Under the pieces are notes generated by a model that did not search any database, had not been told where the DNA came from, and saw only the letters and a list, made by a program, of their open reading frames with translations. 64,000 nucleotides of DNA. Origin: Octopus vulgaris (lineage: Eukaryota). This document shows positions 1 to 64,000 of the stretch, in pieces (position 1 is the stretch's first letter; each line of letters opens with the position of its first letter). Where the stretch lies: the NCBI GenBank assembly GCA_951406725.2, contig OX597837.1, positions 35,216,001-35,280,000 of the forward strand. The letters are read 5' to 3'. The position numbers and the translations under genes were made by a program.

Positions 1-267
1 TTAAGTACCAGTTACGCACTGGGGTCGATGTAATCGGCTTAATCCATTTGTCTGTTCTTGTTTGTCCCCTCTATGTTTAGTCCCCTGTGGGCAATGGGCT
101 GTATGGTAAGAAGCTTACTTCCCAACCATATGGTTCCAGGTTCAGTTCCATTGCATAATACCATTCATTAAATATTTCTACTAAAGCCTCAGACCAACCA
201 AAGCCTTGTGAATGGATTTGGTAGATGGAAACTAAAAGAAAGCAATCATATATGTATACATATATAG

Positions 268-301
<34 letters not shown>

Positions 302-1125
302 TGTGTATGTGTGTCTCAGGCCATCACTTGACAACCAATCCTGGTATGTTTATGTCCCTGTAACTTAGCAGTTCAGCAAAAGAAACCGATAGAATAAAAA
401 CTAGACTTTAAAAAAAATAAGTCCTGGAGTCAAGTTGTTTGACTAAAACCCTTCAAGGCGGTGCTCCAGCATGGCCACAGTGAAATGACTGAAACAGGTT
501 GAAGAGTTAACTCTGATATGAACTTTTCAAAGAAGTTAGAATGACATTAGAACGGTTAAGAACAGAATTTAAACAACATGCAAAAGATAGATTATTAGTA
601 AAAATAAAACCAAAACTTTACAAGCTTAAAATAGCATATCCCAAAGAGGGAAATACTATTTTAACAACTCCAAATATCTAAAAAAAAAAAAATGCTTATT
701 GGTGCATTTGGTTGCACTTGTACACAATTTGAGAAATAATTAATGGACTGTGTCATGGAGTGCCCCGAACCAATCTAATCAGACATCTTAAATGTTTTAT
801 TTGCTTTCGATTACATCCTGTTTGAATTACTGTTTTTTATCCTACTTTCATTTATTTATGCTGATGCACTTTTATGTACTTTTAGAATCTTAATAAATCC
901 ATTCATTTACTGCATGACGTCTCTCACTTCCTCTCTTACACTTCCTTATTTGTAACCTTGCCTTTCACTTTTGCGTCACTTTTACGTCACTTTTTCCTTC
1001 CATTGTGACCCGCCCCCAGTGAAAGTTTGTTATTTTTCATATCTCTTCAAGCCCTTGCGATCATCATCATCACCATCACTATTTTCTTCCCCTAAAATTT
1101 CAGGTCTTTGTATCACTAACAGAAA

Positions 1126-1157
<32 letters not shown>

Positions 1158-1413
1158 CCTCTATCTCTCTTTCGGAGAGGCACTGAGCAGCTATACGCAC
1201 ACATACACACACGGCAGTAACTTCCATCTACCGAATTCAATCAGAAAGCTCCGGTCGGCTCGGGGCTATAGTGGAAGACACCTACCCAAACCATGTAGCT
1301 AGGAAGCAAGCTCCCTAACCACACATTATATTTTAAAAAGGATTGACATAACTCTTCACAAAGGTAAACAATCTTGACTATTATTATTAATATTATTATT
1401 AATGTGTGTATTA

Positions 1414-1471
<58 letters not shown>

Positions 1472-2369
1472 TAATTAATAATATTAGTCTGTTACTGGAA
1501 TCGATATAATTGACCATTTTTTCTGCCAAAATTTCAGACATTTGTACTTATATTAGATTCATCATCATTATCATCCTCATCATCATGAATTAATTGATTA
1601 ACAATAAATAATAATTATTATTATTGTAAGTTGCAGTAAGAGTGTCAGAAGAGGTCTGGCGGCAGTTGTGTTTTCTTTTCACTCTTAACAACATACAGTA
1701 ACAACAACAACAAACAATAACAACGACTATAACAACAACAACCGGTAACTAAAACAACAACACAGACACAAACTACAACACCAACAACAACAACGACAAC
1801 AGCAGCAATCAATCCAGTGCACCTGTATTGATGAAGTGTCGTCCAATCGATGCCACGATAGTCCATTAAATAAGTGGGAGGTAATTAAAGGTAAACTTTG
1901 TAGCTCGTAGTCATCACCTGGCTACCCACCTTCCCACTTCTCTATCTCTCTCTCTTTCTATCTCTCTCTCTTTCTCTCCCTCTCTGAAAGTCTGTCACCC
2001 AGTCTACATCAGTAATGCTGAAAATGTATGTACAAAAAAATCGTGCGTGTATGTATGTGTGTGTGTGTATGTGTGTATGTGTGTATGAGTTTGAGTATGT
2101 ATGTATGTGTGTGTGTGTATGTGTGTATATGTATGTGTGTGTATGCATGCATATGTATGTGTGTATAAGTTTGAGCATGTATGTATATGTGTGTATATGT
2201 GTATGCATGTGTGTGAATGTATGTGTATGTATGTGTATGTATGTGTGTATGTGTGTATGTATGTATCTGTGTGCATGTATGTATGTGTGTGCATGTATGT
2301 ATGTATGTGTGCATGTATGTGTGTGTGTATATGTATGTATGTATGTGTGTATATGTATATGTGTATGTA

Positions 2370-3890
2370 TTAGGTTATTTGAAAAGTACTGATTTTTTGC
2401 AAACATTTTTTCAAGTTCAATTTAAGATGTTATTTTTGTAGTGTTTTAGACATTTTACATGTTCAATAACTGATGTATACCCTTTAATAAATTTTTATTG
2501 ATTTCTTATTTCCTTATTGCCCACAAGGGGCTACAAACAAGATTAGACAAACAGATTAAGTCGATTATATCGACCCCAATGCGTAACTGATACTTATTTA
2601 ATTGACCCCGAAATGATGAAATGCAAAGTTGACTTGGCAGAATTTGAACTCAGAACGTAGCGGCAGACGAAATACTGCTAAGCATTTTGCCCGGCGTGCT
2701 AATGTTTCTGCCAGCTTGCCACCTTCTTTTTATTGATTTCTTTCGCAATATAAATTTTGAAGCGTAGAAATCCTTAATGTCAAACATGAGAAAAAAGAAG
2801 AAATGTGTTTCCTTTTTTTACATGAAGTCAAGCTTGGACATAATGCTTCCCAAGCAGCTGCCAATATCAAGAGGGCATGAAATGAAGGGTCCACTAGTGA
2901 CTGGATGTACGACAGTGGTTTGAGACATTCCATTGTGGGGCTGAGAGCCTTGAAGATCACGAAGGTAGAGGACACCCATCCACCCTTGATATCAGCATCT
3001 GAAAGCAACTGTCAAACAAAACCTACGACAAAGTATCAGAGAAATGTCTCATACGCTTGGTGTCAGTGTTTCAACATTATCAGATCACCCGAAGAAGATC
3101 GGCAAAATGAAAAAACTCAATAAATGGGTCTCAAATAACCTCAATGAAAATCAAAGACTTTTGAAGTATGTTTGAAGTGTGTTTGATGTTCTCTCTGTGA
3201 AACACTTATGATCCATTTCTTGAACAAATAGTGACTTATGACAAAAAGTGGATCCTTTATGACAATAGTAAGGGATCAGGTCAATGGTTCGATTGTGATG
3301 AAGCACCCAAACATTTCCCGAAACTGAAACTGCATCAGCAGAAGATCATGGTGATTATCTGGAGGTCTGCTATTGGTGTCATCCATTATAGCTTTCTGGA
3401 ACCAAACCAGAGCATGACTTCAGATTTCTACTGCAAGGGACTGGAAGAAATGCATCTTCACTTGAACAAAATGAGACCTGCACTTGTTAATCGACGTGGT
3501 CCACTTCTGCTCCACAAAAACGCCTGACTGCACATTTCCAGGATGACACTGCGGAAATTCGTAGACTTGGGATACAAGACTTTACCACAACCTCCATATT
3601 CTCTTGATCTTTCACCCACCAACTACTAATTTTTCAAGCATCTCAATACTATTTTAAGACAAAAAAAATTATTTCATTCCAAAACTAAGGTTAAAACTGA
3701 ATTCAAGGATTTCTTGTCATCAGAACCTTTGAGTCTTTATTGAAGAGGCATAAGTGACCTGGTTAATCAATGAGAAAAATACCTAGCTGTTCAGGGATCG
3801 TATTTTGAATAATTAAACTTTCGTATATGTTCAGTTTTTCAAGACTGTAGGATTATTTTTAAAATTAACCATTATTTTCTAACATATAGC
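2370..3890 (+). mobile_element. Decayed mariner (DD34D) transposon, interrupted by a SINE at about 2503-2725
   Basis: Frameshifted transposase: FLHEVKLGHNASQAAANI, VTYDKKWILYDN, QKIMVIIW..IGVIHYSFLEP, LLLHKNA, PPYSLDLSPTNY; left end TATTAGGTT. Boundaries approximate. Confidence 0.9.
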
Positions 3891-4173
3891 TTACCTTTCT
3901 GTTAAGGTAAGAGCAATAAAAAAAAGTACTCCATCTAGTGAGAGATGAATATCATTTCTTGTACACAGTATATAGTTATGAGTTACTGATAGTTTCATGC
4001 ATTGGATATATTATCCAACCAGGTTTTAAAACATGACTAACATATAAGGCCTCGTGCCCAGAGCCTGAAGATTACTTGGAGACACTAGGTGTATTTTAAA
4101 ACCTGCTGAGAAAATATCTTCAGTGTAGGAAACTATTAACATCTCATAACTATATACACTGTGTACATTAAAC

Positions 4174-4214
<41 letters not shown>

Positions 4215-4689
4215 TTGCCTTCGAAACATGGAGTAGTTAAAACAGGGACAACTGAAGAAGGGGAATATTCTTTATGTTGTATATCTCGTTTTTCTGTTTG
4301 TTTGTTTTTTGTTGCTCGAAAAAAAGTTCGTTTTCTATGTTTTTGTTTCTCATTGTGTTCAACGTTTTTTTGACGTCCTGTACCCCTATATGCATGTATA
4401 TATACATATATATGTAGGTATGTACATATATGTATGTATATATGCATATATTTATATATTATTTATATATATATATTTAGTGTGGGTAGTTAAAATCCAA
4501 ACTGTGTCAGCACATGATTTTCCATCTGAAGAATTTCTAATAGGAAATTTCTAACATGTTTATCTAACATGACATGAACAATTTGTAACTCCTATTACCA
4601 AACGAAACATATGTAATGGTGAATAAATAATACCAAAACATTTTTCCAACTTCCAAAGTAGGAAGTTGGAATATAAATATCTTTCACCT

Positions 4690-5267
4690 GCACTGCCTCC
4701 GGAAAATCCTTGGCATCAAATGGCAGAATCATGTCCCCAACAAAGATGTCCTCAAGCAAGTAGGAATACCAAGCATGTTTGCACTCCTCACACAAAGACG
4801 TTTGAGATGGCTTGGACATGTTAGCCATATGGAAGATGGCAGAATCCCCAAGGACATACTCTATGGAGAGCTTGCTAGGGGCACTAGGTCTGTAGGAAGA
4901 CCGTTCTTACATTACAAGGATGTTTGCAAAAGGGACATGAAGGCCTGCAACATCAATATTAGCAACTGGGAAGCAGTTGCTAGCAACCATGGAGATTGGC
5001 AACGTACCGTAAAAGAGGGAACACAAAGGAGTGATAGAGAGAGAGAGGAGAAATGGAAAGACAAGAAAAGACGTCAACAAGAAACTATGACATTGCAACC
5101 AGCCAAGCAAAGTCTTCGCTACATTTGCGGTACCTGCCAGAGGGAGTGTTTGTCCAGGATAGGACTACACAGCCACAGCAGGAAATGTATTAGGACATGA
5201 AATGTAAAAGCCGGACTAGATTATTTTATGCATAGCTCAATTGTCTCCCGAGACAAAAAGGATGCCA

Positions 5268-5270
<3 letters not shown>
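4690..5270 (+). mobile_element. 5'-truncated RTE (BovB-like) LINE 3' end
   Basis: QRRLRWLGHVSHMEDGRIPKDILYGEL...C..C..RIGLHSH is a typical RTE C-terminus; followed by a short 3' UTR and (TA)n. Confidence 0.9.
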
Positions 5271-5307
<37 letters not shown>

Positions 5308-7688
5308 AAGTAAGATAGGGGTTATGGGGGTAACCCACTATGGGATATCATTTATCCAATATACTGTTGGTAAAGTACCCAAATTCTTAATACATAAATG
5401 TTTTTAATCGCAATGCAATTAAGTCATTTATTGTATTAAACGGGTGAAGGTAAAGAAATATTTTTACTGTAAATTTATAATGCAAATAAGAAAATGGAGA
5501 AACAAATTTGGTTTGTTCATCAATAGATAAGATAATAATACAAATAGAGATTTTAAAAGTCATAGTATAAATCAATGAAATCCTTTTTTAGGATTTCATT
5601 GATTTATACTATGACTTTATCAGTCCCTTTTGCTGAACCGCTAAGATAAAGGAACATAAACACACCAACACTGGTTGTCAAGTGGTGGTGGGGAACAAAC
5701 ACAGACACACACACATGCATGTATCCATGACGGTCTCCTTTCGGTTTCTGTTGACCAAATTCACTCACAAGGTTTTATTCAAGCCAAGACTATATTAAAC
5801 GATACCCAAGGTGCCACACAGTGGGACTGAACCCGGAACCATGTGGCTGCGAAGCAAACTCCTTACCACACAGCTACACCATATTCATTCACATTCATAT
5901 ACACACATACATATGTTCACATACGCACACACCCACTTACATGCATATGTACATTCACACACACACACACACACACATCCATCCACTTCTATACATACCC
6001 AGACCCACACCTCATCTCTCCACCCTATAAATTCGTGCCATTTCCAAGTACTTTATGCTTCTCACTCCCCCCTCACACACATAAGCCCCCCCACATTACA
6101 AATGTTAACAACAACAACAACAAAAGAGAGATTACATGCGGTCATTCAACCTGCTAAAAATAGCCAAGACACTTGAACCACACACACACACACACACCAC
6201 ATACACATGCATCCACATCACATCACGCACGTACACACACACACACACCATAGCACACACATACACCACAGCACATACAAACACATCCACACCACATCAC
6301 ACACAAGCACACATACACACACAGACCATAGTGCACACACACATGCAATACAGAACACACACACACACACACACACAACACATACACCATAGCACGATCA
6401 CACCAAATGACACACACACACCACACACTCAACAGTCTTAAAAAAAGACACATTAGACAGTGTAATCCTAGATACACATGGTCACAGCTGGAATTATCTT
6501 GTTCACTAAGGACGTATTAAATAAAGAGATGAAAACATCTCCATCTAATTTTATCTTTCATTAACATATATTGGTGACTGATGACGATGTTCAAATGAAG
6601 GCCTTTGATATGTAAGTTCTGCACTGAGTCACAGACACTCCCTTGTCCCTCACGCCATGGAAACATGTGATGAAATAGTGATTGGATCAATGACTACAGT
6701 GTTCACCAATTAGGGGTAAACAGCTTGCTTCCCAACCACATGGTTCCGGGTTCAGTCCTACTGTGTGGCACCTTGGGCAAGTATCTTCTACCCATAACCT
6801 TAGAACAACCAAAGCTAAGTGAATTTTGAAGACAGAAACTTAAAGACGCCCATCATGTGTGTGTGCGTGCACGCAGGTTTTTGTGTCTGTCCTACCACGA
6901 CCACCACTTGACAACCGGTGTTGGTGTGTTTATGTCCCCATAACTTAGTCTTTGGACAAAAGAGTGATAGAAAATGTACCAGGTTTAAAAAAATAAACAC
7001 TGGAGTCGATTCATTGGGCTAAAAGTTCCTCAAGGTGGTGCCCCAGCATGGTCACAGTCTAATGACTGAAACAAGCAAAAGAAAAGATATACATATAAAC
7101 ACACACACACACACACTCATTATATATATATATATATATATATTTACTCTTTTACTTGTTTCAGTCATTTGACTGTGACCATGCTGGAGCACCACCTTTA
7201 GTCGAGTAAATCTATCCCAGGGCTTATTCTTTCTAAGTCTAGTACTTATTCTATCGGACTCTTTTGCCAAACCACTAAGTTAGAGGGACGTAAATACACG
7301 AGTATTGGTTGTCAAGTGATATTGGGGGGACAAACACAGACACACAAACACACACACGCATATATATATACATATATATGACAGGCTTCCTTCAGTTTCT
7401 ATCTATCAAAACCACTCACAAGGCTTTGGTCGGCCCGAGGCTATAGTAGAAGACACTTGCCCAAGGTGCCATGCAGTGGGACCAAACCCAGAACTATGTG
7501 GTTGGGAATCAACCTACTTGCCCCACAGCCACTCCTGTACCTATATATATATATATACATACACATATAGTGTTGTATTTTGGAATGGTCATTTTGCCAG
7601 TTTGGCCAATAAAAACACACGCACTAAATATTTGGTGTTACTTTGCTTCAGTGTTATTTATTTTTTGCATTAATCTTAATCTTATTTC

Positions 7689-7732
7689 GGCCAGAGTTCT
7701 TTCGTCACACTCCTGTGACCTCATCAGTGGTC
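7689..7732 (-). ncRNA. Hammerhead ribozyme motif inside an inverted-repeat Penelope-like remnant
   Basis: Minus strand: GACCA-CTGATGA-G-GTCAC-aggagt-GTGAC-GAAA-GAAC-TC-TGGCC; flanked by inverted arms 7571-7612 and 7768-7809. Confidence 0.7.
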
Positions 7733-8005
7733 CTTTGTTTTCTTCTTTCTTATTTGTGTGTCTCTCCTTACTGGCTAAACTGGCAAAATAACCATTCCGA
7801 AATACAACAATATCTGTTTCAACAAACGATTTCACATAAAAAATCTTACACAACAAATATATATATATAAATACACACACACCATTAATTTAATGTCTGT
7901 TTTATATTGTTTTATATCTATGTATGTATGAGACTAAAATAAATGAAGATTATGTTACATAACTTTACAATATAAAACAAACAGAAAAGTAATGATGTAT
8001 ATATA

Positions 8006-8415
8006 GGCGCAGGAGTGGCTGTGTGGTAAGTAGCTTTCTAACCAGCCACATGGTTCCAGGTTCAGTCCCACTGCGTGGCATCTTGGGCAAGTGTCTTCTG
8101 CTATAGCCCCGGGCCGACCAATGCCTTGTGAGTGGATTTGGTAGATGGAAACTGAAAGAAGCCTGTCTTATATATGTATATATACATATATGCATGTGTA
8201 TATGTTTGTGTGTCTGTGTTTGTCCCCCTAGCATTGCTTGACAACCGATGCTGGTGTGTTTACATCCCCGTCACTTAGCGGTTCGGCAAAAAGAGACCGA
8301 TAGAATAAGTACTGGGCTTACAAAAAGAATAAGTCCCGGGGTCGATTTGCTCGACTAAAGGCGGTGCTCCAGCATGGCCGCAGTCAAATGACTGAAACAA
8401 GTAAAAGAGAAAAGA
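8006..8415 (+). mobile_element. tRNA-derived CORE-type SINE (family A; octopus OR/OK-like), full length
   Basis: A box TGGCTGTGTGG, B-box-like GGTTCAGTCCC, CORE-like TTGGGCAAGTGTCTT, internal microsatellite, AAAAGAG tail. More than 25 copies or fragments in the window (e.g. 95-500, 6715-7085, 7145-7540, 20715-21120). Confidence 0.9.
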
Positions 8416-9024
8416 GAGTATATATGTATATGTATGTATGTACACATGTCTTGAAATGGCTATCATGATTTTTACCCAATGAACTAATTATCTAATTATC
8501 GATAATCAATTCTTTTGCTGTGGTATGAATTAATCAAGAAACAACAAGCATATTACAAAAGAAACAAAAAAAAACAAAACAAGAGCTTAATTAACATTAA
8601 TACGTCTAATACCTGGAGAACATTACAGGAATTAACGAGACAAATTTAGAGACATCAACCACATGGAAAACAATAGCCAAGTTACTGTTAACATATTTAA
8701 TCATTGGAGCGTTAAATAGCTAAGTAACTGTTAAGTTAGTGTTAACATATTTAGTCAGTGGAGCGTGAAATAGCTAACGAGACAGACATAAGCAATCAGT
8801 TTTAATTATTTAATCACTTACCAGTTCTATTTCTCCCCATGCCAATAAATGAAAAATCTTATAAATTTATCGAGGATATCATAAAGTAATGTTGTGTTTT
8901 TCAAGCAAATTGTTTGACGTCATACCACGAATGGTTAACGAGCCGATAAAAGGTGTCCTTGCAATAAACCAATCGGTATAGAGTTAATGACCAGCTCTTA
9001 ATATGGACATGTACTTTGTGTGTG

Positions 9025-9325
9025 TTAAGTTAAGTTAAGTTAAGTCAATGTTTTGGCTCAAAAAGCACAAGCAAGGCCATGTAGGGGGACATGGAGTTAT
9101 GTACAGGGAAGGTGTTCATGCAAAGAGTTCGGGCCATTTCTGGTCAAGCGAGTCTTTGAACCGAGCGGTCGTCGGCATCTTCACTATCTCGTCCGGCAGC
9201 CTATTCCATGGATCCGCAAACCGGACGGAGAAAGCCCCTCTCCTTCGATTGAGATGAAATCGTCGCAGATAGAGCTTTTCGGAGTGACCCCGCAGCCAAC
9301 GCTCTGGAGCAGGAGTGAAGAACAG
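9025..9325 (-). mobile_element. CR1-clade LINE 3' end
   Basis: LRGHSEKL...RRGAFSVRFADPWNRLPDEIV....ARFKDSLD, short 3' UTR and (AACTT)n tail. Confidence 0.85.
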
Positions 9326-9737
9326 CTCTTTCGAGAGTGTGTGTGTGTATGTGTGGGCTTGGAAAACAAGGACTTTAATAAGCTGCATAATCAACACTGC
9401 ACGTTTTGCAGTGGTAAGAAACTCTTCAGAGAGAGAGAGAGCTGAACAACAGAAGGTTTCCAGAGAAGAAAGCCCACTCAGGCAAGTGTTTCAGTTCTAA
9501 ACTTCTTACACTCTAAAAGGGCTGGGCCACATCCAGGTCATGACTCCTGGGTGCCCATCTGCTGACACATTTTAGCCATTTGGATATCAGAGACTTGTGC
9601 ATGTAAACCTAGATTTTATCTTGTTGGAACTCCTCTCTGCTGACTCAGCATTCAAACTTAAACTCAAGGAAGAAATAACATTATTTACATTACTTCTTAC
9701 ATTCAACGGATATTTGTCCTCATCTTGTTTGTTGTGA

Positions 9738-9781
9738 ACACAACGTTTCAGCTGATATACCCTCCAGCCTTCATCAGGTGT
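9738..9781 (-). ncRNA. Minimal type I hammerhead ribozyme motif (Penelope-type)
   Basis: Minus strand: ACAC-CTGATGA-A-GGCTG-gagggtatat-CAGCT-GAAACGTT-GTGT; stems I and II pair, palindromic ACGT stem III. Confidence 0.75.
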
Positions 9782-9887
9782 CTTGGGGAAATTTCAAATC
9801 TGGGTTATCATTCCTAAGGTATTTTTCAATGTTGTTATCATTATTATTATTAATATTATTATTATTATTATTATAATAATTATTATT

Positions 9888-10690
9888 GGCCTCAGCAGAA
9901 TTTGAACTCAGACTGTAGTGATGGATGAAATACCTTTAAGCATTTTATTCAGTATTCTAACGATTCTGCTAGCTCACCATAACCCTAAACCCTAACACCA
10001 GTTTAATAATCCTTTCTATTAAAGACACAAGGCCTGAAATGTGGTAGGAGGATCTAGTTGATCATATCAACCCCAGTACATAACTGGTGTTTATTTCATT
10101 GACCCCCCAAGAGGAAGAAAGGCAAAGTTGACCTCAATGGAATTTGAACTCAGGACAGCGGTGGCCAAAATATTGCTAAGCATTTCATTCAGTGTGCTAA
10201 CGATTCTGCCAGCTTGCCACCCTAAACACCAGTTTAATGATCCTTTCTACTAAAGGCACAAGGCCTGAAATTTTGGTGGGAAGGTCTAGTCAATTATATC
10301 AACCCCAGTATATAACTGGTACTTATTTCATTGACCCTCCAAAAGGAAGAAAGGCAACGTTGACCTCGGCAGAATTAGAATTCAGGACAGCGGTGGGCAA
10401 AATACCTTTAAACATTTCATTCAGCATGCTAACAATTCTGCCAGCTCACCATCCTAAACACGAGTTTAATAATCTTTTCTACTAAAGGCACAATGCCGGA
10501 AATTTGGTGGGAGGGTCTAGTCGATTATATCGACCACAGTATGTAACTGGTACCCAAGAGGAAGAAAAGCAATGTTGACCTCAGCAGAATTTGAACTCGG
10601 GACATAGCAGTGGGCGAAATATCGCTAAGCACTTTGTTCAACGTGCTAACAATTCTGCCAGTTCACCACCCTAAACACCAGTTTAATAAG
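9888..10690 (-). repeat. Tandem array (about 228-bp period, about 3.5 units) of SINE family B
   Basis: Repeated CTAAACACCAGTTTAAT junction at about 9992, 10222, 10454 and 10671. Confidence 0.85.
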
Positions 10691-12561
10691 GATAAAGGTT
10701 TTGTTGGAAATTTTCCATTATTTTCAAAATTAATTGAAACGAAGGCTGTGTTTTTCAACAGAAATATGGTAACGAGAAGATTAAAGTAATCCTAATTAAA
10801 ACCTTCCATGAAAGCTTCATGTTAATCCAAGGCAGTGAGCTGACCAAATTAGTAGCACATCGGACAAAATGCTTAGAAGCATTTTGTCCACCTTTACATT
10901 CTGAGTTCAAATTCTGTCAGAGTCGACTTCACTTTTTATTCTTTCAGGGTTGATAAAATAAGTACCAGTCAAGCACTGGGGTCAACGTAATCAACTTGCC
11001 TGCTTCCCCTAAATTGCTGGCCTTGTGCCAAAACTTGAAACTGAGATGTCATGTTAATTTATGTTCCAAAGACCAGCTTAATAATGGCAAAGTTATTTCT
11101 CTAAATTTTTCATTATTTTCAAAATTAGACACAAAACTCTACTTGTGAAGACCTGTTGAGGCAAGTGAAAATCAAAATCAAAATCAAAATCGATCAACAT
11201 CAATGGAATTTGTAGTTTTGTGGTACCAGTGCTGGTGGCACATAAGAGAACCATCCGAACGTGGCCGTTGCTAGCGCCACCCTGTCTGGCCTCCGTGCCA
11301 GTGGCACGTAAAAAGCACCATCCAATCGTGGCCATTTGCCAGCCTCGTCTGGCACCTGTGCAGGTGGCACGTAAAAAGCACCCACTACACTCATGGAGTG
11401 GTTGGCGTTAGGAAGGGCATCCAGCCATAGAAACACTGCCAGATCAGACCGGAGCCTGGTGCAGCCTTCTGGCTTCCCAGACCCCAGTTGAACCGTCCAA
11501 CCCATGCTAGCATGGAAAGCGGACGCTAAACGATGATGATGATGATGATGATGAAGACAATGAATTTGAACAAACAGGTAAAACAGAACGGTAGCGACAC
11601 CAAGCTCACTGGTTCCAAAGGGCCTGCAAAGGTCATGGGCTCTGCCCCTTCTTCCAAGACCAGCAAGTAAAAAATAAAATAAAATAAGCAAAAAAGAAAA
11701 AGAGAGAGAGAAGGAGAGAATGAAAATAAGGAGAGATTTTGAAAGCTGTTGGAGTCTCATTACATGTTTTATACAGAGCTTCCTAGCTGGGTCGAAGCCA
11801 AAATCAACAATCCATACATGACGAACATGATTGAAAACACAGTTGTGCATTAAGCCATAGTGGTGACTCATCTACTAAAACAAAAGAAAGAAAGAAAGAA
11901 AAAACTAACAAGAAGAGCCTCTTTATGGTCACACATGCTGCTAGAAATAGTAGTTCAATCTCTCTCAATACACTCCCTTTAAATTTTAAAAAAAAAAGGG
12001 GCACATTTGGAAAGAGTATTCCAGGATGTAATATGCTTGAAAATGAGATGAGATGGTCGTGGTTGGAATACCTTTGATAATAAAAGTGTTTTTATTGAAC
12101 AGGGTTGAGAGAAGGAGAAATTCCGTCGCCGCCGACAATAACTGGCACTCTGTCACTTCTGATTTCATGGGTTCTGATTGATCCAAAAAATGGAACAGCC
12201 TGCTCATGAAATTAACTTCTAAGTGGCCGAGTACTCCATACACACACACGAGTAGCCTTAATGTAGTTCTCAGGGAGATTCAGGGTGATGCAGAACGTGG
12301 ATAACATTGGCCCTTTTAAATTACAGGTGTCACTCATTTTTGCCAACTGAGCGAACTGAAGCAATGTGAAATAAAGTATCTTGCTTGCTCAGGGACACGA
12401 TGCACTGCAGGGAATTGAACTCACGGCCATACAATTGTGAGTCGAATACCCTAAGCACTAAGCCACGTGCCTTCACTAGCAACAACAACTACAACAGTAA
12501 CAACAATGTGAATAAAATTGAAAGGAAGTTGAAGGAGACTCACAAATAAACTGAAGTGCAT

Positions 12562-12791
12562 TTAACCCTTTTCGTACCAATCCGGCTGAAACCGGTTCTG
12601 GCTCTGTAGTACAAATGTCTTGTTTTCACAAGTTTTGAATTAGAATCTTCCACCAAACTTTAGTCACAATTTATGCTCCTAACACTAGCTTAATGATAAC
12701 TAAGTTATTTTACTAAATTCTTTGTTATATTTAAAATTAATTGAAAGAAACACAAAGCATCTCAACAGAAATATGGTAACAAAAGGGTTAA
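12562..12791. mobile_element. piggyBac-type MITE
   Basis: TTAA-CCCTTTT...AAAAGGG-TTAA ends. Confidence 0.8.
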
Positions 12792-12892
12792 TCTTTTTCA
12801 CTCTGTAGAATTTCCACAGGTCCCATTAGTATTTATGTTGAAGATGACCTCAACAGCAATAAAATCATTCTTCCTTTTTTAAATAGCTTCTC

Positions 12893-13105
12893 TTAACCCT
12901 TTTGATACCAACCTGGCTCTGAGTACAAATGTCTTGTTTTCATAAGTTCTGAATTAAGATCTTCCACCAAAACTTAGTCACAATTTATGTTCCTAACATT
13001 AGCTTAATGATAACTAAGTTATTTTACTAAATTCTTTGTTATATTTAAAATTAATTGAAAGAAACACAGATCATGTCAAAATAAATACAGTAATGAAAGG
13101 GTTAA
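12893..13105. mobile_element. piggyBac-type MITE, same family as 12562-12791
   Basis: TTAA-CCCTTT...AAAGGG-TTAA; near-identical internal sequence. Confidence 0.8.
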
Positions 13106-13595
13106 GAAACTGCTTGTTTGTGGTGATATAATATGGAACGAATTAACCGTTATGCTGTAAGGTACAGGCATGGCTATGTGGTACAGAAGCTCACTTTCAG
13201 TTCAGTCCCATTGTGCAGCACCTAAGGTAAGGGTCTTCTATTTTCACCCCAGGTTGACCGATGCCTTGTGAGTGAATTCGGTAGGCAGAAACTGTGTGGA
13301 AGCGCCATTGTATATATATCTTTATCTTTAACTGTTTTGGTCATTGAACTGTGGCTATGCTGGGGCACTGCCTTGAAGAGTTTACTCAAACAAATCGACC
13401 CCTAGACTTATTTCTTTTTAAGCCTGGTATTTGTTCTATCGATCTCTTTTGCTGAACTGCTAAGTTACTGGGATGTAAATGAACTAACACAGGTTGTCAA
13501 GCAGTGGTGGGAAACAAACAAAAACACATGTCGATATATACATATATATATGTATATGTGTGTATGTATGATGTATATACGTGTATATATGTGTA

Positions 13596-13633
<38 letters not shown>

Positions 13634-13724
13634 GTTAATCCAAACAAGAAAGCACAAAAAAAACACAACAACGTGAGGACATGGAACAAATATAGTATTA
13701 TTGGACGCTCAGGAAAGAAGGAGG

Positions 13725-13759
13725 GTTTAACGTTTCGAGCGGAGCTCTTTGTCAGAAAC
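13725..13759 (-). ncRNA. Decayed hammerhead motif in Penelope-like remnant
   Basis: GTTT-CTGACAA-A-GAGC-tcc-GCTC-GAAACGTT-AAAC (core G8 changed to A); homologous to 26486-26520 and 47394-47429. Confidence 0.6.
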
Positions 13760-14147
13760 ATAGGAGAAGGAAAGATCCAGAGAAGGGAAGACAGAGGAAA
13801 AAAAATCGCCAACGATGATACGACAAGCTTCCTTCAGTTTCCATCTACCAAATCCACTCACAAGGTTTTGATCAGCTCAAGGCTATAGTAAAAGACATTT
13901 GCCCAAGATGCCACGCAGCGGGACTGAACCCAGAACCATGTGGTTGGGAAGCAAACTTCTTATCACACAGCCCTGCTTGCACTTACACCAGCATGAAAAT
14001 GCATGCGTGGTTTTTGTGTTTGCGTGCTGTCCCCCGTCACCACCTGACAGCCGGTGTTGGTTTGTTTACATCCTCTGTAGCTTAGCAGTTTAGCAAAAAA
14101 AAAAAAAACTGACAGAAAAAGCACCAAACTTAGAAAGATAACAAATA

Positions 14148-14505
14148 GGCGTAGGAGTGGCTGTGTGTTAAGTAGCTTGCTAATCAACCACATGGTTCCG
14201 GGTTCAGTCCCACTGCGTGGCATCTGGGGCAAGTGTCTTCTGCTATAGTCCCGGGCCGACCAATGCCTTGTGAGTGGATTTGGTAGACGGAAACTGAAAG
14301 AAGCCTGTCGTATATATGTGTATGTGTGTGTGTATGTTTGTCGCCCTAGCATTGCTTGACAACCGATGCTGGTGTGTTTACGTCCCCGTCACTTAGCGGT
14401 TCAGCAAAAGAGACTGATAGAATAAGTCCCGGGGTCGATTTGCTCGACTAAAGGCGGTGCTCCAGCATGGCCACAGTCACATGACTGAAACAAGTAAAAG
14501 AGTAA
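14148..14505 (+). mobile_element. SINE family A
   Basis: Near-identical to 8006-8415. Confidence 0.9.
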
Positions 14506-17500
14506 AAAAAGTGCTGGGGGTGCAGTAGGGTGGATGACTCGTTGAACTAAAAACCTTTCCAGGGGTGCTCCAGAATGGCCCGTAGTCTAATGAGCGAAAT
14601 GAGCGAAAGATAAAAGGTAATATGGCAAATCATGTAATTAACGACATAGGAGTTATTGATAACCTGTCGGCTGACCTCTAACAGAACACTCTGGAACATT
14701 TGGAGAGCAAAATGTAAACAAACAGAGGAAAGATACAGTAAGAGCCAAGCTAAGCTCATTCACCTTTATTCCTCTATCTCTCTCTCTCTCTCTCTCTCCT
14801 CGTCCTCTTTCTCTAGCAACTTACCCCCCCCCCTCTCTCTCTATCTATCTATCTATCTACCTACTTATTTCACTGTATCTCCCTCTCTCTCTCTACATTC
14901 TGTGCCTCTCTGTTTACTCCCATCTCACTGTCTGTCACTCGTATATATATATATATATATTTATTTTATATATATATATATATACATCTCAGCCTCTCTT
15001 TCTCTCTCTATCACTCTTCTTTCTCTCTTTTTTATTTATCTCCCTCTCTTCTCCTCTCTATATATTTCTGTTTCTCTCCTCCATCACTATCTCTCTCTCT
15101 CTCACACTCTTCTTTCTCTCTTTCTTTTTATCTATCTCCCTATTTCTCCTCTTCTCTATATATTTGTTTCTCTTCTTCTCCATCACTATCACTCTCTCTC
15201 TCTTCTTTCTCTCTCTTTTTTTATCTATCTCCCTATCTCTCCTCCACTCTATGTATTTCTGTTTCTCTCCATCACTATCTCTCCCTCTCTCTCTCTCTTT
15301 CTCTGTCCCTCTCTCTCTCTCTCTATCTCTCTCCCTCCCTCCCTCTCAACACAGGCTGCAATAGTTAACTCCAACCACCAACTCACGAAACAACAAACTG
15401 AGATCTCGAAAGAAGGATTAGATTAATCCACATGTTACATATTTTCCTGGAAATTGATTGTACGGTATGGGTGGTAGTGGGGTGTGTGATCGGTAGTAGT
15501 GGGGGTTGTGGTGGTGTGGCAGTGGCGGTGGTGGTGGTGGTTGAACCAGTTGTTTTGGTTATGACATAATTTCAACGGTGTCGATAGGCGCAGACGCAAC
15601 TGCGTAGTAAGAAGCTTGCTTCTCAACCGCATGGTTCCGGGTTCAGTCCCACTGCATGCCACCATGGGCAAGCATCTTCTGCTATAGCCTTGGGCCAACC
15701 AAAGCTTTGTGAGTGGATTTAGTAGAAAGAAACTAAAGGAAGGTGAAGAGCTGGCAGAAACATTAGCACGCCGGGCGAAATGCTTAGCGGTATTTCGTCT
15801 GCCGCTACGTTCTGAGTTCAAATTCCGCCGAGGTCGACTTTGCTTTTCATCCTTTCGGGGTCGATTAAATAAGTACCAGTTACGCACTGGGGTCAATATA
15901 ATCGACTTAATCCGTTTGTCTGTCCTTTTTTGTCCCCTCTGTGTGTTACCCCTGCAAAAAGTCTTGGGTATGCTACCAGTAAACATTCACATGAAGATAT
16001 TACAATATATATGTATTGCAAGCTGTCTTTTCTGGCCATTATTGTAAACATTGTTTTCATAGGAAAAATGTGTCTGTGAACACTATCAGTTTGCATATAG
16101 ATTGATTGATTGAGGAAGGCCATGTGGTGAGATAAGGGGATGTTTGCTACTTTATTTCATCTAACATGTGGACAGAACAAATCAACCCCACTACCTACTT
16201 TTTTTAAAGCTTGATACTTATTCTATTGGTCTCTTTTGCCAAAACCCAAAGTTATGGGGACATAAACACACTATCCCCAGTTGTCAAGAGGTGTTGGCAA
16301 ACGAACAGGTACAAAGATACACACATACACACACATATATATATATATTTATATATACATACATACATACATACATACACACAAAGGGCTCCTTTCAGTG
16401 TCCATCTCCCAAATCAACTCACAAGGGCCAAAGCTATAGCAGAAGAAAGTAGAAGACATTTGGCCAGAAGACCACACGGTGGGACTGAACCTGAACCATG
16501 TGACTGGGAAGGGAATTTAAATAAATCCTTATATATTCTCAGTTTTTCAACTTCATTTATTTCTTACATACATACATACATATATATATCATCATCATCA
16601 TCATCACTATCATCATTTAACGTCCGCTTTCCATACTGGCATGGGTTGGACAATTTGACTGAGGACTGGCGAACCAGATGGCTGCACCAAGCTTCAATCT
16701 TGATGTGGCAAAATTTCTACACCTGGATGCCCTTCCTAACACCAACCACGCCAAGAGTGTAGTGGGTGCTTTTACGTGCCACCGGCACAAGGGCCAATGT
16801 GGTGGTACTGGAAACAGCCACGCTCAAAATGGTCTTTTTACGTGCTACCTGCACAGGAGTCAGTCCAGCAGCACTGGCAACAACCTTGCTCAAATGTTTT
16901 GTTTATGTGCCACTGGCACAAGTGCCAGTAAGGTGACACTGGTAACAATTATGCTCGGAGACTCGTTTATCCTCAAAATTTATCTTCTCTTATTTTACAA
17001 TTTTATACAGTATATTGTTATGGTTTTTATGACCTATGCGTGTTTCCACTGCACAGACTACTGGCAGTTGCTGATGCAGTCTGTCACTATAATCGGTGCA
17101 GCTTCTTCAGCGTCTGTCCATTTGGCCAGTCTCAAAGCGATCTGAGTCGAGTTAGTTTTTTGTTAGTTAGTGTTCGGTTGGAACTGAAACCTGATCCGTT
17201 TGCAGGCTTGTGTGGCTGACACCAGTTGTGTGGTTCACACCAGTTGCTGTCCAAAGTTAGGGTCCAGTCAGTTTAAGTCAAGATTTGAGATTAGCATTTC
17301 TGCATGGTCCCCTTGTTCATTTTAGTGGTCGTGTGTGCTGTAGTTTTGATTTCGAGTGTAGTGCCTGAAGTGAAGAGTCCTTAACATCTTGCAGACGGAC
17401 AGTGGTACTGACCGCATCGAAATACTGTGTGTGTGTGACCAATGTGATGTCTTGCTCTGTGCAGCACAGTGCTTTCAACCCTACCACACTGAAAACAATT

Positions 17501-18608
17501 TGTGAATACATTATAAAACTATGTAACCACTGAACGATGCTATAGTAGAAGACACTTGCCCAAGGTGCCACACAGTGGGACTGAACCCGGAACCATGTGG
17601 TTGGTAAGCAAGCTACTTACCACACAGCCACTCCCGTACTTATACATTGTGTATCTAGGACTACATTATGTGATGTTCGGTTTTAGTTTTTTGCATCTTT
17701 TTTTTTTAAGGTGGTAGGGTGTGATTTGAAGGAGATTTAACTGCTACTACTTGCAGGTCAAGGGATCATGTACAGGATTCTCTTTCGTTAACTGAAGGAA
17801 TGAATATAAAAAAATATATAATAATGATGAACGAAGTCTCCCAGCAGCGAATTAGTACTAAATCTGCCTGCAAGGGGTTAATAGTTCATATATTCATTTT
17901 TATGGTTGTAGTGCTGAAGCTTTGCAGTGTACCTGGACTTAATTTCTTAGGCTCAGGGTAGCTCAGGGTATGTTCTTCTCTTTGTCACATCACATACAAC
18001 TGTGGGTGGGGCATTGGCTAGCCAGAACCATCTTTATTCTTTTTAAAAGCAGTGGCAGTGTTCTAAGCATTATTGGTCGTACGTACTCAACGCATGTGTT
18101 TCTGTTGTTTGCCAGTTCACTGCAATAAAGCACCTGGAAGTCACAGACAGGTAAGACAACTCATCCCAGATCTCACTCAGGAGAAACAGATAACGTTTCG
18201 ACATTTTTGTGGCTTATCAACATCACTTACCTGAACTGAACCAGGGCAGAATCGAATCACCTGTCTACAACAATATACAAATAGTTTTAAAACCTGTTTG
18301 CTGGTATGCCACAACAATGCATATATAAGATGGTGAAATATCAGTGACCATCACTCCTGAATGGGATCTGTGGGAGTTGTCTTGCTGGTCTATAACTTAC
18401 AGGGATTTTGACACTGCAGCAAAATGGCAAACGAGCAAAACATAGACTTTGAGTATGTGCAACCATCATCATCATCGTCATCATTTAATGTCCATCTTCC
18501 ATGCATGCATGGGTAGGATGGGTGATTTTAATCACCTTATTTTGAAATTGTATGGATAATACCATACTAAATTCTGGTGCCTCAACTTAAGTACCATATT
18601 CATCTGAA

Positions 18609-18660
<52 letters not shown>

Positions 18661-19099
18661 TATATTTGAAGTTTATAGAAAAACAAAAGACGAAGATAGG
18701 TGCTTGGGAAAATGAAAATGTCTTTTACATTTCAAGCCTATGCTCTTTGAGAGAAAGGAATAAGAGAAAAAACCCAGAAAGAATGAAAACAAACCTGTAG
18801 AGTTCAGTGGTCCAGCATAGCAAATCATATACATATATGTATGCATGTGTGTATATATATATATGTGTGTGTGTGTGTGTATGATTTAATGTAAAAGTAA
18901 TCAAATCTTTAGAATTACAAACAATGTTCCATGTGTGGAAGCAAAACTTAAAATAGATGAAGTAAATTTACCAAAGACTAAAGCGTTAGCACTACATATG
19001 CATACACATATTCACCAATTATGTTTTACATGTTTCAAAATATACATGTATAGGTATATTCAGGTATATTTATATATGTGTGTGTAAATCTATAAGTAC

Positions 19100-19145
<46 letters not shown>

Positions 19146-19192
19146 TAAATAAATAAATGGAGTTGAACAAAGATGTTAATAAAATTCCTTTA

Positions 19193-19272
19193 CTTTCGAC
19201 ATGTTTCGAAGACAACATGGTTTTATTCCAAAGGAATAAACGGTGTAAGATGCAATCTTCTTATCAGGAAAG
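19193..19272 (-). ncRNA. Hammerhead motif with extended stem II
   Basis: CTTTC-CTGATAA-GAAGA-[insert with TTTATTCC/GGAATAAA hairpin]-TCTTC-GAAACATGTC-GAAAG; palindromic ACATGT stem III, core G8 changed to A. Confidence 0.65.
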
Positions 19273-19452
19273 AAAGAGAGCCTCTCTCAACAACAAGACA
19301 AAATAATAATTACGATGACTGCCTACGTGTTTCTGACGTGAATTTGCTACCCTGGTATCGGTTCATCGAATTTTCTATGTTGACGGTAAACATAGGATAA
19401 TTCATTCACCCATCGAAATATATATATATATACATATACACATATACACACA

Positions 19453-19701
19453 CAGGGTGGTGCAAAAGTAGGTATACAGTTATAAAAAAAATCATGTACA
19501 ATACTCACTTATTTTTATCAAAAAGATTAAAAGTGACAATAAAAGTATTATTATAGTTATGACAAACGCATTATTATGTTTAATGACACTAAAAATTTTC
19601 AAAAATGAGGTTAACTAATTTAATGTGTTAATAATTTTAACGAATTAAGTATTATATCACGGATATGATACTTACTGTATACCTACTTTTGCACACCACT
19701 G
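19453..19701. mobile_element. Tc1/mariner-type MITE
   Basis: TIRs CAGGGTGGTGCAAAAGTAGGTATACAGT / ACTGTATACCTACTTTTGCACACCACTG. Confidence 0.8.
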
Positions 19702-19782
19702 TGTTTGTGTGTCTATATATAAAGGTGTAGCGTTTGTAAGAGTATAGATTGAATTGATATATCGGTTCCATTCTAGCAAAAA

Positions 19783-19820
19783 CTGTCTGATGAACGGCAA
19801 CGAGAAACTCAGAGTAACAG
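19783..19820 (+). ncRNA. Hammerhead ribozyme motif
   Basis: CTGT-CTGATGA-ACG-gcaa-CGA-GAAA-CTCAGAG-TA-ACAG; related decayed copies at 19992-20029 (+) and about 49905-49942 (-). Confidence 0.65.
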
Positions 19821-20082
19821 ATTTTGTTGAATTTTCTGCTGCTTAAAATAAAGTATATATATATATATATATATATACTGGAGTAAACACATAAATGTGA
19901 AACAAGGTGGAAAAAAGAGTACTCAAATACCAGTGGTAGAGTAATATGCTTTACTTAAAAGCAGCAGAAAATTCAACAAAACCTGTTAAAACTGTCCGAC
20001 AAACGGGAACGTGAAACTCAGAGTGACAGGTTTTGTTGAATTTTCTGCTGCTTTCAAATAAAGTATATACATATATATATAA

Positions 20083-20113
<31 letters not shown>

Positions 20114-22387
20114 AACACACAGCTTGGACAATGAACATGAAATGACGATGATATATATATGTAATATATATGTATATATAAACGCATACATTCACAGGTG
20201 TATAAACGTGTGTGTGTAAATATACAAGTATACACAGCACACATCAAACACCCAGGTGCCTAGGTAGTTAAGCTACCATAAGTGGCAGATAATCCCCAGT
20301 TTGATATTCTTCATTTCAAGGCGAAGTCTGTGAGAGTGAGACACTGAAATAAATCAGCATGGGGTTACCAAGGAACGGTAAAGCACGTCACAAGCCAAGA
20401 CCCACAAGGCTTCATTAAAAAAGACTTATGTGGAAATAAATTAGATCTAATAAGGGAATGGGTTAACAAATCTCTCTTCCTTAATTATCCAAATGTGAAC
20501 AGAATTATAAACAGATGTAAATTAGATGTTGCTCAGTTGGTCATTTTTTTTTTAAAATTTAAGTAGACATGACTGCGTGGTAATAAGTTTGTTTCCCGAC
20601 CACATGGTTCTAGGTTCAGTCCCCATGCTGGGGAGCAAGTGTCTACTAATACAGCACTGAGCTGACCAAAGCTTTGTGAGTGGAAACTGAAAGAAGCCTG
20701 TCGTATATGTTTATGTTTTACTTGTTTCAGGTTAGCAGACTGAGGCCATGCTGGGGCACCACCTCAAAGAATTTTTAGTCAAATGAATTGAATGAATTGA
20801 TGTTGGTAGTTATTTTCATTCAAAACCTGACACTTATTCTATTGTTCTCTTTTGCTGAACTGCTAAGTTACAGGAACATAAACAAACCAACATCAGTTGT
20901 CAAGTGGTAATGAGGGGGGGGGTGCAAACACATACATACATGCATACATATATATATATACGAAGGGCTTCTTTCAGTTTCCATCTACCAAATCCACACA
21001 CAAGGCTTTGGTTTGCTCAGTGCCATAGTAGAAGGTACTTGCCCAAGGTGCCATGTAGTGGGACTGAACCTAGAACTATGCATTTGGGAAGCAAGCTTCT
21101 TACCACACAGCCATACCTGCACCTCTGTATATCTTTTACTTTTTACTTGCTTCAGTCATTTGACTGTGGCCATGCTGGGGCATTACCTTGAGGGGGGTTA
21201 ATCAAACAAATTATCCCCAGTACCAACCCCACCCCACCCGAAGCTTGGTATTTATTCTATTGGTCTCTTTTTTCTAGACTATTACATTATGGGGCTGTAA
21301 ACAAACCAACACCGGCTGTCAAGTGGTGGTGATGGACAAACAGAAATGCAAAGACACACACATAGATATAGATATCATCGGATGTGGCTTGTGGTAAGAA
21401 GCTTACTTTTCAACCACATGGTTCCAGGTTCAATCCCACTGCATGGCACATTCAGCAAGTGTTTTCTTCTATAGCCTCAGGCTAGCCAAAGCCTTGCGAG
21501 TGGATTTGGTAGACGGAAACTGTAAGAAGCCCATTATGTATATACGTTCCATCTTTAAACTCCATTCTGCCAACACCTCAAATGTAAAATTCTTCCCTGA
21601 AAACGGAAGCTGGTATTATCTGTAGATTTTTTTTGTATTAAATGTATTTAATATTTTTTGTATATCGATTTACCTAACTTGCTTGTTCTTACATTTACTC
21701 TCTACCTGCTCAAGTTCAAATCTCTTGAGCACAGCAAAGTCTATTCTATACAGAGAATACCTGTCTCTAATTTATAAACTCTGTGTGTGTGTGTGTATTT
21801 ATGTGTGCATCTTTGTCTGTGTTTGTTCCCGCAGGACCACATGACAACCAGTGTTGGTGTGTTTATGTCCCCATAACTTAGCAGTTCAGCAAAAGAGTTT
21901 GATAAGTACTGACCTAAAAAAAAATAAAAAGTACTGAGGTCACATCATTTGACTAAAAATTCTAAAAGGAAGTGCCCCAGCATGGCCAGAGTCTAATGAC
22001 TGAAACAAGTAAAAGATTTAAAAAATCACCATCACCATCATCATCATGTCCACTTTTGGTGCTGGCATGGGTTGTACACTTTGACAGGGAACCGGCAAGC
22101 TGCAGGGCTGTGTTGGGCCCCAATGTTGTTTTTAGTATGGTTTCTACAGATGGGTGCTTTTCCTAATGACAAGCTTCTTTCAGTTTCCATCAATGAAAAT
22201 CACTCACAAGGAATTGGTTGACTGCGAGCTATTGTAGGAGACACTTACCCCATGGTGCTGTGCAGTGGGACTGAACCCAAATCCTGTACCTATATGTGTG
22301 GTGGTGGTGGTGGTGCATGCATGTATGTGTGTGTGCATGCATGTAAGAGCATATGTGCAAGCATGCATAGATGTGTAAGCGTGTATG

Positions 22388-22425
<38 letters not shown>

Positions 22426-22670
22426 ACTATTTCTTGACAACCGGTGTTGGTTTGTTTGCATCCCCATAACTTAGCGATTCAGCAAAAGGGACTAATAGAA
22501 TAGAACCTAGAACTATCTGGTTGGGAAACAAAATTCCGCCAAGCTCAACTTTACTATCCATCCTTTCAGGGTCAATAAATTAAGTACCAGTTGCATACTG
22601 GGGTCAATCTAATCGACTGGCCCCCCCCACCTCCCCCAAAATTTCGGGCCTTGTGCCTAGAGTAGAAAAG

Positions 22671-22712
<42 letters not shown>

Positions 22713-23223
22713 TCACATACAACAGGACATAAGTTACATACAATAACTACATAACAACAACAATTTCTACGCATACAAGATTACCTCAACCTTCATCATT
22801 CATTGATTCCAAGAACTGTAACCTAATCTAAAAAGACATTTCTAAAACCACATTCTCTAACATCTATTTCAATAAATCGTTTGTACATAATTTCCCATGT
22901 ATTTCAATTGATTTTTCTTCCAATTCTGTATTGGTTTTTAGGTGATTTTAAATTTTTATACACTTTTAAATGCGATTACTGAAACCAACAGGCAAAATTG
23001 AAGAAATTGATTGAAGTTGAAATTTATATTTTCAACTTTCCATTAAATTCTTAAAAGAAACTATCAATCATAGCTGCGTGGTAAGAAACTTGCTTCCCAA
23101 CCACATGTTTTCAGGTTCAGTCCCACTGCATGGTACCTTTGACAAGTGTCTTCTGCTATAGCCTCAGGCTGACCAAAGCATTGTGAGTGGATTTGGTAGA
23201 TGGAAACAGAAAGAAGCCTGTCA

Positions 23224-23276
<53 letters not shown>

Positions 23277-23487
23277 AAATATTAGGGAATAAATCCAAAC
23301 TTACAGGGAAAAATCAGATTTAGGATTAAATCCAATTTTATAGTAAAATATTATATTATATTAAATTAGAGATAAAACCACTATTAGGCAAATCAAACAA
23401 TGAAAAACTTAAACCAATACATAAAATTAATTAATTTATATTATTTTAAATATATATCAAAAGTTTAATAAAAGATAATGAGTAAAA

Positions 23488-23556
23488 TACTACGATCGTT
23501 TCATGGCTGTACAATTTGTAATAATTCGAGTTATGGTTACAGTCAATCTTCAGGTA
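23488..23556 (-). ncRNA. Hammerhead motif in a large palindromic Penelope-like remnant
   Basis: TAC-CTGAAGA-TTGACTGT...ACAGCCAT-GAAACGATCGTA-GTA; palindromic ACGATCGT stem III. Confidence 0.6.
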
Positions 23557-23760
23557 ATTGAAATATTGATTGACTGTAACCATAACTCGAATTATTACGA
23601 ATTGGACAGCCATGAAACGATTGTAGTGTTTTACTCATTATCTTTTATTAAACATTTAATACTTTTGATATATATTTAAAATAATATAAATTAATTAATT
23701 TTATGTATTGGCTTAAGTTTTTCATTGTTTGATTTGCCTAATAGTGGTTTTATCTCTAAT

Positions 23761-23803
<43 letters not shown>

Positions 23804-24156
23804 TAGATCTATCTATGTGTATGTACGTATGTTTTCTGTTTGCGGTTGTCCCCGACCACCTCCACTGCTAGACAATCAGTGTTGGTGTGTTTACATCCCC
23901 CGTAACTTAGCGGTTTGGCAAAAGAGATTAATAGAGTGACTGGAAAGAGTAAAAGATAAAAGTTGAAAAAATATGCAACTCCACAAAGTACATGTTGAGG
24001 TGTGCTTGTGCCGTCATCAACGCAGACCATCTGAAACATGTGTTACTACATGGGGACAGTACCACATGGGGAGCATTAATTCACCTGTCAGCTTGTCGTC
24101 ATCACAACGCACTAATATACAAAGCCATAAGTGTGATTATGTATACATTAAAACAT

Positions 24157-24203
<47 letters not shown>

Positions 24204-26081
24204 TACACAAATACACACACACACACACACACACATATATGCACATATATACACACATGCACATATTTGCACTCACACACATACACATATATATTTACAC
24301 CCACATATATATATACACACATATACATGCATATATATATACATAGAGAGAGAGAGACATATATACATGCACGCATAAATACACACACATGCACATATAC
24401 ATACATATGTGTGTATATATATATACATATATATGCATATATACATATGTATATACATACGTATATATATATATATATATACATATATATGCATGTGTAC
24501 ATATGTATATACATATATATGCATATGTATACACATACGTATATATATATATGCATGTGTACATATGTATATACATATATATGCATATGTATACACATAC
24601 GTATATATATATATAGATATATATATATATATATATGCATGTGTACATATGTATATACATATATATGCATATGTATATGCATTAGTATATACATACGTAT
24701 ATACATATATATATATACATATTCATGTTTACATACATATACATGTGAGTGTGTGTGTAAATACACATGCTTGAAGAAACAATGTATAGTGGTGGAGGGT
24801 AGAAACAAATTGAGAGGGAGGGTTGGCAGGAGGGTGGCAATAAAAATAACTCTGTCTGCTATTGACTAAGGTGAGACTAATTTCCGTTCCACAAAGCAGA
24901 CATAATAATTAAAGGTGATCAACGGTGAGGTGTAAGGATGGGCAAGGGATTAAGTTGTGAATGGTGGTGATGGTGGTGGTGGTGGAGCGGGAGGGGGGTT
25001 ATAGTTGAGGTGCAGTGGAGGTGAGCGGTATGGGAGGGAATGATAGCCATGAGGGTGGTGGCGGTGATGGAGGTGGTAGGTGTTATGGATTGTCTTGGCA
25101 GTTGTCAGGATGGCAACGGAGGTGATGGAGTTGATAGCTGACGTTGAAGCATTAGTGTTGTTTACAACAATATTGACCAACACACACACACACACGTGAA
25201 TAAATGTTTGTGTGTATGTGTGTGTGTATGCGTGAATATCTGTACATTTAAACCTTTATATTTATATTTATGCATATATATATATATATTTACGCATGCC
25301 AGTGGCACATAAAAAGCACCATCCAATCGTGGCCGTGTGCCAGCCTCGTCTGGCACCTGTGCAGGTGGCACATAAAAAGCACCCACTACACTCACGGAGT
25401 GGTTGGCGTTAGGAAGGACATCCAGCTGTAGAAACACTGCCAGATCAGACTGGGCCTGGTGCAGCCTTCTGGCTTCCCAGACCCCAGTTGAACCATCCAA
25501 CCCATGCTGGCATGGAGAACAGACGTTAAACGATGATGATGATGTATATGTGTGTATGCATTTATATATATTATATACTTATATATACATGCTGAGATTC
25601 CCTTCAGTCATGAATGACCATGGGATTGCACCTAGAAAATTACCCTTCAAGGCACAAGTCTGGGCAAGGTTGTTTATGGAAGACCAGCAGTCACCCATGC
25701 ATACCAGCTTCCCCTCTTCATGCCACTGATGTTATCCAAGAGAAAGACAAAGGCCGATAGAGCTTGGCACCAGTGACGTCGCAACTCATTTCTACAGCTG
25801 AGTGAACTGGAACAATGTGAAATAAAGTACCTTGCTCAAGAACACTATACGCAGCTCGGTCCGGGATTTGAACTCACAACCTCACGATTGTAAGCTTGAC
25901 GCTCTAACCACTGGGCCATGTGCCTTCACTATATATATACATATATATATTATATACATATATATATATGCATGTGTATATATCATCATCATCATTTAAC
26001 GTTCGTTTTCCATGCTGGCATGGATTGGACAGTTTGACTGAAAACTGGTAAGCCAGGGAGCTGCACCAGGTTTCAATGCAG

Positions 26082-26116
<35 letters not shown>

Positions 26117-26347
26117 TAAGATACAAGGATTGAAATGTAGGGAGAAAGTCAGCTTCAAGCATTCCATAGTAAATAGAAAAAACAACTTTCAAGGACAATT
26201 GTGGTTTATTGAGATGGAAGATTGTCGATTATTTTTCTTACCGAAGTATGATAAATTGAAAAATGTTCTTTTTATATTTCATGGGAAGCAACCAGGGTTG
26301 CCGGATATGCAAATTAGAATACAATATATACCCATCCATATATATGT

Positions 26348-26383
<36 letters not shown>

Positions 26384-26485
26384 TATATATAGTTAATCCA
26401 AACATGAAAACACAAAGAGAAAACGTGAGGACGTGGAAGAAGTATAGTGTTATTGGACGCTCAGGAAAGGAAAGAAAGAAGGAGG

Positions 26486-26520
26486 ATTTAACATTTCGAG
26501 CGGAGCTCTTCGTCAGAAAC
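26486..26520 (-). ncRNA. Hammerhead motif (CpG-decayed stem III)
   Basis: GTTT-CTGACGA-A-GAGC-tcc-GCTC-GAAATGTT-AAAT. Confidence 0.6.
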
Positions 26521-26908
26521 ATAGAAAAAGGAAAGGTCCAAGGAAGGGAAGACAGAGGAAGAAAATCACCAACGATACACATGCGGTCACATATTATATA
26601 TACATATATATATATACATATATATATAGGGTCTTGTAGATTTATTGAGACCAATTTTAAGCAGGTGACAGAGAGTTTGACATTTAATTTTTAAATTTTT
26701 TTTACAAAACCTTGCTTGCTTGAAAATTTAATCTTCCTCTTTATTTTTCAAGTGAACAGCGAACTGATTTGACAAAACAAAGTCATAGAACAACGGAATC
26801 ATTCTGCCACTGTTGTTTTGGTGTGCACCGGGCACACTGCTAATAAAATTAAGTTGACAAAACTTCCAAAAGCAACAGTTTATCATGTTTATAAACGATT
26901 TAAAGAAG

Positions 26909-27136
26909 AGGCGAGCTGGCAGATACATTAGCACACCGGGTGAAATGCGTAGCCGTAATTCGTCTGCCATTACATTCTGAGTTCAAATTCCGCCGAGGTC
27001 AATTTTACCTTTCATCCATTCGAGGTCGATAAATTAAGTACCAGTTATGCACGGGTTCGATATAATCGACTTAATCCGTTTGTCTGTCCTTGTTTGTCCT
27101 CTCTGTGTTTAGCCCCTTGTGGGTAGTAAAGAAATA
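26909..27136 (+). mobile_element. SINE family B with 14-bp TSD
   Basis: GGCGAGCTGGCAGA...GAGTTCAAATTCC (B box)...AAAGAAATA; TSD GATTTAAAGAAGAG (26897-26910, 27137-27150). Other copies at 2503-2725, 15741-15950, 31403-31615, 34134-34545, 42218-42431, 49989-50220. Confidence 0.9.
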
Positions 27137-28398
27137 GATTTAAAGAAGAGGTGATTCCATCATAAAAAACATTGTGTAAAATTAAGAAATTTAACGAAGT
27201 ATCACAAAGATCAGGTGCGGTCCCAAAAAATTTTGAAAGGGAGAGGGCATAAGGTAAGAAGGGAATACAATTCCAGGAAAAAAGGGCATAATAACATTAT
27301 TTAGAAGGGTGTACTTCTTTTCTTGAATGAGGCATGTGCCCCACAGGCTCCACCTTGGGTCAGGCCCTGAAGATGCAAGCAGTGACACTGAACCCAAATC
27401 CATGTGATTGAGCAGCAATCTCCGTAATCATACAGCTATATAGACATACAGACCATAGAGAGAAGATGAGGCAGAAATACCTCCCATATTTCACTTGGCC
27501 ACTGGTGCAGCACCAAGAAAGTTAGGCAGGTAGTAATTGTGTTCACTTGTAGCTAATGTCTTACTGTTTTTTGTCAGTCATCATGGTCTGCATTGGTATG
27601 TAATATGTGTCAGTTTTTGAAACTTTTATCAAAAATGGAAAATCTGGAAGGTGGCTTTTTTTGCCATACCTTGTAATTAAATGAGAGGTTAGAAGTATGA
27701 TATAGGGGCAGAACAAGTCTCTTGCTGGTTACCCCAATTGGGAAAGAGAAAAGAAGATGGTGAAGATGTGTGAAGGTATACCTTCAAGTTACAGGAAAGT
27801 ATGACTGTGTGATAAGAAGCTTGCTTCCCAACCACAAGGTTCTGGGTTCAGTCCCACTGCCGGGCACATTGGGCAAGTGTCTTCTATTATAGCCTTGGAC
27901 TGACCAAAGCCTTGTGGGTGGATTTGGTAGATGGAAAACTGAAAGAAGCCCGTTGTATATATAGATATGTATACAATTTAAATAGAGGTTACAATAGCCT
28001 GATAAAGGGATGGCATCATCCAAGGAAATACTGGTTCAATACCTAATATATTTTGGGGGAGGTTAATATCCTTAAAATAATAGGTTTACATATAAACCAT
28101 GGTCCATAGTCATGTAAATAAAGAATTTAAAAAATAGAGATATTGAAGTTAATAATAGTTTATTATCGTGTGTGTGTGTGTGTCTTTGTGTTTGTCCCCC
28201 TTCCCTATCACTTCTTGACAACTGGTGTTTGTGTGGTTACATCCCTGTAACTTAGCAGTTTGGCAAAAGAGACTGATAGAATAAGTACAAGGCTTAAAAC
28301 AAGTCCTAAGGTTGATTTGTTTGACTAAGACCCTTCAATGTGGTGCTCCAGCATAGCCACAGTCAAATGACTGAAACAAGAATAAAAGACTATATATT

Positions 28399-29606
28399 CA
28401 GAGGTTGGACAAAAAAATGGAAACACCTTAAAATTTCAAACAAATTAATTTTAATTTGGAGTAAGACCGCCTTTGGCAGTAATTACAGCTTGAATCCTAT
28501 GATGTATGGACTTGTACAAAGTTTGAATTGTTTCCAAAGGAATTTTTGTCCATTCTTCAGCTAAAACAGTCTCCAGTTCTTATAGTGATGATGGTGGAGG
28601 ATATCGACTCCTTACTTGTTTTTCTAAAATGCACCATAAATGTTCGATAATATTGAGATCTGGGGACTGTGGTGGCCAGATAAGATGTTCAACTTTACTG
28701 GAATGTTCCTCTTGCCATTCAGTAACAACTTTAGCTGTGTGAATTGGTGCATTATCATCCTGAAAGAATGCATTTCTCTTCAGAAAGAGTTCCGCTACCA
28801 TAGGATGAATTTGATCAGATAAAATGCTTAAATAGTCTTGACTATTAATTCTGCCATGAAAGGAAACCATTGGGCCGGCAGATTTCCAAGATATAGCACC
28901 CCAGATCATCACAGATCCTCTTCCATGTTTAACAGTTGGAAGAAGGCAGTCTGGGTCAAATGCTTCTTTTGGCTGTCTCCACACATATACTCAGCCAGTG
29001 GTCAGAAATAAGGTAAAGGATGACTCATCTAATAAAATAACATTCTTCCACTGCTCTAGCGACCACGTTTCTTCTTGAAAGTTGTGGTTTTCTAATTGCA
29101 GCCCTCCCGTGAAATCTGGCTTTGTGCAGCTCCCAGCAAACAGTTTTTGTGGAAACTGGGTTCTTGAGGTGGTCATTAAGCTCTGCAGTAATTTTGGGAG
29201 CTGTACTTTTGTGATCCTTTCTAACAATTCACATAAGAGTCCAAAGTTTTGGTTTTCTTCTGGAGTTTTGTTTCGATGGGGAGATTTTTCTCTCTCAAAG
29301 GCTGTCATTATTTTCAAGACAGTACTTCTTGATACACCAAACATTTCAGCTGTTTTTGTTATGCTAGTGCCTGCCAAACAAGCACCAACAATTTGACCAC
29401 TTTGAAAGTCTGATAGATCCATCATTTTTATGAATTTTAATTACCTTTTTCTGATGAAATCTGAAAAGAAACAGCGATTTTAGCAAAACATATTAAACAA
29501 CACTAAAAATAAATCAAAAAACATAAAAGCAAGCAAGCTTTTAACGGTTTTGTAAATATTTCAAAATTATGATGCTAGGTGTTTCCATTATTTTGTCCAA
29601 CCCCTG
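28399..29606 (-). mobile_element. Tc1-like transposon, full length, transposase frameshifted
   Basis: TIRs CAGAGGTTGGACAAAAAAATGGAAACACCT / AGGTGTTTCCATTATTTTGTCCAACCCCTG; motifs DESSF, PTVKHG.GSVMIWG, FQDDNAPIH, WPPQSPDLNIIEHLW. Confidence 0.95.
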
Positions 29607-29612
29607 TATATC

Positions 29613-29657
<45 letters not shown>

Positions 29658-30184
29658 TATCTTTTATCTGTTTCAGTCATTAGACTGTGACCATGCTGGG
29701 GCACTGCCTTGGAGAACCTTTAGTCAACTAAATTGATCCCAAAACTTATTGCTCTCTTTTAAGCCTGGGTACTTATTCAATCAGTCTCTTTTTACTGAAC
29801 TGCAAAGTTACGGGGACATAAACACACCCACACCAGTTGTCAAACGGGGGGGGGGTACAAACACTGGCACAAAGACACACACATAAACACACATATATAT
29901 ATAATGGAAAAATTGTACAAAATGTATAAACAGCTGATGAGTAAAGCACCAGCACAGGTGAGGTTACCTGTTTTTATCCAGTTTCTTTGATTTTACTCAT
30001 TCTTGAATTTGATGGACATATAGCGGTATGTAAGCTGACCCAAGAAATCTCTAGTGAGACTTTTTTATTGTTGTATCCAAAGACACCCAGAATGATGGGT
30101 CAAAATGTGTTGTGCTCAATGAAATCTATTACACATTCCATCTCATATTTTATCAATACTATGTATTGTGTGTATATATCTATA

Positions 30185-30552
30185 TCTATATAAACGGCAG
30201 TTTGTCTGTGCGTGTTTCTGTGTGTCTGTTTTCTCGTACCCTCACCCTGACCACGGCTTTCAACCGATTCTGATGAAACTTGACACACACATAGTCCAAT
30301 GTCATAATTCAAAACTAACGCAGCGAAAATTTTGAAAAGTTCCCCCAGTTCTGAAAAAAATCGATAAATTCGACATGGGGTCGAGAATCAGAAACCCAAA
30401 CCACAGACCGTCTAGGGGACGCAACTCCACCTTTTTTAACTCTCAAAAAAAATTTACCATCATTTTTTTTCATTTTTTTGGCTATAACTCTCTAAAAATG
30501 CTTTATAGTTATTTCCCTTACAAACCTGAGCAACGCCGGGCGATACTGCTAG
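30185..30552 (+). mobile_element. Non-autonomous Helitron-like element
   Basis: 5' TCTATATA, subterminal imperfect hairpin CCTGAGCAACGCCGGG, 3' CTAG, flanked by A and T. Confidence 0.7.
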
Positions 30553-30588
<36 letters not shown>

Positions 30589-30829
30589 CAGTAAAAGCAA
30601 TTAAGATTCAAGTGAGTTCTATTGAATTCACATGAATGAGGTACTTAACTTAGATGCACCAAAAATCTATATGGTATTAACCATAAAATAATGTGGGGTC
30701 ATAATAAACAAGAAAAAAGCAACAAGAATGGATTAGTTTTTACTATCTAAATTTGCTTTTTATAGAACTATCTTCGATACTTCATGAGTGTAGCCTCACC
30801 CTCTAGGATGTTTGGAGAACTCATATGTG

Positions 30830-30921
30830 TTTTGACTGATGAATATGGGACACTTGTATTTGCTGCAATATTTGCAGCTTTTAATAAAGCTGTTCTTCAT
30901 ATGAAACAATTGTACTGAAAA
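30830..30921 (+). ncRNA. Hammerhead motif with long stem II
   Basis: TTTTGA-CTGATGA-ATATG...CATAT-GAAACAATTGTA-CTGAAAA; stem I imperfect; inverted repeat about 30709-30742 versus 30918-30950. Confidence 0.6.
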
Positions 30922-32167
30922 ACTAATCCATTCTTGTTGCTTTTTTCTTGTATATATATATATATATTGTATATATTGTATATACGATGGGCTTCTTTCA
31001 GTTTCTGTCTATGAAATCTGCTAAAGCTATAGCAGAGGACACTTGCTCAAGGTGCCACGCACTGGAACTGAACCTGGAACCATGTGGTTGGAAAGCCAGC
31101 TTCTTACCACACAGCAATTCTTGCACTGATATATATCATCGTCATTATCATCATCGTTTAACGTCCACTTTCCATGCTAGCATGGGTTGGGCGATTTGAC
31201 TGAGGACTGGCAAACCAGATGGCTGCATCAGGCTCCAATCTGATCTGGCAGAGTTTCTACAGCTGGATGCCCTTCCTAACACCAACCACTCTGAGAGTGT
31301 AGTGAGTGCTTTTATGTGCCACTGGCATAAGGGCCATTCAGGTGGTACTGGCAACGGTTACGCTCAAATGGTGCTTTTTATGTGCCACCTGCACAGGAGC
31401 CAAGGCGGTGAGCTAGCAGAAACATTAGCACACCAGGCGAAATGCTTACTGCTATTTCATCTGTCTTCACATTCTGAGTTCAAATTCCAGTGAGGTCGAC
31501 TTTGCCTTTCATCCTTTTGGGGTCGATAAATTAAGTACCAGTTGCGTACTGGTGGTTTGATCTAATCGATTGGCCCCCTCCCCAAAAATTTCAGGCCTTG
31601 TGCCTAGAGTAGAAATGATATGCATATATATAGGTCATTCTCTTTTTCATGCCTGTGTGAGAGTATGTCAGAGAGAGAGAGAGACATTGAGTGTGTGTTG
31701 GTAATTCTTCAGGTTAATTGGAGATTAGATTAACACAATTAAAACATAATACAATATAACTCACAAAATGGGATAATCCATGTACCACACTGGAGGACAA
31801 ACAGTAACACCTCCAATGAGATCCTTTCATTGAAATAGAATTGATGACAAAGGTCCCTAGCACCAGGGCCCTAGAAAGAAATACTATATAGCAAAAAGGA
31901 TTATTTTGGGGTCTCCAAGGAGATTTCCTTCCAAAATTCAAGTGGTTGTGGGCAATCAAGTCTTTTAGTTTTCTTCTTTTTGTTTGAGGAATGGGTCCAT
32001 CATTCATTTTCAGGGTTTCTCCTTGGTTCTCCATGCCCTTCACTAATGTAATGACATTAGACATCTTTTCTGAAGGCACACAAACCTGTTCCTATCTTGT
32101 AAACCCTTATTGAACAGATTTTTAGCTCATTTAGACTGTTCCTTTTCTTGAACCCTAATAGCATTTT

Positions 32168-32400
32168 ATGTGGAGGCGCGTGGCTTAGTGGTTAGGTTGT
32201 TGGACTCATGATCGTATAAGATTGTGGTATCAATTCCTGGACTGGGCAACGCATTGTGTTCTTGAGCAAAACACTTCATTTCACTCCAGGCCACTCAGCT
32301 GACAAGAATGAGTAATCCTGCAATGGACTGGTGTTCCGTCCAAGGGAGGAATATCTACACCATGAAACCGTAACTGGTGCATGACTTGAGGAGGTGTCTT
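32168..32400 (+). mobile_element. tRNA-derived SINE family C (V-domain-like)
   Basis: GGCGCGTGGCTTAGTGGTTAG head and TGTGTTCTTGAGCAAAACACTT body; related copies at 12240-12478(-), 25590-25930(-), 47092-47345(+), 48530-48700(-). Confidence 0.75.
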
Positions 32401-32420
32401 TATCTTTTTTTTTTTTACCT

Positions 32421-32648
32421 TTAACCCTTTCGTATTCAGATTATTTTGTCAAATGTTATGTATTTTTATTGACATTGTTTATAATTAATCATGCTTTATT
32501 TTGTAGCTATAAAGTTTTCATGATGAGATTGTATATTTCTAGAATGGCATTGAAGGGTAGGTGTAATAGGTTGGATCTGACTAGTTAGAGCATAAAACAG
32601 GAAGCATATTTGGGCTGGATATGGCCTGTTTAAATACTAAAGGATTAA
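32421..32648. mobile_element. piggyBac-type MITE (diverged)
   Basis: TTAA-CCCTTT...AAAGGA-TTAA. Confidence 0.6.
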
Positions 32649-32739
32649 TAGCATTTTATGAACTTTACCGAAACAGTGAGTAAATAAACAAATTCCTGAG
32701 GGAGCCTCGATGCTAGCATTTCTTGATTTACATAGCATC

Positions 32740-33016
32740 ATATAATTCTAAAAAGGGTTATGGAATACTTCTGAAAGGGCTGCAGTATACATCTGAAAGG
32801 GATGTGATATACTTCTCATAAGATTTGTGCAATAGTCCTGAAAGGGCTGTGGTATATTCCTAAAAAGGGTTGTGGAATACTTCTGAAAGGATCCTGAAAG
32901 ACCTGCAGTAAACATCTGAAAGGGATGTGGTATATTTTTAAAAGAATGATGGTATAGTTTTAAAAATGGTCATGGTATACTTCTGAAAGAGCCATGGTAT
33001 TGTTTTAAAAGGGTTG
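32740..33016. repeat. Degenerate 22-23-bp minisatellite
   Basis: About 12 diverged copies of ATACTTCTGAAAGGGCTGTGGT. Confidence 0.75.
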
Positions 33017-33954
33017 AAGAGACAGACATTTTATCTTTCAAAATATTCGATAGAATGTTAAAAAGTTCATAAACACTATCTATACACAACATTTACTGAG
33101 AACTATTCACACACACACACACACACACACACAGCACTGGATTAACCTTTAAGCAAAATAAGTACATGCTTAGGACATGAAAAGAAGTGGGGCACCATAG
33201 AAATGGTAAATGGTCTACAGCACAAAAGAAATCACTTCAACCCTGCTGAAATAGTATTCCAAGTGGTTTATATAATCGGAAATATAATTTCGAAGTGTTC
33301 ATGGCGTCATAGTGAGGATCTAATCAAAGATTTTGTAATTAAAAAAAAAAATGTATAAGAAAACTTTTCAAATATAAATAAAATGGAAGAAGACGAAAAA
33401 CAAATATTATATTCCATCTAACTGGTAGTTTTGTTGCACTTTGGTAAATGAAAATATATTATAATAGCACTATGACCCGGCGTTGCCAGGTCATAGTGCT
33501 AGTGCATGCATATACAGTTGCGTGCGTGTGCACATATATGCGAGTACTGTCCAAATCTCCGACCAATCACATACAGCTAGCTGGCATTCAATTGGCGTAT
33601 CAAGTTTCGAGCATTTTGGTTGGGTTTTGGATAGAAAATTCACAAAAAAGTCACTTCTATTATTTTATAATGGCTTTGCAGGGTGACTGGGGAAATGTAA
33701 AGATGTGCACGATCACTCTTGGACGGTTTTGTGTGCGTTTGTGTGTGTCCCCCTAGCATTGCTGGTGTGTTTACGTCCCCGTATCTTAGCGGTTCAGCAA
33801 AAAGGACCGATAGAATAAGTACTAGGCTTACAGAGAATAAGTCCTGGGGTCGATTTGCTCGACTAAAAGCGGTGCTCCAGCATGGCCACAGTCAAATGAC
33901 TGAATCAAGTAAAAGAAAGAGAGGGGAAAGGCAACAATCAAGTTTGTGTAAGAA

Positions 33955-34860
33955 GTGGACCTGAGGGAGAAAGACTGAAGTTTCCTTCCCCCCCAGCTTG
34001 TCCAATGGCCAGATGTCGTTCTATGGTCAGAAAAGGCAAAGGAAATAATCACAAACAAGTTTACAGTCCTGTGTGAAGAACGGTGCAATCAGGCCTACAA
34101 ATTGAAGTGCACCATGTACAAGATCCTTCTACAGCGGTGAGTTGGCAGAATTGTTAGCACGCCGGGCTAAATGCTTTGTGGTATTTCGTCTGCCGTTACG
34201 TTCTGAGTTCAAATTCCACTGAGCTCGACTTTGTCTTTCATCCTTTCGGGGTCAATAAATTAAGTACCAGTTACACACTGGGGTCGATGTAATCGACTTA
34301 ATACCTATGTCTGTCCTTGTTTGTCCCCTCTGTGTTTAACTCCTTGTGGGTAATAAAGAAATAGGTATTTCGTCTGCCGTTACATTCTGAGTTCAAATTC
34401 CGCTGAGCTCGACTGTCTTTTAACCTTTCGGGGTTGAAAAATTAAGTACCAGTTACGCACTGGGGTCGATGTAATCGATTTAATCCCTTTGTCTGTCCTT
34501 GTTTGTCCCCTCTATGTTTAGCCCCTTGTGGACAATAAAGAAATAAGATCCTTCTACAGGATTACAGGGAGAAGGGATGGCAGGCATGGCTTTGCCCAGT
34601 CGAGGTTGGCTGTAGGGGGTACCTGGACCAGTCAGTATAGAGGATGCTTACAGACACCGGAATAAGGGGAAAAAGAGTGAAGGATGGTTGTGAGTGGGAT
34701 GGGAGAAGCAGCAGAAAGAACCCCTTGCTGATGGAGCAGGGGAGAGGAGTTGAGCAGGAAGCCAAGAGGAGATGATGAGCAGTGAGATGGCCACCTCTGC
34801 TGACTCACTAACAGGAGGATGTTACGGTCCAGGGTTGAAACACCTTATGATTTTTGGATA
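33955..34860 (+). mobile_element. Decayed non-LTR retrotransposon restriction-like endonuclease domain (HERO-like), split by a SINE dimer
   Basis: PDVVLWSEKAKEII...YQDLLQ|DYREKGWQAWLCPVEVGCRGY; SINE insertion flanked by a 15-bp TSD AAGATCCTTCTACAG (34120-34134, 34545-34559). Confidence 0.75.
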
Positions 34861-35020
34861 CTGTCTGATGATATCAGTTACTCCTGGCCAAAGTTCCATT
34901 CACCTTGGTGAGTGTTAAAGAAGTGCTTTCTTCAGGTGTTTTGTTTACACATTTTCGATATCAGTGTCTGGAAAAAAGATATGTATTTGTGAAGGGAACC
35001 TACTTTTCATCGACAACTGT

Positions 35021-35454
35021 GATTGTCACACGCCGATGACGGGTCAATACCCAGAAACTCGAGTCCGTGTGTATTATAAGTTGAAGAAGGGAAGGATGGC
35101 TTCCCTTTGCAAATACTGATAGGGCACAGATTGTCACACACCGATGACGGGTCAATACTCAGAAACTCGAGTCTGTGTGTATCATAAGTTGAAGAAGGGA
35201 AGGATGGCTTCCCTTTGCAAATACTGATAGGGCACAGATTGTCACACACCGATGACGGGTCAATACCCAGAAACTCGAGTCTGTGTGTATCATAAGTTGA
35301 AGACGGGAAGGATGGCTTCCCTTTGCAAAAACTGATAGGGCACAGATTGTCACACGCCGATGACGGGTCAATATCCAGAAACTCGAGTCCGTGTGTATCA
35401 TAAGTTGAAGACAGGAAGGATGGCTTCCCTTTGCAAATACTGATAGGGCACAGA
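35021..35454 (+). ncRNA. Tandem array of 4 x 108-bp units, each with a type I hammerhead ribozyme fold (retrozyme-like)
   Basis: Units start at 35021, 35129, 35237 and 35345. Each reads CACACR-CCGATGA-C-GGGT-CAAT-ACCC-A-GAAA-CTCGAG-TC-YGTGTG; stem I G-C/A-U covaries between units. Confidence 0.8.
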
Positions 35455-36327
35455 AAGTGTGTCTATAGCCAGCTGGAGGAGGTGTCCTCCTGGGGCTACA
35501 AACTACAGTAGCATCCACCCTTAGGGGTTAGCCATATTTAAATGGTAAATATATGTCACGAATAATAAAGTTGTTTTATTAAATTCTTCATTATTTTCAA
35601 AATTAATCGAAACAGGTGAAATAGATTTCAAGAGAAAAATGCTAATGAAAAGGTTAAATGTCCATACAATAAAGTCTTGATGAAATAAGAAATATGATAG
35701 TCCATACCCTTCTATAAAGAAGCCAACTCTTCATCATTCATGAATAAGACTTGGTAGCAGGTACCATGCTTTCAACAATTGTTTTAGGTGCCTGTGTAAT
35801 CCCAAGCAGACATAGCCATCTTCCTGACCCTTTGAGTCGACGGTACATCCAGGATGTGACAGTGAAGGGCTAGGGGAAGAGAGAGATGGAGAAACAGAGG
35901 TGGGGAGAGAGAAAAGGAGAGAGGGAGAGAGAGTAAGAAACAGAGGGGAAGAGAGAGAGAGGGAGAGAGAGAAAGAGAAACAGACAGAGGGAGAGAGAGA
36001 AACAGAAGCAGAGAGAGGGAGAGAAAAACAGAAACAGAGAGAGAGAGAGAGTTGCACAATCAGTCACCTGGTGGTCCTTCCAGCTGAGTACACTGATACG
36101 GTGTGGAAAGGTGTGTCTTGCTTAAGACTACAACATGCTGCCTGGCTCAGGAAATGAACCCACAACATAAAGATAGTGAGGCAATCACCCTAACCACATG
36201 CTTTCTACCTTTCAATAAAGTTTGCTAAAATAAAAGGCATTTAAATGTTGTAACTGTTTAATCTTTGGGTTGTTTCTATAAATTAGAAATACTTGCGTTG
36301 AGAATGAACAGAATTTTAAATCTCTCA

Positions 36328-36745
36328 CTCTTTTCTCTCTTTTACTTGTTTCAGTCGTTTGACTGTGGCTATGCTGGAGCACCACCTTTAATCGAGCAAC
36401 TCGACCCCGGGACTTATTCTTTTGTAAGCCCAGTACTTATTCTATCGGTCTCTTTTGCCGAACCGCTAAGTAACAGGGACATAAACACACCAGCATCGGT
36501 TGTCAAGCAATGCTAGGGGGACAAACACAGACACACAAACACACACATGCATATATATATATATATATATACATATATACGACAGGCTTCTTTCAGTTTC
36601 CGTCTACCAAATCCATTCACAAGGCTTTGGTCGGCCCGAGGCTATAGTAGAAGACACTTGCCCAAGGTGCCACGCAGTGGGACTGAACCTGGAACCATGT
36701 GGTTGGTAAACAAGCTACTTACCACACAGCCACTCTTGCGCCTGT
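36328..36745 (-). mobile_element. SINE family A
   Basis: Full-length reverse copy. Confidence 0.9.
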
Positions 36746-38047
36746 TGGTAAATTCTTTGAAAACCGATTTTGGTAGGTGTTCTTTCGTTTTATGATCAGA
36801 AAGTGAAAATAGGAATACTAACACTATTCACCAATGTCCAGGCAGACATGGTCAAATATGTTCTTCACCAAAACTGTTTTTTTTAGCCCCTAAAGTTTCT
36901 TAGGAATTCTATGTTTAGAATAACAAAACAATAGAGATTGTGATTTTGAGGGGGAAAAAAAGCTTTTCAAGTTTTTTTACTCCCTCCACCTTTACGAAAA
37001 GAAACTGTTTTAAATTTGTTTTGAAAATCTTTTTGTAAATTCCATATTTAAAAATACGAAATTATGATTCTGGTGAAAAAAAACATTTTTTTCAAAAATT
37101 TTATTTCATTACTTAAATTTTCTACTTTCACTTTGTAATCATAAACCGAAAGATTACTCACGTAATTTTCAATTTTATGATGTTGTAAAAGCCATAAAGT
37201 TTTTGAATTGTTTCTACAAGAACATAATGGTGATTCCATATGGCCTATTCCATAATGGAATATCATCTAGAAGAATATGACCCTTAACATGGCCAACAGA
37301 TTTCTAATGAATAATTTCTTGGATTTTTTTTTTAAAGATGAAGCCAGTGCTGCCTCGACTGGCTTCCGTGCAGGTGGCACGTAAAATGCACCAATCCGAC
37401 CGTGGCCGATGCCAGCCTCGCCTGGCACCAGTGCAGGTGGCATGTAAAAAGCACCCACTACACTCACGTAGTGGTTGGCGTTAAGAAGGGCATCCAGCTG
37501 TAGAAACATTGCCAGATAAGACTGGAGCCTGGTGCAGCCTTCTGGCTTCCCAGATCCCCGGTCGAACCGTCCAACCCATGCTAGCATGGAGAACAGACGT
37601 TAAACGATGATGATGATAATGATGAAATTGAAGTTGATGCAAAATGATTGACTGACCAAAACGATTTACGATGGTGAAAAAGTTGGGGGGGTGCTGACCT
37701 GCTAAATATAACAACCAACAAATCTCACTCAAATCACACAAAATAATAAATAAAAGATCACATTTGATAATTTAATAGTAGAGACCTCCACCCAACAGAA
37801 AAAAAAAACAGGAAGGTCATAGTTGGGTTGCCTTTGATCATAGGCTCCCCACATGAGCAGAGTTGATTTGTGACCAAACAACACCAAATATCCCAAAGAT
37901 GGATTCTGATTTGGCGAGCACAGGACAATGCCATCGACCCCAGTACTTGACTGGTACTTTATTTCATCAATCTCGGAGGATGAAAAGCAAAGCTGACCTT
38001 GGCTGGATTTGAACACAGAAACAAAGAGCCGGCATAAAAAAAACGTG

Positions 38048-38457
38048 GGATCTTTTCGGTTTGAACGGCAGTTTTTAACATAATTTCTAGGTAACTAAAG
38101 AATTTTAAACTTCGTGTACTGGTAGAATGTGTTTATAAAACATCTTTTTCTCTTGGCTTTATTGAGAAAATTCTATAGTTTGTAAGATATTTGTCGTTTT
38201 TTTTCTTCAATTTCTGAAATTTCAACCAATCAATGACGTGTATTGAGGTGAAAAACATTCTGTGCCGTATGAATATGTCCCTCGTTTAAGAAACAGATTG
38301 GGTTTATTTACATTTGTGAAGAAAAAAAGATACCCTTTCCCCACCCCTAACCCTAAAACAGATTGAAATGCAATAGATCGATACTAGGGTCATAATTATG
38401 GGTGACAATTTCATATGACACCGCTAGAAAAAACTGCCGTTCGAACCGAAAAGATCC
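38048..38457. mobile_element. MITE with 8-bp TSD (Merlin-like GG termini)
   Basis: TIR GGATCTTTTCGGTTTGAACGGCAGTTTTT / AAAAACTGCCGTTCGAACCGAAAAGATCC; perfect TSD AAAACGTG; inserted in a SINE. Confidence 0.85.
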
Positions 38458-38625
38458 AAAACGTGCGATATTTTTTGATGTTGCTCTAATGATTCCGCCA
38501 TCTCGTAACTTTTAATATCTGAGAAGTGAACGCTAATAAACGAGAAATGTCCATGTACTTACATTTTAAGTACATTGTACTTGTTTATAAAACAAGTACA
38601 AGGTCGGAAGTTTATGAGAAGAGTG

Positions 38626-38762
38626 CAGGGCCGGCCCTAGGGTTTGCCGGCGCCTAGGGCAAGCTGAACTTCGGCGTGTACAAGCTGCCTTCCTTGTCTT
38701 CGTCACGCGTACATGGCGCCTCGGGCGATTGACCGAGTTGCCGGTACCTTGAGCCGGCCTTG
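38626..38762. mobile_element. Short GC-rich hAT-type MITE
   Basis: CAGGGCCGGC...GCCGGCCTTG ends, imperfect 8-bp flanks GAAGAGTG/GAAGAATA. Confidence 0.6.
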
Positions 38763-38829
38763 GAAGAATATTAGTCGATACAACGGGCTAATACTTTATT
38801 TTATCGACCTTATAGGATGAAAGGCAATG

Positions 38830-39256
38830 GGCAATCTTTCGTCTCTAGTGGGCCTTTCCGTCGATTTCCGTAAAAAAAAATTTTTTTTTTTTACATATGG
38901 GCTTGCGGGAACTTTTGAAGTAATGAGAGCGAAAGAGACTAAGAGAAAGCGATTGTATGACGAGGGAAGTTCTTTTGAAGTTACCGTGCATGGGAAGCAT
39001 TGATGTACATGTGTGTGTGTGTGTGTGTTTGATGGGGTGTGGGAGACAGACAGTATGTTATGTAAGTGAAGTGCTTCTGTTAGTGTGTGTGAAGAGACAG
39101 AGTAATGTGTGAAAGAAAGAGATAACTGAAATTTTTTACTCGGTGTATGTGTATATGTATGTATATTACTTCAAAAGTTCCCGCAAGCCCATATGTAAAA
39201 AAAAAAAAATTTTTACGGAAATCGACGGAAAGGTCTACTAGAGACGAAAGATCGCC
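38830..39256. mobile_element. MITE with about 95-bp TIRs
   Basis: GGCAATCTTTCGTCTCTAGT...GAAGTAAT mirrored at 39165-39256; AGGCAATG on both flanks. Confidence 0.8.
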
Positions 39257-39416
39257 AGGCAGGCAATGTCAGCCTCTGTAAGAATTGAACTCAGAACGAA
39301 AAGAACTAGAACAAATATCACAAAGCATTTTGACTGAGGCTGGCCCTTTACTCAGAGTTCAAATCCAGCAGAGATCGATTTTTGTCTTTCATTCTTCCAG
39401 TATCGGTAAAATAAAG

Positions 39417-39752
39417 GGCTATCTTTTGGGGTTAGTCGTCCCTATCTCATGGAGATATCTCTTTCTTTCACACATTACTCTGTCTCTTCACACACACTAA
39501 CAGAAGCACTTCACTTACACAACATACTGTCTGTCTCCCACATCCCATCAAACACACACACACACACACACACACATGTACATCAATGCTCCCATGCACG
39601 GCAACTTCAAAAGAACTTCCCTCGTCATACAATCGCTTTCTCTTAGTCTCTTTCGCTCTCATTACTTCAAAAGTTCCCGCAAGCCCATGTGTAAAAAAAA
39701 AAATTTTTTTACGGAAATCGACGGAAAGGCCTACTAGAGACGAAAGACTGCC
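39417..39752. mobile_element. Related MITE copy in inverted orientation with one different end
   Basis: About 39455-39752 is the reverse complement of 38830-39125; left end GGCTATCTTTT. Confidence 0.75.
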
Positions 39753-39769
39753 TATATATTTTTTATTTT

Positions 39770-40050
39770 ATATATTTTATCTAGTTTCAGCTCACGAGCT
39801 GTGGCCATGCTGGGGCACCGCCATTCGGTGTTGCTACATGATTTTACTTCACGAATGCCTTTTAGCAATTGCCATTTGGTGTATGAGAGAGTTCGATGCA
39901 GCTGCCCTCACCTGCACCTCCTGCCGTGAAGTTGGTTCATCTGGGACACCTGACAGAAAGAGATCCAGTTTTATTTTAAAGACATCTGCATCCAACCCAT
40001 GCAGGTCGTCTCTCAGGTCCTTCGGGAGGATATTGAAGAGCTGTGGACCT
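39770..40050 (-). mobile_element. CR1/L2-group LINE 3' end sharing its tail with the major SINE
   Basis: GPQLFNILPKDLRD....DVFKIKLDLFLSGVPDEP....RAAASNSL; 3' UTR GGCGGTGCCCCAGCATGGCCACAG...CTGAAACTAG. Confidence 0.8.
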
Positions 40051-40249
40051 TATTATTATTGTTGTTGTTGTTATTATACTGGTGTTTGTTTCGATATAAG
40101 ACTGAAAAAAAAATCGACCCTGTTAGTAAAAAAAAAATAATAAAATTGGGCCTGGGTTTGCATCCCCAAAGCAAATTCCGTTTCCATACTTAGGACTGTC
40201 TCTCTGGCTCTACAGTCTTTGTTTCCTCACAAGTTTCTTGAGGATTCTC

Positions 40250-40660
40250 TTTCTCTTGCTCTTTTACTTGTTTCAGTCATTTGACTGCGGCCATGCTGGA
40301 GCACCGCCTTTTTCTTAGTCGAGCAAATCGACCCCGGGACTTATTCTTTGTAAGCCCAGTACTTATTCTATCGGTCTCTTTTGCCGAACCGCTAAGTTAC
40401 GGGGACGTAAACAGACCAGCATCGGTTGTCAAGCAATGCTAGGGGGACAAACACAGACACACAAACACACACATACATATATATATATATACATATATTC
40501 GACAGGCTTCTTTCAGTTTCCGTCTACCAAATCCACTCACAAGGCCTTGGTCGGCCCGGGGCTATAGCAGAAGACACTTGCCCAAGATGCCACGCAGTAG
40601 GACTGAACCCGGAACCATGTGGTTGGTTAGCAAGCTACTTACCACAAAGCCACTCCTGCT
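40250..40660 (-). mobile_element. SINE family A
   Basis: Full-length reverse copy. Confidence 0.9.
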
Positions 40661-41114
40661 GGATGTATATATTTTAAAGAAAATTTCCAAAGATACATTT
40701 TACGTAATATAAATTACGATTAAACGAGGAGGGTAAAAAAACGGAGAAAAAAAATGTTACAACTCATTCAACTGGACTTTGACAAATGCATATTTTTAAT
40801 GAAATTTCCTGCTTATCAGCACAGCTGTGCTCCCCTATCGATGTTTCCCTTATAACTTTCAGAAAAATAGATATTTTTCGATTTAATTTTCTACAAATAC
40901 CTTTCAGCTGATGTAGACAACGATTATGTCGGGATTTAAATGTGAAAAAGAATTATTGGACACGCATCAGTATAATTATATCTACAAAATAAAACTCTTG
41001 AAAAAATTATGTGATGTATGTCAATATGTATGTATGTATGTACACGCTGAACAATTTTATTTTTAGCATTTCAATTCTGATGCAATTGTCATCTTCACCA
41101 TCTGAAAAGTATTT

Positions 41115-41311
41115 CTCTTTAACTTGTTTCAGTCATTTGACTGCGGCCATGCTGGAGCACCGCCTTTAGTCAAGCAAATCGACCCCGGGACTTATTCTTT
41201 GTAAGCCCAGTACTTATTCTATCGGGGATCTTTTGCCGAACCGCTAAGTGACGGGGACGTAAACACACCAGCATCGGTTGTCAAGCAATGCTAGGTAGAC
41301 AAACACGAACG

Positions 41312-41343
<32 letters not shown>

Positions 41344-41510
41344 CATATATACGACAGGCTTCTTTCAGTTTCCGTCTACCAAATCCACTCACAAGGCATT
41401 GGTCGGCCCGGGGCTATAGCAGAAGACACTTGCCCAATATGCCACGCAGTGGGACTGAACCCGGAACCATGTGGTTGGTTAGCAAGCTACTTACCACACA
41501 GCCACTCCTG
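41115..41510 (-). mobile_element. SINE family A
   Basis: Full-length reverse copy. Confidence 0.9.
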
Positions 41511-42499
41511 TAGAAAATTTCATTAAAAAATACCCGTTTTTCTGAAAGTTACGAGGAAACAATATCGGGAAGAGGGGCACACTTGTGCAGGTATACCAAA
41601 TGTCCTTGGGATGAATTTTTCGATTAAAAATTAGTTTTTAAAATTTTTATCAAAATAATCGTAACCTACACCATCTAATATGTAACTCTGGAAAATTTCA
41701 TTAACAAATATGTATTTTTAAGAAAGTTATAAATAACAACCTCATATAACCCGCGGTCAGTACCGATCCAGTAGATTGAACGATAACCAAATGAGCGTAC
41801 AACTACAGTTTAGTGCCCCACTTCTCGACTTTATAAATCTCATATAGATTGTAGTTATGTCCAAAAGTACTCCAGCTTTAACAACCAGTATTTATTTTTT
41901 TCAGACAATAAATATGGAACTTGGCTTTCGTTTACCTTTTGCCTTTCTTTTTCAAACATGGGATAGGGCAAGATTTAAGGAGATTCGGAGTGGCTTTTCT
42001 TGCAGGAATACTTATATGCTACAAATTTATAAACCTTGAAAAGAATCAAAGTAACAACTGTCATTTGTTATATTTTCCCCTGTGTTTCCTTATCCTACTT
42101 TATTATATATCTGCCTCTGTATGAAGGAGTCTATGTCTCTGTATATGTGTAGGGTGTACGATGTGTGTTTGTGTTTATGCGCACAGGGTCGTATATATTA
42201 AATATATGTATGTATACAAGGGGCTAAACACAGAGGGGACAAACAAGGACAGACAAAGGGATTAAGTCGACTACATCGACCCCAGTGGGTAACTGGTACT
42301 TAATTTATCGACCCCGAAAGGATGAAAGGCAAAGTCGACCTCGGCGGAATTTGAACTCAGAACGTAACGACAGACGAAATACCGCTAAGCATTTCGCCCG
42401 GCGCGCTAACGTTTCTGCCAGCTCGCCGCCTTTTTATACAGGGTATATCATGTTTGAACATTCCTGAAGGGCGAAACATTGCCCAAATAAACTACTTAC

Positions 42500-42789
42500 T
42501 TGAGTTTTTTGAATCTTTCTTTGCCGGCCGCCACGTAACCTCCACCTTCTTGTAGCTCTCTCGTATCTTCGACGGAGTTGCCACTCACCGGCGTGTACAG
42601 GCGCCGAATGGCCCCTTGTAAAGGGTTTAAAATCCTAGTGAGTTCATCGAGGAAGTTGTCGAAATTACGAATATGCCTCGTATTGACGACCACGTGTCTG
42701 GGAGGGGCGAACTTGTTACCGTTACAGAATATTTGGACATTTTTCACTTCAGTCGTTTCGGACTCCTGGGCATTGGCCGCTTTCGCCAT
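42500..42789 (-). CDS. DCDC2: First coding exon of a doublecortin-domain protein (DCDC2-like), N-terminal DCX domain
   Basis: MAKAANAQESETTEVKNVQIFCNGNKFAPPRHVVVNTRHIRNFDNFLDELTRILNPLQGAIRRLYTPVSGNSVEDTRELQEGGGYVAAGKERFKKL matches the DCX pattern (NG..F, FD.FL.E.T, GAIRRLYTP, YVAAG.E.FKKL). ATG in GCCGATGG context at 42789; ends at a phase-2 GTAAGT donor (42499). Downstream exons not identified; paralog assignment is tentative. Confidence 0.85.
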
Positions 42790-43396
42790 CGGCCTTGCAA
42801 CAAACAACCGCCAAGACCACCACCACCTTCCTATCACAGGTACCTTGCCAAGGAAGGTACCACAACTACAGGTGTCTTACTATCACAGGTACTTTCCAAT
42901 CACAGGTGCTACTAAAACCAATTACAACCACTTCTATTACCTCTACAGCTGCCGGGCCACCTCTGCTACTACTACCACGACTACGAGAGTCACTCGTAAA
43001 ATTATCCTAATTTTCTTTTTAGAAATTTAATTAACTTTATAAATTAGGAAACGAAATCAAAATTAAATGACAGGAGAAAAATTTGGTGATAAGCATTGAG
43101 TTTTTGCGAGTATATATATATATATATATATATGTTTTAAAGTTTTGCGTATGTATGAATGTACTAAATTGTTGCGTATGTATATTATTGATGTGTATAT
43201 TTAAGTATTGTGTTAATGTGAATATACGTGTGTTTAATGTATATGTTAAAGTAATGTAATCTGTAGGTATATACAATATATACACGTTAAATCATTTATT
43301 TTGTATGTGTGTGAAAATATTGCGTCCGTGTGCTAAAAATCAAGGTATATATATATAAAATGACCTGTATAAAAATCAATTTATGTTCTACCAGCA

Positions 43397-43455
<59 letters not shown>

Positions 43456-43537
43456 TATTTGTGTGTAAAAACCAAGTGCGTTTTCTTCTGTTATAGTGAG
43501 TGTGTATATATGTAAAGTCTATAGACGGGTCGATGTA

Positions 43538-43570
<33 letters not shown>

Positions 43571-43759
43571 TGATGTTTAAGGTCTTTGCGTGGAAGCACT
43601 CAGTCAGTATATAATCTACATTCTAGTGTAGCGGCTATATAATATCTGCGGGTATGTAAAAGCTATATAATAGTAATGTGTATGTCACACCTGTGTGTGT
43701 GTGTTTATGAGGTATGGAAGATGTATTTTTTAAATGTTTTTTTTTTTATATATAATCAA

Positions 43760-44802
43760 TAAGTAGTAGTAGTAGTAGCAGTTGTTGTTGTTGTTGTTGT
43801 TAGTAATAAGGTTTGGGTGGTTGTGTAGCGGTGCTGGCGTGTTCTATGCTGTAGTGGTTGTTGTTGTTATTAATGATGGTGGTGGTGAGGGTGTGGCGGA
43901 TATGTTTTTGTCGATGACGATGACAATGATGATGAGGATGGTAGAGTTGGCGACAGTATCGGCGATGGCGGTAGCAGTGGTCTACTTGTTACGTCGACGA
44001 TGTTGGCGATGGTGTCAACGGTAATAACATAGCCATTGTTGTTATGGTGGTGGCGGTGGTGGTGGTGATGGTAGTGATAGCGATGCTGATAACTGTTTGC
44101 CGTTTTTGTTGACGATGATGGTTGTTGGTGGTGTTAGCGGTAGTGTTGGTGATGAGGGTGGCGATGTCGGTGGTGGTGATTGGTGATGGTAGTGATGGCA
44201 ATGCTGATAGCTGTTTGCCGTTTTTGTTGACGATGATGGTTGTTGGTGTTAGCGGTAGTGTTGGTGATGAGGGTGGCGATGTCGTTGGTGGTGGTGGTGA
44301 TTGGTGATAGTAGTGATGGCGATGCTGATAGCTGTTTGCCGTTTTTGTTGACGATGATGGTTGTTGGTGTTAGCGGTAGTGTTGGTGATGAGGGTGGCGA
44401 TGTCGGTAGTGACGGTGGTGGTGGTGGTGGTGGTGATGGTGGTACAGTCGTTGCTATTATGTTGGTGATGATGATGATGATAATGATGGCGATAGTGATG
44501 AAGCTGACGACGATTGGTGTTTGTTATTGTTTACACTGTTGTCGATACATCCATCTGTTGTGATGGTGATGTCGGCTGCACTTGCCACTTGCTACTGCGG
44601 TTGTTGTTGTTATTATTTACTCTTATTGTTATTCATGCCATGGAGATTATTGTTGTTGTTGTTGTTGCTGTGATTACATCGAACACCGTTGTTGTTGTTC
44701 TTCTTATTATTATTTTTATTATTACTGTTGTTGTTGTTGTTTACGATGCTGTGCAGATGGTTGTTATGGCTATCGTTGTTGTTGTGATTGCATCGAATGC
44801 TA

Positions 44803-44848
<46 letters not shown>

Positions 44849-45066
44849 TGCTACTACTACTACTACTAGTGTTACTGTTGTTGTTGTTGTTTGACAATAA
44901 CGGTGCAGTTCTGTGGTTGCAATTGTTGTTGTTTACGATGCGGTACAAGTGGTTGTTATGGTTATTGTCGCTGTTGTTGTTGTTGTGATGGATATAAACA
45001 GTTTGTCGGTCGATGTTATCCTCCTTAATTGGTATTAAATCCACTCTCTTTCCGTCTTAGTTTCAA

Positions 45067-45103
<37 letters not shown>

Positions 45104-45207
45104 TGCTGTTGTTGTTGTTACGGTAACTCGAAACCGTTTCCTCGGCCTTTGCAGTTTTCGGATTTCATTTCCCGAGTTCGAGTTCCAAAAAATGTAACTA
45201 CAGCATC

Positions 45208-45245
<38 letters not shown>

Positions 45246-45250
45246 CTGCC
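43760..45250. repeat. Compound trinucleotide low-complexity tract including a 3x about 120-bp tandem repeat (44060-44410)
   Basis: (GTT/GAT/GGT/TAG/ATT)n runs; ATGCTGATA.CTGTTTGCCGTTTTTGTTGACGATG recurs at about 44083, 44201 and 44322. Confidence 0.85.
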
Positions 45251-45954
45251 GATTTAGTTTTTAGCCCCAGGCCAGCTCCCTAACCGAGCAAACAGACAAG
45301 CTTATGATCAAAAACGTAAAGGGTAACTATGCTTTCTTCCTGTTTTTAGGCATAGTCTATCTTGAACTACATTCTCTAATGTGTCCCCGGGATATTTTGG
45401 TTGCTATTTCCAGGAAGTCAAGCGGCCACCGAGAGACTCGTGTCTAAAGTTTTAATAGCAGCAGTAATAATATATCTGATATGTGTCCTTCCTTTAAGTG
45501 AAAAGATGCGTGATTCGGGTGGAGGGAAAAATTTTGGCTGCTATTTCTAGGAGGTGGAGCCAGCAGGTATACTGGTATATAGCTTCGTACAGCAGGGCAA
45601 TATCGTTGTTGTTGTGGCACTTGTTGATGTGGTGGTGGTGATGCTGTTGGTCGTCGTGGCTCCGGTACAGGTATCCATCATCTCGACAGCTCGGCTGGCT
45701 GTCTCTTAACTGAACGCATGAATCCTCCTCAACCGCTCGATACGATCTCATTGACTGTCTGTCTGTTTGACTGACTGTCCAACTGTCAGTCTGTCTGTCG
45801 GCGTAAACTTCCTGTGATGTCTGGACCGGCTGCTTGCGTTCTGTTTCAATGCGTATCCTTTACTCAGGCATTAGACTGCGGCCATGCTGGAGCACCGCTA
45901 TGAAGACTGTTTACTCGAACGAATCCACCCCAGTATATATATATATTTTTCCAG

Positions 45955-46468
45955 CTTTCTTTATTGCCCACAAGGGGCTAAACACAGAGGGGACAAACAA
46001 GGACAGACATAGGTATTAAGTCGATTACATCGACCCCAGTGCGTAACTGGTACTTATTTAATCGACCCCGGAAGGATGAAAGGCAAAGTCGACCTCGGCG
46101 GAATTTGAACTCAGACCGTAGAGATCGACCCCAGTGCGTAACTGGTACTTATTTAATCGACCCCGAAAGGATGAAAGGCAAAGTCGACCTCGGTGGAATT
46201 TGAACTCAGAACGTAGAGATCGACCCCAGTGAGTAACTGGTACTTATTTAATCGACCCCGAAAGGATGAAAGGCAAAGTCGACCTCGGTGGAATTTGAAC
46301 TCAGAACGTAGAGATCGACCCAGTACATAACTGGTACTTATTTAATCGACCCCGAAAGGATGAAAGGCAAAGTCGACCTCGGCGGAATTTGAACTCACAA
46401 CGTAACGCAGACGAAATACCGCTAAGCATTTCGCCCGGCGTGCTAACGTTTCTGCCAGCTCGCCGCCT
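45955..46468 (-). repeat. SINE family B with internal 96-bp segment amplified 4x
   Basis: ATCGACCCCAGT...GAACTCAGA unit at about 46029, 46124, 46219 and 46314. Confidence 0.85.
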
Positions 46469-46765
46469 GGTACTTATACCATCGTTCTCTTAGACGAACT
46501 GCGGATGTAAACAAACTAACACCGAATGTCAAGCTGTGGTGGGACACACACACACACACACACACATAAATATATGTTAAGTACGTATGCGTGTATGTAT
46601 GACGGGCTTCTCGCAGTTTCCGTCTACTAAATCCACTCACAAGGCTTTGGTTAGCTTGAGACTATAGGAGACACTTGCCTAAGGTGCCACGCAATGGGAC
46701 TGAACCCCGATCCATTAAGTTGGGAAGCAAGCTTCTTACCACAGAGCCACACACACGCTTATTAT

Positions 46766-46798
<33 letters not shown>

Positions 46799-46817
46799 TA
46801 TACACACACATATATAT

Positions 46818-46862
<45 letters not shown>

Positions 46863-47002
46863 TACATATATATATATATACACACACACATATATATATA
46901 TATATATACATATATACACAATATATATATATATATACACATATATATATATATATATATATACATACACACATATATATATATATATATACACATATAT
47001 AT

Positions 47003-47057
<55 letters not shown>

Positions 47058-47393
47058 CATACATACACACACACATATACATACATACAGAAACACGTGA
47101 CTTAGTGATTAGAATGTTGGACTCGCGATCGTAAGATTGTGGTTTCGATTCCAGGACCAGGTGATGTGTTGTGTTCTTGAGCAAAACACTTCATTTCAAG
47201 TTGCTGCAGTCTACTCAGCTGGCAAAAATGCGCAACTCTGCGACAGACCGGCGCCCCAATCCAGGAGGAGAGTATACACGCCAGAGAATCTGGGAAACCG
47301 GCTTTATGAGTGTATATGACTCGAGAAGGAGCTTTAAGCTTATCCTTGTTACATATTTCTTCCTCCGTCTTCTCTTCTTTACGACTTTTCTCT

Positions 47394-47429
47394 GTTTCCG
47401 AAGAAGAGCGTCTGCTCGAAACGTTAAAC
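47394..47429 (+). ncRNA. Hammerhead motif (U4C core variant)
   Basis: GTTT-CCGAAGA-A-GAGC-gtct-GCTC-GAAACGTT-AAAC; stems intact. Confidence 0.7.
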
Positions 47430-47818
47430 CATAATTCCTTTCCTGAGCGTCTGCTAATACATTACATGTACCACATCCTCGCGTTGTTGCTTTTTTGTGC
47501 TTGTTCTCTTTTTGTGTTTGTTCTCTTTTTGTATTTACTGTGTGTATGTGTGTGTGTGTGTGTGTTTGTGTACAATTTAAAAATAGGATAAAATCTTTAT
47601 AAGGATTTATCAAGTAGTTAGCGTGAAAAACCTCATAAGGGAAAAAAATCCACCAAGTTTTCTCTTAAAATATATTTATATTGAGGACATGACTATACAT
47701 AAATGACACACGCTAGGAGGGACTCTTAAAGTCAAAACTACCAAAAAAAATAAACACATAGTACCGAATACGATGGAATGCAACTCTCGAAGCGAGCCCT
47801 TTAAAAACAGAATTCAGC

Positions 47819-47875
47819 TGCATATCATATGATTTCATAATTAGTGCCCAAATGCACTTTTTAATCCTCAGTGCA
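47819..47875 (-). ncRNA. Hammerhead motif
   Basis: TGCA-CTGAGGA-(imperfect stem II with AGTGC/GCACT)-GAAA-TCATATGA-TA-TGCA; inside inverted repeat 47768-47791 versus 47876-47899. Confidence 0.6.
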
Positions 47876-47944
47876 TTCGAGAGTTGCATCCCCTCGTATG
47901 CTGTGAGGTCTCTTTCTTTCTTTTGTTGTCTTTACCATTTTTAT

Positions 47945-48003
<59 letters not shown>

Positions 48004-48461
48004 CAGGGTGACGCAAAAGTCGCGCACTTTAAGAGTTAATTATTTCATAATGTTTTAAATGTCTTAATTTGTTCTGATATTTTATTATTTGCACAAACAA
48101 TTTTAGCGAAGCAAGACGGGCGAAAAATAAACGAAGGATGAACGAGTTACCTTAGTGTTCATGCATGGGTAAACAAGTGCGCCTCGCAGACTTGTTGCAC
48201 AGGAATTCAACAGACAGAATACACACCATTGACTTGATAAGTCAATTAATTGTTGGACACCTAATTAATCGCTTTAAAGAAACCGTTAGTGTCGCTGACT
48301 ACCACCCCAATGTGGCAGGCCAAAAAGTGCAACCGATCCAACACCAAAGACGGTTGTTTTAGAAACTCTTACAAACAGCTCCAAAAATCGATGGTGTGTT
48401 TCATATGTAGTTATAGTTTTAATAAATTTTCCCTATGGTGCGCGACTTTTGCCTCACCAAG
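48004..48461. mobile_element. Internally deleted Tc1/mariner element
   Basis: TA-CAGGGTGACGCAAAAGTCGCGCAC / GTGCGCGACTTTTGCCTCACCAAG-TA. Confidence 0.75.
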
Positions 48462-48757
48462 TATATATGTGTGTGTGTGTGTATATATGTGTGTGTGTGG
48501 GGGGGGGTGTATTCATCAACTCGACTTTGTCTGAACAGAAGCACCGTGTATCACGTGTCAGGTGTCGAAATGATCGCAGAGTCAGATGAGACGAAGTGTT
48601 TTACACAAGAGTACAACGCACCACTTGGTCTAGGAATTGAAACCACTCTCTCACGATCGTGAGCATAATATCCTCACCACTACGCCATGTACCCTCACTT
48701 CACACACACACACACATACACGTGGCGTAACTGTCGTTATTTTAACGAGTTATACCT

Positions 48758-48868
48758 ATCACCCGAAGAGACACAGCTACATCAGTGGATGCTTCTAAAC
48801 CAGCTGTTAAGTATCCCACCCCACCCGTGAGGGATCAACGCTAGATGGGTCGAAACAATTGTAGCGAT
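48758..48868 (+). ncRNA. Hammerhead motif with large stem II insertion
   Basis: ATCAC-CCGAAGA-GAC-[about 75 nt]-GTC-GAAACAATTGTA-GCGAT. Confidence 0.55.
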
Positions 48869-49289
48869 TAATAAAAATTCTCATATCTACCATCTTCTGG
48901 TTCTCTCATTGGCCAAACCGGCCCTAAACGTCTGTCTTCGTCGATCGTTTTCGTACGTCCACTCTGGTGTCCTTTGTTCGTTCAAAGCCCTAACTCTCCA
49001 CAAATTTAATATTTTAAAAATTTCTGGATGCTGCCGTCTCATTAAATTTTTCCTGTCTTGTTGTTAAAAGCACGAAACAGGGAGTAATAAACAGTCGACA
49101 ACCGAGGAGGAGTTAGACGTCTTTTGGTATTTTGTCCCGTACTTGTCTCTCGTTGTGCGTTTACGTATTTTTCGCTCGTTGGTGATATCCTATATTTAAT
49201 GTGTATTTCTCATTTTTATTTAATAATTGAATGTCACGTAGCCTTTATCAACAGTAAATTTTTACATATATATATATATATTTATATAT

Positions 49290-49331
49290 ATAATCTGAAG
49301 AATCCACTAGAGTGGATGCAAGCGCTAATAT
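49290..49331 (+). ncRNA. Decayed hammerhead motif
   Basis: CTGAAGA-ATCCAC-taga-GTGGAT-GCAA(for GAAA)-GCGC-TA; 6-bp stem II perfect. Confidence 0.5.
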
Positions 49332-49469
49332 ATGATTTATAAAAATATGTGACTTGTTAATAAATATCTGTAAATATAAGACCGCCCAGATTTCTGAGTA
49401 CCTTATTTCTTCTAATATATAATACCTGTACATCATCTCCAAACCTTCTAAGATATATATATGTATGTA

Positions 49470-49519
<50 letters not shown>

Positions 49520-50817
49520 CGGAAAGGGTGTACACTGTATGTGTATATATATATATATATACACACACATACAGTGTACGCCCTTTCCGGAACCTAATGG
49601 TATGGAACCTCTTATGATCTGCACTAATTTAGACTAATATACAGCTTCCTGTATTTCATTTAGTTATTTAAGTAAGTTAAATATTTGCTTATTTAGGGTG
49701 TGTTGACTAACGTGACAGTCCCTGGTTAAGAAAAATTAGTTATCTGGAAAGACATTGAAACGTGAGATTCCAGAAAATCGATATTGTAACTACACACACA
49801 CACAAGTAAGCACGTAAATGCAAAACAAGAAGGAAAAAGGATATTACTCGACTACCTAAGGTAGAGTTATATGCTTTTATTAAAGGTTCAAAATCTTCAC
49901 AAAACTGTTACTCAGAGTTTCACGTTCCCGCTTGTCGGATAACTGTGATGAATACTGAATTAAAATCGTGGTGGTACATGTAATGTAAGGCGGCGAGCTG
50001 GCAGAAACGTTAGCACGCCAGGCGAAATGCATAGCAGTATTTTGTCTGCCGTTACGTTCTGAGTTCAAATTCCGCCGAGGTCGACTTTGCCTTTCATCCT
50101 TTCGGGGTCGATTAAATAAGTACCAGTTAAGCACCGGGGTCGATATAATCGACTTAATCCGTTTGTCTGTCCTTGTTTGTCCTCTCTGTTTAGCCCCTTG
50201 TGGGTAATAAAGAAATAGGTACATATAATATAATATGATATAATATAATTCAATTCAACGAATATGAATTTTAATTTGATCGGGTGGCTAATTTTCAAAA
50301 CATAACGGTGTAATTTTCGTTACAAGTTGGGTGGTTGTAGGATGTGAGAATTAACAGTAAAATATAAATATTATATTTATATATATACTAATCGAAGTGT
50401 ACCGTATTATATATCCATTACAGCCGATTTTACCAACCGGTTTCGCACCAGAGGTTCAACGGAGTGTTAGGTAACAGTCCGATTATGTAACCCTGCACGC
50501 TTCAGAGGTAACCATTGAGGAATGAAGTATGGCGTTTGCTTTCTATTGTTGGGGGGTGAATAGGCACATCCGGTTTGTGGTTGCTGTGAAAAACAAGAAA
50601 CGAATCGAGCAAGGGATTAAGTTGAGAGTTATGTCCCTTAGTATCGAAACCATCAACTCTGGCGGTGGTTTTGTTGCAAATCGGCGAGTTTCCTGAGAAA
50701 AAGCTTCGATTATTAGAAAGTGGGGAAATGATCAGAAAAGCCATTTCTATTCATTTTTTTCAAATACATGATACTGTACCAAGGATTTTCTCTTTCTTAT
50801 TCTACAGTGTATGTATG

Positions 50818-50858
<41 letters not shown>

Positions 50859-51053
50859 ATGTATGTAATAAATGTATGTATCTTTCATTTTTTATATGTT
50901 CCAGTCATTCGAGTGCGGTCAGGCTGGAGCCTGGCCGTGAAGGGTGTTGGTCGAACGAATTGACCCAAGGACATTATTTTGTGTTAGTCTCTTTTACTAT
51001 GTTACGGGGACGTTAACCAGCACGAGTGGTCAAGTATACAGACACAGACGTAG

Positions 51054-51114
<61 letters not shown>

Positions 51115-51506
51115 TACACATATACATGACAGGCTTCTTTCAGTTTCCGTTGATCAAATCCACTAAGAAGGCTTTGGTCGGCCCGAGGCTATAGTAGAAG
51201 ACACTTGCCCAAGGTGTCACGCAGTGGAACTGAACCCGGAACCATGTGGTTGGGAAGCACTGCGCTTGTGTATGTGTGTGTGTGTGTGTGTACAGACAGC
51301 AATGCACACGTAGGGCTTCTTTCAGTTTCCATCTACCAAATCCACTCACAAGGTTTTGATTAGTCAGAGGATATAGAAGAAAATGCTTGCCTCAGGTACC
51401 ATGCAGTGGGATTGAACCCGGAACCATGTGGCTGGCAAGCAAACTTCTTACCACGCAGTGACACCTGCTCAAAGAGCAAAATAAATCATCTACTATGGTA
51501 TTTTTG

Positions 51507-51641
<135 letters not shown>

Positions 51642-51740
51642 TAACGGGAAGCTTTATGAAAATAAACAAAAGACGAAGGCAGGTGGAATACAAATAAACA
51701 ATTGTATTAGTATGGCGCTCAGGAATATCAATAAAACAAG

Positions 51741-51778
51741 TCTTTTACGTTTCGAGCCTACGTTCTTCAACAGAAAGA
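51741..51778 (-). ncRNA. Hammerhead motif (CUGUUGA variant core)
   Basis: TCTTT-CTGTTGA-A-GAAC-gtag-GCTC-GAAACGTA-AAAGA; more decayed homologue at 18721-18757. Confidence 0.55.
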
Positions 51779-51842
51779 TACACAGAAAAGAAACAAGGAG
51801 AGAAAAAAAATGCGTGCAGAGGCTAGCGAATCAACATGGCGA

Positions 51843-51918
<76 letters not shown>

Positions 51919-52644
51919 GAGAGAATGAGACAGAGGGGGGAGAAAGACAGACAGACAGAGATTTGAATTCTGTGACAATAAAGGTGGGTGAGGGAATCAT
52001 GGCTGACGAAAGGGATCGACAGAATTATTGATCTTGCGATCGATTGAGAAAATCATCGATTAGGCGATTAGTGACAATGGTTCCTGATTTAGGCACAAGG
52101 ACAGCGATTTTGAAAAGGAGGTGCGGGGATCGATCGATACCATGGAATCCGGTATCTCACTGGTATTGTATTTTATCGACCCTTAAAGGGATTGAAAGAC
52201 AAAGCCGAATCTACTGGGGTTAGATCTCTGAACGTATGGAGCCGCAAGAAATTTTGTAAAACGTTTTGTCCGGCATTTCTCAAGGTAGCACCCACGTGCA
52301 CAAACTAGCGTAGGTAGCGTGTGGGCCTCCCGGAGCAGCCCTTCCGTTTGTTGCACCTGGGCCCTCCACAAAAGGTACTTATTGCTTACATCAGACCCGA
52401 CAGTAGTGCCGCCCGGGGCGGATTGTCACCCTGCGCCTCGGACTCTCAAGTTACGCTATTGTACGCACGCGCACACATACACACACACACAGATATGTGT
52501 GCACATGAAAATGCATACATGTCTAGCCACATACACACACACACACGTACAAATGCAAATATATATATATATGTGTGTGTGCGTATATATACATGTATAC
52601 ATATATATATACATACATACACATATGTGTGTGTGTGTGTGTAT

Positions 52645-52710
<66 letters not shown>

Positions 52711-53031
52711 TACATATGTATATATACCTACATACATACATACATACATGCATACAAACATACATATACACGTAAATGAAAAATGCATTCAATACTACAT
52801 AGCGTAGACGTTGGACAACAGACGCAGAAGAACCGTAATTCTTCGTCATTTATCGACCGAAATACACTAATACCCAAAGGGCATGAAACAGGGTATTTAA
52901 TATTTTTCGGTCGATAAATGATGAAGAAATACGATCCTTCTGCCTCTGTCCAACGTGTGCCTTGTGTAGTATTGAATGCATTTTTCAATTATTGAGTAAC
53001 TGACTGCCACGTATTCCGACTTTTGTTATCA

Positions 53032-53100
<69 letters not shown>

Positions 53101-53268
53101 AACATGCCAGTGTTTCGGTATTAGTACATGACGTCATTCACAAGTGAGTATGTCCTGTGTGTGTGTGTATGTGCGAGTGTCTTGGGCTCTATCGACCGAT
53201 GAAAAGCAACATTGACTCATGACTTCGTAGAGTTTTGCCGAAACATATTTATATTTATCTAACTATGC

Positions 53269-53397
<129 letters not shown>

Positions 53398-53790
53398 GCC
53401 GCAGGAGTGGTTGTGTGGTAGGTAGCTTGCTTACCAACCACATGGTTCCGGGTTCAGTCTTACTGCGTGGCACCTTGGGTAAGTGTCTTCTACTATAGCC
53501 TCGGGCCAACCAAAACCTTGAGTGGATTTAGCAGACGGAAACTGAAAGAAGCCCGTAATATATGTGTTTGTGTGTTGTGTTTGTCCCCCACCCCCACCCC
53601 CAACATTGCTTGACAACCGGTGCTGGTGTGTTTACGTCCCCGTAACTTCGCGGTTCGGCAAAAGGTTCCGATAGAATAAGAGTACTGGGCTTACAAAGAA
53701 TATGTCCTGGGGCCGATTTGCTCGACTAAAGGCGATGCTCCAACATGGCCGCAGGTCAAATGACTGAAACAAGTAAAAGAAAAAAAAGAG
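53398..53790 (+). mobile_element. SINE family A
   Basis: Full-length copy. Confidence 0.9.
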
Positions 53791-54141
53791 TATATATATA
53801 TATATATATACTCTTTTTTTCTATATATATATATCAACGTCAGTGCGTATATTTATGTATGTTGATATGTATGTACGTATGTATGTATATATGTATGTAC
53901 GTTCGTATGTATGCATGTATGTATTATGTACGTACGTGCGTATATACGTGTGTCAACCTGCATTGTCTACCCTTATGTCCATTTTTATCTAAGTCACCTA
54001 CCCGGTGTGTGTGTGGAAACAACAGCCTAATCCGGTGCCGGTCCACATACTTATTGTATAACCTCTACATAACCCCAACCACCCACGAATAGCTACGACA
54101 CCACCCCGTCCATTGCCGTCAGCAGAGGCCACCGCAGCGTG

Positions 54142-54155
54142 GTCGCTATGGCGAC
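54142..54155. promoter_or_regulatory. RFX X-box motif (GTCGCTATGGCGAC)
   Basis: Matches the X-box consensus RTHNYYWTRRNRAC at all 14 positions. Lies in a small unique CpG-rich island (about 53990-54180) upstream of the minus-strand DCX exon, with a possible minus-strand donor (G|GTAGGT) at 54001. Confidence 0.55.
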
Positions 54156-54185
54156 CGGATTTGAGAGATACACGCTTATACAACC

Positions 54186-54338
54186 CATACATACATACAT
54201 ACATTCACACATACATACACACATACATACATACATACATACATACATTCACACATACATACATACATACATACACACATACATACATACATACATACAT
54301 ACATACATACACACACACACATTCACACATACATACAT

Positions 54339-54369
<31 letters not shown>

Positions 54370-54614
54370 TACATACATACATACATACATACATACATAC
54401 ATACACACATACACGCATACATACATACATACATGCATACACACATACACACATACATACATACATACATACACACACACATACACACATACATACATAC
54501 ATAAATACATACATACATACATACATACATACATACACACACACATACATACATATACATACATACATACATTCACACACACACACATACATACATACAT
54601 ACATACACACATAT

Positions 54615-54647
<33 letters not shown>

Positions 54648-54800
54648 CACACACACACATACATACATACATTCACACACACATACACATACATTCATAC
54701 ATACATACATACATACATACACACACACATACATACATACATACATACATATACACACACATACATACATACATATACACACACACACATACATACATAC
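54186..54800. repeat. (ACAT/AC)n compound microsatellite
   Basis: Direct reading; similar tracts at 2045-2370, 24155-24760, 46760-47090 and 63570-64000. Confidence 0.95.
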
Positions 54801-55934
54801 AGGGCGGGGTGGACAGGTATATATAACTAATATTTACTCAAATCTTTTACAGGTAAATTAATATATTTTGTGTTGACTGGGACTTCGCAGGTTGCTCCTC
54901 TCGTGACCGATTCAAGCAGTCGTATATACACGCACTCACATATGTAAATATACAAAAACCGTGTGTTTGTACACGCGTGGGTGTGTATGTACATGTGTAC
55001 CTGTGTATACTTGCGTGTGTGCATGTGTGTGTGCGTGTGTGTGTGTGTGAGTGTGTGTGTGTAAATCTATACCAACATACATAATTAATCCCCTACATAA
55101 ATCAGAAATACGGTCGTACATTCACCTACATTCACACACGGATATACATTCACTAACATATACATGTGTGTGTGTGTATACATACATACACACACACACA
55201 CAACGCACGTACATAACAATTTGCATAAACACATACGCATACACACAGACATGCACCACATATACATACACACACATCTACTCTTTTACTCTCTTTTACT
55301 TGTTTCAGTCATTTGACTGCGGCCATGCTGGAGCACCGCCTTTAGTCGAGCAACTCGACCCCGGGACTTATTCTTTTGTAAGCCCAGTACTTATTCTATC
55401 GGGGATCTTTTGCCGAGCCGCTAAGTAACGGGGACATAAACACACCAGCAATCGGTTGTCAAGCAATGCTAGGGGGACAAACACAGACACACAAACACAC
55501 ACATGCATATATATATATACATATATATACACATATATACGACGGGCTTCTTTTCAGTTTCCGTCTACCAAATCTACTCACAAGGCCTTGGTCGGCCATG
55601 TATGTATATGCACCAACTTCCTAAACAAACGTATATAGACCAACTATAAACACACCCCTATATACACACTCCTATATACACAGTCCTATATACACACCCC
55701 TATATACACACACGTATATACAACACACAGATACCTACAGACACACGCATACACAAGCGCACGCACACATACACATTTACATACACTTGGGCACCTGTTA
55801 ATGGAACAACGAACGGCTGGTCGTTTTTGCTAGAAATAGAAACCAAATTCCTTCAAATAAATTCTTGTTGCAGGACAAGTTGTATGAATGTAGTGTTAGA
55901 AGTACATGAATAGTTATTAGTCATGGGTGGAGTG

Positions 55935-55969
<35 letters not shown>

Positions 55970-56586
55970 AGAGGATGTACTGGTTTTGGAGTGAGTACAC
56001 ATTTGTGTGTTGGTGCATGTTTCTACGCTTGTGTGTTTGTATGTGTATGTGTTTGTGTGTGTCGGTTATGTGTATTGGTATTAGGAAGGGCATCCAGCTG
56101 TAAAAATCCTGCCAGAACAGTTACAGAAGTCCGGTGCAGGCTTCGGCCTGGCCGGCTCTTTTCAGACCATCCAACCCTTGCCAGCATGAAAAGCGGACGT
56201 CAAACAATGAAAATGATAATGATTTTTGAAGGTTACATGTTCCTGTGTTGGTAATTATACGTGTCCTAAACAAAATGGCATTACTTTTTGACTCACCCTC
56301 GTATATGTATATGTATATATGTATGTATATATGTGTGTGTGTGTGTCTGTGTCTGTGTGTGTGTGTGAATATCAATGTATTTGAGATGCATATCACAAAC
56401 ATTGATTGATTGTGTTAAGTGAATCTCTTTCAATTTGTGTGTTTATAGCATTTGCAAGGGAGGTCGTTGCTCCCATCTCTAGAGTTGTGAGGACTTGCCA
56501 CATTCTGTTGGCAAATAAACTTTACTGTTTGGTAGTTACAGTAGATCTCTTGCTCAGAGATTTAAAACAAATTGTTTCTCTCTCTC

Positions 56587-56668
<82 letters not shown>

Positions 56669-56671
<3 letters not shown>

Positions 56672-56890
56672 AAAAAAAGTCAAGATAGAAAATGCTAAAA
56701 TAATTTTTATGAAAGACATTTCAGTACCGGTTTCAGTCACTGAGACTTTTTCAACTGTAAGTATAGAAAACAGTTAAATTTAGAAAAATTGAAAGAAAAG
56801 TTTTTTTTAAAAGAATATTTGCACAGTGTTCAAATACAAGTGGCATTTTCCTTGTTTCTGCCTGTCTCTGTCTCTCTTATTTACTCTTGT

Positions 56891-56932
<42 letters not shown>

Positions 56933-57965
56933 ATGGGCTTCTTTCAGTTTCCATCTACCAAATTCACTCACAAAGCTTTAATCGGCCTGAGACTATAGTA
57001 GAAGACACTTGCCCTAGCTGCCATGCATTGGGACTGAACCTGGAGCCATGTGATTGGTAAGCAAGCTTCTTACCACACAGCCATGCCTGTGCCTATATGT
57101 ATATAAATTTTTCAGGATTCAAAAGAATCAAATACCTAAATAGTAAAAGCACCAGAGGAGAGTCAAAGTCAGTCTACCTGTTTACCAACAATGTATAACG
57201 GACAAATACATACTAAAGTAAATGCCAATTTGCCCTTCCAGTTATGCTTCCATTTACAAGGAACTAACCGAAATACACAGCGTGTCATCAAAGTCATACT
57301 GCGGTAAGTTCTCTGCATGTATTCCACTTCGACTACAGACTCCGAGATCCAAACATATGGAAGGTTCCATGTCAGGTGAAGAATAAAATAACATAACACA
57401 CACACACACTACACACACGCAGATATAAATATATATATATATATACAAATTGAGATAGGGATTGTAAATGCAACCCTCCATGGGATATTGACCTACCATA
57501 TAAGGCTAATATTGGTAAAATGAGACATACTTATCTACATGGCCGAAACAGCTGTAAGATGTAATCTATACTTATATTTATATTTACTTATATTTATATT
57601 CTCTTTTTTATATATATTCTACTTATTATACAACATTACTCTTTTATGTACACATTTTTATGTACATTCCTTTATGTACACTGATTTGTTCTGCTTTTTT
57701 ATGTTTAACCCTACAGTATATATATATATATATATATATGGATTGAAAAAAAGTCAAGATAGAAAATGCTAAAATAATTTTTATGAAAGACATTTCAGTA
57801 CCGGTTTCAGTCACTGAGACTTTTTCAACTCTGAGTCTAGAAAACAATTAAATTTAGAAAAATTGAAAGAAAAGTTTTTTTTAAAAGAATATTTGTACTG
57901 TTTTCAAATACAAGTGGCATTTTCCTCGTTTCTGCCTGTCTCTGTCTCTCTTATTTACTCTTTGT

Positions 57966-58005
<40 letters not shown>

Positions 58006-58480
58006 ATGGGCTTCTTTCAGCTTCCATCTACCAAATTCACTCACAAAGCTTTAGTCGGCCCGAGGCTATAGTAGAAGACACTTGCCCTAGCTGCCATGCA
58101 TTGGGACTGAACCTGGAACCATGTGGTTGGTTAGCAAGCTTCTTACCACGCAGCCACACCTGTGCCTATATGTATATAAATCTTTCAGGATTCAAAAGAA
58201 TCAGATACCTAAATGGTAAAAACACCAGAGGAGAGTTAGGGTCAATGCGCCTGTTTACCAACAATGTATAACGGACAAGTACATACTTAAGGTAAATGCC
58301 AATTTGCCCTTCCAGTTATGCTTCCATTCACAAGGAACTGACCAAAATACACAGGGTGTCATCAAAGTCATACTGAGGTAAGTTCTCTGCATGTATTCCA
58401 CTTTGACTACAGACTCCAGATTCAAGCATATGGAAGGTTCCAAGTCAGGTGAAGAATAAATAATTACTCACACGCACACC
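56669..58480. repeat. Local direct duplication (about 730-bp block, about 1070-bp offset)
   Basis: 56669-57400 aligns with 57739-58470 across a hammerhead-bearing remnant, (TA)n, a SINE head and an endonuclease-like remnant. Confidence 0.9.
56722..56757 (-). ncRNA. Hammerhead motif with U3-A8 core covariation
   Basis: CAG-TTGAAAA-AGTC-tcagt-GACT-GAAACCGGTA-CTG; duplicated at 57796-57830. Confidence 0.6.
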
Positions 58481-58993
58481 ACATACACACATATATATAT
58501 ACACACACATACACATGTATTTGTGAGTGTGTGTGTGTGTGTATTATACTTCTACATAGTCATAGTGATATTAATGGCTCTGAGGAAGCTATATGATGTT
58601 GCACTAACACTCAGCTCTGCCTGCATACTTACATATAGCAGAAACAGTTGTAAACATAAGAAAGTGATTCCTGGGCGTCACAGAGTCAGTAACAAATGAC
58701 TGAGACCTTTGGCAATATGCCATGCCAGAGAAGACCCATCAATCCAAATGAAATCATAGACATGGCAGATACTGGTGTCATGCAAATGGCACCTGTGTCG
58801 GTGGCACATAAAAGCACCCATTACACTCTTGGAGTGGTTCGCATTGGGAAGGGCATCCAGCCATAGAAACCATGCCAAATCAGACTGGAGTCTGATGCAG
58901 TCCCTCAGCTTACCAGCCCTGGTCAACCTGTCCAACCCATGCCAGCATGGACAACGGACGTTAAATGATGATGATGCAAGATGATGATACATC

Positions 58994-59074
<81 letters not shown>

Positions 59075-59089
59075 CATTACATACATACT

Positions 59090-59515
59090 GTCTGTGGATT
59101 ACAAGTTCAGGTTTATACCTGTAATTATTGGGGCTCTGGGATATATAACACACTGCTTAAGCACCAATCCTTAGAAATTAGGCTTCTCAAAACTAGAAAG
59201 AAAACTAATTGGAAGATTACAGATTCCAGCCATCAATGGAATTGTCAAAATTTGTAGAACTTTCCAGAAGTTTAGCATTTAAGTATATACGCACATGTCC
59301 AGACATGCAACTATATGCATGACAATGCATTAAACAAAATCTACAAATTTGCATATGCACTGGTTCCATATACTGCACATAAACTCACGAATACCCTATT
59401 CTTGATGTTGAAATTCCAATGAAGGAGCCTTGGGTCAAGGTTAGAGAATAACTCTTTCTCTATTGGCAAGAAATCTTGAAATAAATCTAAATAATGACAT
59501 ACATGCATACATACA
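59090..59515 (+). mobile_element. 3' end of an RLE-type (R4/Dong-like) non-LTR retrotransposon ending in (ACAT)n
   Basis: DYKFRFIPVIIGALGYITHCL...RLQIPAINGIVKIC, then a 3' UTR ending AATGACATACAT. Confidence 0.65.
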
Positions 59516-59519
59516 TATT

Positions 59520-60725
59520 ATCATCATCATCATCATCTTCGTTTAGCGTCCGCTTTCCATGCTAGCATGGGTTGGACGGTTCAACTGGGGTCTGGGAAGC
59601 CAGAAGGCTGCACCAGGCCCAGTCTGATCTGGCAATGTTTCTACGGCTGGATGCCCTTCCTAACGCCAACCACTCCGTGAGTGTAGTGGGTGCTTTTTAC
59701 GTGCCACCAGCACAGGTACCAGACGAGGTTGGCAAATGGCCACGATCGGATGGTGCCTTTTACGTGCCACCAGCACGAGGGCCGGGCGAGGCTGGCAATG
59801 GCCACAATGAGGTTGGCAAATGGCCACGATCGGATGGTGCCTTTTACGTGCCACCAGCACGAGGGCTGGGCGAGGCTGGCAATGGCCACAATCGGATGGT
59901 GCTTTTTACGTGCCACCAGCATGAGGCCAGTCGGGGCGGCGCTGGCAACGGCCACGTTCGGATGGTCCTCTTACGTGCCACCGGCACTGGTATCACAGCT
60001 GCAATTTCCATTGATGTTGATCAATTTCAATTTTCACATGCCTCAACAGGTCTTCACAAGTAGAGTTTTGTGTCCCAAGAAGGAAAGGTATGCATAAGTG
60101 GACTGGTTACATCCCATGTAGAGGCCACAGGTTATGGTCTCACTTGTCCTGCCGGGTCTTCTCACGCACAGCATACTTCCAAAAGTCTCGGTTGCTAGTC
60201 ATTTCCTTGGTGAGGCCTAATGTTCGAAGGTCATGCTTCACCACGTCATCCCAGGTCATCCTGGGTCTACCTCTTTCACAGGTTCCCTCAACCACTAGGT
60301 GTGGCACTTTTTCACACAGCTATCCTCATCCATTCTTGCCACATGACCATACCGGCGCAGTCGTCTCTCTTGCATGCTACATCTAATGCTTCTTAGGTCC
60401 AACTTTTCTCTCAAGGTACTAACACTCTGTCGAGTATGCACACTGACATTACACATCCAGCTGAGAATACTGGCTTCATTCCTTGCGAGCTTATGCATAT
60501 CCGCAGCAGTCACAGCCCATGTTTCACTGCCATGTAGCATGGCTGTTCACACACATGCGTCATACAGCCTACCTTTTACTCTGAGCGAGAGGCCCTTTGT
60601 CACCAGCAGAGGTAAGAGCTCTCTGAACTTTGCCCAAGCTATTCTTATTCTAGCAGTTACACTTTCAGTGCACCCCACCTCCACTACTGATTTGGTCACC
60701 TAGATAACGGAAGCTATCAACTACG
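59520..60725 (-). mobile_element. 5'-truncated RTE-clade LINE with long repeat-containing 3' UTR and (GAT)n tail
   Basis: FRYLGDQI...RIRIAWAKFRELLPLL...MLHGSETWA...RRLRRYGHVARMDED. UTR-only copies at about 11140-11555(+), 16590-16950(-), 25295-25545(+), 31135-31400(-), 37340-37625(+), 56078-56225(+), 58670-58990(+). Confidence 0.9.
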
Positions 60726-60984
60726 AAGTATCGTTAAGAAGTTGCATACCAAGTATCGATACAATTTACTGATATCTTGAGATGTTCTACATTGACTATA
60801 AAGAGAACAGGAGTGTGAACTTCTCTCCAGTCCTGCTGCAATGGTCATTGCGTGTGGATGTATGTCTTACGTGTGAAGGTTTCTGCTTTGTACCTTCACT
60901 CTGGGCCATTGTATTAAAATTAATGAACGTGTTAAATTTAGTGTTGTTTACATTTAGTGATGACTCATAAATTAACAATGCATC

Positions 60985-61425
60985 ATGATACTAAATGCCC
61001 AATATTTGGTATTCCATGTTATCTTAGTGAGTGAGTTTTGTGGACTTACATGAATGTACTAAAATGTGTTTTATTTGAACAAGAAAAAGAAAAGAATGTA
61101 GTTAAGAAAGATCCTTCAATTAAACAAATAGTCAAGATTCTAGCAGAAAAGATAATTCTTCTTTGGCAAAAGGCATCCATTCCTTGTGTTACGATTGAGT
61201 CAGTTAAACCGAAAATCTTAAACTTTTATCTAAAGTACCAAGCATTTCTAAAATCTATGAAAAATAGATAAAAAAAGTGCCATTGTTTCAAGCAATGCAG
61301 CAAAAGATTTATTTGACATCTCCTGTTGCAAGTGCAACTCCTTTAAAAACTGCAGTTTTAGCAGCGACAAAAAAAGTACCACAGAAGGAACCAGATTTTT
61401 TATCACCAAAATGTGTCAAGAATCA
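60985..61425 (+). mobile_element. Decayed DNA-transposon ORF fragment (family uncertain)
   Basis: IILLWQKASIPCVT...DLFDISCCKC...C....KKVPQKEPDFL resembles a Cys-rich N-terminal region seen in invertebrate transposases; frameshifted. Confidence 0.5.
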
Positions 61426-61435
61426 AAACTTGGTT

Positions 61436-61858
61436 TACTCTTTTTACTCTCTTTTACTTGTTTCAGTCATTTGACTGTGGCCATGCTAGAGCACCACCTT
61501 TTTTAGTCGAGCAAATCGACCCCAGGACTTATTCTTTGTAAGCCTAGTACTTATTCTATCGGTCTCTTTTGCCGAACCGCTAAGTTACGGGGACGTAAAG
61601 ACACCAGCATCGGTTGTCAAGCGATGTTGGGGGTACAAACACAGACACACAAATATATACACATACACATACATATACATATATATATACATATCTACGA
61701 CGGGCTTCTTTCAGTTTCCGTCTACCAAATCCACTCACAAGGCTTTGGTCGGCCCGAGGCTATAGTAGAAGACACTTGCCCAAGGTGCCACACAGTGGGA
61801 CTGAACCCAGAACCATGTGGTTCATATGCAAGCTACTTACCACACAGCCACTCCTATG
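61436..61858 (-). mobile_element. SINE family A
   Basis: Full-length reverse copy. Confidence 0.9.
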
Positions 61859-62282
61859 CTTTTACACATAATTTTATTTTAATGTGTATGTAATCTGGAC
61901 CTCGTGTAACACATATATAAGGTGACCTAGTTCTGAAAATAATAAAGAAAAAAAAAATCGAAGAGTTTATTTATTTCACGTAATTTCAAAATTTCAAGTG
62001 TGTTTTGGAGCCTGAAGATATAAATTTTAGAGGTTGAGATTTTGATACTCTTGTTTTTAAAGGATTTCACAGAAGAAAATCAATTCATAATAATCAATGT
62101 AAATATAAAATGAGGAATGGCAAACATGTTATAAATTAATTTTTCTTACATTATTCCAAATTTCAAGTGAACTGCGGAGCCTGAAGATGTAAATTTAAGA
62201 ACTTCAGATTTTAAAGAATTTCGCTATAAAAAAATATATTCTTGAAAACATATTTGAAAATTTGTGTAAAAGTACTTTTTTC

Positions 62283-63018
62283 CACTCCATCCCAGTAGAA
62301 ATAGTAGTAGAAATAAGCTGCCCAGCAGATGTTAGCACAAAGTTAAAGATCAATAAAAAGAAAATACCTACACTGAACTATTGAGAAATCTACAGTTACC
62401 CTATCCTGATTACAAGCTCAGGTTTTATACCTGTAATTATCGGGGCACTGGGATATGTAACACTGCCATCAGTTGTCAAGCAATGCTAGGGGGACAAACA
62501 CAGACACACAAACACAGACACACAAACACATACACGCATATATATACATATATACGATGGGCTTCTTTCAGTTTCCGTCTACCAAATCCACTCACAAGGC
62601 TTTGGTTGGCCCGAGGCTATAGTAGAAGACACTGATGTTGAAAAATTAGGCTTCTCGAAACCAGAAAGGACATAGTTGATTTGAAGACTACAGATTCAAG
62701 CCATCACAAGAACTGTAAAAAATTTGTAAAATTTTACAGAAGTTTATTATCTAAGTGTATATGCACATGTCTAGACATGTAGCTATATGCGTGCAATTGC
62801 ATACATGAAATACGATGTACAAATTTGCATATGCACTGACTCCAATTACTGCACATGTACATGCATACATGCAAAAATATATCCTGTTGATGTTGTTGAA
62901 ATTCCAATGAAGGAGCCTTGGATCTAGGTCAGGGACTGACCCTTTCTCTGTTGGCAAGAAACCTTGAAATAAAACTGAATAATGACATACATACATACAT
63001 ACATACATACATACATAC

Positions 63019-63049
<31 letters not shown>

Positions 63050-63070
63050 CATACATACATACATACATAC
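62283..63070 (+). mobile_element. Second copy of the RLE-type retrotransposon 3' end, interrupted by a SINE fragment (about 62465-62632)
   Basis: VVEISCPAD...KENTYTELLRNLQLPYPDYK; same 3' UTR as 59090-59515, then a long (ACAT)n. Confidence 0.65.
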
Positions 63071-63074
63071 ATAG

Positions 63075-63106
<32 letters not shown>

Positions 63107-63183
63107 TCAAAGTGTTAGTAGTAAGACAGAAGCAGCTCTGAAGGAGAAGACTCACATCTTCTGGGTTAGTTGCCAATAATAAA

Positions 63184-63190
63184 TATCATC

Positions 63191-63222
<32 letters not shown>

Positions 63223-63265
63223 CATCACCATCATTATCATCATCATCACCATCATCATAATCATC

Positions 63266-63338
<73 letters not shown>

Positions 63339-63425
63339 CCATCATCATCATCACCATCATTATCATCATCATCATCATCATCATCATCACCATCATCATC
63401 ATCATTATTATTGTTATTATTCATT
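63184..63425. repeat. (CAT)n microsatellite
   Basis: Direct reading. Confidence 0.95.
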
Positions 63426-63601
63426 ATTTAAAATTCAAAATGATTCATGACAAACCCCGTTTGTTTCGGTCTAATGAACAAAATAAATGGCCTAATGAAT
63501 TTAATAGATGAAATGACAAGCTCATCCGAGCGAAATAATTGTCTTTTTGTCACGAATCACCCTAAATTGCATGTGTGTGTGTGTGTGTGTGCGTGCGTGT
63601 G

Positions 63602-63632
<31 letters not shown>

Positions 63633-63651
63633 TATTATATACATGTATGTA

Positions 63652-63758
<107 letters not shown>

Positions 63759-63875
63759 CAAATATATATGTACATATATATATATAAAACATATGTATAA
63801 ATATATAAAATCATATATATATATGTATGTATGTATATATATATATATATATAAATATATATATGTACATTTACA

Positions 63876-63907
<32 letters not shown>

Positions 63908-63908
63908 C

Positions 63909-63954
<46 letters not shown>

Positions 63955-64000
63955 ATATATATATATATATATAAAATCATACATATGACATATATGTGTA

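Follow-up and report, generated by a model that had tools for sequence, protein, structure and literature searches.

Does a short tandem array of hammerhead ribozymes in the genome of Octopus vulgaris record a miniature self-cleaving replicon, or is it a by-product of a larger element? The array lies at 35021-35454 of a 64,000-nucleotide stretch of contig OX597837.1 (the window), and all positions below refer to that stretch unless a contig is named. A first-pass annotation, made from the letters of the window, had read the four 108-bp units as a retrotransposed multimer of a 108-nt self-cleaving RNA. We arrive at a different account, to which we give a probability of about 0.84: a 352-nt retrozyme is copied in trans, one partial copy of it landed in the window, and positions 1-108 of that copy were then amplified locally in DNA.

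Anatomy of the Array

Tandem Repeats Finder returns the array at 35021-35454 with a period of 108, 4.0 copies and 96% matches, as the first-pass annotation had described it. The four 108-bp units span 35021-35452 on the + strand (35021-35128, 35129-35236, 35237-35344 and 35345-35452), and any two of them differ at 3-6 of the 108 positions. Each unit has a helix I of 6 bp (in unit 1, 35027-35032 pairs with 35066-35071), the core CCGATGA followed by a 4-bp helix II and GAAA, a C.A at 10.1-11.1, and a helix III of 2 bp whose palindromic tetraloop completes an 8-nt palindrome (ACTCGAGT). The hammerheads occupy 35027-35071, 35135-35179, 35243-35287 and 35351-35395, with GTC ending at 35065, 35173, 35281 and 35389, one predicted cut position per unit. 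This anatomy bears out the earlier assignment of a type I hammerhead to every unit, the cuts themselves remaining predicted. Helix I contains a G-C pair in units 1 and 4 and an A-U pair in units 2 and 3; the variants in helix II give only G.U wobbles, as had been stated. A relaxed type I descriptor applied to both strands of the 64 kb finds the four array sites and none elsewhere.

The sizes of helix I, helix II and the short helix III with its palindromic loop, together with GAAA and NUH, are those of canonical metazoan type I hammerheads (PMC4209133), apart from two variant positions: all four units depart from the canonical core CUGANGA by a C at position 4, and from a paired 10.1-11.1 by the C.A mismatch. 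The minimal hammerhead described in the same source has a helix II of 7-8 bp, a helix I of 4-5 bp and little or no helix III, and the array hammerhead (4, 6 and 2 bp, respectively) is not of that type. A comparison with Rfam, suggested in the first-pass annotation, yields no hammerhead match in the array; since a sibling with the canonical core is equally missed, the blank is uninformative.

A Dispersed 352-bp Parent Family

Is the 108-bp unit an element in its own right? A search of the genome (2.8 Gb) with the unit gives 1700 first-look candidates, with 40 scored and 44 places listed, and the flanks of the dispersed copies are the same sequence as the flanks of the array. By alignment, the unit corresponds to positions 1-108 of a dispersed 352-bp family. 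The annotation had also proposed looking for other genomic copies of the unit; a looser hammerhead pattern has 569 matches genome-wide and a control pattern 0. The family also forms native arrays at a spacing of 352 bp: one contains eight full units and a total of nine hammerhead segments, another five hammerhead segments.

Non-LTR retrozymes occur as tandem repeats whose units measure about 150-450 bp and contain one type I hammerhead each, and the 352-bp family is a repeat of this kind. Its unit has a GC content of 0.457 (46%, thus below 50%) and a longest ATG frame of 57 codons, which marks it as non-coding; no tRNA gene was found in the three loci searched. It has no reading frame of its own with reverse transcriptase (RT) and GIY-YIG, so it is not an autonomous Penelope-like element (PLE). 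All the sequence-level features that we compared agree, and on these features the 352-bp parent is a further member of the non-LTR retrozymes. The first-pass annotation was therefore right to link the array to hammerhead retrozymes and wrong about the mobile unit, which is 352 bp and not 108. Our literature search found no description of this family, the supplement of PMC7229834 and the repeat databases lying outside its reach; the accessible text of an octopus repeat-annotation paper (PMC13282606) mentions neither ribozyme nor retrozyme nor hammerhead.

The octopus family resembles the animal non-LTR retrozymes, as far as the consulted parts of their description go (Cervera and De la Pena 2020, PMC7229834; e.g., mussel repeats of about 350-390 bp and axolotl Rtz_353 with HHR_Amex2), in being a non-coding tandem and dispersed repeat, in having one canonical-size type I hammerhead per unit with a 2-bp helix III and palindromic tetraloop, and in its highly self-paired predicted circle and coexisting PLEs. 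The U.U at the base of helix II in HHR_Amex2 is comparable to the mismatch of the octopus family at that place. The octopus family differs in the C at core position 4 (C4) of its youngest subfamily, in that its copies are mostly dispersed, truncated or inverted, and in being known here from sequence alone; the array locus differs further, since no more than 108 bp of the unit recur there. A hammerhead family of more distant relationship is seen at five other loci (L136-L140). Its helix III palindrome is different (ACCATGGT), its helix I letters are wholly different yet pair (most clearly in L139 and L140), and its 3'-end motif is similar to that of the retrozyme family. C4 is present in four of the five fetched loci, those four having been chosen out of a C4 search.

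Local Duplication as the Probable Origin of the Array

BLAST against the native arrays places the four units inside a single 5'-truncated retrozyme copy (34941-35561, + strand), which runs through family positions ~264-352 and then 1-217, with positions 1-108 present four times. The 5' part of the copy (34941-35020) covers family positions ~264-352 with a 9-10 bp deletion and carries the 5' arm of a long rod that extends helix I, so that unit 1 has its native upstream context; this unit differs from the family majority at two positions. Unit 4 has its native downstream context, and the 3' part (35453-35561, family 109-217) ends in the main 3' end cluster of the family (208-220). No target-site duplication of at least 5 bp was found around 34941-35561, and the 3' flank is AT-rich and not (TA)n. 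The left flank of the element (34730-34920, covered by contigs of public runs) is a fragment of another repeat, 77% identical to two other loci (L085/L086), which suggests that the insertion hit an older repeat or the sequence next to it.

The junction at which position 108 is followed by position 1 has three matches genome-wide at one mismatch or fewer, all of them in the window, in a search beyond whose reach old, diverged 108-bp arrays would lie. The first of the three (35117-35139) has a 2-bp microhomology, GA. A spacing of 108 between neighbouring hammerheads on the same strand was likewise seen in the window only, among the loci examined. In four of four public runs, contigs depart from the reference at 35130 into the native continuation. 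These contigs, none of them on record as RNA, were compared over 34700-35160; no listed piece spans the 108 junction, and 34924-34955 and 35148-35160 are uncovered, holes that prove nothing in either direction. Measured against the majority of 44 family copies, derived bases are shared by adjacent units only: A68 by units 1 and 2, A12 and T46 by units 2 and 3, and none by all four. The history of the array that this pattern records is stepwise, not star-like. Exactly this arrangement would result if a trimer arose first and a 108-bp stretch, reaching from midway through unit 1 to midway through the unit after it, was then duplicated once; the copying of one circle would not be expected to give sharing between adjacent units.

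The array is thus very probably a local duplication at one locus, a minisatellite inside a single retrozyme copy. Positions 1-108 would have been amplified in DNA stepwise, by slippage or unequal exchange at the 2-bp microhomology, with a first duplication that is not datable apart from the insertion. The last step would have copied a 108-bp stretch straddling two units and already carrying A68, A12 and T46. In the resulting by-product four hammerhead cores would be kept and the long rod lost in units 2-4. The 108-nt piece lacks the region in which insertions start (208-265), which would explain why it has not spread.

Could the first 108-bp repeats have been made during the insertion itself? 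The RT would have slipped from position 1 back to 108 on the 352-nt template once or more, and later DNA events would have added or homogenised a unit. We consider this unlikely. The lack of a derived base common to all four units does indicate that multimerisation began early, template switches are frequent in the PLE-type insertions of the family (37 of 79 inverted), and the unit lies between inverted 5-bp matches, CTGTG before it and CACAG at its end. However, the sharing between adjacent units needs at least one duplication after mutations had accumulated, and a sub-unit direct repeat of the hammerhead occurs in no other fetched copy. With about two changes per 108 bp, the shared-base test has little power in both directions.

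Covariation and Folding

The first-pass annotation had taken the G-C and A-U forms of helix I as compensatory evolution. Both forms are present, and the A-U form is confined to 2 of 168 stricter-pattern matches, namely units 2 and 3 of the array. Among the 100 listed of these 168 matches, 93 have G-C, 5 have the 5' change alone and 2 the 3' change alone; the chance expectation for the double change is about 0.17. Both changes (A12/T46) are transitions at CpG sites. CpG hypermutability is not evident in the 44 copies (11/528 CpG positions changed vs 70/4224), a sample filtered by patterns that fix several CpGs. By these counts the "covariation" within the array is one double change that was later duplicated, a single local event.

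For the family as a whole we aligned 23 of 87 distinct hammerhead segments, picked to cover subfamilies with the upstream arm. In the hammerhead plus rod, 86% of cells are paired, compared with 26-47% in slid controls. Two-sided changes are found in 11 of 39 pairs and 33 cells, counts that kinship inflates (shuffle mean 14; 0 of 500 shuffles as high for cells). Across subfamilies the helix I pair is A-U in 16 and G-C in 6 of the 23 copies, and the central pair of the helix III palindrome is C-G in 11 and G-C in 6. This switch of the palindrome centre from CG to GC in 6 of 23 copies supports pairing in the dimer mode and upholds the earlier view of the palindromic stem III as suited to dimeric cleavage. 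The real covariation of the hammerhead, as the alignment has it, sits between subfamilies and not within the array.

The second hairpin that had been noticed in the spacer stands in part. It is complete in units 1 and 2; in units 3 and 4 the family base, C68, breaks its outer pair, and none of its 9 pairs has a two-sided change among the 23 aligned copies, so that the hairpin is not conserved as a structure. In the 352-nt fold the 3' arm of this hairpin pairs with sequence upstream of the hammerhead, by which helix I is extended to the long rod, and units 2-4 are without the upstream arm. The cost of reaching the active fold, in secondary-structure energies that ignore tertiary contacts, is 10.1-15.6 kcal/mol for array monomers, 9.8-18.5 for mismatch-free array dimers and 4.5-5.9 for the native dimer. 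When neighbouring units pair as dimers, two of the three combinations (1-2 and 3-4) have an A.C mismatch next to the cut as a result of the A12/T46 swap. If the + strand is transcribed at all, slow cleavage in the dimer mode would be possible, and we would expect it to be weaker than that of the parent.

These results bear directly on the original proposal that the array derives by retrotransposition from a multimer of a free, self-cleaving 108-nt RNA circle, i.e., a miniature replicon, which now appears highly improbable. Its exact head-to-tail period with one hammerhead per unit is what such a replicon would leave, and the predicted circle from units 2-3 folds well against shuffles (z -3.4; the other two 108-nt circles -1.8 and -1.9, the 352 circle -5.6). 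Nor is its size an objection: a 2026 preprint gives retrozyme consensus lengths of 51-972 bp in the parts we draw on (Li, Clavereau, Pollet 2026, 10.64898/2026.07.22.740005), so that 108 bp is not below the range of animal retrozymes, as had been supposed. However, continuous parent sequence encloses the array on both sides, and the junction is unique to the array locus in 2.8 Gb, with no independent locus of the 108-bp unit found, which largely refutes the proposal. Rolling-circle copying predicts identical units followed by private changes, against the adjacent sharing that is observed. The 108-nt piece also lacks either of the 3' end sites used by the family, and the mismatch beside the cut would affect dimers 1-2 and 3-4.

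Least probable of all is an assembly artefact in which one unit was over-expanded: the junction is indeed present at one place of one assembly, but the differences between units (3-6 positions) are arranged as real duplication steps would leave them, and several of the changes are alleles elsewhere in the family.

Insertion Footprint of the Family

How does the 352-bp family move? We mapped the ends of 79 insertions from 73 non-overlapping loci, dropping insertions shorter than 100 bp. Most of the 3' ends (91 of 116) belong to one of two clusters separated by about 43 nt, with 52 ends at 208-220 and 39 at 257-265, windows that make up 6% of the unit. Inverted pairs account for 37 of the 79 insertions. 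Where both ends lie in clusters (n = 19), a short end is paired with a tailed end in 17 insertions, and in no case are both ends tailed (p 0.0007 vs even odds). A (TA)n tract abuts 65 of 116 3' ends vs 8 of 42 5' ends, where 13 of the 42 scored 5' ends are at position 1, the end of the linear reference, and are not true ends. Among 29 copies picked without requiring a ribozyme, 22 extend through the cleavage site, the length of 10 is greater than one unit, and a pile-up of 5' ends at the cleavage site is not seen (2 of 29 at positions 40-52). Reading through the cut site, over-length copies and the missing pile-up together suggest that the templates were uncut multimers or circles.

This is the footprint of PLEs. 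Published PLE insertions, in the portions of the sources used here, are recognised by 5' truncation and partial tandems, by a 5' copy in inverted orientation, by a tail of 30-40 bp at one of the ends and by a bias for microsatellites (Craig et al. 2021, PMC8557442), and the tail has been attributed to a pair of internal sites at which reverse transcription starts (Frangieh et al. 2024, PMC11167929). The octopus family has the 5' truncation, partial tandems, inverted 5' copy, optional one-end tail consistent with two RT starts, and AT-rich or microsatellite targets; its tail of about 43 nt is slightly above the published length. It differs from PLEs in having no reading frame and in a hammerhead of canonical size, not of the minimal PLE type. 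We infer that the 352-bp retrozyme is moved by a PLE enzyme. In the mechanism that we propose, which starts from the observed family size, 352-bp period, end positions, inversions and (TA)n targets, a non-coding RNA of 352 nt, equipped with a single type I hammerhead, would be copied in trans by the reverse transcriptase-endonuclease of a PLE, from a template that would be a multimer or a circle, and a less-than-unit copy would have landed at the window locus, antisense to a DCX-domain gene. Cleavage is reported to be dispensable for PLE insertion in vitro in the available text of PMC11167929.

An autonomous partner with a homologous terminal repeat (pseudo-LTR) was found neither in the one PLE family examined nor in PLE frames beside four retrozyme copies. 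These frames lie behind (TA)n tracts and at least two carry a different hammerhead. Besides the young autonomous PLE treated below, three PLE frames, from different families, are separated from adjoining retrozyme copies by (TA)n (L099:2114-4303, L100:3246-5513 and L102:4045-7424); the last of these PLEs carries a minimal hammerhead of its own, in which the core is U3-A8, and there is a minimal hammerhead with C4 at L100:885. Such neighbourhoods suggest that PLEs and retrozymes share microsatellite landing sites. Two pairs of same-strand copies were considered as PLE termini and rejected. One pair, 5.9 kb apart, encloses an RT frame of another type (LINE-like by reading); the other, 7.65 kb apart, is a segmental tandem duplication with an identical retrozyme copy per half (L135, G000:C6:126381000-126390999).

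A 2020 review (PMC7761336) states, in the part available, that animal retrozymes lack a motif revealing the mobilising retrotransposon and that the partner is unproven. The 2026 preprint (10.64898/2026.07.22.740005), in what we cite from it, predicts PLE dependence, many monomers and local tandem amplification by unequal crossover, in line with the octopus family. Its evidence is pseudo-LTR homology and co-occurrence, mostly in vertebrates, whereas ours is an insertion footprint and no homologous pseudo-LTR was found. In the octopus family the PLE footprint can be read directly in the insertion ends, which gives candidate reverse-transcription start sites at ~218 and ~261.

The C4 Core and a Young Autonomous PLE

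The first-pass annotation had singled out the CCGAUGA core and the C.A mismatch as non-canonical features fixed in the array. They are indeed in all four units, but they are not peculiar to it: they are inherited from a subfamily and have published precedents. C4 occurs in 202 of the 569 pattern matches, and relatives with U at this position (U4) are the majority. In a tree of 27 of 30 loci from one contig plus the window copy (three loci left out for short cover), a single supported group (98/94) takes in every C4 copy (8) together with one U4 copy. The median nearest-neighbour identity is 98.6% for C4 copies and 93.0% for U4 copies. On the tree and these identities, C4 is the derived state of the youngest retrozyme subfamily.

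The same change marks an unrelated element. Intact PLEs are plentiful in the genome, and a very young autonomous one has a 775-codon frame with RT, the CX4CXXC linker motif and GIY-YIG, and occurs in tandem with a period of about 4271 bp (L101:5627-8000, L103-L132). All 150 of its 150 scored hits, on many contigs, are identical over 95 residues; it has (TA)n flanks and two 3' ends, and no DNA similarity to the 352-bp unit was found. Its hammerhead combines C4 with a U.U at the base of helix II in 30 of 30 loci and in 99 of the 100 listed of 1161 pattern matches.

A natural viroid variant with the same core change (U4C) is much slower in vitro yet sufficient for infectivity, according to the portion of Perreault et al. 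(2011, PMC3088659) that cites it, where a U.U at 10.1-11.1 is also described. U4C is rare in the viroid; in octopus it is the fixed state of one retrozyme subfamily (about 200 copies) and of an unrelated PLE family (more than 1000). The C4 ribozyme may be slowed but working, or it may simply be tolerated. The octopus family supplies natural matched U4 and C4 ribozymes, and with C4 marking the youngest expansions of two unrelated elements the need for cutting becomes easy to test.

It is tempting to see in the array a miniature retrozyme being born: the + strand would be read through, dimers would cleave in the cell despite C4 and C.A, a 108-nt circle would accumulate, and the C4 core would be slowed but working and favoured during expansion. 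We regard this as very unlikely. If it were true, the circle would fall below the 150-170 nt that is the lower end of the experimentally shown circles in the consulted part of PMC7229834. In Xenopus, 8 of 9 predicted retrozyme dimers did not cleave, as the available portion of the 2026 preprint has it (10.64898/2026.07.22.740005). On the favoured account of local duplication the array itself is of little importance; the parent family is of modest value.

Gene Context and Neighbouring Repeats

The first-pass annotation had placed the array antisense to a DCX gene, and a coding exon that holds a full DCX domain, with a GT donor directly after it, does lie outside the element at 42499-42789 on the minus strand. 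Another exon on the same strand, 60 kb past the left end of the window (G000:C24:35156278-35156370, -), has proper splice sites and encodes half of a DCX domain. The array is, by exon positions, probably in an intron next to the DCX exon, in antisense orientation. If both exons belong to one gene, the array would be intronic and antisense and its ribozymes absent from the pre-mRNA. A further DCX-domain exon is present at G000:C24:35326770-35326943 (-), so that DCX exons are spread over 170 kb on one strand, an arrangement that would be either a multi-DCX gene or tandem paralogues.

The window contains other short tandem arrays, at 34180-34545 (period 182), 46029-46404 (period 95) and 9989-10689 (period 232). 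The 182-bp array matches a dispersed repeat that is abundant and that forms tandem copies at another locus (L019) as well. Local tandem amplification of pieces of repeats seems to be common in the octopus genome.
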